Shown here piece by piece: positions 1-31,040 of a DNA stretch of 31,040 nt. The stretch covers positions 1 to 31,040 of the forward strand of contig CAIOIN010000030.1 in assembly GCA_903858385.1 (NCBI GenBank), given 5' to 3'. The stretch is from an uncultured Candidatus Micrarchaeota archaeon (GTDB lineage: Archaea > Micrarchaeota > Micrarchaeia > Micrarchaeales > Micrarchaeaceae). The position numbers were made by a program, and so were the translations under genes. Within the stretch, counting starts at the first letter, position 1, and every line of letters begins with the position of its first letter. Below the pieces are notes generated by a model. It searched no databases and was not told where the DNA came from. It saw only the letters and a program-made list of their open reading frames with translations.

Positions 1-23
1 TACCGAATCTAGGGTGCGTTTTG

Positions 24-785
24 ATGAGAGCGAATATCATCCTGTTCTTTGCCTGCGCAATGCTCTTGCTTCCTTTTGCGAATGCGACTTATACGGTCAG
101 CCACCTCAACGTGACGGTGAACCTTAACCGCAACACGAGCGCCCAGGTCAACGAGATGCTCGCGGTCAGGATAAGCAACGACTCAGTGGGCCAGTATTCG
201 ACCAGCAGGGTGGCATTGAATTTGACGCTTAGCGACTGGCAGTCGATAATAGGTTCCTCGCTCGTTGAGCACATAATAAACCCCGGCAGCGGGATATACA
301 ATTTCAGGTTCTTCCCGGGGCCGGTGATGGTGGTGAACCAGCAAAGCATAGCATACGTCCTGCTCAGCTACACGATCAATAACGTCACGGTCGTGAACCA
401 GACCGCGCCGAGAACTTTCGTGTATTCCCTTGCACCGAGGGTGTTCAATTTCGAGCACGGGTCCAATGGGGAGTTCCTGAGCCACAACACCACGCTGACC
501 ATAAACCTGCCTGGCGGAGCTACGGTAAAATCGGTGTACCCGCTCCCGGATTATCCGACCTCGGCATTCACGGACAACTACGCAAACACCACCAGCATGT
601 CGTGGTCTTCCGGAGAGCCGCTGTCAAAGTTCACGCTGCTGTTCACAATGACCGAAGGCGTCCAGACCGAGGTCACGAACTTCTTCCTGGGCGTGTACAG
701 GGTTCTTGGAGTGTTTGTGTACGTGATAATAGCCGCAGTGATTGCCGGGTTCATCCTTTACACGTACCTGAAGGCCGGAAGATGA
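24..785 (+). CDS. Predicted surface glycoprotein: signal peptide, beta-rich ectodomain, C-terminal membrane anchor
   Basis: Hydrophobic N-terminus (IILFFACAMLLLPFANA), nine N-x-S/T sequons, C-terminal TM (VLGVFVYVIIAAVIAGFILYTYL) followed by KAGR. ATG at 24 (TTG at 21 is the alternative). Confidence 0.7.
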   Translation: MRANIILFFACAMLLLPFANATYTVSHLNVTVNLNRNTSAQVNEMLAVRISNDSVGQYSTSRVALNLTLSDWQSIIGSSLVEHIINPGSGIYNFRFFPGPVMVVNQQSIAYVLLSYTINNVTVVNQTAPRTFVYSLAPRVFNFEHGSNGEFLSHNTTLTINLPGGATVKSVYPLPDYPTSAFTDNYANTTSMSWSSGEPLSKFTLLFTMTEGVQTEVTNFFLGVYRVLGVFVYVIIAAVIAGFILYTYLKAGR

Positions 786-795
786 GGGTGCTGCT

Positions 796-2262
796 TTGCA
801 CGAACACGAGACCAGGATATTGAAACTGCTCAAGGAGAAGAGAATATCGAGCCTTGAAGACATAGAGGAGAGCCTCGGCATAGACGCCGATGCGGCGATG
901 TGGGCTCTTGACGGGCTCTCGAAGAGCGGCGCGGTGAAGGTGTCAAAAATCAAAACTTATGGAGTTGAGATAGTCAACGAAGGCAAGGATTACCTGAAAT
1001 TATTCCCCGAAGAGGAGCTTGTGAGATCGATCGGCAGAAAAGGGCAGGAGAAGCTCAGCGAGATAAAGGACAACGTAGCGCTTCTTTGGGCGAAGAAGAA
1101 CAATTGGATAGAGCTGCGCGAAGGCTACGCGAAGCTCACAAAAGTAGGAGCGGCTGCCAACGGTGCAGAATACGCCCAAAGGAAGGTGCTTGAAGGCCTA
1201 GCCGATGCCGATGAAGACAAAGTCGGAATCCTATTCGAGAAGAACAAGGCAGAGGTGGACACGCTAGTGAAGAGGGGATTGCTGCGCGTCAAGGAGAGAG
1301 AAAGGATAAGCCGCATAGAGATCACGGATGCTGGCACAAAGCTAAGCGGCACGAAGCCGGAAGGAGGCATGGGCGAGCTGACCAGGGAGATGATACTTAG
1401 CAAGAGCTGGGTGGGCAAGGATTTCAAGAAGTACGACGTGAACGCGAGTTCTGAGATGCTCTACCCGGCGAGGCAGCACATGATGCACGAGTTTATAGAC
1501 GTGGTAAGGAACACCTGGCTGAACATGGGCTTCTCGGAGATGGAGGGGCCGATAGTGGAGAGCGCGTTCTGGGTCTTCGACGCGCTGTTCTCGCCGCAGG
1601 ACCATCCTACAAGGGACATGCAGGACACCTTCTTCCTTTCCAATCCGAAGCAGATCGACATAGAGGACGTTGAGATGCTGGGCAGGGTCAAGAAGGCGCA
1701 CGAAGCCGCATGGAAGGAGAAATGGCAGGAGAGCCTGGCCAAGCAGGCGCTGCTCAGGACCCACACCACCAGCGTCTCGGCCAGGTACATCAAGAAATTC
1801 GCCAACGCGGTCGAGAGCAGCTATCCGATAAAGCTCTTCTCGGTGGGCAGGGTCTACAGGAATGAGAGCATAGATTACAAGCACCTGGCGGAGCTGTACC
1901 AGACCGACGGCATCATCATAGGCAACAACCTCACGTTCGCGAACCTCATAGACACGCTGAAGAGGTTCTACTCCCAATTGGGAATAGAGGACATCAAATT
2001 CAAACCGAGCTACTTCCCGTTCGTGGAGCCGGGGCTTGAAGCGTATTATTATGACGAAAAGCGCAAGTGCACCACGGAGCTGTGCGGCGCAGGCATAATA
2101 AGGAAGGAGATAACGACGGCCATGGGCACGAACAAGACCGTGCTGGCCTGGGGCATAGGCATAGAGAGGCTGCTGATGCATTTCTTCGAGGTCGACTCCA
2201 TAACCGACCTCTATAGGAACGACCTGTGGTGGCTCAGGAACAGGAAGAAGATTGAGGTGTAG
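796..2262 (+). CDS. pheS: Phenylalanine--tRNA ligase alpha subunit (archaeal type, N-terminal winged-helix extension)
   Basis: Motifs FDALFSPQDHPTRDMQDTFF, LLRTHTT, GRVYRNESIDYKHLAE, FKPSYFPFVEPGLE, WGIGIERL. TTG start 5 nt after GGTG. Confidence 0.97.
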   Translation: MHEHETRILKLLKEKRISSLEDIEESLGIDADAAMWALDGLSKSGAVKVSKIKTYGVEIVNEGKDYLKLFPEEELVRSIGRKGQEKLSEIKDNVALLWAKKNNWIELREGYAKLTKVGAAANGAEYAQRKVLEGLADADEDKVGILFEKNKAEVDTLVKRGLLRVKERERISRIEITDAGTKLSGTKPEGGMGELTREMILSKSWVGKDFKKYDVNASSEMLYPARQHMMHEFIDVVRNTWLNMGFSEMEGPIVESAFWVFDALFSPQDHPTRDMQDTFFLSNPKQIDIEDVEMLGRVKKAHEAAWKEKWQESLAKQALLRTHTTSVSARYIKKFANAVESSYPIKLFSVGRVYRNESIDYKHLAELYQTDGIIIGNNLTFANLIDTLKRFYSQLGIEDIKFKPSYFPFVEPGLEAYYYDEKRKCTTELCGAGIIRKEITTAMGTNKTVLAWGIGIERLLMHFFEVDSITDLYRNDLWWLRNRKKIEV

Positions 2263-2269
2263 TGTTCGC

Positions 2270-3922
2270 ATGGCCACAATAGATTACTCGATAAAGGACC
2301 TGAACGATTATGGCATTAGTGAGGACAAGCTGCCGAAGCTCGTGGAATCCATAGGGATGGAAATAGAAGGGATAAAGGACGGCGAGGCGACGATGAACAT
2401 AACCCCCAACAGGCCTGATCTTCTTGACATCGTGGGATTCAAAAGAGCCCTCCTCTCTTTCTCTGGAAAGATTGTGCCGAAGGATAATTTCTACAGCATG
2501 GACAAAGAGCCGGCAATGGAAATTACCGTGGAAGATTCAGTCAAGTCCGTAAGGCCGTACATAGCGGCAATGGTAGTCAGGAACGCGGACCTGAGCGGCA
2601 ACAAGCTGAAGTACCTGATAAATTTCACCGAGAAGCTCTGCGACACCTATGGCAGAAGGAGGAAGAAGCTTGCAATAGGGCTCCACAACCTTGACGCCAT
2701 CAAAGGCCCGTTGGTCTACGACGCTGTGCATGATGGCGAGCTTGTCCCGCTTGGCGAGAGCAAGAAGATGAAGTTTGAAGAGGTCATACGGAAGCATGGG
2801 AAGGGGATAGAATACGGAAGCATTATAACTGCGAACAATCCGAAGGCGCTCTACCCGTTCCTGTCGGACTCCAAGAACGTGCTTTCGCTTATTCCGATAA
2901 CGAATTCCAACATCACAAGGGTGCTGGGCAGCACCAGGAATCTGCTGGTTGAACTGACCGGAACATCGATCAACGCAGTCATGGATGCGTTGGGGATGAT
3001 TGCATGCTCTTTTATCGACTCCGGGGCAGAAGTGCAGCCGTGCGCGATAGTATACAAGAACAGGACGATGAACACGCCGCAATTGTCTTATAGGGAGTTC
3101 CGCATCAAGAAGTTCTCTGTGGACAAGACCATTGGCGTAATCATAGATGACAACCAGATGGTAACTCTGGCGAACAAGATGGGGCACACGGCCGCGAAAT
3201 ACGGGAATTTCCTGCTGGTCGGGGTGCCGCCCTACCGGCTCGACGTACTCAACGAACAGGACGTGGTGGAGGACCTCGCAATCGCCTACGGCTACGACCG
3301 GATTCAGCCTTTGCCTGTCGGCGGTTTTTCAATAGGCGTGCCAGAAGACTACAGGGATTATTCAAACAGCGCATCTAGTCTCATGATCGGGCTCGGATTC
3401 TCCGAGGCCATGAACACCTATTTGACAAACGAGAAGCTCAACTTCGAGAGCGTCGCGCACAAATACGAGCCAGCGTCGGTTGTCAGCATAGCCTACGCGA
3501 AGACCGAGGTCACGACCATGCTCAGGACCTCTATTCTGCCGCAGCTGCTGCAGAACCTTGGCCAGTCAATGCACGAGCGCATGCCGCAGAAGCTTTTTGA
3601 GATAGGTAGCGCATTCGGCGTCGAAAAGGGCAGGATAAAGGAAACGCACCTCATGGGTGTGGTCAGCGAGCATTCAAAGGCCAATTTCGCGGAGATGAAA
3701 TCGGTCGTAGAAGCCATGATGAGGCAGCTCGGTAGCGGCAAATATTCGATAGAAGATCTTGACGATCCTGCTTTCATAAAGGGAAGGTGCGCGTGCATCC
3801 GCATCGATGGAAAGACGGTCGGCCACTTCGGCGAGATAGCCCCGCAGGTCCTTGAAAATTTCAAGCTTGAGGAACCGGTGGTCGCGGCTGAGATAATGAT
3901 TGACCGCATGCGCAAGGTCTGA
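2270..3922 (+). CDS. pheT: Phenylalanine--tRNA ligase beta subunit
   Basis: ITPNRPDLL, B3/4 domain RRRKKLAIGLHNLD, VPPYRLDVL..DVVEDLAIAYGY, LRTSILPQLL. Follows pheS. ATG at 2270 after AGTG-N5. Confidence 0.96.
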   Translation: MATIDYSIKDLNDYGISEDKLPKLVESIGMEIEGIKDGEATMNITPNRPDLLDIVGFKRALLSFSGKIVPKDNFYSMDKEPAMEITVEDSVKSVRPYIAAMVVRNADLSGNKLKYLINFTEKLCDTYGRRRKKLAIGLHNLDAIKGPLVYDAVHDGELVPLGESKKMKFEEVIRKHGKGIEYGSIITANNPKALYPFLSDSKNVLSLIPITNSNITRVLGSTRNLLVELTGTSINAVMDALGMIACSFIDSGAEVQPCAIVYKNRTMNTPQLSYREFRIKKFSVDKTIGVIIDDNQMVTLANKMGHTAAKYGNFLLVGVPPYRLDVLNEQDVVEDLAIAYGYDRIQPLPVGGFSIGVPEDYRDYSNSASSLMIGLGFSEAMNTYLTNEKLNFESVAHKYEPASVVSIAYAKTEVTTMLRTSILPQLLQNLGQSMHERMPQKLFEIGSAFGVEKGRIKETHLMGVVSEHSKANFAEMKSVVEAMMRQLGSGKYSIEDLDDPAFIKGRCACIRIDGKTVGHFGEIAPQVLENFKLEEPVVAAEIMIDRMRKV

Positions 3923-3924
3923 TC

Positions 3925-4554
3925 TTAGTTCGTTGTTGATCCCTTCTCGACTTCGCTTCTGTGCTCTTCTGCTATCTTTTGCACAATGCCCAGCTTTGAG
4001 TTCAGGTAACTAGCCTGCCATCGCGTGAACTTCTCCCGCTTCCTCGTCGCCGTTTCAGTCATCTTTTTCTGCCATTTTGACCTCATCGCCGACCACTCAT
4101 CGGCAGTGTAGCCGTAGGGAGGACTTTCCTTTATGGTCTTGGGATTGTGCGAATTGGCGTACAACTCGGTGTAGTAATCGTAATCGACGTCGCGCGCGCT
4201 GGATGGATCCACGTGCACCCCCTCTTTCGAGAGCATTTTTACCAGCTCTCCCTGGCTCGTCTTGTCGCTAGAATTGTCTGCATTGCTCGGGTTGTAGATT
4301 ATGGTTATCTGGGCATCGTCAAAATCCACGGCCGCTTTTATCACGGCGCCGAGAAGCATGAGCCGGTACTGCAGACGCGCTGAGTGTGGGAGATCCAACA
4401 GCTCCGCTTTCTTCAGATTTGAGAAGGTGACTTTCCTCACCATCCGGTACGGCATGCGGTACTGCTTCCCTTCCTCGATGACATAAGGGCCTACCCCCGA
4501 GCCCGTCTTGGCTCCGTTGCTGCCTGTTCCAATGGGTGCATCTCTTCTGTCCAT
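3925..4554 (-). CDS. Hypothetical protein with an HMA/ferredoxin-like fold segment lacking the CxxC metal motif
   Basis: RLMLLGAVIKAAVDFDDAQITIIYNPS...KTSQGELVKMLSKEGV follows the HMA alpha-beta-beta-alpha pattern. The protein has no Cys. Its ATG overlaps the TGA of the radical SAM gene (TGATG). Fold call is from pattern recognition only. Confidence 0.6.
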   Translation of the reverse strand: MDRRDAPIGTGSNGAKTGSGVGPYVIEEGKQYRMPYRMVRKVTFSNLKKAELLDLPHSARLQYRLMLLGAVIKAAVDFDDAQITIIYNPSNADNSSDKTSQGELVKMLSKEGVHVDPSSARDVDYDYYTELYANSHNPKTIKESPPYGYTADEWSAMRSKWQKKMTETATRKREKFTRWQASYLNSKLGIVQKIAEEHRSEVEKGSTTN

Positions 4555-6362
4555 CACTTGACACCGCTGCTTTTCTGCCCTTCGGGCTTCTCAATGCTGA
4601 AGTTTGCCACAGGCTTGCCGCCGTTTACCGGCAGGGCGAAGTAATCCTTCAGGTTGCCGTAGGTCTTCCAGTATGCCTTGGACGATTCAAGCTGCTTTGG
4701 ATTCCTGATATACTTGTCCTTTGAGTATGTCCAGCCCGGATGGGTCCTCTGCCATTCGCTGGCAGGCGTGCTGTACTGCTTCTGTATCTTGTCCCTGTAG
4801 ATCTCGGGGAAGATGTTGAATGTGCAGAACGGCAGCACCTCGCCGTCGGGCATCGCGTAATGGACGGCGCATTTCTCGACTCGGCGCACATCGTAGTTGT
4901 ACTCGTCCTGGAAGTGCATCATGCCGAGGAACAGGGTCTTCATGTGGAACTTGCCCATGACTGAAAAATCGTGCTTCAGGAATATGGATTTGAGCAGTTC
5001 GGTGAAGTTTATGCTCTTCGGCTGCTTTGCCGAGTCTATGAACTTTCCAAGTCCGAGCAGCGCCTTCATGGCTATGGCCTTTCTCGCGAGCCTGCCCTTG
5101 CCTTTCATCTCAATTGTGGTGTTGTTGATGTACTCGAAAAGCCCCTGCACGTCCACGAATTCTGTGAGCGGAATTATCCTGCCGTCTGAATCTATGAACA
5201 GGTAGCAGGCGGCGCCGCAGGCGAAATGCACCGAAAGATCGTATTTGTATTCTCCGGTCAGCGATTCTATGAACTTGTTTATGCTGCCGACGTATGGAAC
5301 CGAGAACCAGTCATCCTTCTTTATCACACCATTCGTCTGCTGCTCTATGAGCTTTATCGCGCTCGGTATGGTTATTCTTTGCTTCTCCCTCATTCCGGTC
5401 GGCATGCGCCCCACGAGCGATACTGGCTGGAAGTTCACTGCTCTCACCACATCGAGATTGTTGATCGCAAAATTTATCGTGGCGCCGAGCTCGTGCTCGT
5501 TCATGGTCCTTATCACCGTAGGTACGAGCACTATGCCCAATTTCGACTTTCTCGCTGCGTTGAGTATCATGGGTATTTCCCAGTGGTTCTTCGGGTTCGT
5601 CCTCTTCGACACTCCGTCGAAGCTCATGTAAAGCGTGCTTGTGCCTGCGTGCTTCAGCTCGTAGGCAAGATCGGGATTGAGGCCGATGTTTATGCCGGTC
5701 GTGTTGAGCTGGACCTGGTCGAAGCCCTCCTCTTTCGCCATCTTCACTATGTCGACTATCTGCGGGTGCATGGTCGGCTCGCCGCCGGTTATCTGTATCG
5801 CGTTCGTCGATATGGGCTTCTGGTTCTTCAGGCTCTTGAACATCTTCCTTATTTCATCGAGGTTCGGCTCGTATATCGGCTCGCCCTCTTTCGCAAAGAA
5901 GAAGCAGTACCAGCATGAGAGGTGGCATCTGTTGGTCACGACGACGTTCGCAAGGCCGGTGTGCGTCTGATGGCGCTCACACATGCCGCAATCGAACGGG
6001 CAATTGGCGCCCTTCGTCTTTGTCGTATAGTTGGGATTGTCGAAGCCGCGGCCTGCATAGTCGTACTTCTTCATCTTCATGTACATGTCGTAGTCTTCCC
6101 AGTACTTCTCGACGGTAAGCCCGTGCTCCGGGCAGCTCTTCCTTATCATCACGTTGTCTCCGTCCTTGTAGATTATGCCCTCTATGAGCAGCTTGCACTC
6201 CGGGCACACGGTTGTGGTCCTGTCTATCACCGGCATGCCTTCCATCTCCGCGACGGTCCTGTGGTATGGGGCGAGCACCGGATCTACAATGGGGGATGCA
6301 TGCTTCACGCTCGCCGAATCTTCCGCGCCTTCGACGGCATACACGCTATCCTGGCTGCTCAT
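4554..6362 (-). CDS. tes: Radical SAM enzyme of the MJ0619 family, likely tetraether lipid synthase (Tes/GDGT-MAS)
   Basis: N-terminal CPEC...CPEHG rubredoxin-like site, CPFDCGMCERH auxiliary cluster motif, CxxxCxxC (NRCHLSCWYC), QITGGEPT, VRAVNFQPVSLVGR, C-terminal MHFQDEYNYDVRRVEKCAVHYAMPDGEVLPFC. Confidence 0.85.
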   Translation of the reverse strand: MSSQDSVYAVEGAEDSASVKHASPIVDPVLAPYHRTVAEMEGMPVIDRTTTVCPECKLLIEGIIYKDGDNVMIRKSCPEHGLTVEKYWEDYDMYMKMKKYDYAGRGFDNPNYTTKTKGANCPFDCGMCERHQTHTGLANVVVTNRCHLSCWYCFFFAKEGEPIYEPNLDEIRKMFKSLKNQKPISTNAIQITGGEPTMHPQIVDIVKMAKEEGFDQVQLNTTGINIGLNPDLAYELKHAGTSTLYMSFDGVSKRTNPKNHWEIPMILNAARKSKLGIVLVPTVIRTMNEHELGATINFAINNLDVVRAVNFQPVSLVGRMPTGMREKQRITIPSAIKLIEQQTNGVIKKDDWFSVPYVGSINKFIESLTGEYKYDLSVHFACGAACYLFIDSDGRIIPLTEFVDVQGLFEYINNTTIEMKGKGRLARKAIAMKALLGLGKFIDSAKQPKSINFTELLKSIFLKHDFSVMGKFHMKTLFLGMMHFQDEYNYDVRRVEKCAVHYAMPDGEVLPFCTFNIFPEIYRDKIQKQYSTPASEWQRTHPGWTYSKDKYIRNPKQLESSKAYWKTYGNLKDYFALPVNGGKPVANFSIEKPEGQKSSGVK

Positions 6363-6368
6363 CGCTTA

Positions 6369-6403
6369 CACTCCTTGTTTTTGCGTTTTGAAGGTATTTT
6401 AAA
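6369..6403 (-). promoter_or_regulatory. Putative TATA box (TTTAAAA, 6403-6397) and Shine-Dalgarno (AGGAGTG, 6375-6369) of tes
   Basis: Both motifs read directly on the minus strand with archaeal-type spacing upstream of the ATG at 6362. Confidence 0.5.
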
Positions 6404-6470
6404 CCTATCTGCCCGATTTTTTACTTTCGTTCGTGAATTGCATCGATGCGTATGGCACTTCAGAGGGGTT

Positions 6471-7199
6471 TCAGTTTTCTCTCCATCTGGCCACATAACG
6501 TGCGATGAAAAGGTACACGACCGTCTCTGCAAGAAGTATGACGAGCATTAACCATGACATTGGCTCTAAACCGAATAATCCTTGCTCCAGCACCGCTGCG
6601 GGAGTGGAAGGCAGGATCGCAAGAACGAAAAGCACGCTCTTCGGTATGTAGGTGTATGGGTAGAATGTAGGCGCTATTACCGTCAACAGCGTCGATAGCA
6701 TCATCGATATCGCCCACGATTTCCTCGTGTATTTTACAAAACTGAGTATGGAGAATACTAGGGATAGAGTTGCGACGGTGACAAGAATGCACACTGCCAT
6801 GGTCATCACCAGATTGTATGGGGTCAGTAGGTGGTAGGACATATCCAATGCCAAGTACAGCAGTATGCTGGGTATCGACCATTCGAAGCTGCCCAGCATT
6901 TCTCCGAACATGTAATCCAATGGCCCGGTCTTTGTGGCGATTATGAGATCCTGATGCCGGTCGTCCAATCTGAACTGCGTGAGCTCTCCGGCTGACTGTA
7001 TGCTGTTGGTGACCATCATTGACACCAGACCCCCTGCAAGAGCGTAGGGCAGCAGTTCGCCGTGGGAAAGCACCCCGACGACAAAAAGAAGCGATAGTGG
7101 AAGGCATAGGTTGGCGATGATGTAATAGTAGCTGGACTTGATTGCAGCAAGCCCGGTGAACCAACCATGCGCTAGTATATATCTAATATTCAAGTTCAA
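6471..7199 (-). CDS. ABC-2 type exporter permease
   Basis: About six hydrophobic segments. Overlaps the 3' end of the upstream ABC ATPase. Confidence 0.8.
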   Translation of the reverse strand: MNLNIRYILAHGWFTGLAAIKSSYYYIIANLCLPLSLLFVVGVLSHGELLPYALAGGLVSMMVTNSIQSAGELTQFRLDDRHQDLIIATKTGPLDYMFGEMLGSFEWSIPSILLYLALDMSYHLLTPYNLVMTMAVCILVTVATLSLVFSILSFVKYTRKSWAISMMLSTLLTVIAPTFYPYTYIPKSVLFVLAILPSTPAAVLEQGLFGLEPMSWLMLVILLAETVVYLFIARYVARWREN

Positions 7200-8022
7200 C
7201 GCCCCTTTTTATGAAAAGATCGTCCAGAGTTATGGGTTTTATTATGTCGCCGACCATTACTGACGCCTCTGCTTCGTTTTTCCCGATGTATGAGATGTAT
7301 GTATTGCCCACCTTGTACGAATGGCTTTTCTTCTTGGTGCTTTCGACTCTTACCTTCCCTTTGAAAGGCTTGAGCAGATCCCCCACCTTTCCCTGCGAGA
7401 GTATCTTGCCCTTGTCCATCATGAGCACATCGTCCGAAAGGGCCTGCGCCTCTTCCATGTAGTGCGTGGTCAATATGACCTGGCCTTTTATGGCTTTTAT
7501 GGCAGACCACACCTCTATCCTTGATAATGGATCAAGCCCGGTTGTTGGCTCGTCTAAGAACACCACATCGGATTTCGATGCGATGGCCATGGCCACGAAT
7601 ATCTTCCTTTTCATGCCGCCTGAAAGCTCGTCTGATATCTTTTCCCTCACTTTCCAGAGGCCGACCGTCTTGATCGCCTTTTCTGCGGCTTCTTTCGCTT
7701 CGGACATTCGCATGCGCCTTGCCGAAAGATACAGTACAACGTTGTCCAATGGACTGAGGTAATTTATCGGCTTCGATTCCTGGGGTATGCTAACAATGAT
7801 ATTCCTGACATCCTGCGCGGCTTTTACCACATCAAGCCCGTTTATCGAAGCGGTACCTGAGGTCGGAAGGAGCTGCGTTGACAGTATTCTCAAAAGCGTG
7901 GTCTTGCCCGCGCCGTTCCTCCCTATTATCGACGTCGTTTTCTTATTGAGTGTGAAGTTGACGCCGTCTAAAGCAAGAGTGCCGTCCTTGTAGCGTTTTG
8001 TTATCGCTCTCGCTTCTATCAT
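7183..8022 (-). CDS. ABC transporter ATP-binding protein (DrrA/CcmA-like exporter)
   Basis: Walker A GRNGAGKTT, signature LSGGMKRK, Walker B VFLDEPTTGLDP, H-loop LTTHYMEEA. Start placed at ATG 8022 (MIEARAITK); the ORF track extends to 8067. Confidence 0.93.
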   Translation of the reverse strand: MIEARAITKRYKDGTLALDGVNFTLNKKTTSIIGRNGAGKTTLLRILSTQLLPTSGTASINGLDVVKAAQDVRNIIVSIPQESKPINYLSPLDNVVLYLSARRMRMSEAKEAAEKAIKTVGLWKVREKISDELSGGMKRKIFVAMAIASKSDVVFLDEPTTGLDPLSRIEVWSAIKAIKGQVILTTHYMEEAQALSDDVLMMDKGKILSQGKVGDLLKPFKGKVRVESTKKKSHSYKVGNTYISYIGKNEAEASVMVGDIIKPITLDDLFIKRGVELEY

Positions 8023-8070
8023 CGCATCCACTGCGTTTTCGAAGTACGATTTATTATGGGTTTTCACGGG

Positions 8071-8958
8071 TCAGACGCTTATGCCGAAGACGTGGCGTAT
8101 CAGCATGCCGATGATGAAGAGTATTATGGCTGTCGCGAACATTATGCCGGCCAGTTCGGTGAAATCTTTTTTGAAGTTGCTGCCGGTCATTATGGAGTTG
8201 TACCAGCTCACCGATGCTATTATCAGCACGCAAAGCGCTATCGACGATGCCATGGCTGTGAACATCGTGCTGGTCAGGAAGTAGGGCGCGGCGAGCACCA
8301 GAGTGCTCAAGAAGTACGATGCTCCGGTGTATCCGGCTGCGGTAAATGGCGAGCCCTTGAATCCCTGTTTCGCCTGCAGGTATGCTGCAGAGGCCATCGA
8401 GATCGATGCTGCTGCTCCGGCGATTATTCCGGCAAGGCCCGTGAGGATTGTTGAGTGGTACACCCCCAACGATCCCGTGTATATGGCGGTCACCTCAACC
8501 AACGCATCGGCGAGCCCGAGCACTATGAACGAGACGTATTTTATGTACGAATCTTGGATCTGGTCCGCGAACGCCTTTTCGTGTGACTCTTCGTCCTTGA
8601 TTATCATTTCGAGGAGCTTCTTGTCCTTGCTCGGTATCAAAGCCCTCAACGAGCTGTAGTTTTTGACTGCGTCCCCTTCGGTACTTTCGAGATATTTCAC
8701 TACGAACGCCGCTCCGAGCAGATGCCGAAGGAAAAGCAGTGTGTAGACTTTGGCGTAGTCGGGGCGTACGGACTCGTATTTGCAGTATCTGCCCCAGAAC
8801 AGGTAATGCTTATGTTCGGTTGCCGCTAGCTTCGAGAATATTTCGCAGAGCTTCTTGTCTTTTCCCATGTGCGAGAGCTTCGAATATATCGTGTAATCGG
8901 TTAGCTCTCCCTTGCGCCCTTCGATTGCTGCCTCTTCAAGAGATTTTTTGGGTGACAA
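8071..8958 (-). CDS. Erythrin (ferritin-like)-VIT1/CCC1 fusion, MbfA-like iron exporter
   Basis: Two ExxH diiron motifs (ATEHKHY, DEESHEK) followed by the VIT1 motif IVLGLADALVEV..G..AGAAASISMA and TM helices. TTG start at 8958 inferred from AGTG-N5; ATG 8982 is the alternative. Confidence 0.85.
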   Translation of the reverse strand: MSPKKSLEEAAIEGRKGELTDYTIYSKLSHMGKDKKLCEIFSKLAATEHKHYLFWGRYCKYESVRPDYAKVYTLLFLRHLLGAAFVVKYLESTEGDAVKNYSSLRALIPSKDKKLLEMIIKDEESHEKAFADQIQDSYIKYVSFIVLGLADALVEVTAIYTGSLGVYHSTILTGLAGIIAGAAASISMASAAYLQAKQGFKGSPFTAAGYTGASYFLSTLVLAAPYFLTSTMFTAMASSIALCVLIIASVSWYNSIMTGSNFKKDFTELAGIMFATAIILFIIGMLIRHVFGISV

Positions 8959-9013
8959 TTGCTCACTGCGTTCGATTAACATGCACAGGCAGTTATTAAA
9001 TCATTGCAGCGGA

Positions 9014-9247
9014 TCAGCCGACAAACTTGAATCGGGGTATTCGCTTGCCTTCGACCACGACCGTTTCCAGGAACATCTTCTTTGGCCGTATCCATATCGC
9101 GTTATTGCCGAATTCCTTGCTTTTGTAGAGCGCTTGGTACATGACAAACTCCTCTCTAGGATTCTCGCTGTGCCGTGCCACCCCCAGGACTTTGTAGAAA
9201 TTGCCTTTGTAATGCTGGTATTTCCCTATCTTTATTGTCCTTGCGAT
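9014..9247 (-). CDS. DUF1653-family small protein, absent from the ORF track because it has no ATG/GTG/TTG start
   Basis: Manual translation: (M/I)ARTIKIGKYQHYKGNFYKVLGVARHSENPREEFVMYQALYKSKEFGNNAIWIRPKKMFLETVVVEGKRIPRFKFVG*. It matches the family pattern Y.HYKG..Y.V..VARHSE...VMY.ALY...W.RP..MF...PRF. Confidence 0.8.
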   Translation of the reverse strand: MARTIKIGKYQHYKGNFYKVLGVARHSENPREEFVMYQALYKSKEFGNNAIWIRPKKMFLETVVVEGKRIPRFKFVG

Positions 9248-9254
9248 GCAACCA

Positions 9255-9839
9255 CTATTCGATGCCGAAGGTGTACTTGATCTGTTTTATCAGGCCGCCC
9301 CCTTTTGGCTTCTTCATGTCTTCGGCTTCATCCTCATCCTCTTCCTTTTCGGCTTTGGCCTTTGCGCGGGCCGGCCTCTTCAGCACGCTTATGCCCGAAT
9401 TCAGCACGCCGAATGCGCTCTTGCCCATCTCGGCTATGCCCATGCTCTGTTCCGGTTCCTCCTCGTCAGACGGTTCGGGAGTCGAACCGAGCCAGCCGCG
9501 CATTATGTTTGCCGCGCTTGCCTTGCTGAACTCGTCGTCGTCCATGATTATGATGTTCGCCCTTGCCTTCCTGGCTTTCGATGCGTCGGCCTGCGTGCTG
9601 CACACCACAGCCCTGAGCTTGTTGGTCTTGTTCGCCGCTATGTTGGCCTCTAGCGGCTTCGTGGTCAGAAGAAGGGTGAGATCGTAGCCGTAATCCAGGC
9701 CCTCCGCCGCCTGGCCTATGAGGTCGGTGTAGTCGTCGGAGCCATGCTCGGCCATTATGGCGGTGTTGCCTGCGGCGTTTATCGCGTTTGCCATCGCAAT
9801 GCCGTGGGATTCGTTCTCGCTTAGAATGTAGGCCTTCAT
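9255..9839 (-). CDS. RpiB/LacAB-fold protein with degenerate active site and acidic/Lys-rich C-terminal tail
   Basis: IAANKTNKLRAVVCS..DASKARKARANII aligns to RpiB IAANKxxGIRAVVC..HNDxNV, but the catalytic DH and CGTG motifs are absent. ATG at 9839 follows GAGGTG. Confidence 0.7.
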   Translation of the reverse strand: MKAYILSENESHGIAMANAINAAGNTAIMAEHGSDDYTDLIGQAAEGLDYGYDLTLLLTTKPLEANIAANKTNKLRAVVCSTQADASKARKARANIIIMDDDEFSKASAANIMRGWLGSTPEPSDEEEPEQSMGIAEMGKSAFGVLNSGISVLKRPARAKAKAEKEEDEDEAEDMKKPKGGGLIKQIKYTFGIE

Positions 9840-9912
9840 GTCATCCACCTCTGACAACCTTTATTACCGATTTTGTGTATTTATATCTTCTGCAGATTGA
9901 TACCTGCGGAGT

Positions 9913-9974
9913 GCGCGATGCAGTTAGGTTTCCCGTTCTGTCGGTGCATTTCACCGTGTTCGGGAAGGCCGCGC
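9913..9974. other. Nested GC-rich stem-loop in a divergent intergenic region (candidate structured RNA or 5' leader)
   Basis: GCGCG/CGCGC outer stem, GGTTTCCCG/CGGGAAGGCC middle stem, CGGTG-CATTT-CACCG inner hairpin. Confidence 0.4.
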
Positions 9975-10025
9975 TGTTAGTAAAGGATTATTAATCTTCT
10001 CGTGTTGAGAGTATATTGAGGTTTT

Positions 10026-10259
10026 ATGAGAGGAAGAGACGCACTAACCACGTGCGAGTCTTGCGGCAGGAAGGTTCCGAGGAACAAGGCCGTAATAGAC
10101 GAGAGGGCGACCACCTTCAGCACGGACACCCACACACCACAGGATGTGAGGTTCTTTGAGAGGAGGAAGGTCTACTACTGCATAAGCTGCGCAAAGCACA
10201 AGGGCATTTTCGAGAAGCTTAAGAGGAAGGCTATTGAGAGAGCCAACAAGATGGTCTGA
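10026..10259 (+). CDS. rps26e: 30S ribosomal protein S26e
   Basis: CESCGRKVPRNKA...YYCISCAKHKGI zinc-binding pattern typical of eS26. Confidence 0.88.
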   Translation: MRGRDALTTCESCGRKVPRNKAVIDERATTFSTDTHTPQDVRFFERRKVYYCISCAKHKGIFEKLKRKAIERANKMV

Positions 10260-11260
10260 TGGTGGAAGCGGAGGATCTGCTGATCTTCAAGCTCAGAGAG
10301 AAAGGCAAAAATCCGTCCGCAGTCGAAAAACCACAGACCGGTGAAGCAGCGATGGCCGAGCCGAAGGCAGAGGCCGCGCCGCAGCAAAAGCCGCAAGTTT
10401 TTGATACTGCAGCAGCAAGGAAGCCTGCGTTAGAACAGGAGCCTGTGAAAGCCAAGGATTCGGAATTCTCGTTCACCAATTTCTTTGGGGTCAAAAAGAA
10501 GGAAGCAGTCAAGCCGCAGGAAGCACAGGTGCAGCAGACGATTGAGGAACCCGCAAATTACACGGCACAGACGGAGGCAGCTCCGGAAAGATACGAAAAG
10601 ACAACGGGCAGAGAGCTCGAAGAGGCGAAGGGTAAGTTCTGCGCGTGGCATCCGTGGAGGCCGGCGTATGCGATCTGCGACTTCTGCCATAAGCCCTACT
10701 GCTATGAGGATACCGTCGAATTCAGCAGGGGCTACTACTGCCTAGAGGATATTGACAAGATTTCGGAGAACTACGCCCAGGAACTCTATGCCAGCTACAG
10801 CGGCATAGGCTTCATAGCTGCGGGGCTGTTCATGTTCGCGTTCATAGCGTTCGTGTTTTTCGCGAGCGGCCAGCTTGCATACATATTCAACTCGATAATG
10901 TCGATAGGATGGCCGGCATTCGTGGCGAACATTAATTACAGCTACGGCAGTGCCCTGCTCGGCCTGGTGATAACGGTGACGGGCGTGCTCTCCGCAGTGC
11001 TTATAGTCATACAGTCCAACAAGGGTTTCACGGTGGGCCTGGTAGCGGGCCTGGCCGAGACCGTGCTTTTCAGCTACCAGTTCCTGAGCAGCGGATTGCT
11101 GTACATGGCGATGATCAGCGCCATGGGATTGGTCGCGCTCATGCTGTTGGCGTATTCGAAGGTCTCATACGAAGTGCCAGAGCAATTGATCTCCGAAAAG
11201 TCGATATATCACAGTGCAGTCGTGACTGGAGGGGGCACGTCAAACTCGCTCAGCTTCTGA
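10259..11260 (+). CDS. Membrane protein: disordered E/Q/P/K-rich N-terminus, B-box-like zinc finger, about four TM helices
   Basis: CAWHPWRPAYAICDFCHKPYCYED...YYCLED followed by hydrophobic segments. TGATG coupling to rps26e. Confidence 0.65.
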   Translation: MVEAEDLLIFKLREKGKNPSAVEKPQTGEAAMAEPKAEAAPQQKPQVFDTAAARKPALEQEPVKAKDSEFSFTNFFGVKKKEAVKPQEAQVQQTIEEPANYTAQTEAAPERYEKTTGRELEEAKGKFCAWHPWRPAYAICDFCHKPYCYEDTVEFSRGYYCLEDIDKISENYAQELYASYSGIGFIAAGLFMFAFIAFVFFASGQLAYIFNSIMSIGWPAFVANINYSYGSALLGLVITVTGVLSAVLIVIQSNKGFTVGLVAGLAETVLFSYQFLSSGLLYMAMISAMGLVALMLLAYSKVSYEVPEQLISEKSIYHSAVVTGGGTSNSLSF

Positions 11261-11278
11261 TTAGCGAACTGCGGTCGG

Positions 11279-12532
11279 TCATTCCAGCTTGATGACTTCG
11301 CCTATCTTCGGAGAATAAGCTTCAAATCCTTCCAGTTTCAGGTTTTCCGCGAAGTCGGTTGTGTTCTGCTCGTCGCCGTGCATGCATATAACCACGCGCG
11401 GCGATGACAGCTTTACATACTTGTACAGGTCGTCCTTGCCCGCGTGCGCCGATAGGTCGTAGTAGACCGTCGGCGTGTTTATCTTCACCGGGTGCTCGTC
11501 TATGGTCACGACGCCCTTGTCGAGAAGCGTTCTTCCGTTCGTCCCGGCGACCTGGTATCCGGTTATCAGTATCTTCGAATTCTTGTTCAGCTTCGTTATG
11601 TAGCTGAGCACCGGGCCTCCGTTCAGCATCCCGGCAGTCGTCAGGATTATGGACGGCTCGTTCAGCACATCTTTCCTGTGCCTCTTGTCCTTTATCATCA
11701 TGCACTCCTCGACGGCCTTCGACAGTACGCCGTCATGCCTTATGAAATCAGGGTGTTTGAGTATTATCGAAGTCGCGGCTCTTGCCATGCCGTCCACGAA
11801 CGTTGCGGGCGTGAGCCTGTGCCTGTAAAGTATCGAGAGTATCTCCTGGCTCCTGCCCACGGCGAAGACCGGCACCAGTGCAGTTCCGCCGTTGTCGAGA
11901 GTTTCCCTCACATTCTCCACAAAATCCTTTATCAGCTTGTTCCGGTCAGGGTGTTCCCTTGTCGCGTAGGTCGACTCGGTTATGAGCACGTCTGATTTGA
12001 CTACCTCCGCGCCCTTGTGCAGGTACTGCGGCACCATCTTGAAGTCGCCGGTGTAGACAACGCGCCTGTTCTCCTTCGCTTTCGTCCTTTCTATGAGGGT
12101 TATTGCACTGCCGCTCACGTGGCCGGCATCATGCATCTCTATCCCGAAGTTGCCGAGCTCGTTCCTTGAGTGGTAGTCCATGTTTATGTACCTGTTCATG
12201 AAGCTCGAGATCTGGCGCTTGTGGAACCTTGGCTGCAGATGCTCCTTCCTGGCTATCTCCAGAGAGTCGTCGAGGAGGAGCTCTGATAGCTTCAGCGTTG
12301 GTGCGGTGCCGAAGGTTGGCACGAGCTCGTTGTTGTAGATTGTGGGCACTGCGCCGCTGTGATCGAGATGGGCGTGGCTGAGCACTATTCCATCGACACG
12401 CGGGGCAGGGAGCGGGTATTCCTGTTTTATTCCCAGCTTCACGCCATGGTCGAGCATCAGGCTCTTGCCGTCTTGTAATAGGACTGCGGACTTTCCGACC
12501 TCACGCGCTCCGCCCAAAAAGGTTAGTAGCAT
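11279..12532 (-). CDS. Metallo-beta-lactamase beta-CASP ribonuclease (aCPSF-like, no KH domains)
   Basis: FLGGAREVGKS, HAHLDHSG, DAGHVSGSA, VYTGDF, ITESTY, VPVFAVGRSQE, TGYQVAGTNGR, LSAHAG, ICMHGD. Confidence 0.9.
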   Translation of the reverse strand: MLLTFLGGAREVGKSAVLLQDGKSLMLDHGVKLGIKQEYPLPAPRVDGIVLSHAHLDHSGAVPTIYNNELVPTFGTAPTLKLSELLLDDSLEIARKEHLQPRFHKRQISSFMNRYINMDYHSRNELGNFGIEMHDAGHVSGSAITLIERTKAKENRRVVYTGDFKMVPQYLHKGAEVVKSDVLITESTYATREHPDRNKLIKDFVENVRETLDNGGTALVPVFAVGRSQEILSILYRHRLTPATFVDGMARAATSIILKHPDFIRHDGVLSKAVEECMMIKDKRHRKDVLNEPSIILTTAGMLNGGPVLSYITKLNKNSKILITGYQVAGTNGRTLLDKGVVTIDEHPVKINTPTVYYDLSAHAGKDDLYKYVKLSSPRVVICMHGDEQNTTDFAENLKLEGFEAYSPKIGEVIKLE

Positions 12533-12736
12533 CAATAATTACCATTGCATTTGCTAAAATGAACATATTGACTGTCGCTTACGGGTAACGGATTGCCATC
12601 CAAAAACTAAAATACTTTCTATTGCGCGCCTTGCCCGCGCCGTTTGCCCGGTCTTGGATTGACCGTTCGTATCGTGGAGAGCCCCTAAAGCTGATAAAGC
12701 TAATAAATATGTTTGTTTCTTAGTAGTAGTGATTCA

Positions 12737-13495
12737 ATGCCTGACGAGGTAAATTTTGTTGATATTGTTGCTCTGAGCAGGATAACCCCAGACACCTATG
12801 CGGAAAAATTCGGAGGCATGATAAACTCCTCGTTCTTCGACGCTTCGAACATACTGGCAACGCTGAGGCAGAAGGGCCTCGTGGATTTCACCACGTCGTT
12901 CCCGGGACAGAGTGCGGTGACCGTGACCGATCTCGGAAAGAAGCTGCTGAGCGACGCGGCTGCAAGTGCAGCCGTCGAATTCGGGCACCTTGACTATGAG
13001 ATACTGATGCAGCTCTCTAACGGCAAGCGCAGCATACAGGACCTTAGCGGCGGCATAAACATAAGGCCGACCGACCTGGCGATGCACCTCTACAAGCTGG
13101 GGCAGCAGCAGTACATCACTTACGAATTCAGGAATGGCATGGTCACGCTGACGCTTACCGAGAAGGGATTTGTGCAGGCTAAAAGCGGGATGCCGCAGGC
13201 GCAGGAGGAGCAGGCCGCGCAGCCGGCAGATCCACAGCAGCAGGCGCCAGCGATGCCTCCCGGCGTTGCCATGCAGCAGAACCAGCAGCTAGGCGCGGTG
13301 ACCATCAAGCCGACTGCAGGCGCTAAGCAGGCTGCAGCTCCAACAAACGCTCCCGGTCAGACCGTAGACATAAACCAGCTAGAGGCGAACATAAAGAAGG
13401 CGAAGATGAAGAAGCTCTATGTGATGGTCGCGGTTGTTGCGGTGGTGATAATCGCGGTTGCGGCTGCGTTTATGCTGAAGTTGGTCCGGCTTTGA
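12737..13495 (+). CDS. Hypothetical protein: tandem winged-helix-like domains, Q/P/A-rich linker, C-terminal TM anchor
   Basis: Two repeats ending L(R/G)Q.(G/Q)(L/Y)(V/I)...(V/L)T..G, a low-complexity linker and a C-terminal tail LYVMVAVVAVVIIAVAAAFMLKLV. ATG at 12737 after AGTG-N5. Confidence 0.6.
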   Translation: MPDEVNFVDIVALSRITPDTYAEKFGGMINSSFFDASNILATLRQKGLVDFTTSFPGQSAVTVTDLGKKLLSDAAASAAVEFGHLDYEILMQLSNGKRSIQDLSGGINIRPTDLAMHLYKLGQQQYITYEFRNGMVTLTLTEKGFVQAKSGMPQAQEEQAAQPADPQQQAPAMPPGVAMQQNQQLGAVTIKPTAGAKQAAAPTNAPGQTVDINQLEANIKKAKMKKLYVMVAVVAVVIIAVAAAFMLKLVRL

Positions 13496-13520
13496 GCAAA
13501 CGGCAGATATCGGTGCGTGC

Positions 13521-14135
13521 ATGACCTTGTTAGACTACATGGAGGCTTACCAAATCTTGGAAAAGTACGGGATACGCAGCATCGAAAGCAGCTATGTGAA
13601 AAGCGCTGAAGAGGCCGTGGGATTCTCGAAGAGCAGGAGCATAGTGCTCAAGGTTATATCGCAGAATGCGATGCATAAGTCAAAGAGCGGCCTCGTGGCG
13701 CTTGACCTCAATTCTCCAGAAAAGATAAAGAAGACTTACGCGGATCTGGAGAAGAAGGCGCAGGAATTCGCGCCCTTCAAGATACTTGCGCAGGTGATGG
13801 CCAAGAAGGGCATCGAGATAATAATCGGTGGCAACACTGATCCGCAGTTCGGGAAGCTGATACTCATAGGCCTTGGAGGCATATACGTGGAGACCTTCAA
13901 GGATGCAGCCAGCAGGGTCTGCCCGATAAGCAGCTACGATGCAAAGGAGATGCTTCTGCAGCTCAAGTCGCACAGCGTGATCGCTCCGACCCCGGAAGCT
14001 GAAAAGAGGGTGGTCGACCTTCTGCTGAAGGCCTCGAAGATGTTCTTCGAAACGAAAATAAACGAGCTGGACCTCAACCCAGTCATAATAAACGAGAATG
14101 GATACGAGGCCGTTGATATCAGGATGATAGATTAA
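13521..14135 (+). CDS. acdB: ADP-forming acetate/acyl-CoA ligase beta subunit (ATP-grasp)
   Basis: VLKVIS..AMHKSKSGLV (phospho-His), EIIIGGNTDPQFGKLILIGLGGIYVE.FKD, ELDLNPV. Confidence 0.9.
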   Translation: MTLLDYMEAYQILEKYGIRSIESSYVKSAEEAVGFSKSRSIVLKVISQNAMHKSKSGLVALDLNSPEKIKKTYADLEKKAQEFAPFKILAQVMAKKGIEIIIGGNTDPQFGKLILIGLGGIYVETFKDAASRVCPISSYDAKEMLLQLKSHSVIAPTPEAEKRVVDLLLKASKMFFETKINELDLNPVIINENGYEAVDIRMID

Positions 14136-14138
14136 CGC

Positions 14139-15545
14139 ATGATCTTTATGCCCGAAAACAAAAAGTACGCAAATCTCGAAAGCATAATACACCCGAGATC
14201 TGTTGCGGTGATAGGTGCATCGGAAAACCCGGACAAGGTAGGGCACATAATAATGGGCAACTACGTTGACGGAGGCTTTCCGGGAAAGTTGTATCCGGTA
14301 AACATAAACAGCACTGGCACCATCATGGGCATCAAGTCCTACAAGAGCGTCCTTGATGTGAAGGCCGAGGTGGATCTCGCGGTCATAGCCGTGCCTGCTG
14401 CGATAGTGCCGGCGGTGCTGGACGAATGCGGAAGGGCCGGAGTGAAGGGCGTTGTGATCGTGAGCGGAGGCTTCGCCGAAGTCGGGAATGTTGATCTGCA
14501 GAACGAGGTTGAAAAGGTCGCGAAGAGGTACCCGATGCCCGTGATAGGCCCCAATTGCCTGGGCATCATGGATCCGAGGTCTAGGAACAATACGCTGTTT
14601 CTGCCCTCCTTCAAGATAGACAAGCCAAAAATAGGCGGCATAAGTTTCGCGTCTCAGAGCGGCGCAGTCGGAAGTTCCGTATTGGATATGATAAACCATG
14701 AGGGCTTCGGCCTTGCGCGCTTCATCTCCTACGGCAACGCGGTGGTCGTTGATGAAGTCGATATATTGAATTACCTCATGCACGACAAGGAGACGAAGGT
14801 CATAGTCTTCTACATAGAGGGCGTGAAGAGGGGCAAGGAATTCATGGAGGTAGCAAGAGAAGTGACGAAGATAAAACCAGTCGTGATAATAAAGGGAGGC
14901 ATAACCGAAGCGGGAGCGGGAGCGGCGCACTCGCACACTGCTGCCCTGACCGGCAGCTACCAAGCCTATGAAGCGGTGTTCAGGCAGTGCGGATTCTCTA
15001 TCGCAAGCGATTTGAAGGATTTACTGAACTTTGCAAAGATATTCAGCACTCAGCCATTGGCCACTGGCAATAGGATTGCCATAGTCACCAACGGAGGGGG
15101 CACAGGAGTCATTACGACAGACGCTTTGTACAAGAGCGGCCTGAAATTGGCCACTCTTTCGAAGGATTCTGAGACATCGCTGAGGAAGGTGATGCCTTCG
15201 ATAGTGAACATAAGGCTGCCGCTGGACCTTGCGGGTGACGCTGATGACAAGAGGTTCGGCGACGCACTCAACGCAGTCGAGAATGACGATAATGTCGATG
15301 CAATAGTGACCATAGCGCTCTTCCAGACTCCGGGAGCCGATTCGAAGCTTGCTGAAAGCCTGATACATTTCGGCACGCAGATGAAGAAGCCGATGGTCGT
15401 GATAAGCATGGGCGGCAGCTTCACGCAGGCGCACAAAGCGATAATGGAAAGCGCGGGACTGCCGGTTTACGGTTCACCGTCCGAGGCAGCAAGCTCCCTT
15501 GTGGCATTGATAGACTATTCGAAATACAGAGGCAAGATCTTATGA
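14139..15545 (+). CDS. acdA: ADP-forming acetate/acyl-CoA ligase alpha subunit
   Basis: PRSVAVIGAS CoA-binding fold, GPNCLG, ASQSGAVG, ISYGNAV.VDE, AAHSHTAAL (phospho-His), VTNGGGTGV. Confidence 0.92.
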   Translation: MIFMPENKKYANLESIIHPRSVAVIGASENPDKVGHIIMGNYVDGGFPGKLYPVNINSTGTIMGIKSYKSVLDVKAEVDLAVIAVPAAIVPAVLDECGRAGVKGVVIVSGGFAEVGNVDLQNEVEKVAKRYPMPVIGPNCLGIMDPRSRNNTLFLPSFKIDKPKIGGISFASQSGAVGSSVLDMINHEGFGLARFISYGNAVVVDEVDILNYLMHDKETKVIVFYIEGVKRGKEFMEVAREVTKIKPVVIIKGGITEAGAGAAHSHTAALTGSYQAYEAVFRQCGFSIASDLKDLLNFAKIFSTQPLATGNRIAIVTNGGGTGVITTDALYKSGLKLATLSKDSETSLRKVMPSIVNIRLPLDLAGDADDKRFGDALNAVENDDNVDAIVTIALFQTPGADSKLAESLIHFGTQMKKPMVVISMGGSFTQAHKAIMESAGLPVYGSPSEAASSLVALIDYSKYRGKIL

Positions 15546-16861
15546 TAAAGATCACCAAAAGCATAGAGAAAGTGTTGGAGAGGGATGCCAAAGTAATATT
15601 TTCGATGAAGAGGGTGCCGTACCCGTTCGTTGCGGACCACGGCGATGGCGACTACGTCTACGACATCGCGGGAAACAAGTTCATAGACTTCACAAGCTTC
15701 ATTTCCGTTTACAATCTGGGTGAGGACGGGCGCATCGCATCGAGGAAGGCGGCCAAGGCGCAGATCGACAAGATGATGCATGCGGCGTTCACCGATTTCT
15801 ATGCCGAACTGCCGGTGAGATTCGCCGAGAAGCTCGTAACGATGTTCCCGAAGGGCTTCGGCCGCGTCTTCTTCTCAAATTCCGGCACAGAGGCGAACGA
15901 GGCGGCGTTGAAATTCGCGAAGATGTTCACGAAAAGGCAGTATGTGATAGGCTTCTACGGGGCATTCCATGGAAGAAGCTACGGCTCGTTGGGCGTGACC
16001 GCATCAAGCAAGACGCAGCGTGCCCATTTCGGACCGTTCAACTCGGTGATTCATGCGCCTTATCCGTATCCGTACAGGTTCCCTTATGGCGATGCGAACG
16101 AGTGCGCGAGGTTCTGCATCTCTTACCTGAGGGACACGATACTCGAGAGGGATGTGGATCCGGAGGAGGTGGCTGCGATAATGATAGAGCCGATACAGGG
16201 AGAGGGAGGCTACGTGGTGCCGCCCAAGCTGTTCATGAAGGAGCTTAGGAAGCTCGCGAGCGAGCACGGCATACTGCTTATTGCGGATGAAGTGCAGTCG
16301 GGATACATGAGAACAGGGAAGTTCCTGGCACTCGATAACTTTGGCGTTGAGGCAGACATTTATACGATGGCAAAGGCACTAGGAGGAGGACTTCCGTTGG
16401 GTGCAACAATCGCAAGGAGCTCGTTGGGGGACATCCCGAGAGGCTCGCATGGCACGACTTTCGGCGGCAACCTGCCTGAGATAGCTTCTGCGGAGGCTGC
16501 CTTGGATTACGTTAAGAGGAACATGAAGAGCCTGCAGTCGAACGTCAAGAAGAAGGGCAAAATGATCACTGACAGGCTCAATGAGATGAAAGACGATTAT
16601 GAGATTGTCGGAGATGTCAGAGGCATGGGCATGATGATAGGAGTCGAGCTTGTTAAGGACAAGGACAGCAAGATTCCGGCAATCAGGGAGAGCGATGACG
16701 TGCTGGTTGAGGCTTTCAGGAACGGACTGCTACTGCTCCCATGCGGCAAATCAAGCATCAGGATAATCCCGCCGATCACATCAACCGAAGCAGACCTGAC
16801 AAAGGGCCTGGACATGTTCGAAGATGCAATAAAGAAGATCGATGCCCAGAAAAGAAATTGA
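15542..16861 (+). CDS. Class III PLP-dependent aminotransferase (GabT/ArgD/ornithine aminotransferase-like)
   Basis: FFSNSGTEANEAALK, GAFHGRSYG, EPIQGEGGY, IADEVQSGYMRTG, AKALGGG (PLP lysine), HGTTFGGN. ATGA overlap with acdA. Confidence 0.92.
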   Translation: MIKITKSIEKVLERDAKVIFSMKRVPYPFVADHGDGDYVYDIAGNKFIDFTSFISVYNLGEDGRIASRKAAKAQIDKMMHAAFTDFYAELPVRFAEKLVTMFPKGFGRVFFSNSGTEANEAALKFAKMFTKRQYVIGFYGAFHGRSYGSLGVTASSKTQRAHFGPFNSVIHAPYPYPYRFPYGDANECARFCISYLRDTILERDVDPEEVAAIMIEPIQGEGGYVVPPKLFMKELRKLASEHGILLIADEVQSGYMRTGKFLALDNFGVEADIYTMAKALGGGLPLGATIARSSLGDIPRGSHGTTFGGNLPEIASAEAALDYVKRNMKSLQSNVKKKGKMITDRLNEMKDDYEIVGDVRGMGMMIGVELVKDKDSKIPAIRESDDVLVEAFRNGLLLLPCGKSSIRIIPPITSTEADLTKGLDMFEDAIKKIDAQKRN

Positions 16862-16863
16862 GA

Positions 16864-17439
16864 TCATCCTTTTTTTGACTTTGAGGCGAGCATCTCGCTT
16901 CCTGCGCCTTCCAACTGTATTCTTGCGACATCCTGCTTCCTCCTGAAGCCGTTGAGTATCGCCTCTGCGAACCGTAGGCTCCTCGTGCTGTCGTATATGA
17001 GCCTCATCTTGCTGAAATAGAACTCTGCTTTTTTGACATTGTCGTTACGCAATTCTTCGAGTATCTCCCTTTTGAGCTCACCCATCACATCCATCAGGCC
17101 CAACAGGTAGGCTTCTGCTTCCACACCCACTTCCTTGATGGATGGCACCGTCTCCTTCGTCTTTATCCCGTAGAATATCGTGGCTTCCGCGTATTCCTGG
17201 TACGCCTGCCTCGAATAATACTCGAATTTCGTGTCTGACTTGTTCAGCTTCTTTACACCAGTGTATGCCGCTCTTATCATCTTGGCAGCGCCCTTCGCGT
17301 CGTTGTTGTGCAGCATTGTTATCGCGCTAGCGGAATCGCGTATGATTCCCCTGCTCACGTCCGTCACGCTGTCGAATTCCTTCTGCTTCGCAGTGAGGTA
17401 CTTAGACGTCTCCCTTATCTCGCTTTGTATTTTTTCCAT
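16864..17439 (-). CDS. Translin/TRAX family (archaeal C3PO-like) nuclease
   Basis: SRGIIRDS, QEYAEA and YLLGLMDVMGELKR carry the acidic catalytic residues of TRAX. RRKQDVAR near the C-terminus. Start placed at ATG 17439, 4 nt after the stop of the restored ogg frame. Confidence 0.85.
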   Translation of the reverse strand: MEKIQSEIRETSKYLTAKQKEFDSVTDVSRGIIRDSASAITMLHNNDAKGAAKMIRAAYTGVKKLNKSDTKFEYYSRQAYQEYAEATIFYGIKTKETVPSIKEVGVEAEAYLLGLMDVMGELKREILEELRNDNVKKAEFYFSKMRLIYDSTRSLRFAEAILNGFRRKQDVARIQLEGAGSEMLASKSKKG

Positions 17440-17443
17440 GATA

Positions 17444-18315
17444 TCATGCCACGTTTCTCCCATGCCAGAACAGGTATTGCTGCGCGTACCCGCAATAGTC
17501 CCTAAACCTCTCGTTGGCGAACTTGCGCAGATCCTTTATCTTCATGTCCTTTCCTTGAAATATACTCTCTCCATAGTCCTTTTAACCCAAACGTCTATTG
17601 GAAACGCTTCGAGTTTTCCGTACCCCATGAGTGCTATGCAATCAGCTACTTTGTCGCCCACGCCTTTTATCTCCATCAGCTCCTCTTTCAATGAATCGTA
17701 GTCGTGTCTGCCTATTTTGTCTAGGTCCATGCTGCTCGAACAATATTCTGCAGCCTCTTTCAGGTATCTTGCCCGAAAACCCGCACCGCATTCCATGAAT
17801 TCTTTGATGGTGACCTCTGCAAGATCCGCAGTTGTTGGAAAACTCTTTGCCACGACGTTGCCGTTGTCGTCAAGTATGTCTTGCCCGAATCTTTCGACGA
17901 TACTTTTTGTTATTTTTCGTATGCGCTTCACGTTGTTGTATTGGGAGATTATGAAGCACACGGTCGTCTCCCACGGATTGTTGAGCGTGACGTGCATGCC
18001 ATCATATTTCTTGATTGCATGCTCCATGAAGCTGTCGGTTGCTATGATTGCGTATATCTTTTCCATGTCGTCATTGAGTCTCAGCCTGGCAATCACCTCT
18101 TTCTTCAGGCCAGCGTTGCCGCCGGTTATGATGAGCTTGCCTTTCCTCGAATCGCCGAAAAATCTTACTTTCACCAGGGTTCGGCCTGCAGGATAAGTGA
18201 GTGTCCTTTCCCCGTGGTTGTAATCCCCGAAGAAGGTCAAAGGATTTGCCGATTCAAAGGTGTGGCGCAGATCGAAGTGCGTGGTTGTTATCTGGCTGGT
18301 GCGCTCCTGTGCCAA
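17444..18315 (-). pseudogene. OGG1-like HhH-GPD DNA glycosylase/AP lyase split by a -1 frameshift near 17554 (pseudogene, recoding or sequence error)
   Basis: Frame 1: PWETTVCFIISQYNNVKRI, EIKGVGDKVADCIAL, FPIDVWVKR, stopping at 17542. The -1 frame continues GKDMKIKDLRKFANERFRDYCGYAQQYLFWHGRNVA* (stop 17444), the typical family C-terminus (GYAQQYLF). Confidence 0.8.
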
Positions 18316-18325
18316 TTCATCTACC

Positions 18326-19819
18326 TTACGCCTTCACGAAATTCATAGGATTGAACGCAAATTTCTCCTCCATGAACGGCAGTACCTTTTCTACAGGCAT
18401 GCGCACCTGGGATCGGTCGTCTCTGCTGCGCACGGTCACAGTGCCGTAATCCTTCGATTCCTTGTTCACAGAATCAAAATCGACGGTTATGCAGTATGGC
18501 GTGCCGACCTCGTCCATTCTGGCGTACTTCTTTCCGATCGAGCCGGATTCGTCGGCAAATATCTTGAAGCGCGATTTTAGCATGACGCGCAGCTTGGCTG
18601 TTGCCTTCTCGATCTCCGGATCCTTTTGCAATGAAAACACCGCGGCCTGATAAGGCGCCATTATCGCGGGAAGACTGAGTAGGGATCTTTCACCGTCCTT
18701 CTTATAGAAGACATCGATTAGCATCCACACGTTCCGGTCTACCCCGAAACTTAGCTCCAGCACGTTCGGCATTATCCTCTTGCCGTCGATTGATACGGAC
18801 AGATCCTGGTTGGAACCCTTTGTATGCGAGGTTAGATCGTAGTCGCCCCTGTAGTGGAGGCCGCCGACTTCCTTGAATCCGCCCCAGCTTTCGATGTTCA
18901 CTTCGAGGTCCATGTGGATTTTGTTGTAGAATGCCTTGTCCTCGCCGCCCTTCTCGAAGAACCTGAATTTCTCTTCGGGAACTTGGAGCACCTTGGTGTA
19001 GAATGTGTGTATAAGTGCCATGTGGTATCCGTAGAATTCGGGCACCGTGCCGTCGCTGACCAGCTCGCTTATCTTTTTCTTCTCCATCGTCCCTTTCTTG
19101 TAGGTGACGACGTTAACGGTTGGATTGTCGATGTAATTCGTGTCCACTTTCCACGTGGCTGGATCAAAGAATATCTGTAATTCGGCCTGCGTCAGCTCTC
19201 GCATTCTGTAAAGCCCTTGTCTTGGCGATATCTCGTTGCGGTATGCCTTGCCTATGAGCGCTATGCCCATCGGAAGAGCCCTTCTCCGGATGTTGAATTC
19301 CCTGAAGAAGTTCAGATACGCTGATTGCGCTGTCTCCGGCCTGAGGTAGCTCTTGTCCGTCTTTTCCGGGCCTAGATACAGGTCCATCATCATGTTGAAT
19401 GCTTTTGATTTAGACAGCTGGCCCTTGCACTTGGGGCATTTTGTGCCGTGCTCCTGCACCGCCTTGTCTATTTCGTCCGGAGTCGCACCCTCTGAAACTT
19501 CGACCTTCGCATCGGCAAGAAGCACGTCGGCGCGGTAATACGCATGGCACTTAGTGCAGCTTATTATCACGTCGTTGAACCTCTCAGCATGGCCCGATGA
19601 GATGAGCGGCTTCTCTGGTAGTATCGTAGACCCTTCAATCAAGTAGTAGTTGTCGCTAGACTCAACGAAGAACGAGAGCCAGGTGTTCTCGAACCTTCTC
19701 TTCAGGAGCGTCCCAAGATGGCCGTAATCGTATATGCCGGCAAGGCCGCCGTATATCTCGGCGCTCTGCCAGAAGAGGCCCCTGCTTTTTGCCAGTGCAA
19801 ACAGATCATCAATGTTCAT
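18326..19819 (-). CDS. glyS: Glycine--tRNA ligase (archaeal/eukaryotic alpha2 type)
   Basis: EIYGGLAGIYDYGHLG, YLRPETAQ, GKAYRNEISPRQGLYRMRELTQAE, VLELSFGVDR, anticodon domain SIGKKYARMDEVGTPYCITVDF. Confidence 0.95.
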   Translation of the reverse strand: MNIDDLFALAKSRGLFWQSAEIYGGLAGIYDYGHLGTLLKRRFENTWLSFFVESSDNYYLIEGSTILPEKPLISSGHAERFNDVIISCTKCHAYYRADVLLADAKVEVSEGATPDEIDKAVQEHGTKCPKCKGQLSKSKAFNMMMDLYLGPEKTDKSYLRPETAQSAYLNFFREFNIRRRALPMGIALIGKAYRNEISPRQGLYRMRELTQAELQIFFDPATWKVDTNYIDNPTVNVVTYKKGTMEKKKISELVSDGTVPEFYGYHMALIHTFYTKVLQVPEEKFRFFEKGGEDKAFYNKIHMDLEVNIESWGGFKEVGGLHYRGDYDLTSHTKGSNQDLSVSIDGKRIMPNVLELSFGVDRNVWMLIDVFYKKDGERSLLSLPAIMAPYQAAVFSLQKDPEIEKATAKLRVMLKSRFKIFADESGSIGKKYARMDEVGTPYCITVDFDSVNKESKDYGTVTVRSRDDRSQVRMPVEKVLPFMEEKFAFNPMNFVKA

Positions 19820-19912
19820 GGAAATGCCTTTGTCTTGGTGAAAACTAGACTGGTATAGTTATCATCAAAGAGTTTATTATAATTGTGTGCACTATTCATT
19901 ATCGGTGCTATT

Positions 19913-20899
19913 CTGGCAGAATTGACGTTCGAGCAGCAGAGGGAAAAGGCCTTCAGCAAGACGAAGAGCGAGATAACTGAAGCGTACGCCAACGAGGAGT
20001 ACGCGCTGATGCAGGCGATAAACGCCTACCTTGAGACCTCGAAATCCTACAATCTGATGTACGAGCGCCTTTCCGAGTGGTACGGCATATACTACCCGGA
20101 GGTGAAGGTCGCCGACCAGGAGAAGCTCGCAGAGCTTGCGCTCGTTCTGAACGACAGGAGCAAGCTCAGCAAGGAGGCCATTAACGCGGTCTTGAAGGAT
20201 GACAGGAAGAGCGCGGAGGTATTCGAAAAAGCATCATCTTCGATGGGAAGGCAGATGAACCAGAACGAGATGAAGGCATTGATCGGCTTCGCAAGGCTGA
20301 GCAAGGACGCGAAGGAGGCTCTGGACGAGCTTGACAGCTACATGAAAGGAGCATCGAACCGAGTGATGCCCAATATCACTTATCTCACTGATGAGAAGAT
20401 CGCGGCTGAGCTGCTGAGCAAGGCAGGCTCTCTTGAGAGGCTTGCGACGATGCCCGCTAGCACATTGCAGCTGTTGGGCGCAGAGAAGGCGCTGTTCAAG
20501 CACCTCAAGTTCGGGAGCAAGCCGCCGAAGTACGGGGTTCTGTTCAAACTGGAGAGGATAGGCGGCGCGAAGCGCGAATTGAGGGGCAGGATTGCCAGGA
20601 TATACGCCACGAAGATAAGCATCGCCTCCAGGGCCGATGCCTTCTCGAAGAGGTTCATAGCCAAGGAGTTGAAGGAGGCAATAGAGAAGAGCATAAGGAA
20701 CATGAAGACCGGAAAGAGCAAGCCGGCAGCTACCGTAAGGGATAACAGGCCGCAGCAGGCTCCGAGGAAGGAGTGGAGCAGCAGCGGCGACAAGAACAGG
20801 AAGAGCACCTGGAACGACAGGCCGCCATCACAGAGAGGCCCATCCGCAAGGTTCAAGCCCCACGAAAGGCGCAGCAATTTCAAGCGTTTCAGGAATTAG
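19913..20899 (+). CDS. nop5: Nop5 (NOP56/58) family C/D snoRNP protein lacking the N-terminal domain, with an Arg/Lys-rich tail
   Basis: ERLSEWYGIYYPE, MPNITYL, LLSKAGSLERLATMPASTLQLLGAEKALFKHL, PPKYGVLF, GRIARIYATK. Start uncertain: CTG 19913 after GGTG-N5, or TTG 19883. Confidence 0.85.
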   Translation: MAELTFEQQREKAFSKTKSEITEAYANEEYALMQAINAYLETSKSYNLMYERLSEWYGIYYPEVKVADQEKLAELALVLNDRSKLSKEAINAVLKDDRKSAEVFEKASSSMGRQMNQNEMKALIGFARLSKDAKEALDELDSYMKGASNRVMPNITYLTDEKIAAELLSKAGSLERLATMPASTLQLLGAEKALFKHLKFGSKPPKYGVLFKLERIGGAKRELRGRIARIYATKISIASRADAFSKRFIAKELKEAIEKSIRNMKTGKSKPAATVRDNRPQQAPRKEWSSSGDKNRKSTWNDRPPSQRGPSARFKPHERRSNFKRFRN

Positions 20900-21027
20900 G
20901 GGTATTTTGGGTATTCCCCCTTCGGTGCCTCGGTGCCGGTAATGCACCAGAGGAAAGACAAAGGTATTAATAGATTTTTCGCCTAAATAGTATCGCTGTT
21001 TGTCACTGCTTTTATGCTTGTGAGCTT

Positions 21028-21441
21028 ATGGTAACCGTTTACGATGTGAAGGCTTCAGACGTTATAATCCTTGCAGCTGAGAGGCTGCACGACAAGCTGA
21101 AGAAGCCTGCCTACATGGATTTCGTCAAGTCAGGCTCTGGAAGGGAAAGGCTTCCGAGCGACCCGAACTTCTGGTACGTCAGGAGCGCCTCGATACTGAG
21201 GCAGGTCTACATGAACGGGCCCGTGGGCGTTTCGCGCCTTAGGACCAAGTACGGAAAGAAACAAGAACACGTAGTGCACCGCAAGCACCATGTACGGGCT
21301 GGAGGCAGCATCATACGGGATTCGATGATTGAGCTTGAGAAGGCTGGCTATGTGAAGAACACCAAGGCGGGAAGGATCATAACCCCCTCGGGCAAGTCTT
21401 TCATGGACAAGATATGCAAAGAGGTCAGCAGCAAGCAGTAA
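21028..21441 (+). CDS. rps19e: 30S ribosomal protein S19e
   Basis: TVYDV, FVKSG..RERLP...WYVRSASILRQVY..GPVGVSRLRTKYG, GGSIIR. Confidence 0.95.
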   Translation: MVTVYDVKASDVIILAAERLHDKLKKPAYMDFVKSGSGRERLPSDPNFWYVRSASILRQVYMNGPVGVSRLRTKYGKKQEHVVHRKHHVRAGGSIIRDSMIELEKAGYVKNTKAGRIITPSGKSFMDKICKEVSSKQ

Positions 21442-21454
21442 GGAGGTACTTGCA

Positions 21455-21766
21455 ATGGCTGAAGAGGACGAAGAACAGAGATACCAGAAGGAAATGAGAA
21501 AGAGAGTAACAGAAGCGATGAGGAAGCAGCAGATAGATCAGCAGAAGAAGGAGATACTGCGGCAGTTCCTCGAACCAAACGCTTATGAAAGAATGATGAA
21601 CATAAGGGTCTCGAACCCGGAGCTGTACGATCAGCTGGTCGGGGTGATCGTGAACCTTGTGCAGACCAACAGGGTCACAGGGAAGGTATCGGAAGCACAG
21701 TTGAAGTCAATACTTGAAAAAGTGTCGTATAAAAAGGAGCCAACAATCGCGTTTAAGCATAAGTAG
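21455..21766 (+). CDS. PDCD5-like DNA-binding protein
   Basis: ILRQFLEPNAYERMMNIRVSNPE..QL, SEAQLKSILEK. Conserved position after rps19e. Confidence 0.88.
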   Translation: MAEEDEEQRYQKEMRKRVTEAMRKQQIDQQKKEILRQFLEPNAYERMMNIRVSNPELYDQLVGVIVNLVQTNRVTGKVSEAQLKSILEKVSYKKEPTIAFKHK

Positions 21767-21774
21767 TGTGTTGT

Positions 21775-21936
21775 ATGTCGAAGAAATCAAGGAATTTCAA
21801 GATGATGCTGGGGAACAGGATCAAGCGCGCCAGGAGGCTGCCAATTCTTGCATAGCTCAGGACCCACAGGAAGCTCCAATCCAACCTGTTCGGCAGGGAC
21901 TGGAGGAGAAGCAAACTAAAGCTCGACGTGAATTAA
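21775..21936 (+). pseudogene. rpl39e: 50S ribosomal protein L39e with an in-frame TAG at 21853-21855
   Basis: Manual translation MSKKSRNFKMMLGNRIKRARRLPILA*LRTHRKLQSNLFGRDWRRSKLKLDVN*. It has the hallmark RxWRRSKL, 53 codons and the canonical slot between PDCD5 and rpl31e. Confidence 0.85.
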
Positions 21937-22266
21937 ATGCAAAACCGATTGATAACGATAAACATACGAAGGTACCTCTCGACGCAGCCTAGGACGAAGA
22001 GGATAAACAAGAACGTCAAGTTCCTTATCGAGCGCGTTGCGCACCTGACCAAGGTAGACCCGGACAATGTCAAGATCGACCAGGGCCTGAACACGCTGAT
22101 CTTCAAGAAGTACTCCAAGAGCATGGTGCCGATGACGGTCAATGTCAGCATAGACAACGGCCGCGCCACGGTTACGCAGTTTGTCGAGAAAGCGGCAAAG
22201 AAGGAGGCTCCGAAGGCTGCAGCCGTGAAGGAACCTGCGAAGAAGGCCGCAGAGGCAAAGAAGTAA
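21937..22266 (+). CDS. rpl31e: 50S ribosomal protein L31e
   Basis: RLITINIRR...PRTKRINKNVKFL...VKIDQGLNTLIF pattern. ATG directly follows the rpl39e TAA. Confidence 0.85.
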   Translation: MQNRLITINIRRYLSTQPRTKRINKNVKFLIERVAHLTKVDPDNVKIDQGLNTLIFKKYSKSMVPMTVNVSIDNGRATVTQFVEKAAKKEAPKAAAVKEPAKKAAEAKK

Positions 22267-22283
22267 TATTAGAAGCGTTTTTT

Positions 22284-22958
22284 ATGGAATCGGTCAAGTA
22301 CAGCATCAAGGGTAGCAGCTACGTTGGTGTTTTTGCAACCGCGACAGACAATCTCGTTTTTGTGGGAAGCGGCCTGACCGACAACAACAAGAAGCTCTTG
22401 ACCGAGATACTCGGATGCAGGGTCGTCGAGATGTCCGTGTCCGGTTCAGACCTTGTGGGCTTGTTCGCAAGAGCCAACTCGAACGGCATAGTGGTATCTA
22501 GCCTAATGATGGACGACGAGGTAGAGGTGCTGAAGAGCGCGGGACTGGGCATCAACATAGGCGTCATAGACAGCGACCTTAACGCGATAGGCAGCAACGT
22601 GCTGTGCAACGACAAGATAGCGGTGGTGAATTCTGATTATAGGCCAGAGGCGATGAAGCAGATCGGCGACACGCTCGGCGTAGAGGTCATCAAGGCGCGG
22701 ATAGGCGGCTTCAGGACCGTGGGCGCGAACAACATACTCACAAACAAGGGATTGGTCGTGAGCAACAGGTGCACCGATCAGGAGAAGGAAAAGATCGAGA
22801 ATTGGTGCGGATTCCGCTCGGAGAAGACGACCGCGAACACCGGCTCCCTGTACATAGGGCTTTCGGTGGTGGCGAATTCCAAGGCGGTCGTGGCCGGAGA
22901 CGACACGACGGGCTACGAGCTGCAGAGGATAATGGACGGCCTGACCCCCGACCAGTGA
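22284..22958 (+). CDS. eif6: Translation initiation factor 6 (aIF6)
   Basis: GSSYVGVFA, SDLVGLFARANSNGIVV, AIGSNVLCND, TVGANNILTNKG, GLSVVANSK, TTGYEL. Confidence 0.93.
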   Translation: MESVKYSIKGSSYVGVFATATDNLVFVGSGLTDNNKKLLTEILGCRVVEMSVSGSDLVGLFARANSNGIVVSSLMMDDEVEVLKSAGLGINIGVIDSDLNAIGSNVLCNDKIAVVNSDYRPEAMKQIGDTLGVEVIKARIGGFRTVGANNILTNKGLVVSNRCTDQEKEKIENWCGFRSEKTTANTGSLYIGLSVVANSKAVVAGDDTTGYELQRIMDGLTPDQ

Positions 22959-23000
22959 TAGACACTTAAATAAGAGCATGGAATTAGTATGGGTGCTTTG

Positions 23001-23420
23001 ATGGCTGATGAGGAGATTAAAAACGCGAAGAGCATTGACGAGCTCAGGTACATGCAGCAGGTCTACCAGAACCAGTATGCGGCGCTCAACAGCTCGATGA
23101 ACATGCACATGCAGGAGGTGCAGATGCTTGGCGCCGTGCAGAACACGCTTGAGAACAACGACCTGATGAAGGGCAAGGAGACGCTGATGCATATCGGCGC
23201 CAGCGTTTACATGAAGACCATGGCAAAGGACTCTGCTTCCGTCATAGTCAGCATCGGAGGCGGCTACCTTATGGAGAAGGGCATCGACGACGCCAAGGGG
23301 CACGTCAGCAAGAGGATGGCAAAGAGGACCGAGGAGCTGAACAGCATGGCCAAGAACAGGAAGGAGCTGCAGAATGCGCTTATCGATATATCGTACAAGA
23401 TGGAAACGGCCGTTAGGTAG
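23001..23420 (+). CDS. pfdA: Prefoldin alpha subunit
   Basis: Coiled coils flanking ETLMHIGASVYM...VIVSIGGGYLMEK. ATG at 23001 after GGTG-N5. Confidence 0.9.
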   Translation: MADEEIKNAKSIDELRYMQQVYQNQYAALNSSMNMHMQEVQMLGAVQNTLENNDLMKGKETLMHIGASVYMKTMAKDSASVIVSIGGGYLMEKGIDDAKGHVSKRMAKRTEELNSMAKNRKELQNALIDISYKMETAVR

Positions 23421-23428
23421 GTATATTC

Positions 23429-24628
23429 ATGTTTGATGAACTGAAAAAGAAGCTGAAAAACGCGGTCAGTTCTTTCATAAAAACCGAGAAGGCGGAGATA
23501 GAGGCGAAACCGCCGATTGAGGCCGAGAAGAAGAGCGAACCGCCCGTTGCCGAGGTTAAAGCGGCCGCGGTGACCGTAGAGAAGCCCGCAAAAGTTGAGG
23601 AGAAGAAATACGCTGTTCCTGAAACCGAGAAAGTTGTTGAAAAGGCCGTTGAACCGGTAGTTTCGGCGCCTAAGCCACAGGCAAAGCCCGTAGAAAAAGC
23701 GGAAACGCACAAAGAAAATTTAATCAACCTGTCGCTCAAGACGAAGATAAAAAGCGTCTTCGTCGGCACGGTAAGGCTGAACGACTCGGACATAGCGCGT
23801 TTTCTGGAAACGATGAAGGTCTCGATGCTGCAGTCCGACGTCTCCTATGACACCACAGAATATTTCCTGACAGATCTCAAGACACGGCTGGAAGAGAAGC
23901 CAGTAAGCTCGAGGAACATAGAGGGTGAGGTGACAGGGATGATACGTAACTCGCTCCTCTCGGTATTGACAAGCACCAAGACTTTTGACCTGATGCAGCT
24001 CGTGAAGGGCAGGGTATCGGAAGGCAGCAAGCCGGTGAAGATCCTGTTCCTCGGCCCGAACGGCACGGGAAAGACGACAACCATAGCGAAGCTCGCATAC
24101 GGTTTCAAGAATGCAGGCATAAGCAGCGTGCTGTCTGCGAGCGACACCTTCCGCGCGGCCGCAATAGAGCAGCTGGAGCACCATGCCAACAAGATAGGCG
24201 TGCCGGTCATAAGAAGCAGCTACGGCGCCGATCCGGCCAGCGTCGCGTTCGACGCGATCGCCTACGCCAAGGCGCACGGCATCGATGCGGTGCTGATAGA
24301 CAGCGCGGGCAGGCAGGAGACGAACAAGAGCCTCATCGAGGAGATGAAGAAGATGGTGAGGGTGGCGAAGCCAGACCTGATAATATTCGTTGGCGAGAGC
24401 ACGGCAGGCAACATGATTTCGGAACAGATAAAGGAGTTCAGCAAGTTCATGGCCATAGACGGCATAATACTCACAAAACTGGATTGCGACGCCAAGGGCG
24501 GCGGTGCTCTGTCCATCGCACACACCACAGGCAGGCCCGTGCTGTTCTTCGGCACCGGCGAGGGCTACGATGCGCTTATTCCCTACGACCCGAATTTTGT
24601 CATAGACGCCATACTACCTGGCGCATGA
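23429..24628 (+). CDS. ftsY: Signal recognition particle receptor FtsY
   Basis: GPNGTGKTTTIAKLA, DTFRAAAIEQL, DSAGRQ, TKLDCDAKGG, GTGEGYDAL. E/K/P-rich N-terminal region. Confidence 0.96.
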   Translation: MFDELKKKLKNAVSSFIKTEKAEIEAKPPIEAEKKSEPPVAEVKAAAVTVEKPAKVEEKKYAVPETEKVVEKAVEPVVSAPKPQAKPVEKAETHKENLINLSLKTKIKSVFVGTVRLNDSDIARFLETMKVSMLQSDVSYDTTEYFLTDLKTRLEEKPVSSRNIEGEVTGMIRNSLLSVLTSTKTFDLMQLVKGRVSEGSKPVKILFLGPNGTGKTTTIAKLAYGFKNAGISSVLSASDTFRAAAIEQLEHHANKIGVPVIRSSYGADPASVAFDAIAYAKAHGIDAVLIDSAGRQETNKSLIEEMKKMVRVAKPDLIIFVGESTAGNMISEQIKEFSKFMAIDGIILTKLDCDAKGGGALSIAHTTGRPVLFFGTGEGYDALIPYDPNFVIDAILPGA

Positions 24629-24675
24629 TGCAACATCTTTATAATTTGCCTTGTTTTATTATCTAGCTTGATGGC

Positions 24676-25992
24676 ATGGATAGGACGCTGCAGCGCCTGG
24701 AGGACGTGGTATTGGCGAAGCTGAAAGGCAGATTCGCGAACCTGCGCACGCCCGAAGAGAGGAACGAATTGATAACTTCGGTGCTGAAGTCGCTATCCAT
24801 AGAGATCAGCAACGAAGAGGTGCAGGAGGTAATAAATGACATAGCTGATCTCGCTCCCATAAACGAGATGCTCGTGAACGACGACGTTGAGGACATAATG
24901 GTCAACAACACGAACAACATATTCGTGCAGACTTCAAGTGAAGGGTGCAAGAAGTTCGGCAAGAAGCTGGAGAACACCGACGAGCTCTGCCGATTCGTAG
25001 ACAAACTGAAGCTTTATGCAACTAATGAAGCCGCCAAGGGCAGCATACTTGATGTTCATCTTCCTACGGGCAGCAGGGCCAACATAATATCCTCGCCTCT
25101 GGGCTATGACGTGACCATAAGGAACTTCAAGAAGTCGCCGCTCAGCATACTCGACCTGATAAACAGGAGGGAGTTCGATTACGACATGGCAGCCAGGCTG
25201 TGGCTCTATGTCGATGGATTGAAGGTCAGGCCGGCCAACCTTTTGATAGGCGGCATGCCTGCTGCGGGCAAGACGACTCTGCTCAATGCCATGTTCTCCT
25301 TCTTCAGGCCGGAGCAGCGCATAGTCACTCTTGAAGAGACGTACGAGCTTGACACCGAAACGCAGGAGAACTGCGTCAGGCTGGAGACGAGCGAGGACAT
25401 GTCAATGGAGGACTTGGTGAAGAATGCGCTCCGGATGAGACCGGACATGATAATAGTGGGCGAGGTCAGGGGCGCGGAAGCCAACGACATGATCACTGCG
25501 ATGAACATAGGAAAGATATCGATGGGCACCATACACGCATCTTCTACAAGGGACATAGTGAACAGGCTGCTACATACTCCGATGAACGTGCCTAAGGATA
25601 TTATACCGGTGATAGACGCGCTTGTCATAGTTTCGCTGGTCTATGCAAACGGCAAGCCCTACAGGGCGATAACGCAAGTGTCAGAAGTATCAGGCATAGA
25701 GACGCAGGTGCTGCTCTCCGATCTCTACAAGTTCGATTACAGGACCTTCAAAGGGTCGGCGATACTTCCCAGCGTCACCTACCGGGACACGGTGGCCAAG
25801 CTACTCGGCATTCCACCGTCCGATATACTCGGCGAGGAGCGGGTTAGGGCCGTGGTGCTTGAAAAGATGAACCAGTTGGGGAAGAGGGACATGAGGAGCA
25901 TCAACGAGATGGTCAAAAACTATTACGACAATCCTGACGAAACCTGCAAAAAGCTTGGCGTCACGGGCGTGTCCCCAGTCATAAAGGTCTGA
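24676..25992 (+). CDS. Type II/IV secretion/pilus assembly ATPase (CpaF/TadA/VirB11 family)
   Basis: VEDIMVN, Walker A GGMPAAGKTTLLNAM, RIVTLEETYEL, ALRMRPDMIIVGEVRGAEA, MGTIHA. Confidence 0.9.
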   Translation: MDRTLQRLEDVVLAKLKGRFANLRTPEERNELITSVLKSLSIEISNEEVQEVINDIADLAPINEMLVNDDVEDIMVNNTNNIFVQTSSEGCKKFGKKLENTDELCRFVDKLKLYATNEAAKGSILDVHLPTGSRANIISSPLGYDVTIRNFKKSPLSILDLINRREFDYDMAARLWLYVDGLKVRPANLLIGGMPAAGKTTLLNAMFSFFRPEQRIVTLEETYELDTETQENCVRLETSEDMSMEDLVKNALRMRPDMIIVGEVRGAEANDMITAMNIGKISMGTIHASSTRDIVNRLLHTPMNVPKDIIPVIDALVIVSLVYANGKPYRAITQVSEVSGIETQVLLSDLYKFDYRTFKGSAILPSVTYRDTVAKLLGIPPSDILGEERVRAVVLEKMNQLGKRDMRSINEMVKNYYDNPDETCKKLGVTGVSPVIKV

Positions 25993-26030
25993 TCTTGATT
26001 AGTTAGTTTTGGTAATTTTGTGTGGTATGC

Positions 26031-26753
26031 ATGATGACTATATTGATTTTGTTGGCGTTGGTGACCTTCTGTTCGACCATGATTGGAGGCACGGTAGCGG
26101 TAAAGTACAGGAAGGTTCTGCCCTACTTCTTCGCCTTCGCTTCGGGCAGCCTCATCTCGATTGCCTTCTTTGACATACTGCCAGAGAGCCTGAGCATTGC
26201 AAGTTCGATAAGTCTGCCGGTGCGGACGGTGCTGACTGTCGTCGTGATATCCTATCTGCTCTACAGCTTCCTGGAAAAGATACTGCTGACGCATCATTAC
26301 GATGAAAATGATGAGCATGAGCACATCATGGGCCCGATAGGCGCGAGCAGTCTTGTCATCCACAGTTTCCTTGATGGAGTGGCGATAGGCACTGCCTATG
26401 CCGTGAACCCTTCGGTTGGCTTGATAGTCGCATTCGCGGTCATATTCCACGATTTCACGGACGGGATAAACACCGTAACTCTCATGCTCAAGAACAAGCA
26501 GAAACTGCTGCGGACGAAGGTGTTCCTGTTCCTGGACGCCCTTGCTCCGGTCATTGGAGTGGTATTCACTTCGGCCGTCAACATAGGCGAATCGAATCTT
26601 GCGCTGCTGCTCGCATTTTTTGTCGGAGAATTCCTTTACATCGGCGCTTCCCACCTGCTGCCTGAGACCCATAAGCACACTTATTGGAAGATGATGCTGT
26701 TCATGAGTTTCGGGGTGGCGCTGATATACGTGCTCACTTCTTTGATACCATAA
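26031..26753 (+). CDS. ZIP family Zn/metal transporter
   Basis: FASGSLISIAFFDILPES, His-rich loop HHYDENDEHEH, HSFLDGVAIG, VIFHDFTDG, LYIGASHLLPE. Confidence 0.9.
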   Translation: MMTILILLALVTFCSTMIGGTVAVKYRKVLPYFFAFASGSLISIAFFDILPESLSIASSISLPVRTVLTVVVISYLLYSFLEKILLTHHYDENDEHEHIMGPIGASSLVIHSFLDGVAIGTAYAVNPSVGLIVAFAVIFHDFTDGINTVTLMLKNKQKLLRTKVFLFLDALAPVIGVVFTSAVNIGESNLALLLAFFVGEFLYIGASHLLPETHKHTYWKMMLFMSFGVALIYVLTSLIP

Positions 26754-26779
26754 ACTGGCGTTAAAATTCGATGATTCCG

Positions 26780-27685
26780 ATGAACATAGTCATTTCCGTG
26801 CCGGTCGACGAGAACCTTGCGGCGTTCATAGGCAAGAAGGGCTCGGAGAACAGCATAACATTCTACAACAGGAAGCTGGAGAAGGATGTCGTGGTGGCCC
26901 TCTATCCGAATCAGGAGGATGAGAAGGTCTACGCGCTCGCGCAGTCCTTGCTGCTATCGACGCAGGTAGTGCTCAGCACCTCCGCGATAGACAGAAGGTT
27001 CGGAGAGGCGCTGATAGCGGCGTCGCTGCTTGGGCACCCCATGCTGCTTACAGACGACAACGACGCTGAGGGGATTCTGCGTGGTTCCGGCGTGTCCGGC
27101 TACAGGGTAGTCTCAAGGGCCGAGCTGTTCAATGTTGTGTGCGGCAATGCGCAGCCGGCCGGCGAAGGAGAGCCGGTAAGAGTGGACATAGACAAGGGAT
27201 TCCCGGTTAAGGGAGTGGGTACGGTTGCGCTTGGCATAGTGAGCAGGGGAGTGATAAAACAGCACGATAAGCTCTACCATACTTCCGGCAAGCTCGTCAC
27301 CGTCAGGGGCCTGCAGAGCCAGGATGTTGACATAATGTCTGCGGGCAGGGGCACGAGAGTAGGAGTTTCGCTGAAGGACATAACTCACGAGGACATTGGA
27401 AAAGGGGATCTTCTGACTGCGACCGTAGTCAATAAGGCCGGAAAGGTATCCATCGAGTTCAAGACCAGCAAGATGGCTCCTGAAAAGGTGGTCGAGGGTG
27501 CGCAGTACCGGCTGGTCATTGGCTTCGCGTTCAGCGACTGCGCCGTGACCAAGGTCGATGGAAACGTGATGGAGCTCGAGCTCAAGGCAAAGCTGCCGGC
27601 CGAGGTTGGTGCAGAAGTACTGCTCATAAGGAAAGCGATGCCCAGGATATTCGCTTCTGGGAGCGTTAAGGGGATATTAGGATGA
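26780..27685 (+). CDS. SelB-like/EF-Tu-like protein with degenerate G domain (aSelBL type)
   Basis: GKKGSENSITFYNRK N-terminus, EF-Tu domain II VDIDKGFPVKGVGTVALG..RG..VRGLQSQDVD...GTRVGVSLK, and a domain III barrel. No GxxxxGKS/T, DxxG or NKxD motif. Confidence 0.75.
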   Translation: MNIVISVPVDENLAAFIGKKGSENSITFYNRKLEKDVVVALYPNQEDEKVYALAQSLLLSTQVVLSTSAIDRRFGEALIAASLLGHPMLLTDDNDAEGILRGSGVSGYRVVSRAELFNVVCGNAQPAGEGEPVRVDIDKGFPVKGVGTVALGIVSRGVIKQHDKLYHTSGKLVTVRGLQSQDVDIMSAGRGTRVGVSLKDITHEDIGKGDLLTATVVNKAGKVSIEFKTSKMAPEKVVEGAQYRLVIGFAFSDCAVTKVDGNVMELELKAKLPAEVGAEVLLIRKAMPRIFASGSVKGILG

Positions 27686-27714
27686 TTTCTGTTTGCACAC
27701 ATGTAGAAGGAACT

Positions 27715-27939
27715 TTAGGCATCGATGATCTCGACAAGCTTGTTCCTGCTGCTTAGGCCTTTTGTGATCCTTATGTGCGATTTTGGAACATTGAAGTACT
27801 CCGCCAGCATCTCTATCAGGCGCATGTTCGCCTTGCCTTCAGAGGCGCGCGCGTTGACCTTTATCCTGTAGCTGGGGTCTTTGCCTTTGATGATTGATGG
27901 AACCTTGGCATGCGGCGTGACGGTGACGCTTATCTCCAT
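27715..27939 (-). CDS. DUF167/UPF0235 (YggU-like) protein
   Basis: VTVTPHAK...IKVNARASEGKANMRLIEMLAEYFNVPKS.IRITKG.SSRNK. Confidence 0.88.
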   Translation of the reverse strand: MEISVTVTPHAKVPSIIKGKDPSYRIKVNARASEGKANMRLIEMLAEYFNVPKSHIRITKGLSSRNKLVEIIDA

Positions 27940-28155
27940 GCTGTGATTTGAAAGCCGCAGTTCTAAATATATGCACCCATTGGGTATGGCGGACGGGATC
28001 GGTGCGATGTGGATGCATGTGATATGGGACTGTTTGTCTGGTGCGAATTTTGGGTCGATTGCTTTTTGCGCCTGGATTTGGCCATGTTCGTCAATAGCGG
28101 TAGAAAGGGTAAATGTATAAATATTATGAATTTCAAATTTATATGGGTAGATGTA

Positions 28156-28899
28156 ATGGCTACTACATCAAAAGAACAACAAACAGCGTCTTTCTCATGG
28201 ATGGTTCCGGGCGAGCAGGTTCTGGGGCAGTCTGGGAAAGTGCATGTGTACGACAGATTTGCCAGGATGGCTCAACAGAATAAATACGGGGCTTTAGCTG
28301 GTAATATATCTGGTTATCGGGCTGCGGATGAGGCGTGGGGCAACATGAGCAACGTAGTGGTTACTAATAATAGGATGGTCATGTTCAAAGATGGCGTCGC
28401 AACGTATGAGATAATACGAAACGCCGAATACGCCAAAGCGCTTATCGTAGAGTTAGGGGAGAGGTATAAGTCTTCGCCGGATGTGCTCACGCAGGACGTG
28501 CATGGTAGGAAGGGCATTTATCTTTACATCAGCGGCAAGGAATCATGGCGCCTGGGTGGCAGCGAGCTTGTGCTTGAATTGCGGCATTTCCGGCCCGCTG
28601 CAACGATAGCGGAGGATGCATCGCGTAATCATGCCGCCCCAGCAAATAATTACCCCATTCCAGGTGGTATTATGGGGAAACTTAGCATGAGGTATATTAG
28701 TCCGATGATGACTCCGATTGTTGCCCCGCTGATCCATGCAGAAGCATGCTCGAATGCGAGATTGGGCCTTATACCAAAGGAGGGAAACAACTCTCAGAGG
28801 ATCTCTGAACTGCTTGGCTGGATGGGCAACGAGGATCCGGTGATGATCAGTTACACATCGGATACCACAAGCCTTGAGAAAGAGTTCCTGCGCAGATAG
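28156..28899 (+). CDS. Hypothetical protein, possibly PH/GRAM-like N-terminal domain
   Basis: Long ORF with VPGEQVL...NVVVTNNRMVMF pattern. Start placed at ATG 28156 after an AT-rich TATA-containing stretch; the upstream 49 codons in the ORF track look non-coding. Confidence 0.55.
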   Translation: MATTSKEQQTASFSWMVPGEQVLGQSGKVHVYDRFARMAQQNKYGALAGNISGYRAADEAWGNMSNVVVTNNRMVMFKDGVATYEIIRNAEYAKALIVELGERYKSSPDVLTQDVHGRKGIYLYISGKESWRLGGSELVLELRHFRPAATIAEDASRNHAAPANNYPIPGGIMGKLSMRYISPMMTPIVAPLIHAEACSNARLGLIPKEGNNSQRISELLGWMGNEDPVMISYTSDTTSLEKEFLRR

Positions 28900-28958
28900 A
28901 TTGATGATGTAAAGTCTTGCAGCGCGCCAGATGCAGAACTTTGTTGTACATAGGGCGG

Positions 28959-29852
28959 TCAAGCCGCCCCGTACAATGAGGCAAGCACTCCGCCAAGGAG
29001 CGCGATTATTCCCAGCGCGGTTATTAGGTAGACTATGCTCGATTTCTTTGCGATGTTCAGCAGGAAGCCTATGAAAAGGAGGCTTATGAGCGTCGCGACT
29101 ATTATCGATATCAGCAGCCCGTATGCACCTATGGCGGCTATGCTGGAATAGACCGACGCCCTGCTCGCAATCAAGGTGAGCAGCACCGCGCCGCTTGTTG
29201 CAAGTATCATGTTTATGAACGACAGCCTGAACGCCTCGTCGGTCTCTACGTTCAGCAGCAGGAGCGCGCTGGTGGTCGCTCCGGATCTGCTAACTCCGGG
29301 AAGGGCTGCTATGCCCTGCACCATTCCGACGATGATGTAGTCCTTAAAGCCCAGCTGGCTTACAGTCCTCCTGTTCTTGTTCTTGCTGTACCTTGATCGC
29401 GAGTATTTTATGAAAAGCGCGTCTCCTATCAGTATGAAACCCAGGATTATCATCGGCAAGCCTATGTTGTATGCGCCCTGCAGTGAATTCACGTACAGGT
29501 AGATTATGCTGCCTATGATGCCCGTGAATATGGTGGATACGACAACGTACTTCAGAAGGAATCTCCCTTCTGCACTGCCCTTCCCAAACAGGCTCATTAT
29601 CATCGAGGCGACCTCTTTCCTGAAATAGATTATTGCAGCGAGTATCGTCCCTATCTCCATGAATAGCCCGAAGACGTATGCCTGGTTGAAGGGCATCTTC
29701 AGCAGATAAGTCGCAAGAATTATTATCTGCGTCTTGCTGCTTATCGGGAGCCATTCCGATATGCCTTGGACAATGCCGAGCGCCAGGCCGTATACCAATT
29801 GCTGCGATAGTGCAACGGAAAGCACAATAGTACCAATCAGTTTTTCTAGCAT
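28959..29852 (-). CDS. uppP: Undecaprenyl/polyprenyl-diphosphate phosphatase (BacA/UppP)
   Basis: LGIVQGISEWLPISS and QGIAALPGVSRSGAT motifs, multiple TM helices. Confidence 0.92.
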   Translation of the reverse strand: MLEKLIGTIVLSVALSQQLVYGLALGIVQGISEWLPISSKTQIIILATYLLKMPFNQAYVFGLFMEIGTILAAIIYFRKEVASMIMSLFGKGSAEGRFLLKYVVVSTIFTGIIGSIIYLYVNSLQGAYNIGLPMIILGFILIGDALFIKYSRSRYSKNKNRRTVSQLGFKDYIIVGMVQGIAALPGVSRSGATTSALLLLNVETDEAFRLSFINMILATSGAVLLTLIASRASVYSSIAAIGAYGLLISIIVATLISLLFIGFLLNIAKKSSIVYLITALGIIALLGGVLASLYGAA

Positions 29853-29915
29853 GCGATCGACGATTTACGATATGTTCCTATTGAAGTTATTTAAGTTGTT
29901 GTGTGTGGAAATGGC

Positions 29916-30662
29916 TTAGGTCGGAGGGTAAAAGTCCATCACCAACGGAAGATGGTCGGCGATGTACACCATCGGCACTTTCAGGGACTTTACCTTTACC
30001 CTGTTGTTCACTAGTATGTTGTCTACTGGCTCTTTTACCGCGCTTAGTTCGTTCCTCGTCGTCTTTATTCCGTATTTTGAGACGAGATCCGGATAACGCT
30101 TGCTCAAAATTCTGAAAGAATTCGATTCCGGAGCAAGGTTGAAATCCCCAGAGAGTATTATCTGCTCATTTTTATCAATCGAATCCATGCACTTCAATAC
30201 CTTCTTTGAGTGGGATTCCGTTGTCCTGTTTCCCATCTTCGAGCCCCATATGAAGTAACCGTGATAGTTCAGAACGTTTATTGTCTTGCCCTTAACATTT
30301 ATTTTGGCGTATTGCAGCAGGCGCCGGTTCATGTCTCTGGTGCCGAAGGTGCTGTGAATCTTTAGTTTGCCCTGCATGTAGACCACTTTTCTGTATGTTA
30401 TAGGGTATTTGGACAATATCAGCTGACCTCTAGAAACAGTATATTTGCCGAATTCCCCTGTGATTGCAGGCGAGTAAAAATCATATTTGTACTTGAGCGC
30501 TTTCTTCAGCCCGTCGTGAACGCTGAAATATTCGGATTCTGTGGGAGACATCCCTGCAGATACTTCTTGGAGATTTATTATGTCGGCGTCGGCCTCTTTC
30601 AGGAACTTCACCGCGTAACGCAAGAGGCAGCCGTCCCATATGTTGAGCTGTACAAATCTCAT
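29916..30662 (-). CDS. Endonuclease/exonuclease/phosphatase (EEP) family protein
   Basis: QLNIW, ADIINLQEV, ILSKYP, VLNYHG, IILSGDFN, DNILV, ADHLPL. Confidence 0.9.
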   Translation of the reverse strand: MRFVQLNIWDGCLLRYAVKFLKEADADIINLQEVSAGMSPTESEYFSVHDGLKKALKYKYDFYSPAITGEFGKYTVSRGQLILSKYPITYRKVVYMQGKLKIHSTFGTRDMNRRLLQYAKINVKGKTINVLNYHGYFIWGSKMGNRTTESHSKKVLKCMDSIDKNEQIILSGDFNLAPESNSFRILSKRYPDLVSKYGIKTTRNELSAVKEPVDNILVNNRVKVKSLKVPMVYIADHLPLVMDFYPPT

Positions 30663-30764
30663 CGTATCCCTTATGTTATTTTTACCGCTTCGTTGATGGA
30701 TATTTATTGCATTGTAAAAGGGGTTAATAACAGTTGTTTTATAGGCCGGATGGCAATAATCATT

Positions 30765-30920
30765 ATGGGAGAATTAGGCATGGGGGCAGTTATCGCAGGC
30801 ACTGTTTTCTTGATCTGCTTTTTGATCAATATATCTCCACGAGCTAGGTTGCTATTCTTGGCAATTGCCGTAGTTCTTTTCATTGCCGGGTTCGGAGAGA
30901 TGCACTTTAACTCTCACTGA
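30765..30920 (+). CDS. Small hydrophobic two-TM protein (tentative)
   Basis: MGELGMGAVIAGTVFLICFLINISPRARLLFLAIAVVLFIAGFGEMHFNSH. Start could be 30750, 30765 or 30780. Confidence 0.45.
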   Translation: MGELGMGAVIAGTVFLICFLINISPRARLLFLAIAVVLFIAGFGEMHFNSH

Positions 30921-31040
30921 ACTGTTTTATGGGCTTGGGGTTGATGGGTAGTTTTATTTACGTTGGTAGGGGAAACGATGGTGTTTATTACTGTTTGATT
31001 TTATTAGTATAGGTTGACTTTCATGGAAAAAGTAATTTCA

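What the first reader, a model, noticed from the sequence alone, without database searches (positions are those of the whole stretch)
4554..6362. Intact-looking tetraether lipid synthase (Tes/GDGT-MAS) in a probable DPANN genome
Seen in sequence: all metal-binding motifs of the MJ0619 family are present (rubredoxin CPEC/CPEH, CxxxCxxCxxH auxiliary cluster, radical SAM triad). The C-terminal Met and Tyr lie 20 residues apart (MHFQD...HY), which matches my recollection of Met439/Tyr459 in M. jannaschii GDGT-MAS. Established: MJ0619/Tes joins phytanyl tails to make macrocyclic archaeol and GDGT, and many DPANN lack lipid backbone synthesis and take lipids from hosts. Inference: this cell may remodel host-derived or own diether lipids into membrane-spanning tetraethers.
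Basis: partly seen in the sequence, partly recalled or inferred. Interest (0 to 1): 0.72.

Follow-up and report, generated by a model that had tools for sequence, protein, structure and literature searches.

The report
Native Micrarchaeota tetraether synthase with partner
The gene is a genuine tetraether lipid synthase (Tes) native to a small Micrarchaeota (DPANN) genome that builds most of its own ether lipids, which makes it fairly ordinary; the new part is an undescribed small partner protein that always travels with it and is predicted to bind it.

Summary
ORF 4554-6362(-) encodes a 602-aa protein above the NCBIfam Tes equivalog cut-off (672.6 vs 450 bits). It aligns end to end with M. jannaschii GDGT-MAS (7TOL, E 6e-126). 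Every metal ligand, Met482 (=Met439) and Tyr502 (=Tyr459) is present.

The genome is Micrarchaeota, so DPANN is right. The "lipid scavenger" framing is only partly right. The 85%-complete genome encodes a classical mevalonate route, GGPP synthase, GGGPS, a UbiA prenyltransferase, CarS, GGR and a head-group transferase. Only G1P dehydrogenase was not found.

Across the window's order the counts are: Tes 88/91, GGGPS 90/91, HMG-CoA reductase 49/91, G1PDH 1/91.

Tes is native, not host contamination. It lies on single-contig genomes including cultured ARM-1, often beside pheST. It forms one clade that follows taxonomy, about 50% identical to its nearest outside relatives (Thermococcus, Archaeoglobales).

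Tes homologs in DPANN MAGs were already reported (Zeng 2022), so Tes alone is a new member of a known kind.

New here is a 209-aa Cys-less HMA-fold protein. It lies directly downstream in 79/80 loci, co-occurs perfectly with Tes, and is predicted to bind its rubredoxin/[Fe4S4]N face (ipSAE 0.91, best control 0.00).

The parts
4554..6362 (-). tes: tetraether lipid synthase (Tes/GDGT-MAS), 602 aa. Domains: rubredoxin-like (C53,C56,C77,H80), [Fe4S4]N (C121,C125,C128,H131), radical SAM core (C146,C150,C153), C-terminal [Fe4S4]C (C382,C498,C513 + labile M482; Y502). Also a clade-conserved C-terminal extension (~543-580) absent from MJ0619.
3925..4554 (-). Tes-linked partner gene, 209 aa, no cysteine. 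Its ATG overlaps the tes stop codon (TGATG). Structure: beta-hairpin, HMA/ferredoxin-like beta-alpha-beta-beta-alpha-beta core (res 38-126), then a long helical hairpin (151-207). Predicted to bind Tes.
6396..6403 (-). TTTAAAAT, a TATA-box-like element 34 nt upstream of the tes ATG; candidate promoter of the two-gene operon
   Evidence: read from the sequence; function is inferred
6371..6374 (-). GGAG, Shine-Dalgarno-like, 8 nt upstream of the tes ATG
   Evidence: read from the sequence; function is inferred
2252..3922 (+). pheT (PheRS beta subunit), convergent with the tes-partner operon. This housekeeping neighbour is conserved next to the operon in 41/80 related loci, which anchors tes in the Micrarchaeota chromosome.

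Best explanation
Window 4554-6362(-) encodes a functional tetraether lipid synthase that is native to and vertically inherited in this Micrarchaeota lineage. By homology to MJ0619 it works as follows. The radical SAM cluster cleaves SAM, and the 5'-deoxyadenosyl radical abstracts H from the terminal methyl of a fully saturated phytanyl chain of a diether phospholipid. The substrate radical is parked as a C-S bond on the C-terminal [Fe4S4] cluster after Met482 swings off. A second SAM-derived radical on a second tail then attacks to form the C(sp3)-C(sp3) bond. Repeating this gives GDGT-0 via GTGT; the intramolecular version gives macrocyclic archaeol. The substrate is most likely the cell's own archaetidyl lipid. 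It would be built by the genome's mevalonate route, GGPP synthase, GGGPS, UbiA/DGGGPS, CarS, GGR and a CDP-alcohol transferase, on a glycerol-1-phosphate backbone the cell apparently cannot make itself (no G1PDH). Tes is co-transcribed and probably translationally coupled with a 209-aa Cys-less HMA-fold protein. I infer this protein is an accessory subunit that docks on the surface-exposed rubredoxin and [Fe4S4]N domains. Shown here: family membership, cofactor ligands, nativeness, pathway context, synteny and co-occurrence. Inferred: catalytic activity, the actual substrate source, and the partner's binding and role. The candidate roles (electron-donor docking, cluster shielding, membrane tethering) are speculation.
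For: Membership: NF045702 scores 672.6 bits against a cut-off of 450. The same model over its cut-off rings only in the three control genomes with validated Tes (M. jannaschii, S. acidocaldarius, M. acetivorans). 7TOL gives E 5.9e-126 over residues 42-542. All 13 metal-ligand Cys/His plus M482 and Y502 are invariant in 79 sequences. Nativeness: Tes occurs in 88/91 genomes of the order, including single-contig genomes G033 (= ARM-1), G016, G100, G108, G038 and G042. pheT/pheS lie next to it in 41/80 loci. The f1+f2 clade is monophyletic (SH-aLRT 100) with f2 basal and f1 nested, and its neighbours are other Micrarchaeota families and Thermococcus/Archaeoglobales rather than Thermoplasmatales or Sulfolobales hosts. 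GC is 0.536 against 0.522 for the genome, and codon-usage r is 0.93. Own pathway: GGGPS, CarS, HMGR, MVK and DMD are above equivalog cut-offs, GGR above its subfamily cut-off, and UbiA, GGPPS, HMGS and the CDP-OH transferase above Pfam cut-offs. GGGPS is present in 90/91 genomes of the order. Mechanism as established for MJ0619: PMC9433317. Partner: directly downstream on the same strand in 79/80 loci, with gaps from -4 to +126 nt for non-overlapping start calls, and a TGATG overlap here. Its profile is found in exactly the same genomes as Tes (f1 54/56, f2 34/35; absent from G145, G177 and G124, which also lack Tes). The complex model gives ipSAE 0.91 against a best of 3 controls of 0.00. That mark was reached by 58 of 80 solved complexes and 2 of 110 mismatched pairs, which holds only roughly here because my own alignments were used. 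The runs share at least 84% of contacts and partner pLDDT is at least 79. 17 of 35 conserved partner residues lie in the interface (odds 3.4, p 0.0016), including 6 of 10 invariant ones.
Against: There is no biochemical or lipid data for this organism. Having a Tes homolog does not guarantee GDGT production: Zeng 2022 note halobacterial Tes homologs in strains without GDGTs. G1PDH was not found in this genome or in 90/91 relatives, so the native pathway is not self-sufficient and some host input is needed. In the only lipid study of a cultured relative (Ca. Micrarchaeum harzensis), co-culture lipids could not be told apart from the host's, and the authors inferred dependence on host lipids or precursors (PMC8975820). 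The genome is 85% complete. IDI and isopentenyl phosphate kinase were not searched. UbiA, GGPPS, PMK and HMGS score below NCBIfam equivalog cut-offs. Partner binding is a prediction only. The interface-conservation test is not independent of the alignment the model used. MJ0619 and MA_1486 work without such a partner.
Confidence: 0.8

Rival explanations
1. Tes here remodels host-derived diether lipids taken up by the symbiont rather than lipids the cell assembles itself.
For: G1PDH was not found in this genome or in 90/91 relatives. HMG-CoA reductase is missing from about half of the order, including single-contig genomes, yet Tes is kept there. MJ0619 binds head groups non-specifically, so imported diethers would be acceptable substrates. 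Krause 2022 infer dependence on host lipids or precursors.
Against: GGGPS is kept in 90/91 genomes of the order. This genome also has UbiA/DGGGPS, CarS, GGR and a full mevalonate route. Those genes would serve no purpose if finished diethers were imported. Known hosts of acidophilic relatives already carry about 97% GDGT, which leaves little diether to remodel.
Confidence: 0.13
2. The gene belongs to a co-binned host or other archaeon, as Zeng et al. 2022 suspected for Tes homologs in DPANN MAGs.
For: Zeng 2022 raised this possibility. The assembly is a fragmented MAG of 135 contigs. A few near-identical operons sit in bins labelled Marsarchaeota or Acidoferrum.
Against: Tes is on the same contig as pheS/pheT and other housekeeping genes, and that synteny holds in 41/80 loci. 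It is present on single-contig or complete Micrarchaeota genomes including ARM-1. Contamination is 0.4%. Composition and codon usage match the genome. The clade is monophyletic and only about 50% identical to any other lineage.
Confidence: 0.02
3. The protein is a Tes-family enzyme with a shifted product or role in this lineage: for example only macrocyclic archaeol, a different tail-tail coupling, or a non-catalytic relic.
For: The clade is about 50% identical to characterised Tes enzymes. It carries a conserved C-terminal extension and a lineage-specific partner. Halobacterial homologs occur without GDGTs. In a few relatives the gene looks broken (G194 with two in-frame TAA, G063 split into two frames).
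Against: Every cofactor ligand, Met482 and Tyr502 is invariant. The score is well above the equivalog cut-off and far above the nearest paralogous model (TrsS 301 bits, below its 490 cut-off). Alignment to 7TOL is full length.
Confidence: 0.05

Closest known systems
GDGT-MAS / Tes of Methanocaldococcus jannaschii (MJ0619; PDB 7TOL/7TOM)
   Same: Full-length alignment (E 5.9e-126). Same four-domain layout. Identical ligand patterns for the rubredoxin Fe, [Fe4S4]N, [Fe4S4]RS and [Fe4S4]C, with the labile Met and the conserved Tyr.
   Different: It has about 44 extra N-terminal residues, of which 27-44 are conserved in the clade. It has about 60 extra C-terminal residues with invariant aromatic and basic positions. 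The loop at 108-116 is 3-4 residues longer and is predicted to touch the partner. MJ0619 is active alone in vitro.
Tes of Sulfolobus acidocaldarius (Saci_0703) and Methanosarcina acetivorans (MA_1486)
   Same: Same NCBIfam equivalog. The model over its cut-off rings in exactly these validated genomes among 14 controls.
   Different: Their sequences could not be placed on my tree because no tool returned them. No dedicated partner has been reported for them in the papers read.
Intein-containing Tes of Thermococcus/Archaeoglobales (NF045703)
   Same: These are the nearest non-Micrarchaeota relatives, about 50% identical, in a clade with SH-aLRT 98 together with the Micrarchaeota types.
   Different: They carry a LAGLIDADG intein, which is absent here. 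In Thermococcus the gene 11 nt downstream is DUF3213, with no detectable similarity to the partner found here.
TrsS radical SAM (seleno)protein, the nearest paralogous NCBIfam model
   Same: Shares the zinc-ribbon/rubredoxin N-terminus and the radical SAM core (301 bits over residues 48-352).
   Different: It scores below its own cut-off (490) and does not cover the C-terminal [Fe4S4]C domain, so this protein is not a member.
HMA (heavy-metal-associated) domains such as the ATP7B MBDs, CopZ and Atx1, for the partner protein
   Same: The partner's core (res 38-124) superposes with Z 10.9, rmsd 1.4 A over 72 residues.
   Different: It has no CxxC motif and no cysteine at all (sequence). It has no Pfam HMA hit. 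It adds an N-terminal beta-hairpin and a roughly 55-residue helical hairpin, and is predicted to bind a protein rather than a metal.

Membership tests
Tes / GDGT-MAS (NCBIfam NF045702) | Whole-protein score above the curated equivalog cut-off | tested here: met
   672.6 bits against 450. At this cut-off the controls ring only in M. jannaschii, S. acidocaldarius and M. acetivorans.
Tes / GDGT-MAS | Radical SAM CX3CX2C triad | tested here: met
   C146/C150/C153, invariant in 79 sequences. Pfam PF04055 gives 83.5 bits.
Tes / GDGT-MAS | Rubredoxin-like Fe site C-X2-C-X20-C-X2-H | tested here: met
   C53/C56/C77/H80 with identical spacing. PF23545 gives 52.8 bits.
Tes / GDGT-MAS | [Fe4S4]N ligated by three Cys and one His (C73, C77, C80, His in MJ0619) | tested here: met
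   C121/C125/C128/H131 align to them and are invariant.
Tes / GDGT-MAS | [Fe4S4]C with three Cys and the labile Met439, plus the strictly conserved Tyr459 | tested here: met
   M482 and Y502 align to Met439 and Tyr459. C382, C498 and C513 align with MJ0619 Cys and are invariant. The ligand identity of the three Cys is inferred from the alignment; I did not read it from the structure.
Tes / GDGT-MAS | Catalyses tail-to-tail C-C coupling of saturated diethers to GDGT or macrocyclic archaeol | not testable with these tools
   Needs heterologous expression or an in-vitro assay with LC-MS.
Tes / GDGT-MAS | The organism can supply the substrate (a saturated archaetidyl diether) | tested here: inconclusive
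   GGGPS, UbiA, CarS, GGR, GGPPS, the mevalonate genes and a CDP-OH transferase are present. G1PDH was not found in an 85%-complete genome, nor in 90/91 relatives.
HMA domain (PF00403), for the partner | Beta-alpha-beta-beta-alpha-beta fold | tested here: met
   AF2 model with pLDDT 88. VIA-align gives Z 10.9, rmsd 1.4 A over 72 residues.
HMA domain (PF00403), for the partner | Metal-binding CxxC motif in the beta1-alpha1 loop, and a sequence-profile match | tested here: not met
   The protein has no cysteine. No Pfam HMA hit in any of 73 homologs, even at E<=10. It has the HMA fold but is not filed as an HMA metal-binding domain.
DUF3213 (PF11491; PDB 2F40), the gene after Tes in Thermococcus | Detectable sequence or structural similarity to the partner | tested here: inconclusive
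   hhalign probability 0.2%, with only a QYxL motif aligned. 2F40 is not among the 50 best VIA-align rows.

The most novel reading that the evidence does not exclude
In Micrarchaeales, Tes works as an obligate two-subunit enzyme. The Cys-less HMA-fold partner docks on the rubredoxin/[Fe4S4]N face, where it controls electron delivery to the surface metal centres or protects them. This lets host-dependent cells that lack G1P dehydrogenase (and in half the order HMG-CoA reductase as well) turn diethers built from host-supplied precursors into their own GDGT monolayer. These abundant pond, peat and soil nano-archaea would then be an overlooked in-situ source of GDGT-0, and Tes would have a first known protein partner.
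Probability: 0.3. Interest if true: 0.62.

Novelty: new variant of a known kind. Interest (0 to 1): 0.45.

Why it matters
Taken alone, the Tes gene is an ordinary new member of a family described in 2022, and its presence in DPANN MAGs was already noted. Three points go beyond that.

1. The doubt raised in the discovery paper, that DPANN Tes genes might belong to hosts, is settled for Micrarchaeales. The gene is native, vertically inherited and near-universal there.

2. The order keeps the whole late lipid-assembly line including Tes, while it has lost G1PDH and often HMG-CoA reductase. This points to dependence on precursors rather than on finished lipids. It bears on who makes GDGT-0 in ponds, peat and soils, where GDGT-based proxies are used.

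3. A strictly co-inherited, lineage-specific HMA-fold protein is predicted to bind the rubredoxin/[Fe4S4]N face of Tes. The roles of those two surface cofactors are unresolved in the papers read, and none of them names a physiological electron donor. A dedicated partner gives a concrete handle for experiments.

Tried and rejected
- Rfam scan of the window: no RNA family.
- G1PDH: not found with PF13685 in the own genome. Not found by tblastn with four G1PDH sequences from the same phylum (best E 0.12). Not found with a G1PDH protein query in five single-contig relatives. PF00465 and PF01761 were not searched separately.
- Upstream ABC-2 transporter genes (6471-8067): no counterpart in any of the 80 related loci, so they are not part of the module.
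- Partner protein: no Pfam family at E<=0.1. Scanning all 73 homologs at E<=10 gave only scattered chance hits. Foldseek against PDB gave no match at E<=0.001. AFDB clusters gave only weak HMA-like rows. The ESM Atlas returned only Microcaldota clusters above 0.9.
- DUF3213 (the gene after Tes in Thermococcus) as a distant homolog of the partner: hhalign probability 0.2%, and 2F40 is not in the top 50 VIA-align rows. Left open, not supported.
- P0003-type Tes (unknown lineage): the gene downstream is a methyltransferase and there is no partner.
- Expression: no RNA holder is listed among public runs.
- Phylogeny: the validated Saci_0703, MJ0619 and MA_1486 sequences could not be placed on the tree because no tool returned them as sequences. 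I relied on the NCBIfam controls and the 7TOL alignment instead. The tree is a quick LG+G4 search with SH-aLRT support only. No AU test was run and no root was inferred.
- I did not fold Tes itself, because the sequence match to 7TOL made that unnecessary.
Full report
**Observation.** The window has an uninterrupted ORF at 4554..6362 on the minus strand, encoding 602 aa.
- Pfam finds a radical SAM core (83.5 bits) and the N-terminal zinc ribbon named after MJ0619 (PF23545, 52.8 bits).
- NCBIfam scores 672.6 bits on the Tes equivalog NF045702, whose cut-off is 450. The next family, TrsS, reaches 301 bits, below its own cut-off of 490.
- The closest solved structure is M. jannaschii GDGT-MAS (7TOL), with E 5.9e-126 over residues 42-542.

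Reading that alignment against Lloyd et al. 2022 (PMC9433317) gives the following equivalences:

| Site | This protein | MJ0619 |
|---|---|---|
| Rubredoxin-like Fe | C53/C56/C77/H80 | C9X2C12X20C33X2H36 (same spacing) |
| [Fe4S4]N | C121/C125/C128/H131 | C73/C77/C80 + His |
| Radical SAM triad | C146/C150/C153 | CX3CX2C |
| Labile [Fe4S4]C ligand | Met482 | Met439 |
| Conserved Tyr | Tyr502 | Tyr459 |

C382, C498 and C513 align with MJ0619 cysteines and are the probable [Fe4S4]C ligands. All of these residues are invariant in 79 Micrarchaeota homologs.

**Whose genome.** The assembly is 761,931 bp in 135 contigs, 84.8% complete, 0.4% contaminated, GC 0.52.
- The 80 best Tes loci among 185,579 species genomes are 67-86% identical. 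All but seven are labelled Micrarchaeota; five of the seven are labelled Marsarchaeota and two Acidiferrales/Acidoferrum. NCBI now calls the phylum Microcaldota.
- The 80 loci include the complete genome of cultured ARM-1 (AP024486), a Mancarchaeum bin and a closed chromosome.
- Handle G033, in the window's own family, has one contig of 814,439 bp and a Tes identical to ARM-1's.
- The DPANN assignment therefore holds. Record titles suggest the family Micrarchaeaceae, which is an inference.
- Pond metagenomes from two studies hold most of the stretch. One of them may be the source sample.

**Is Tes native?** Zeng et al. 2022 had already reported Tes homologs in DPANN MAGs. They called this unexpected and suggested the genes might belong to hosts (PMC8941075). 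Five lines of evidence argue against that here.
1. In 200 sampled genomes of the phylum, Tes is present in 54/56 genomes of the window's family and 34/35 of its sister family. These include the single-contig genomes G016, G033, G100, G108, G038 and G042. It is present in only 6/109 genomes of other families.
2. In the window, tes is convergent with pheT/pheS, and that arrangement recurs in 41/80 related loci.
3. GC (0.536 vs 0.522) and codon usage (r 0.93 against eight window genes) match the genome.
4. On a 101-row tree, the Tes of the two families forms one clade (SH-aLRT 100), with the sister family basal and the window's family nested inside. That pattern fits vertical descent.
5. The nearest outside relatives are only about 50% identical: Thermococcus and Archaeoglobales (with inteins), then Bathyarchaeia and Thorarchaeota. 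None is Thermoplasmatales or Sulfolobales, the known host lineages.

Four genomes of other Micrarchaeota families carry a shorter Tes type that sits in a separate clade.

| Step | Result in this genome |
|---|---|
| GGGPS | TIGR01769, 191.5 > 161.6 |
| CarS | 164 > 148 |
| GGR family | 166 > 158.8, plus a second paralog |
| UbiA prenyltransferase | Pfam 107 bits; DGGGPS models below cut-off |
| GGPP/short-chain prenyl synthase | Pfam 218 bits |
| Class-II HMG-CoA reductase | 385 > 260 |
| Mevalonate kinase | 177.6 > 163 |
| Diphosphomevalonate decarboxylase | 268 > 171; MVK-HMGR-DMD cluster on one contig |
| ERG8-like phosphomevalonate kinase | below cut-off |
| HMG-CoA synthase-like | weak |
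| CDP-alcohol phosphatidyltransferase | Pfam 24 bits |
| G1P dehydrogenase | not found |

This is the eukaryote-type mevalonate route reported for ARM-1 (PMC8784108). G1P dehydrogenase was not found by Pfam model or by tblastn.

Order-wide counts are:

| Gene | Genomes with a hit |
|---|---|
| GGGPS | 90/91 |
| Tes | 88/91 |
| HMG-CoA reductase | 49/91 |
| G1PDH | 1/91 |

No G1PDH was found in five single-contig genomes either. The G1PDH gap and the patchy HMGR agree with Krause 2022 for Ca. Micrarchaeum harzensis and with Rao 2025, who infer loss of G1PDH in the Micrarchaeota ancestor. Neither paper mentions Tes.

The cell is therefore not a lipid scavenger in the Nanoarchaeum sense. It keeps the whole assembly line and seems to need the glycerol-phosphate backbone from outside; many relatives also need isoprenoid precursors.

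**The partner gene.** Another first-stage note on this genome flagged a small gene coupled to tes.
- Position: it lies at 3925-4554(-), and its ATG overlaps the tes stop codon (TGATG). A TTTAAAAT box and a GGAG precede tes.
- Synteny: a homolog lies directly downstream on the same strand in 79/80 loci. The one exception ends 131 bp after tes.
- Co-occurrence: a profile of 73 homologs finds it in exactly the genomes that have this Tes clade. It is missing from the three genomes of the order that lack Tes. A weak, shorter version follows the sister-type Tes of another family (G020).
- Fold: it has no Pfam family and no cysteine. It folds confidently (pLDDT 88) into a beta-hairpin, an HMA-type core and a long helical hairpin. 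The core superposes on ATP7B and CopZ domains at Z 10.9, rmsd 1.4 A over 72 residues.
- Predicted binding: a complex prediction with controls gave ipSAE 0.91 against a best of 3 controls of 0.00. That mark was reached by 58 of 80 solved complexes and 2 of 110 mismatched pairs, which holds only roughly here because my own alignments were used. The runs share at least 84% of contacts, and partner pLDDT is at least 79.
- Interface: it covers Tes 56-60 (the rubredoxin knuckle), 105-129 (the [Fe4S4]N ligand loop), patches of the radical SAM domain, and 505-533.
- Conservation: conserved partner residues are enriched in the interface (17 of 35, p 0.0016). This test is not independent of the alignment used for the model.
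- Literature: no solved complex of this kind exists, and a 2026 review of lipid radical SAM enzymes names no Tes partner.
- Outside relatives: in Thermococcus a DUF3213 gene follows tes by 11 nt, but I could not link it to this partner.

**Mechanism and verdict.**
- Activity: the enzyme most likely performs the MJ0619 chemistry on saturated diether phospholipids. That chemistry is two SAM-derived radicals per C-C bond, with the first substrate radical stored on [Fe4S4]C after Met482 dissociates. I put about 0.8 on this.
- Substrate: it is more likely self-assembled than host-derived, because GGGPS, DGGGPS, CarS and GGR are retained.
- Partner: it is very likely functionally tied to Tes and probably binds it, at about 0.6-0.7. 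Its role is unknown. Electron-donor docking, cluster shielding and membrane tethering are guesses.
- Novelty: Tes alone is a new member of a known family that had already been noted in DPANN. The strictly coupled Tes-partner operon is an undescribed variant.
- Interest: moderate.

Noticed in passing
G194:C1:309997-310905 and G063:C1:264809-266267 (relatives): In two relatives of the same family the tes gene looks damaged. In G194 there are two in-frame TAA codons and only the C-terminal part matches. In G063 the gene is split into two adjacent frames. The partner gene next to each is intact. These could be pseudogenes or assembly errors.
   Followed up: no
L023, L059, L028, L044, L071, L090: Bins labelled Candidatus Acidiferrales/Acidoferrum (bacteria) or Marsarchaeota carry the Micrarchaeota-type tes-partner operon at 68-73% identity, in several cases with pheT/pheS. 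These contigs are probably mis-binned or mislabelled.
   Followed up: partly
order-level tally: HMG-CoA reductase is patchy across the order: 49/91 overall, 34/70 among high-quality genomes, and absent from several single-contig genomes. GGGPS and Tes are nearly universal. HMGR scores fall into distinct bands (about 440, 350, 330-270 and 170-220 bits), which suggests several types or origins.
   Followed up: no
G000:C60:3288-6554 (L107-L109, L008): Mevalonate kinase, class-II HMG-CoA reductase and diphosphomevalonate decarboxylase lie as a cluster on one contig. This is a eukaryote/Sulfolobales-type mevalonate route like that reported for ARM-1.
   Followed up: partly
L114/L115:6140-6445: In Thermococcus the intein-containing tes is followed after 11 nt by a 101-aa DUF3213 gene, whose family has a solved structure (2F40, PF1455). 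This may be another small Tes-linked protein. No similarity to the Micrarchaeales partner could be shown.
   Followed up: partly
L116:1326-1817 (G020): A 163-aa ORF downstream of the sister-type Tes in another Micrarchaeota family carries the partner's LQY.L helix motif (26.5 bits to the partner profile). The module therefore seems older than the window's order.
   Followed up: partly
window 8071-8982 (-): A 303-aa protein combines a rubrerythrin/ferritin-like N-terminal part with a VIT1 iron-transporter domain. It is conserved only in the closest relative, L011.
   Followed up: no
G000:C32:3775-4461 (L010): A second radical SAM/SPASM-type gene, cut off by the contig end. Its best models (TIGR04053, PTO1314 family) score far below their cut-offs. 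It is not a Tes paralog.
   Followed up: no
G005, G052, G139, G156: Four genomes of other Micrarchaeota families have a shorter Tes type (about 490-530 aa, about 560 bits). It forms a separate, well-supported clade with representative P0026 and has no partner gene. This points to an independent origin of Tes within the phylum.
   Followed up: partly

What the first reader, a model, noticed from the sequence alone, without database searches (positions are those of the whole stretch)
3925..6362. Tes translationally coupled to a Cys-less HMA-fold protein: candidate two-gene lipid-remodelling module
Seen: the tes TGA overlaps the next ATG (TGATG at 4556-4552), and the pair has its own TATA and SD. 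The partner shows an HMA-like beta-alpha-beta-beta-alpha-beta pattern without CxxC, then a Tyr/Pro-rich segment (YDYYTELYANSHNPKTIKESPPYGY) and an amphipathic Trp/Lys helix. Inference: it may be an uncharacterised Tes accessory factor (membrane recruitment, lipid hand-off or Fe-S support). I know of no described dedicated Tes partner.
Basis: partly seen in the sequence, partly recalled or inferred. Interest (0 to 1): 0.6.

Follow-up and report, generated by a model that had tools for sequence, protein, structure and literature searches.

The report
Tetraether synthase with dedicated HMA-fold partner
In this tiny symbiotic archaeon (Micrarchaeota), the enzyme that welds two membrane lipids into one membrane-spanning lipid is followed by an undescribed cysteine-free protein shaped like a copper chaperone; the pair stays together in every related genome that has the enzyme, so the protein is most likely a helper subunit of unknown role.

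Summary
ORF 4554-6362(-) is a bona fide tetraether synthase (Tes/GDGT-MAS). Its TGA overlaps the ATG of a 209-aa, Cys-free ORF (3925-4554, -).

What the partner is:
- Its core models confidently as an HMA fold.
- It is a remote sequence relative of CopA HMA domains.
- The CxxC metal site is replaced by a conserved D54-x-x-H57.

Evidence that the two genes belong together:
- **Co-occurrence.** In one Micrarchaeota order, Tes and partner are present or absent in exactly the same genomes.
- **Gene order.** In 79 of 79 loci the partner lies directly downstream on the same strand, while all other neighbours vary.
- **Tes extension.** Partner-bearing Tes proteins all carry a roughly 55-aa C-terminal extension. 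GDGT-MAS and most partner-less Micrarchaeota Tes lack it.
- **Matching tails in relatives.** A Cys-rich Tes tail and a KGFWFHG partner tail come and go together (57 both, 18 neither, 4 partner tail only, 0 Tes tail only).
- **Modelling.** An AlphaFold2 model of a relative's natural read-through fusion gives pTM 0.88, which implies a compact complex.

The best reading is a lineage-specific, non-catalytic Tes subunit. Its exact role (lid or adaptor, metal handling, membrane docking) is unresolved. I found no description of it in the literature searched. This scan had already noted the same pair in another Micrarchaeota genome.

The parts
6395..6403 (-). TATA-like box TTTAAAATA, about 37 nt upstream of the tes ATG
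   Evidence: Read directly. It is a consensus resemblance only; no transcript data are available.
6371..6374 (-). GGAG Shine-Dalgarno-like motif, 8 nt before the tes ATG
   Evidence: Read directly.
4554..6362 (-). tes: tetraether lipid synthase (radical SAM, GDGT-MAS family), 602 aa plus TGA stop
   Evidence: NF045702 scores 672.6 bits against a cut-off of 450. Pfam finds Radical_SAM and Zn_ribbon_HMPTM. The match to 7tol_A has E 5.9e-126 over residues 42-542.
6123..6206 (-). Rubredoxin-type iron motif CX2CX20CX2H (Tes residues 53-80)
   Evidence: Regex. The motif is as defined for GDGT-MAS in PMC9433317.
5904..5927 (-). Radical SAM cluster motif CX3CX2C (Tes residues 146-153)
   Evidence: It is aligned to the same motif of 7tol_A.
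4557..4736 (-). Clade-specific C-terminal extension of Tes (residues 543-602), beyond the end of GDGT-MAS
   Evidence: The alignment to 7tol_A stops at residue 542. The extension is aligned in every partner-bearing Tes, and also in L031 and L035. It is missing in 8 partner-less Micrarchaeota Tes. In the fusion model it has pLDDT 89-96.
4552..4556 (-). TGATG: the tes stop overlaps the partner start by one base
   Evidence: The same -1 overlap occurs only in the same-genus genome G107.
4562..4565 (-). GGTG Shine-Dalgarno-like motif inside the end of tes, 7 nt before the partner ATG
   Evidence: Read directly.
3925..4554 (-). Partner gene: 209-aa Cys-free HMA-fold protein of an unnamed family (plus TAA stop)
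   Evidence: There is no Pfam or NCBIfam family. 163 homologues were found, all hypothetical. A profile search of 1.84 billion representatives gave only 38 hits. The conserved N-terminus MD(R/H)... supports the ATG at 4554.
4177..4443 (-). HMA-like beta-alpha-beta-beta-alpha-beta core (partner residues 38-126)
   Evidence: AlphaFold2 secondary structure with pLDDT 93-98. VIA gives Z 10.9 to 6a71_A, and the top 24 hits are all HMA domains. The A1 profile hits B. subtilis CopA HMA domains with E 1.1e-6.
4384..4395 (-). D54-L-P-H57: DxxH at the position of the HMA CxxC metal site
   Evidence: The HMMER alignment places the MTCAAC of CopA opposite these residues. D54 and H57 are conserved in at least 90% of long forms, but not in short forms.
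4108..4182 (-). Tyr-rich helix alpha3 and the PPYGYT segment (partner residues 125-149), the most conserved part outside the core
   Evidence: Y127, E143, P146 and Y147 are invariant. In the fusion model, many radical SAM templates align as far as the end of the equivalent helix (model residue about 747).
3943..4104 (-). Long basic Trp/Lys-rich helices (partner residues 151-204)
   Evidence: Helices 151-186 and 188-204. The first helix (151-186) has net charge +5, and its amphipathicity is not above shuffles.

Best explanation
The two genes form one transcription unit. It encodes the tetraether synthase of a Micrarchaeales archaeon and a lineage-specific, non-catalytic subunit.

**Shown.** Tes has every cofactor motif of GDGT-MAS, so it is the catalyst that joins the tails of two saturated diether lipids. 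The partner is a degenerate HMA domain: it has no Cys, and DxxH replaces CxxC. It also carries an N-terminal hairpin, a Tyr-rich helix, a PPYGYT segment and a long basic helix.

**Inferred.**
- The partner binds Tes stoichiometrically. It packs against the radical SAM barrel and against the roughly 55-residue C-terminal extension that only partner-bearing Tes proteins possess.
- It acts there as a lid or adaptor supplied in trans. It may stabilise the enzyme or gate its lipid pockets.
- Its basic helix faces the anionic membrane surface.
- In most relatives a second contact exists between a Cys-rich Tes tail and a KGFWFHG partner tail. The window's lineage has lost both tails and keeps only the core interaction.
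For: 1. **Enzyme identity.** NF045702 672.6 bits; 7tol_A E 5.9e-126; the cofactor motifs CX2CX20CX2H, CX3CX2C..H and CX3CX2C plus the MHF methionine.
2. **Co-occurrence.** Presence and absence are identical across two families of the order. The f3 genome G366 also has both.
3. **Gene order.** 30/30 and 79/79 loci have Tes followed by the partner on the same strand, with a median spacer of 26.5 nt. Among 21 long loci only this pair is invariant.
4. **More distant case.** G020, from another family, keeps a divergent short partner directly after its Tes.
5. **Tes extension.** It tracks partner presence.
6. **Tails.** Co-variation is 57/18/4/0. Each tail changes state at least 6 times on the Tes-core tree, and the 3 well-supported independent contrasts were concordant in almost all pairings, never opposite.
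7. **Modelling.** A read-through fusion of a relative (Tes 74% identical to the window's) gives pLDDT 86.6 and pTM 0.88, despite a linker of about 25 residues with pLDDT under 50. By my estimate an undocked partner would cap pTM near 0.7.
8. **Packing hint.** More than 20 radical SAM templates align to that model as far as residue about 747, inside the partner's Tyr-rich helix. This means the helix lies against the barrel in the model.
9. **Native pathway.** The genome encodes GGGPS, CarS, a UbiA-family transferase and GGR, so Tes sits in a native ether-lipid pathway.
Against: - There is no direct interaction data.
- No PAE or coordinates were available, so the interface is inferred only from pTM and alignment ranges.
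- The fusion model is of a relative, not the window pair. It used only 8 paired rows, and a covalent link can bias packing.
- Co-absence of two adjacent genes in incomplete MAGs is not independent evidence.
- The tail co-variation rests on few independent events (sign test p 0.25).
- GDGT-MAS was purified as a monomer, with no partner protein reported (PMC9433317). Most Tes-bearing archaea, including 8 of 10 other Micrarchaeota Tes loci examined, have no partner. The partner therefore cannot be generally required for catalysis.
- No natural fusion was found (weak evidence).
Confidence: 0.55

Rival explanations
1. Metal-handling chaperone. The partner keeps the metallochaperone job of its HMA ancestors but uses harder ligands (Asp54/His57). 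It delivers or buffers iron, or another metal, for the rubredoxin site or the three [4Fe-4S] clusters of Tes. In most relatives it does this by exchange with the Cys-rich CGCG tail of Tes.
For: - Real HMA homology, with DxxH exactly opposite CxxC.
- D54 and H57 are conserved in at least 90% of long forms.
- The Cys-rich Tes tail co-varies with the His-containing KGFWFHG tail of the partner.
- Tes needs 13 iron atoms (PMC9433317).
Against: - The partner has no Cys at all.
- D and H are not kept in the short forms that still sit beside Tes.
- The window pair has lost both tails, yet the core is retained.
- The invariant residues (P35, Q62, Y63, Y127, E143, P146, Y147, W154) are not typical metal ligands.
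Confidence: 0.2
2. Membrane tether or lipid presenter. The partner recruits soluble Tes to the membrane, or hands diether lipids (possibly host-derived) into the Tes pockets. It would do this through its basic C-terminal helices and, in relatives, through the aromatic GFWFHG end.
For: - The first long helix (151-186) has net charge +5.
- An aromatic-basic KGFWFHG tail is present in 61 of 79 relatives.
- Tes substrates are membrane lipids, and the lipid head groups face outwards in GDGT-MAS.
- The cultured Micrarchaeon depends on lipids or lipid precursors from its host (PMC8975820).
Against: - The helix is polar and not amphipathic beyond chance.
- The window protein lacks the aromatic tail.
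- Short forms lack the helices altogether.
- No lipid-binding fold was detected.
Confidence: 0.15
3. Unrelated passenger. The gene is merely co-transcribed with tes in a compact genome and has an independent function.
For: - No family annotation.
- Function cannot be read from a ferredoxin-like fold.
- Compact DPANN genomes have many tight gene pairs.
Against: - All other neighbours of tes are shuffled, while this pair is invariant across two families and reappears in G020.
- The Tes extension and the tails co-vary with it.
- The fusion model has pTM 0.88.
- The family was found nowhere away from Tes among the loci examined.
Confidence: 0.07
4. Protein substrate. The radical SAM enzyme modifies the partner (for example its Tyr-rich segment), as in RiPP systems.
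For: - Radical SAM genes next to small ORFs are often maturase-substrate pairs.
- The Tyr/Pro-rich segment is conserved.
Against: - The enzyme scores as an equivalog of the lipid synthase and keeps its lipid-pocket scaffold.
- The partner is a well-folded domain, not a leader-core peptide.
Confidence: 0.03

Closest known systems
GDGT-MAS / Tes (M. jannaschii MJ0619, PDB 7TOL/7TOM; NCBIfam NF045702; S. acidocaldarius Saci_0703, M. acetivorans MA_1486)
   Same: Same family and domain order, and the same four metal sites. E 5.9e-126 over residues 42-542. The modelled relative superposes on 7tol with Z 45.2 and rmsd 1.9 A over 483 residues.
   Different: The window enzyme has about 40 extra N-terminal and about 60 extra C-terminal residues. 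It is always encoded with the partner. GDGT-MAS was purified as a monomer, and no partner is described for it.
HMA metallochaperone domains (Pfam PF00403: CopZ, Atx1, MerP, N-terminal domains of CopA/ATP7B)
   Same: Same beta-alpha-beta-beta-alpha-beta fold (Z 10.9, rmsd 1.4 A). There is remote sequence homology, including the V.F....T..YNP stretch (E 1.1e-6).
   Different: It has no Cys, and DxxH replaces CxxC. It also has an extra N-terminal hairpin, a Tyr-rich helix, a PPYGYT segment and long basic helices. The single sequence does not reach Pfam HMA. It is linked to a lipid enzyme, not to a metal pump.
Cys-less HMA-like or ferredoxin-like modules used as protein-protein adaptors (YAM domain of E. 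coli YajR, PDB 3wdo/4q2m; plant integrated HMA domains)
   Same: An HMA-type fold that has been co-opted for binding (rows at Z 7.5-8.6; that these domains are Cys-less and do not bind metal is my own knowledge, not tested here).
   Different: No detectable sequence relation. Those are domains of larger proteins, whereas this is a separate gene product tied to a radical SAM enzyme.
Small dedicated partners of radical SAM enzymes, such as PqqD with PqqE (comparison from general knowledge, not tested here)
   Same: A small non-catalytic protein, encoded next to a multi-cluster radical SAM enzyme, that docks on it.
   Different: PqqD is an RRE-fold peptide chaperone that presents a peptide substrate. 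Here the fold is HMA and the substrate is a lipid.

Membership tests
Tes / GDGT-MAS (NF045702) | Whole-protein score above the curated equivalog cut-off | tested here: met
   672.6 bits against a cut-off of 450, covering model positions 2-485 of 486.
Tes / GDGT-MAS (NF045702) | Rubredoxin-type iron site CX2CX20CX2H | tested here: met
   Residues 53-80. The motif is as defined in PMC9433317.
Tes / GDGT-MAS (NF045702) | N-terminal auxiliary [4Fe-4S] cluster: three Cys plus His | tested here: met
   CPFDCGMCERH at residues 121-131, aligned to the same motif of 7tol_A.
Tes / GDGT-MAS (NF045702) | Radical SAM CX3CX2C cluster | tested here: met
   Residues 146-153. Pfam Radical_SAM has E 2.5e-23.
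Tes / GDGT-MAS (NF045702) | C-terminal auxiliary cluster region with the labile Met (Met439 of MJ0619) | tested here: met
   MMHF at residues 481-484 aligns with CMHF of 7tol_A. The mapping to Met439 is my own count of the tag offset.
Tes / GDGT-MAS (NF045702) | Forms biphytanyl C-C bonds (GDGT or macrocyclic archaeol) from saturated diethers | not testable with these tools
   This needs an enzyme assay or heterologous expression.
HMA domain (PF00403) | Beta-alpha-beta-beta-alpha-beta ferredoxin-like fold of about 70 residues | tested here: met
   AlphaFold2 model. The top 24 VIA matches are HMA domains with Z 8.3-10.9.
HMA domain (PF00403) | Sequence match to the family | tested here: inconclusive
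   The single sequence gave no PF00403 hit at E up to 1. The family profile A1 does hit CopA HMA domains in the PDB at E 1.1e-6.
HMA domain (PF00403) | Metal-binding GMxCxxC motif | tested here: not met
   There are no Cys in the protein. D54 and H57 stand opposite the two Cys.
HMA domain (PF00403) | Binds a heavy metal ion | not testable with these tools
   This needs metal analysis of purified protein.

The most novel reading that the evidence does not exclude
The partner would be the first accessory subunit known for a tetraether synthase. It would be an HMA domain converted to a DxxH variant that docks beside the radical SAM barrel. In Micrarchaeales it would be needed for Tes to work, either as a trans-acting lid that controls lipid entry or as an iron donor cooperating with the Cys-rich Tes tail. 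This would let these host-dependent DPANN cells make their own GDGTs from acquired precursors.
Probability: 0.25. Interest if true: 0.75.

Novelty: new variant of a known kind. Interest (0 to 1): 0.58.

Why it matters
**Enzymology.** Tes was identified only in 2022, and it is described as acting alone. A conserved, co-evolving partner would be the first hint that some archaea run the reaction with a two-protein enzyme. It also offers a handle on how substrate access, membrane docking or cofactor supply is organised.

**DPANN biology.** The Tes discovery paper suspected that DPANN Tes homologues might be host contamination (PMC8941075). Here tes is clearly native:
- It is found across one whole order of Micrarchaeota.
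- It has a lineage-specific partner.
- It sits in a genome that also has GGGPS, CarS, a UbiA-family transferase and GGR.

This bears on how host-dependent archaea build GDGT membranes, and on attributing environmental GDGTs to their producers.

**Protein families.** The partner defines an unnamed HMA-derived family with DxxH in place of CxxC.

Tried and rejected
**Searches that found nothing useful**
- Pfam and NCBIfam on the partner gave nothing meaningful: DUF6809 at E 0.12 and DUF908 at E 0.21.
- Foldseek against the PDB gave no hit at E <= 0.001, although its top hits were HMA domains. VIA-wide gave the clear result instead.
- No Tes-partner fusion proteins were found among longer proteins. 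This is weak evidence.
- The protein atlas returned only the family's own unnamed clusters.
- Rfam found nothing in the window.
- The sigma-70 promoter and terminator scan was no better than shuffles, and it does not apply to archaea anyway.

**Genomic context of the short metagenomic forms (P0141-P0152)**
- The single metagenome scan returned only a truncated contig.
- Whether these short forms lie beside tes is therefore unknown.

**Weak or negative homology tests**
- Weak A3 profile hits (E 1e-4 to 1e-9) in Tes-less families of the phylum were set aside as probably ordinary HMA domains. I did not inspect them individually.
- Only G020, out of 26 genomes in its family, has the short partner.
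- The small ORF overlapping the tes stop in L035 aligns in the expected register, but only at hhalign probability 8%. This is inconclusive.

**Ideas rejected**
- The upstream ABC-2 transporter and VIT1 genes are not part of the module, because they are not conserved next to tes.
- The amphipathic-helix idea failed the shuffle test.
Full report
**Observation**

On the minus strand, a 602-aa ORF (4554-6362) ends in TGA at 4556-4554. An ATG at 4554-4552 opens a 209-aa ORF that runs to 3925, so the TGATG overlap is real. The ORF listing starts the second ORF at the GTG one codon earlier. The N-terminus MD(R/H)xD is conserved across homologues, which supports the ATG.

Upstream of the first gene lie a TTTAAAATA box (6403-6395) and a GGAG (6374-6371). 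A GGTG lies 7 nt before the second ATG. These are sequence facts, not evidence of use.

**The enzyme**

- The first protein scores 672.6 bits on NCBIfam NF045702 (tetraether lipid synthase Tes, cut-off 450). It carries Pfam Radical_SAM and the HMPTM zinc ribbon.
- It matches the solved GDGT-MAS of M. jannaschii (7tol_A) at E 5.9e-126 over residues 42-542.
- It keeps every cofactor motif described for that enzyme in PMC9433317. These are CX2CX20CX2H (53-80), CX3CX2C with His (121-131), the radical SAM CX3CX2C (146-153) and the MHF methionine region (481-484).
- Relative to GDGT-MAS it has about 60 additional C-terminal residues (543-602).

**The partner protein**

- It has no Pfam or NCBIfam family.
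- An AlphaFold2 model built on 44 homologues is confident: mean pLDDT 83.8, with the core at 93-98.
- The model shows a disordered N-terminus (1-22) and a beta-hairpin (24-33). A beta-alpha-beta-beta-alpha-beta core (38-126) follows, then a Tyr-rich helix (127-136) and two long basic helices (151-186, 188-204).
- An all-against-representatives structural search puts HMA domains in the first 24 places. The best is ATP7B MBD 6a71_A, with Z 10.9 and rmsd 1.4 A over 72 residues.
- The relation is also visible in sequence. The family profile hits the HMA domains of B. subtilis CopA at E 1.1e-6. In that alignment the two Cys of MTCAAC stand opposite D54 and H57.
- The protein has no Cys at all.
- The long helix is basic and polar, and it is not amphipathic beyond chance.

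**Distribution and linkage**

- *Homologues.* The 163 homologues in the large protein collection are all unnamed, and those with a label come from Micrarchaeota MAGs. A filter-free profile search of 1.84 billion representatives found only 38 proteins. In GTDB species genomes, 179 loci encode a relative. The 80 loci listed are nearly all titled Micrarchaeota, Micrarchaeaceae, Micrarchaeales or Micrarchaeia; two are labelled Marsarchaeota and one a bacterial MAG.
- *Co-occurrence.* In a sample of 401 genomes of the phylum, the partner occurs in 84/93 genomes of family f1 and 74/83 of family f2, and in no other family. Tes occurs in exactly the same genomes of these two families, and the same 18 genomes lack both. 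These tallies include the unpublished genomes G029 (f1) and G198 (f2). Without them the counts are 83/92 and 73/82. Locus L017 in the 30/30 adjacency count is from G029.
- *Caveat on co-absence.* The genes are adjacent, so joint absence from incomplete MAGs is not independent evidence.
- *Gene order.* This is the informative fact. Tes lies directly upstream of the partner on the same strand in 30 of 30 loci and in 79 of 79. The median spacer is 26.5 nt, and 58 of 68 estimates fall between 0 and 60 nt. In 21 longer loci no other neighbour is conserved.
- *Overlap.* The -1 overlap is confined to the window and its congener G107.
- *Window neighbours.* The ABC-2 transporter, the VIT1-family gene and PheRS beta are not part of the unit.

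**Beyond the order**

Sixteen genomes of other families in the phylum have a more distant Tes. I examined ten of their loci.
- G020 carries a divergent short partner directly after Tes (E 7.6e-9 with the long-form profile, 1.9e-29 with the short-form profile). It is the only such genome among 26 of its family.
- G383 has a 95-aa ORF overlapping the Tes stop that aligns in the right register, but only weakly.
- The other eight have no partner.

Short forms of 95-155 aa from metagenomes share the family motifs: PF..V, AA.LQYRLLL, IIY.P and DY.EL. Short forms of about 115-140 aa also occur next to Tes inside the order.

**Co-variation between the two proteins**

1. *Tes extension.* Every partner-bearing Tes aligns with the window's C-terminal extension at least to about residue 576. 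So does G383. The eight partner-less Tes stop at 530-560.
2. *Tails.* In most relatives Tes continues into a low-complexity linker and a Cys-rich CGCG tail, and the partner ends in KGFWFHG. Across 79 loci, 57 have both tails, 18 have neither, 4 have only the partner tail and none has only the Tes tail. On a tree of the Tes core, each trait changes at least 6 times, and at least 3 times on well-supported branches. The three well-supported independent contrasts went the same way in almost all pairings and never the opposite way. Three contrasts cannot reach significance, though (p 0.25). The window pair has neither tail.

**Predicted complex**

No multimer tool was available. In eight relatives the two genes are in the same frame, separated only by the tes stop. 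I read one of these through (L103:1105-3591, TGA as Gly; its Tes is 74% identical to the window's). I modelled it on an alignment of 8 such paired rows plus unpaired Tes and partner rows.
- The 829-residue model has mean pLDDT 86.6 and pTM 0.88. A linker (599-623) falls below pLDDT 50. The Tes extension scores 89-96 and the partner core 91-97.
- With a quarter of the chain in the partner, I estimate that an unplaced partner would hold pTM near 0.7. The value therefore implies a confidently packed assembly.
- The Tes part superposes on 7tol with Z 45.2.
- More than 20 other radical SAM structures (MoaA, viperins, SuiB, SkfB, PqqE, anSME) align to the model up to residue about 747. That residue is the end of the partner's Tyr-rich helix. 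This suggests the helix sits against the barrel, where those enzymes have a C-terminal element of their own.

I had no PAE or coordinates. This is a hint about the interface, not a map of it.

**Biological setting**

The genome (762 kb, 85% complete) also encodes GGGP synthase (PcrB), CDP-archaeol synthase, a UbiA-family prenyltransferase and geranylgeranyl reductase homologues. Tes is therefore part of a native ether-lipid assembly route. It is not host contamination, which PMC8941075 considered possible for DPANN MAGs. A cultured Micrarchaeon has GDGT-0 membranes and an incomplete precursor pathway (PMC8975820).

**Interpretation**

The best-supported reading is a lineage-specific, non-catalytic subunit of Tes. 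It would bind the enzyme through its HMA-like core and Tyr-rich helix, together with the Tes extension (confidence about 0.55). Three more specific or competing readings remain open:
- Iron or metal handling through DxxH and the Cys-rich tail (0.2).
- Membrane docking or lipid presentation (0.15).
- An unrelated passenger gene (0.07).

GDGT-MAS was purified as a monomer with no partner reported. Most Tes-bearing lineages also lack the partner, so it is an add-on rather than a general requirement.

**Novelty**

I found no paper describing a Tes partner. My results agree with it. They add the DxxH alignment, the Tes-extension correlation, the tail co-variation and the fusion model.

Noticed in passing
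L095-L172 (relatives), e.g. L095:828-2882:+ and the ORF downstream of it: Most Micrarchaeales Tes proteins end in a Cys-rich CGCG-repeat tail, and their partners end in KGFWFHG. The two tails co-occur (57 both, 18 neither, 4 partner tail only, 0 Tes tail only). The window pair has lost both.
   Followed up: yes
L031:867-1355:- (G020, another family of the phylum): A divergent short partner of about 160 aa lies directly after a Tes that is 52% identical to the window's. It is the only such case among 26 genomes of that family, which suggests either transfer or a relic.
   Followed up: partly
L035:3084-3368:+ (G383): A 95-aa ORF overlaps the stop of a Tes that carries the extension motif. It aligns to the partner core in the expected register (QY.IL, VIR, IIF, LLKDEG), but only at hhalign probability 8%.
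   Followed up: partly
L032 (G046), upstream of its Tes: In this partner-less family, the ORF beside tes looks like CDP-archaeol synthase (CarS) by eye. It was not scanned against families.
   Followed up: no
L111 (DATLRT010000026.1): An 8.4-kb contig of a MAG titled 'Candidatus Acidiferrales bacterium' carries a typical Micrarchaeota Tes-partner pair. On the tree it clusters with Micrarchaeota loci, so the contig is probably mis-binned.
   Followed up: partly
window 8071-8982 (-), 7183-8067 (-), 6471-7199 (-): A 303-aa protein with a VIT1-family match (iron or manganese transporter type), then an ABC ATPase and an ABC-2 permease, lie just upstream of tes on the same strand. They are not conserved beside tes in relatives.
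   Followed up: partly
P0138 (273 aa, metagenome): This protein matches only the EGV...PPYGY...EW part of the partner, inside otherwise unrelated low-complexity sequence. It is probably a frameshifted or chimeric gene call.
   Followed up: no
window 10259-11260 (+): A 333-aa ORF has no Pfam family at E <= 0.001.
   Followed up: no
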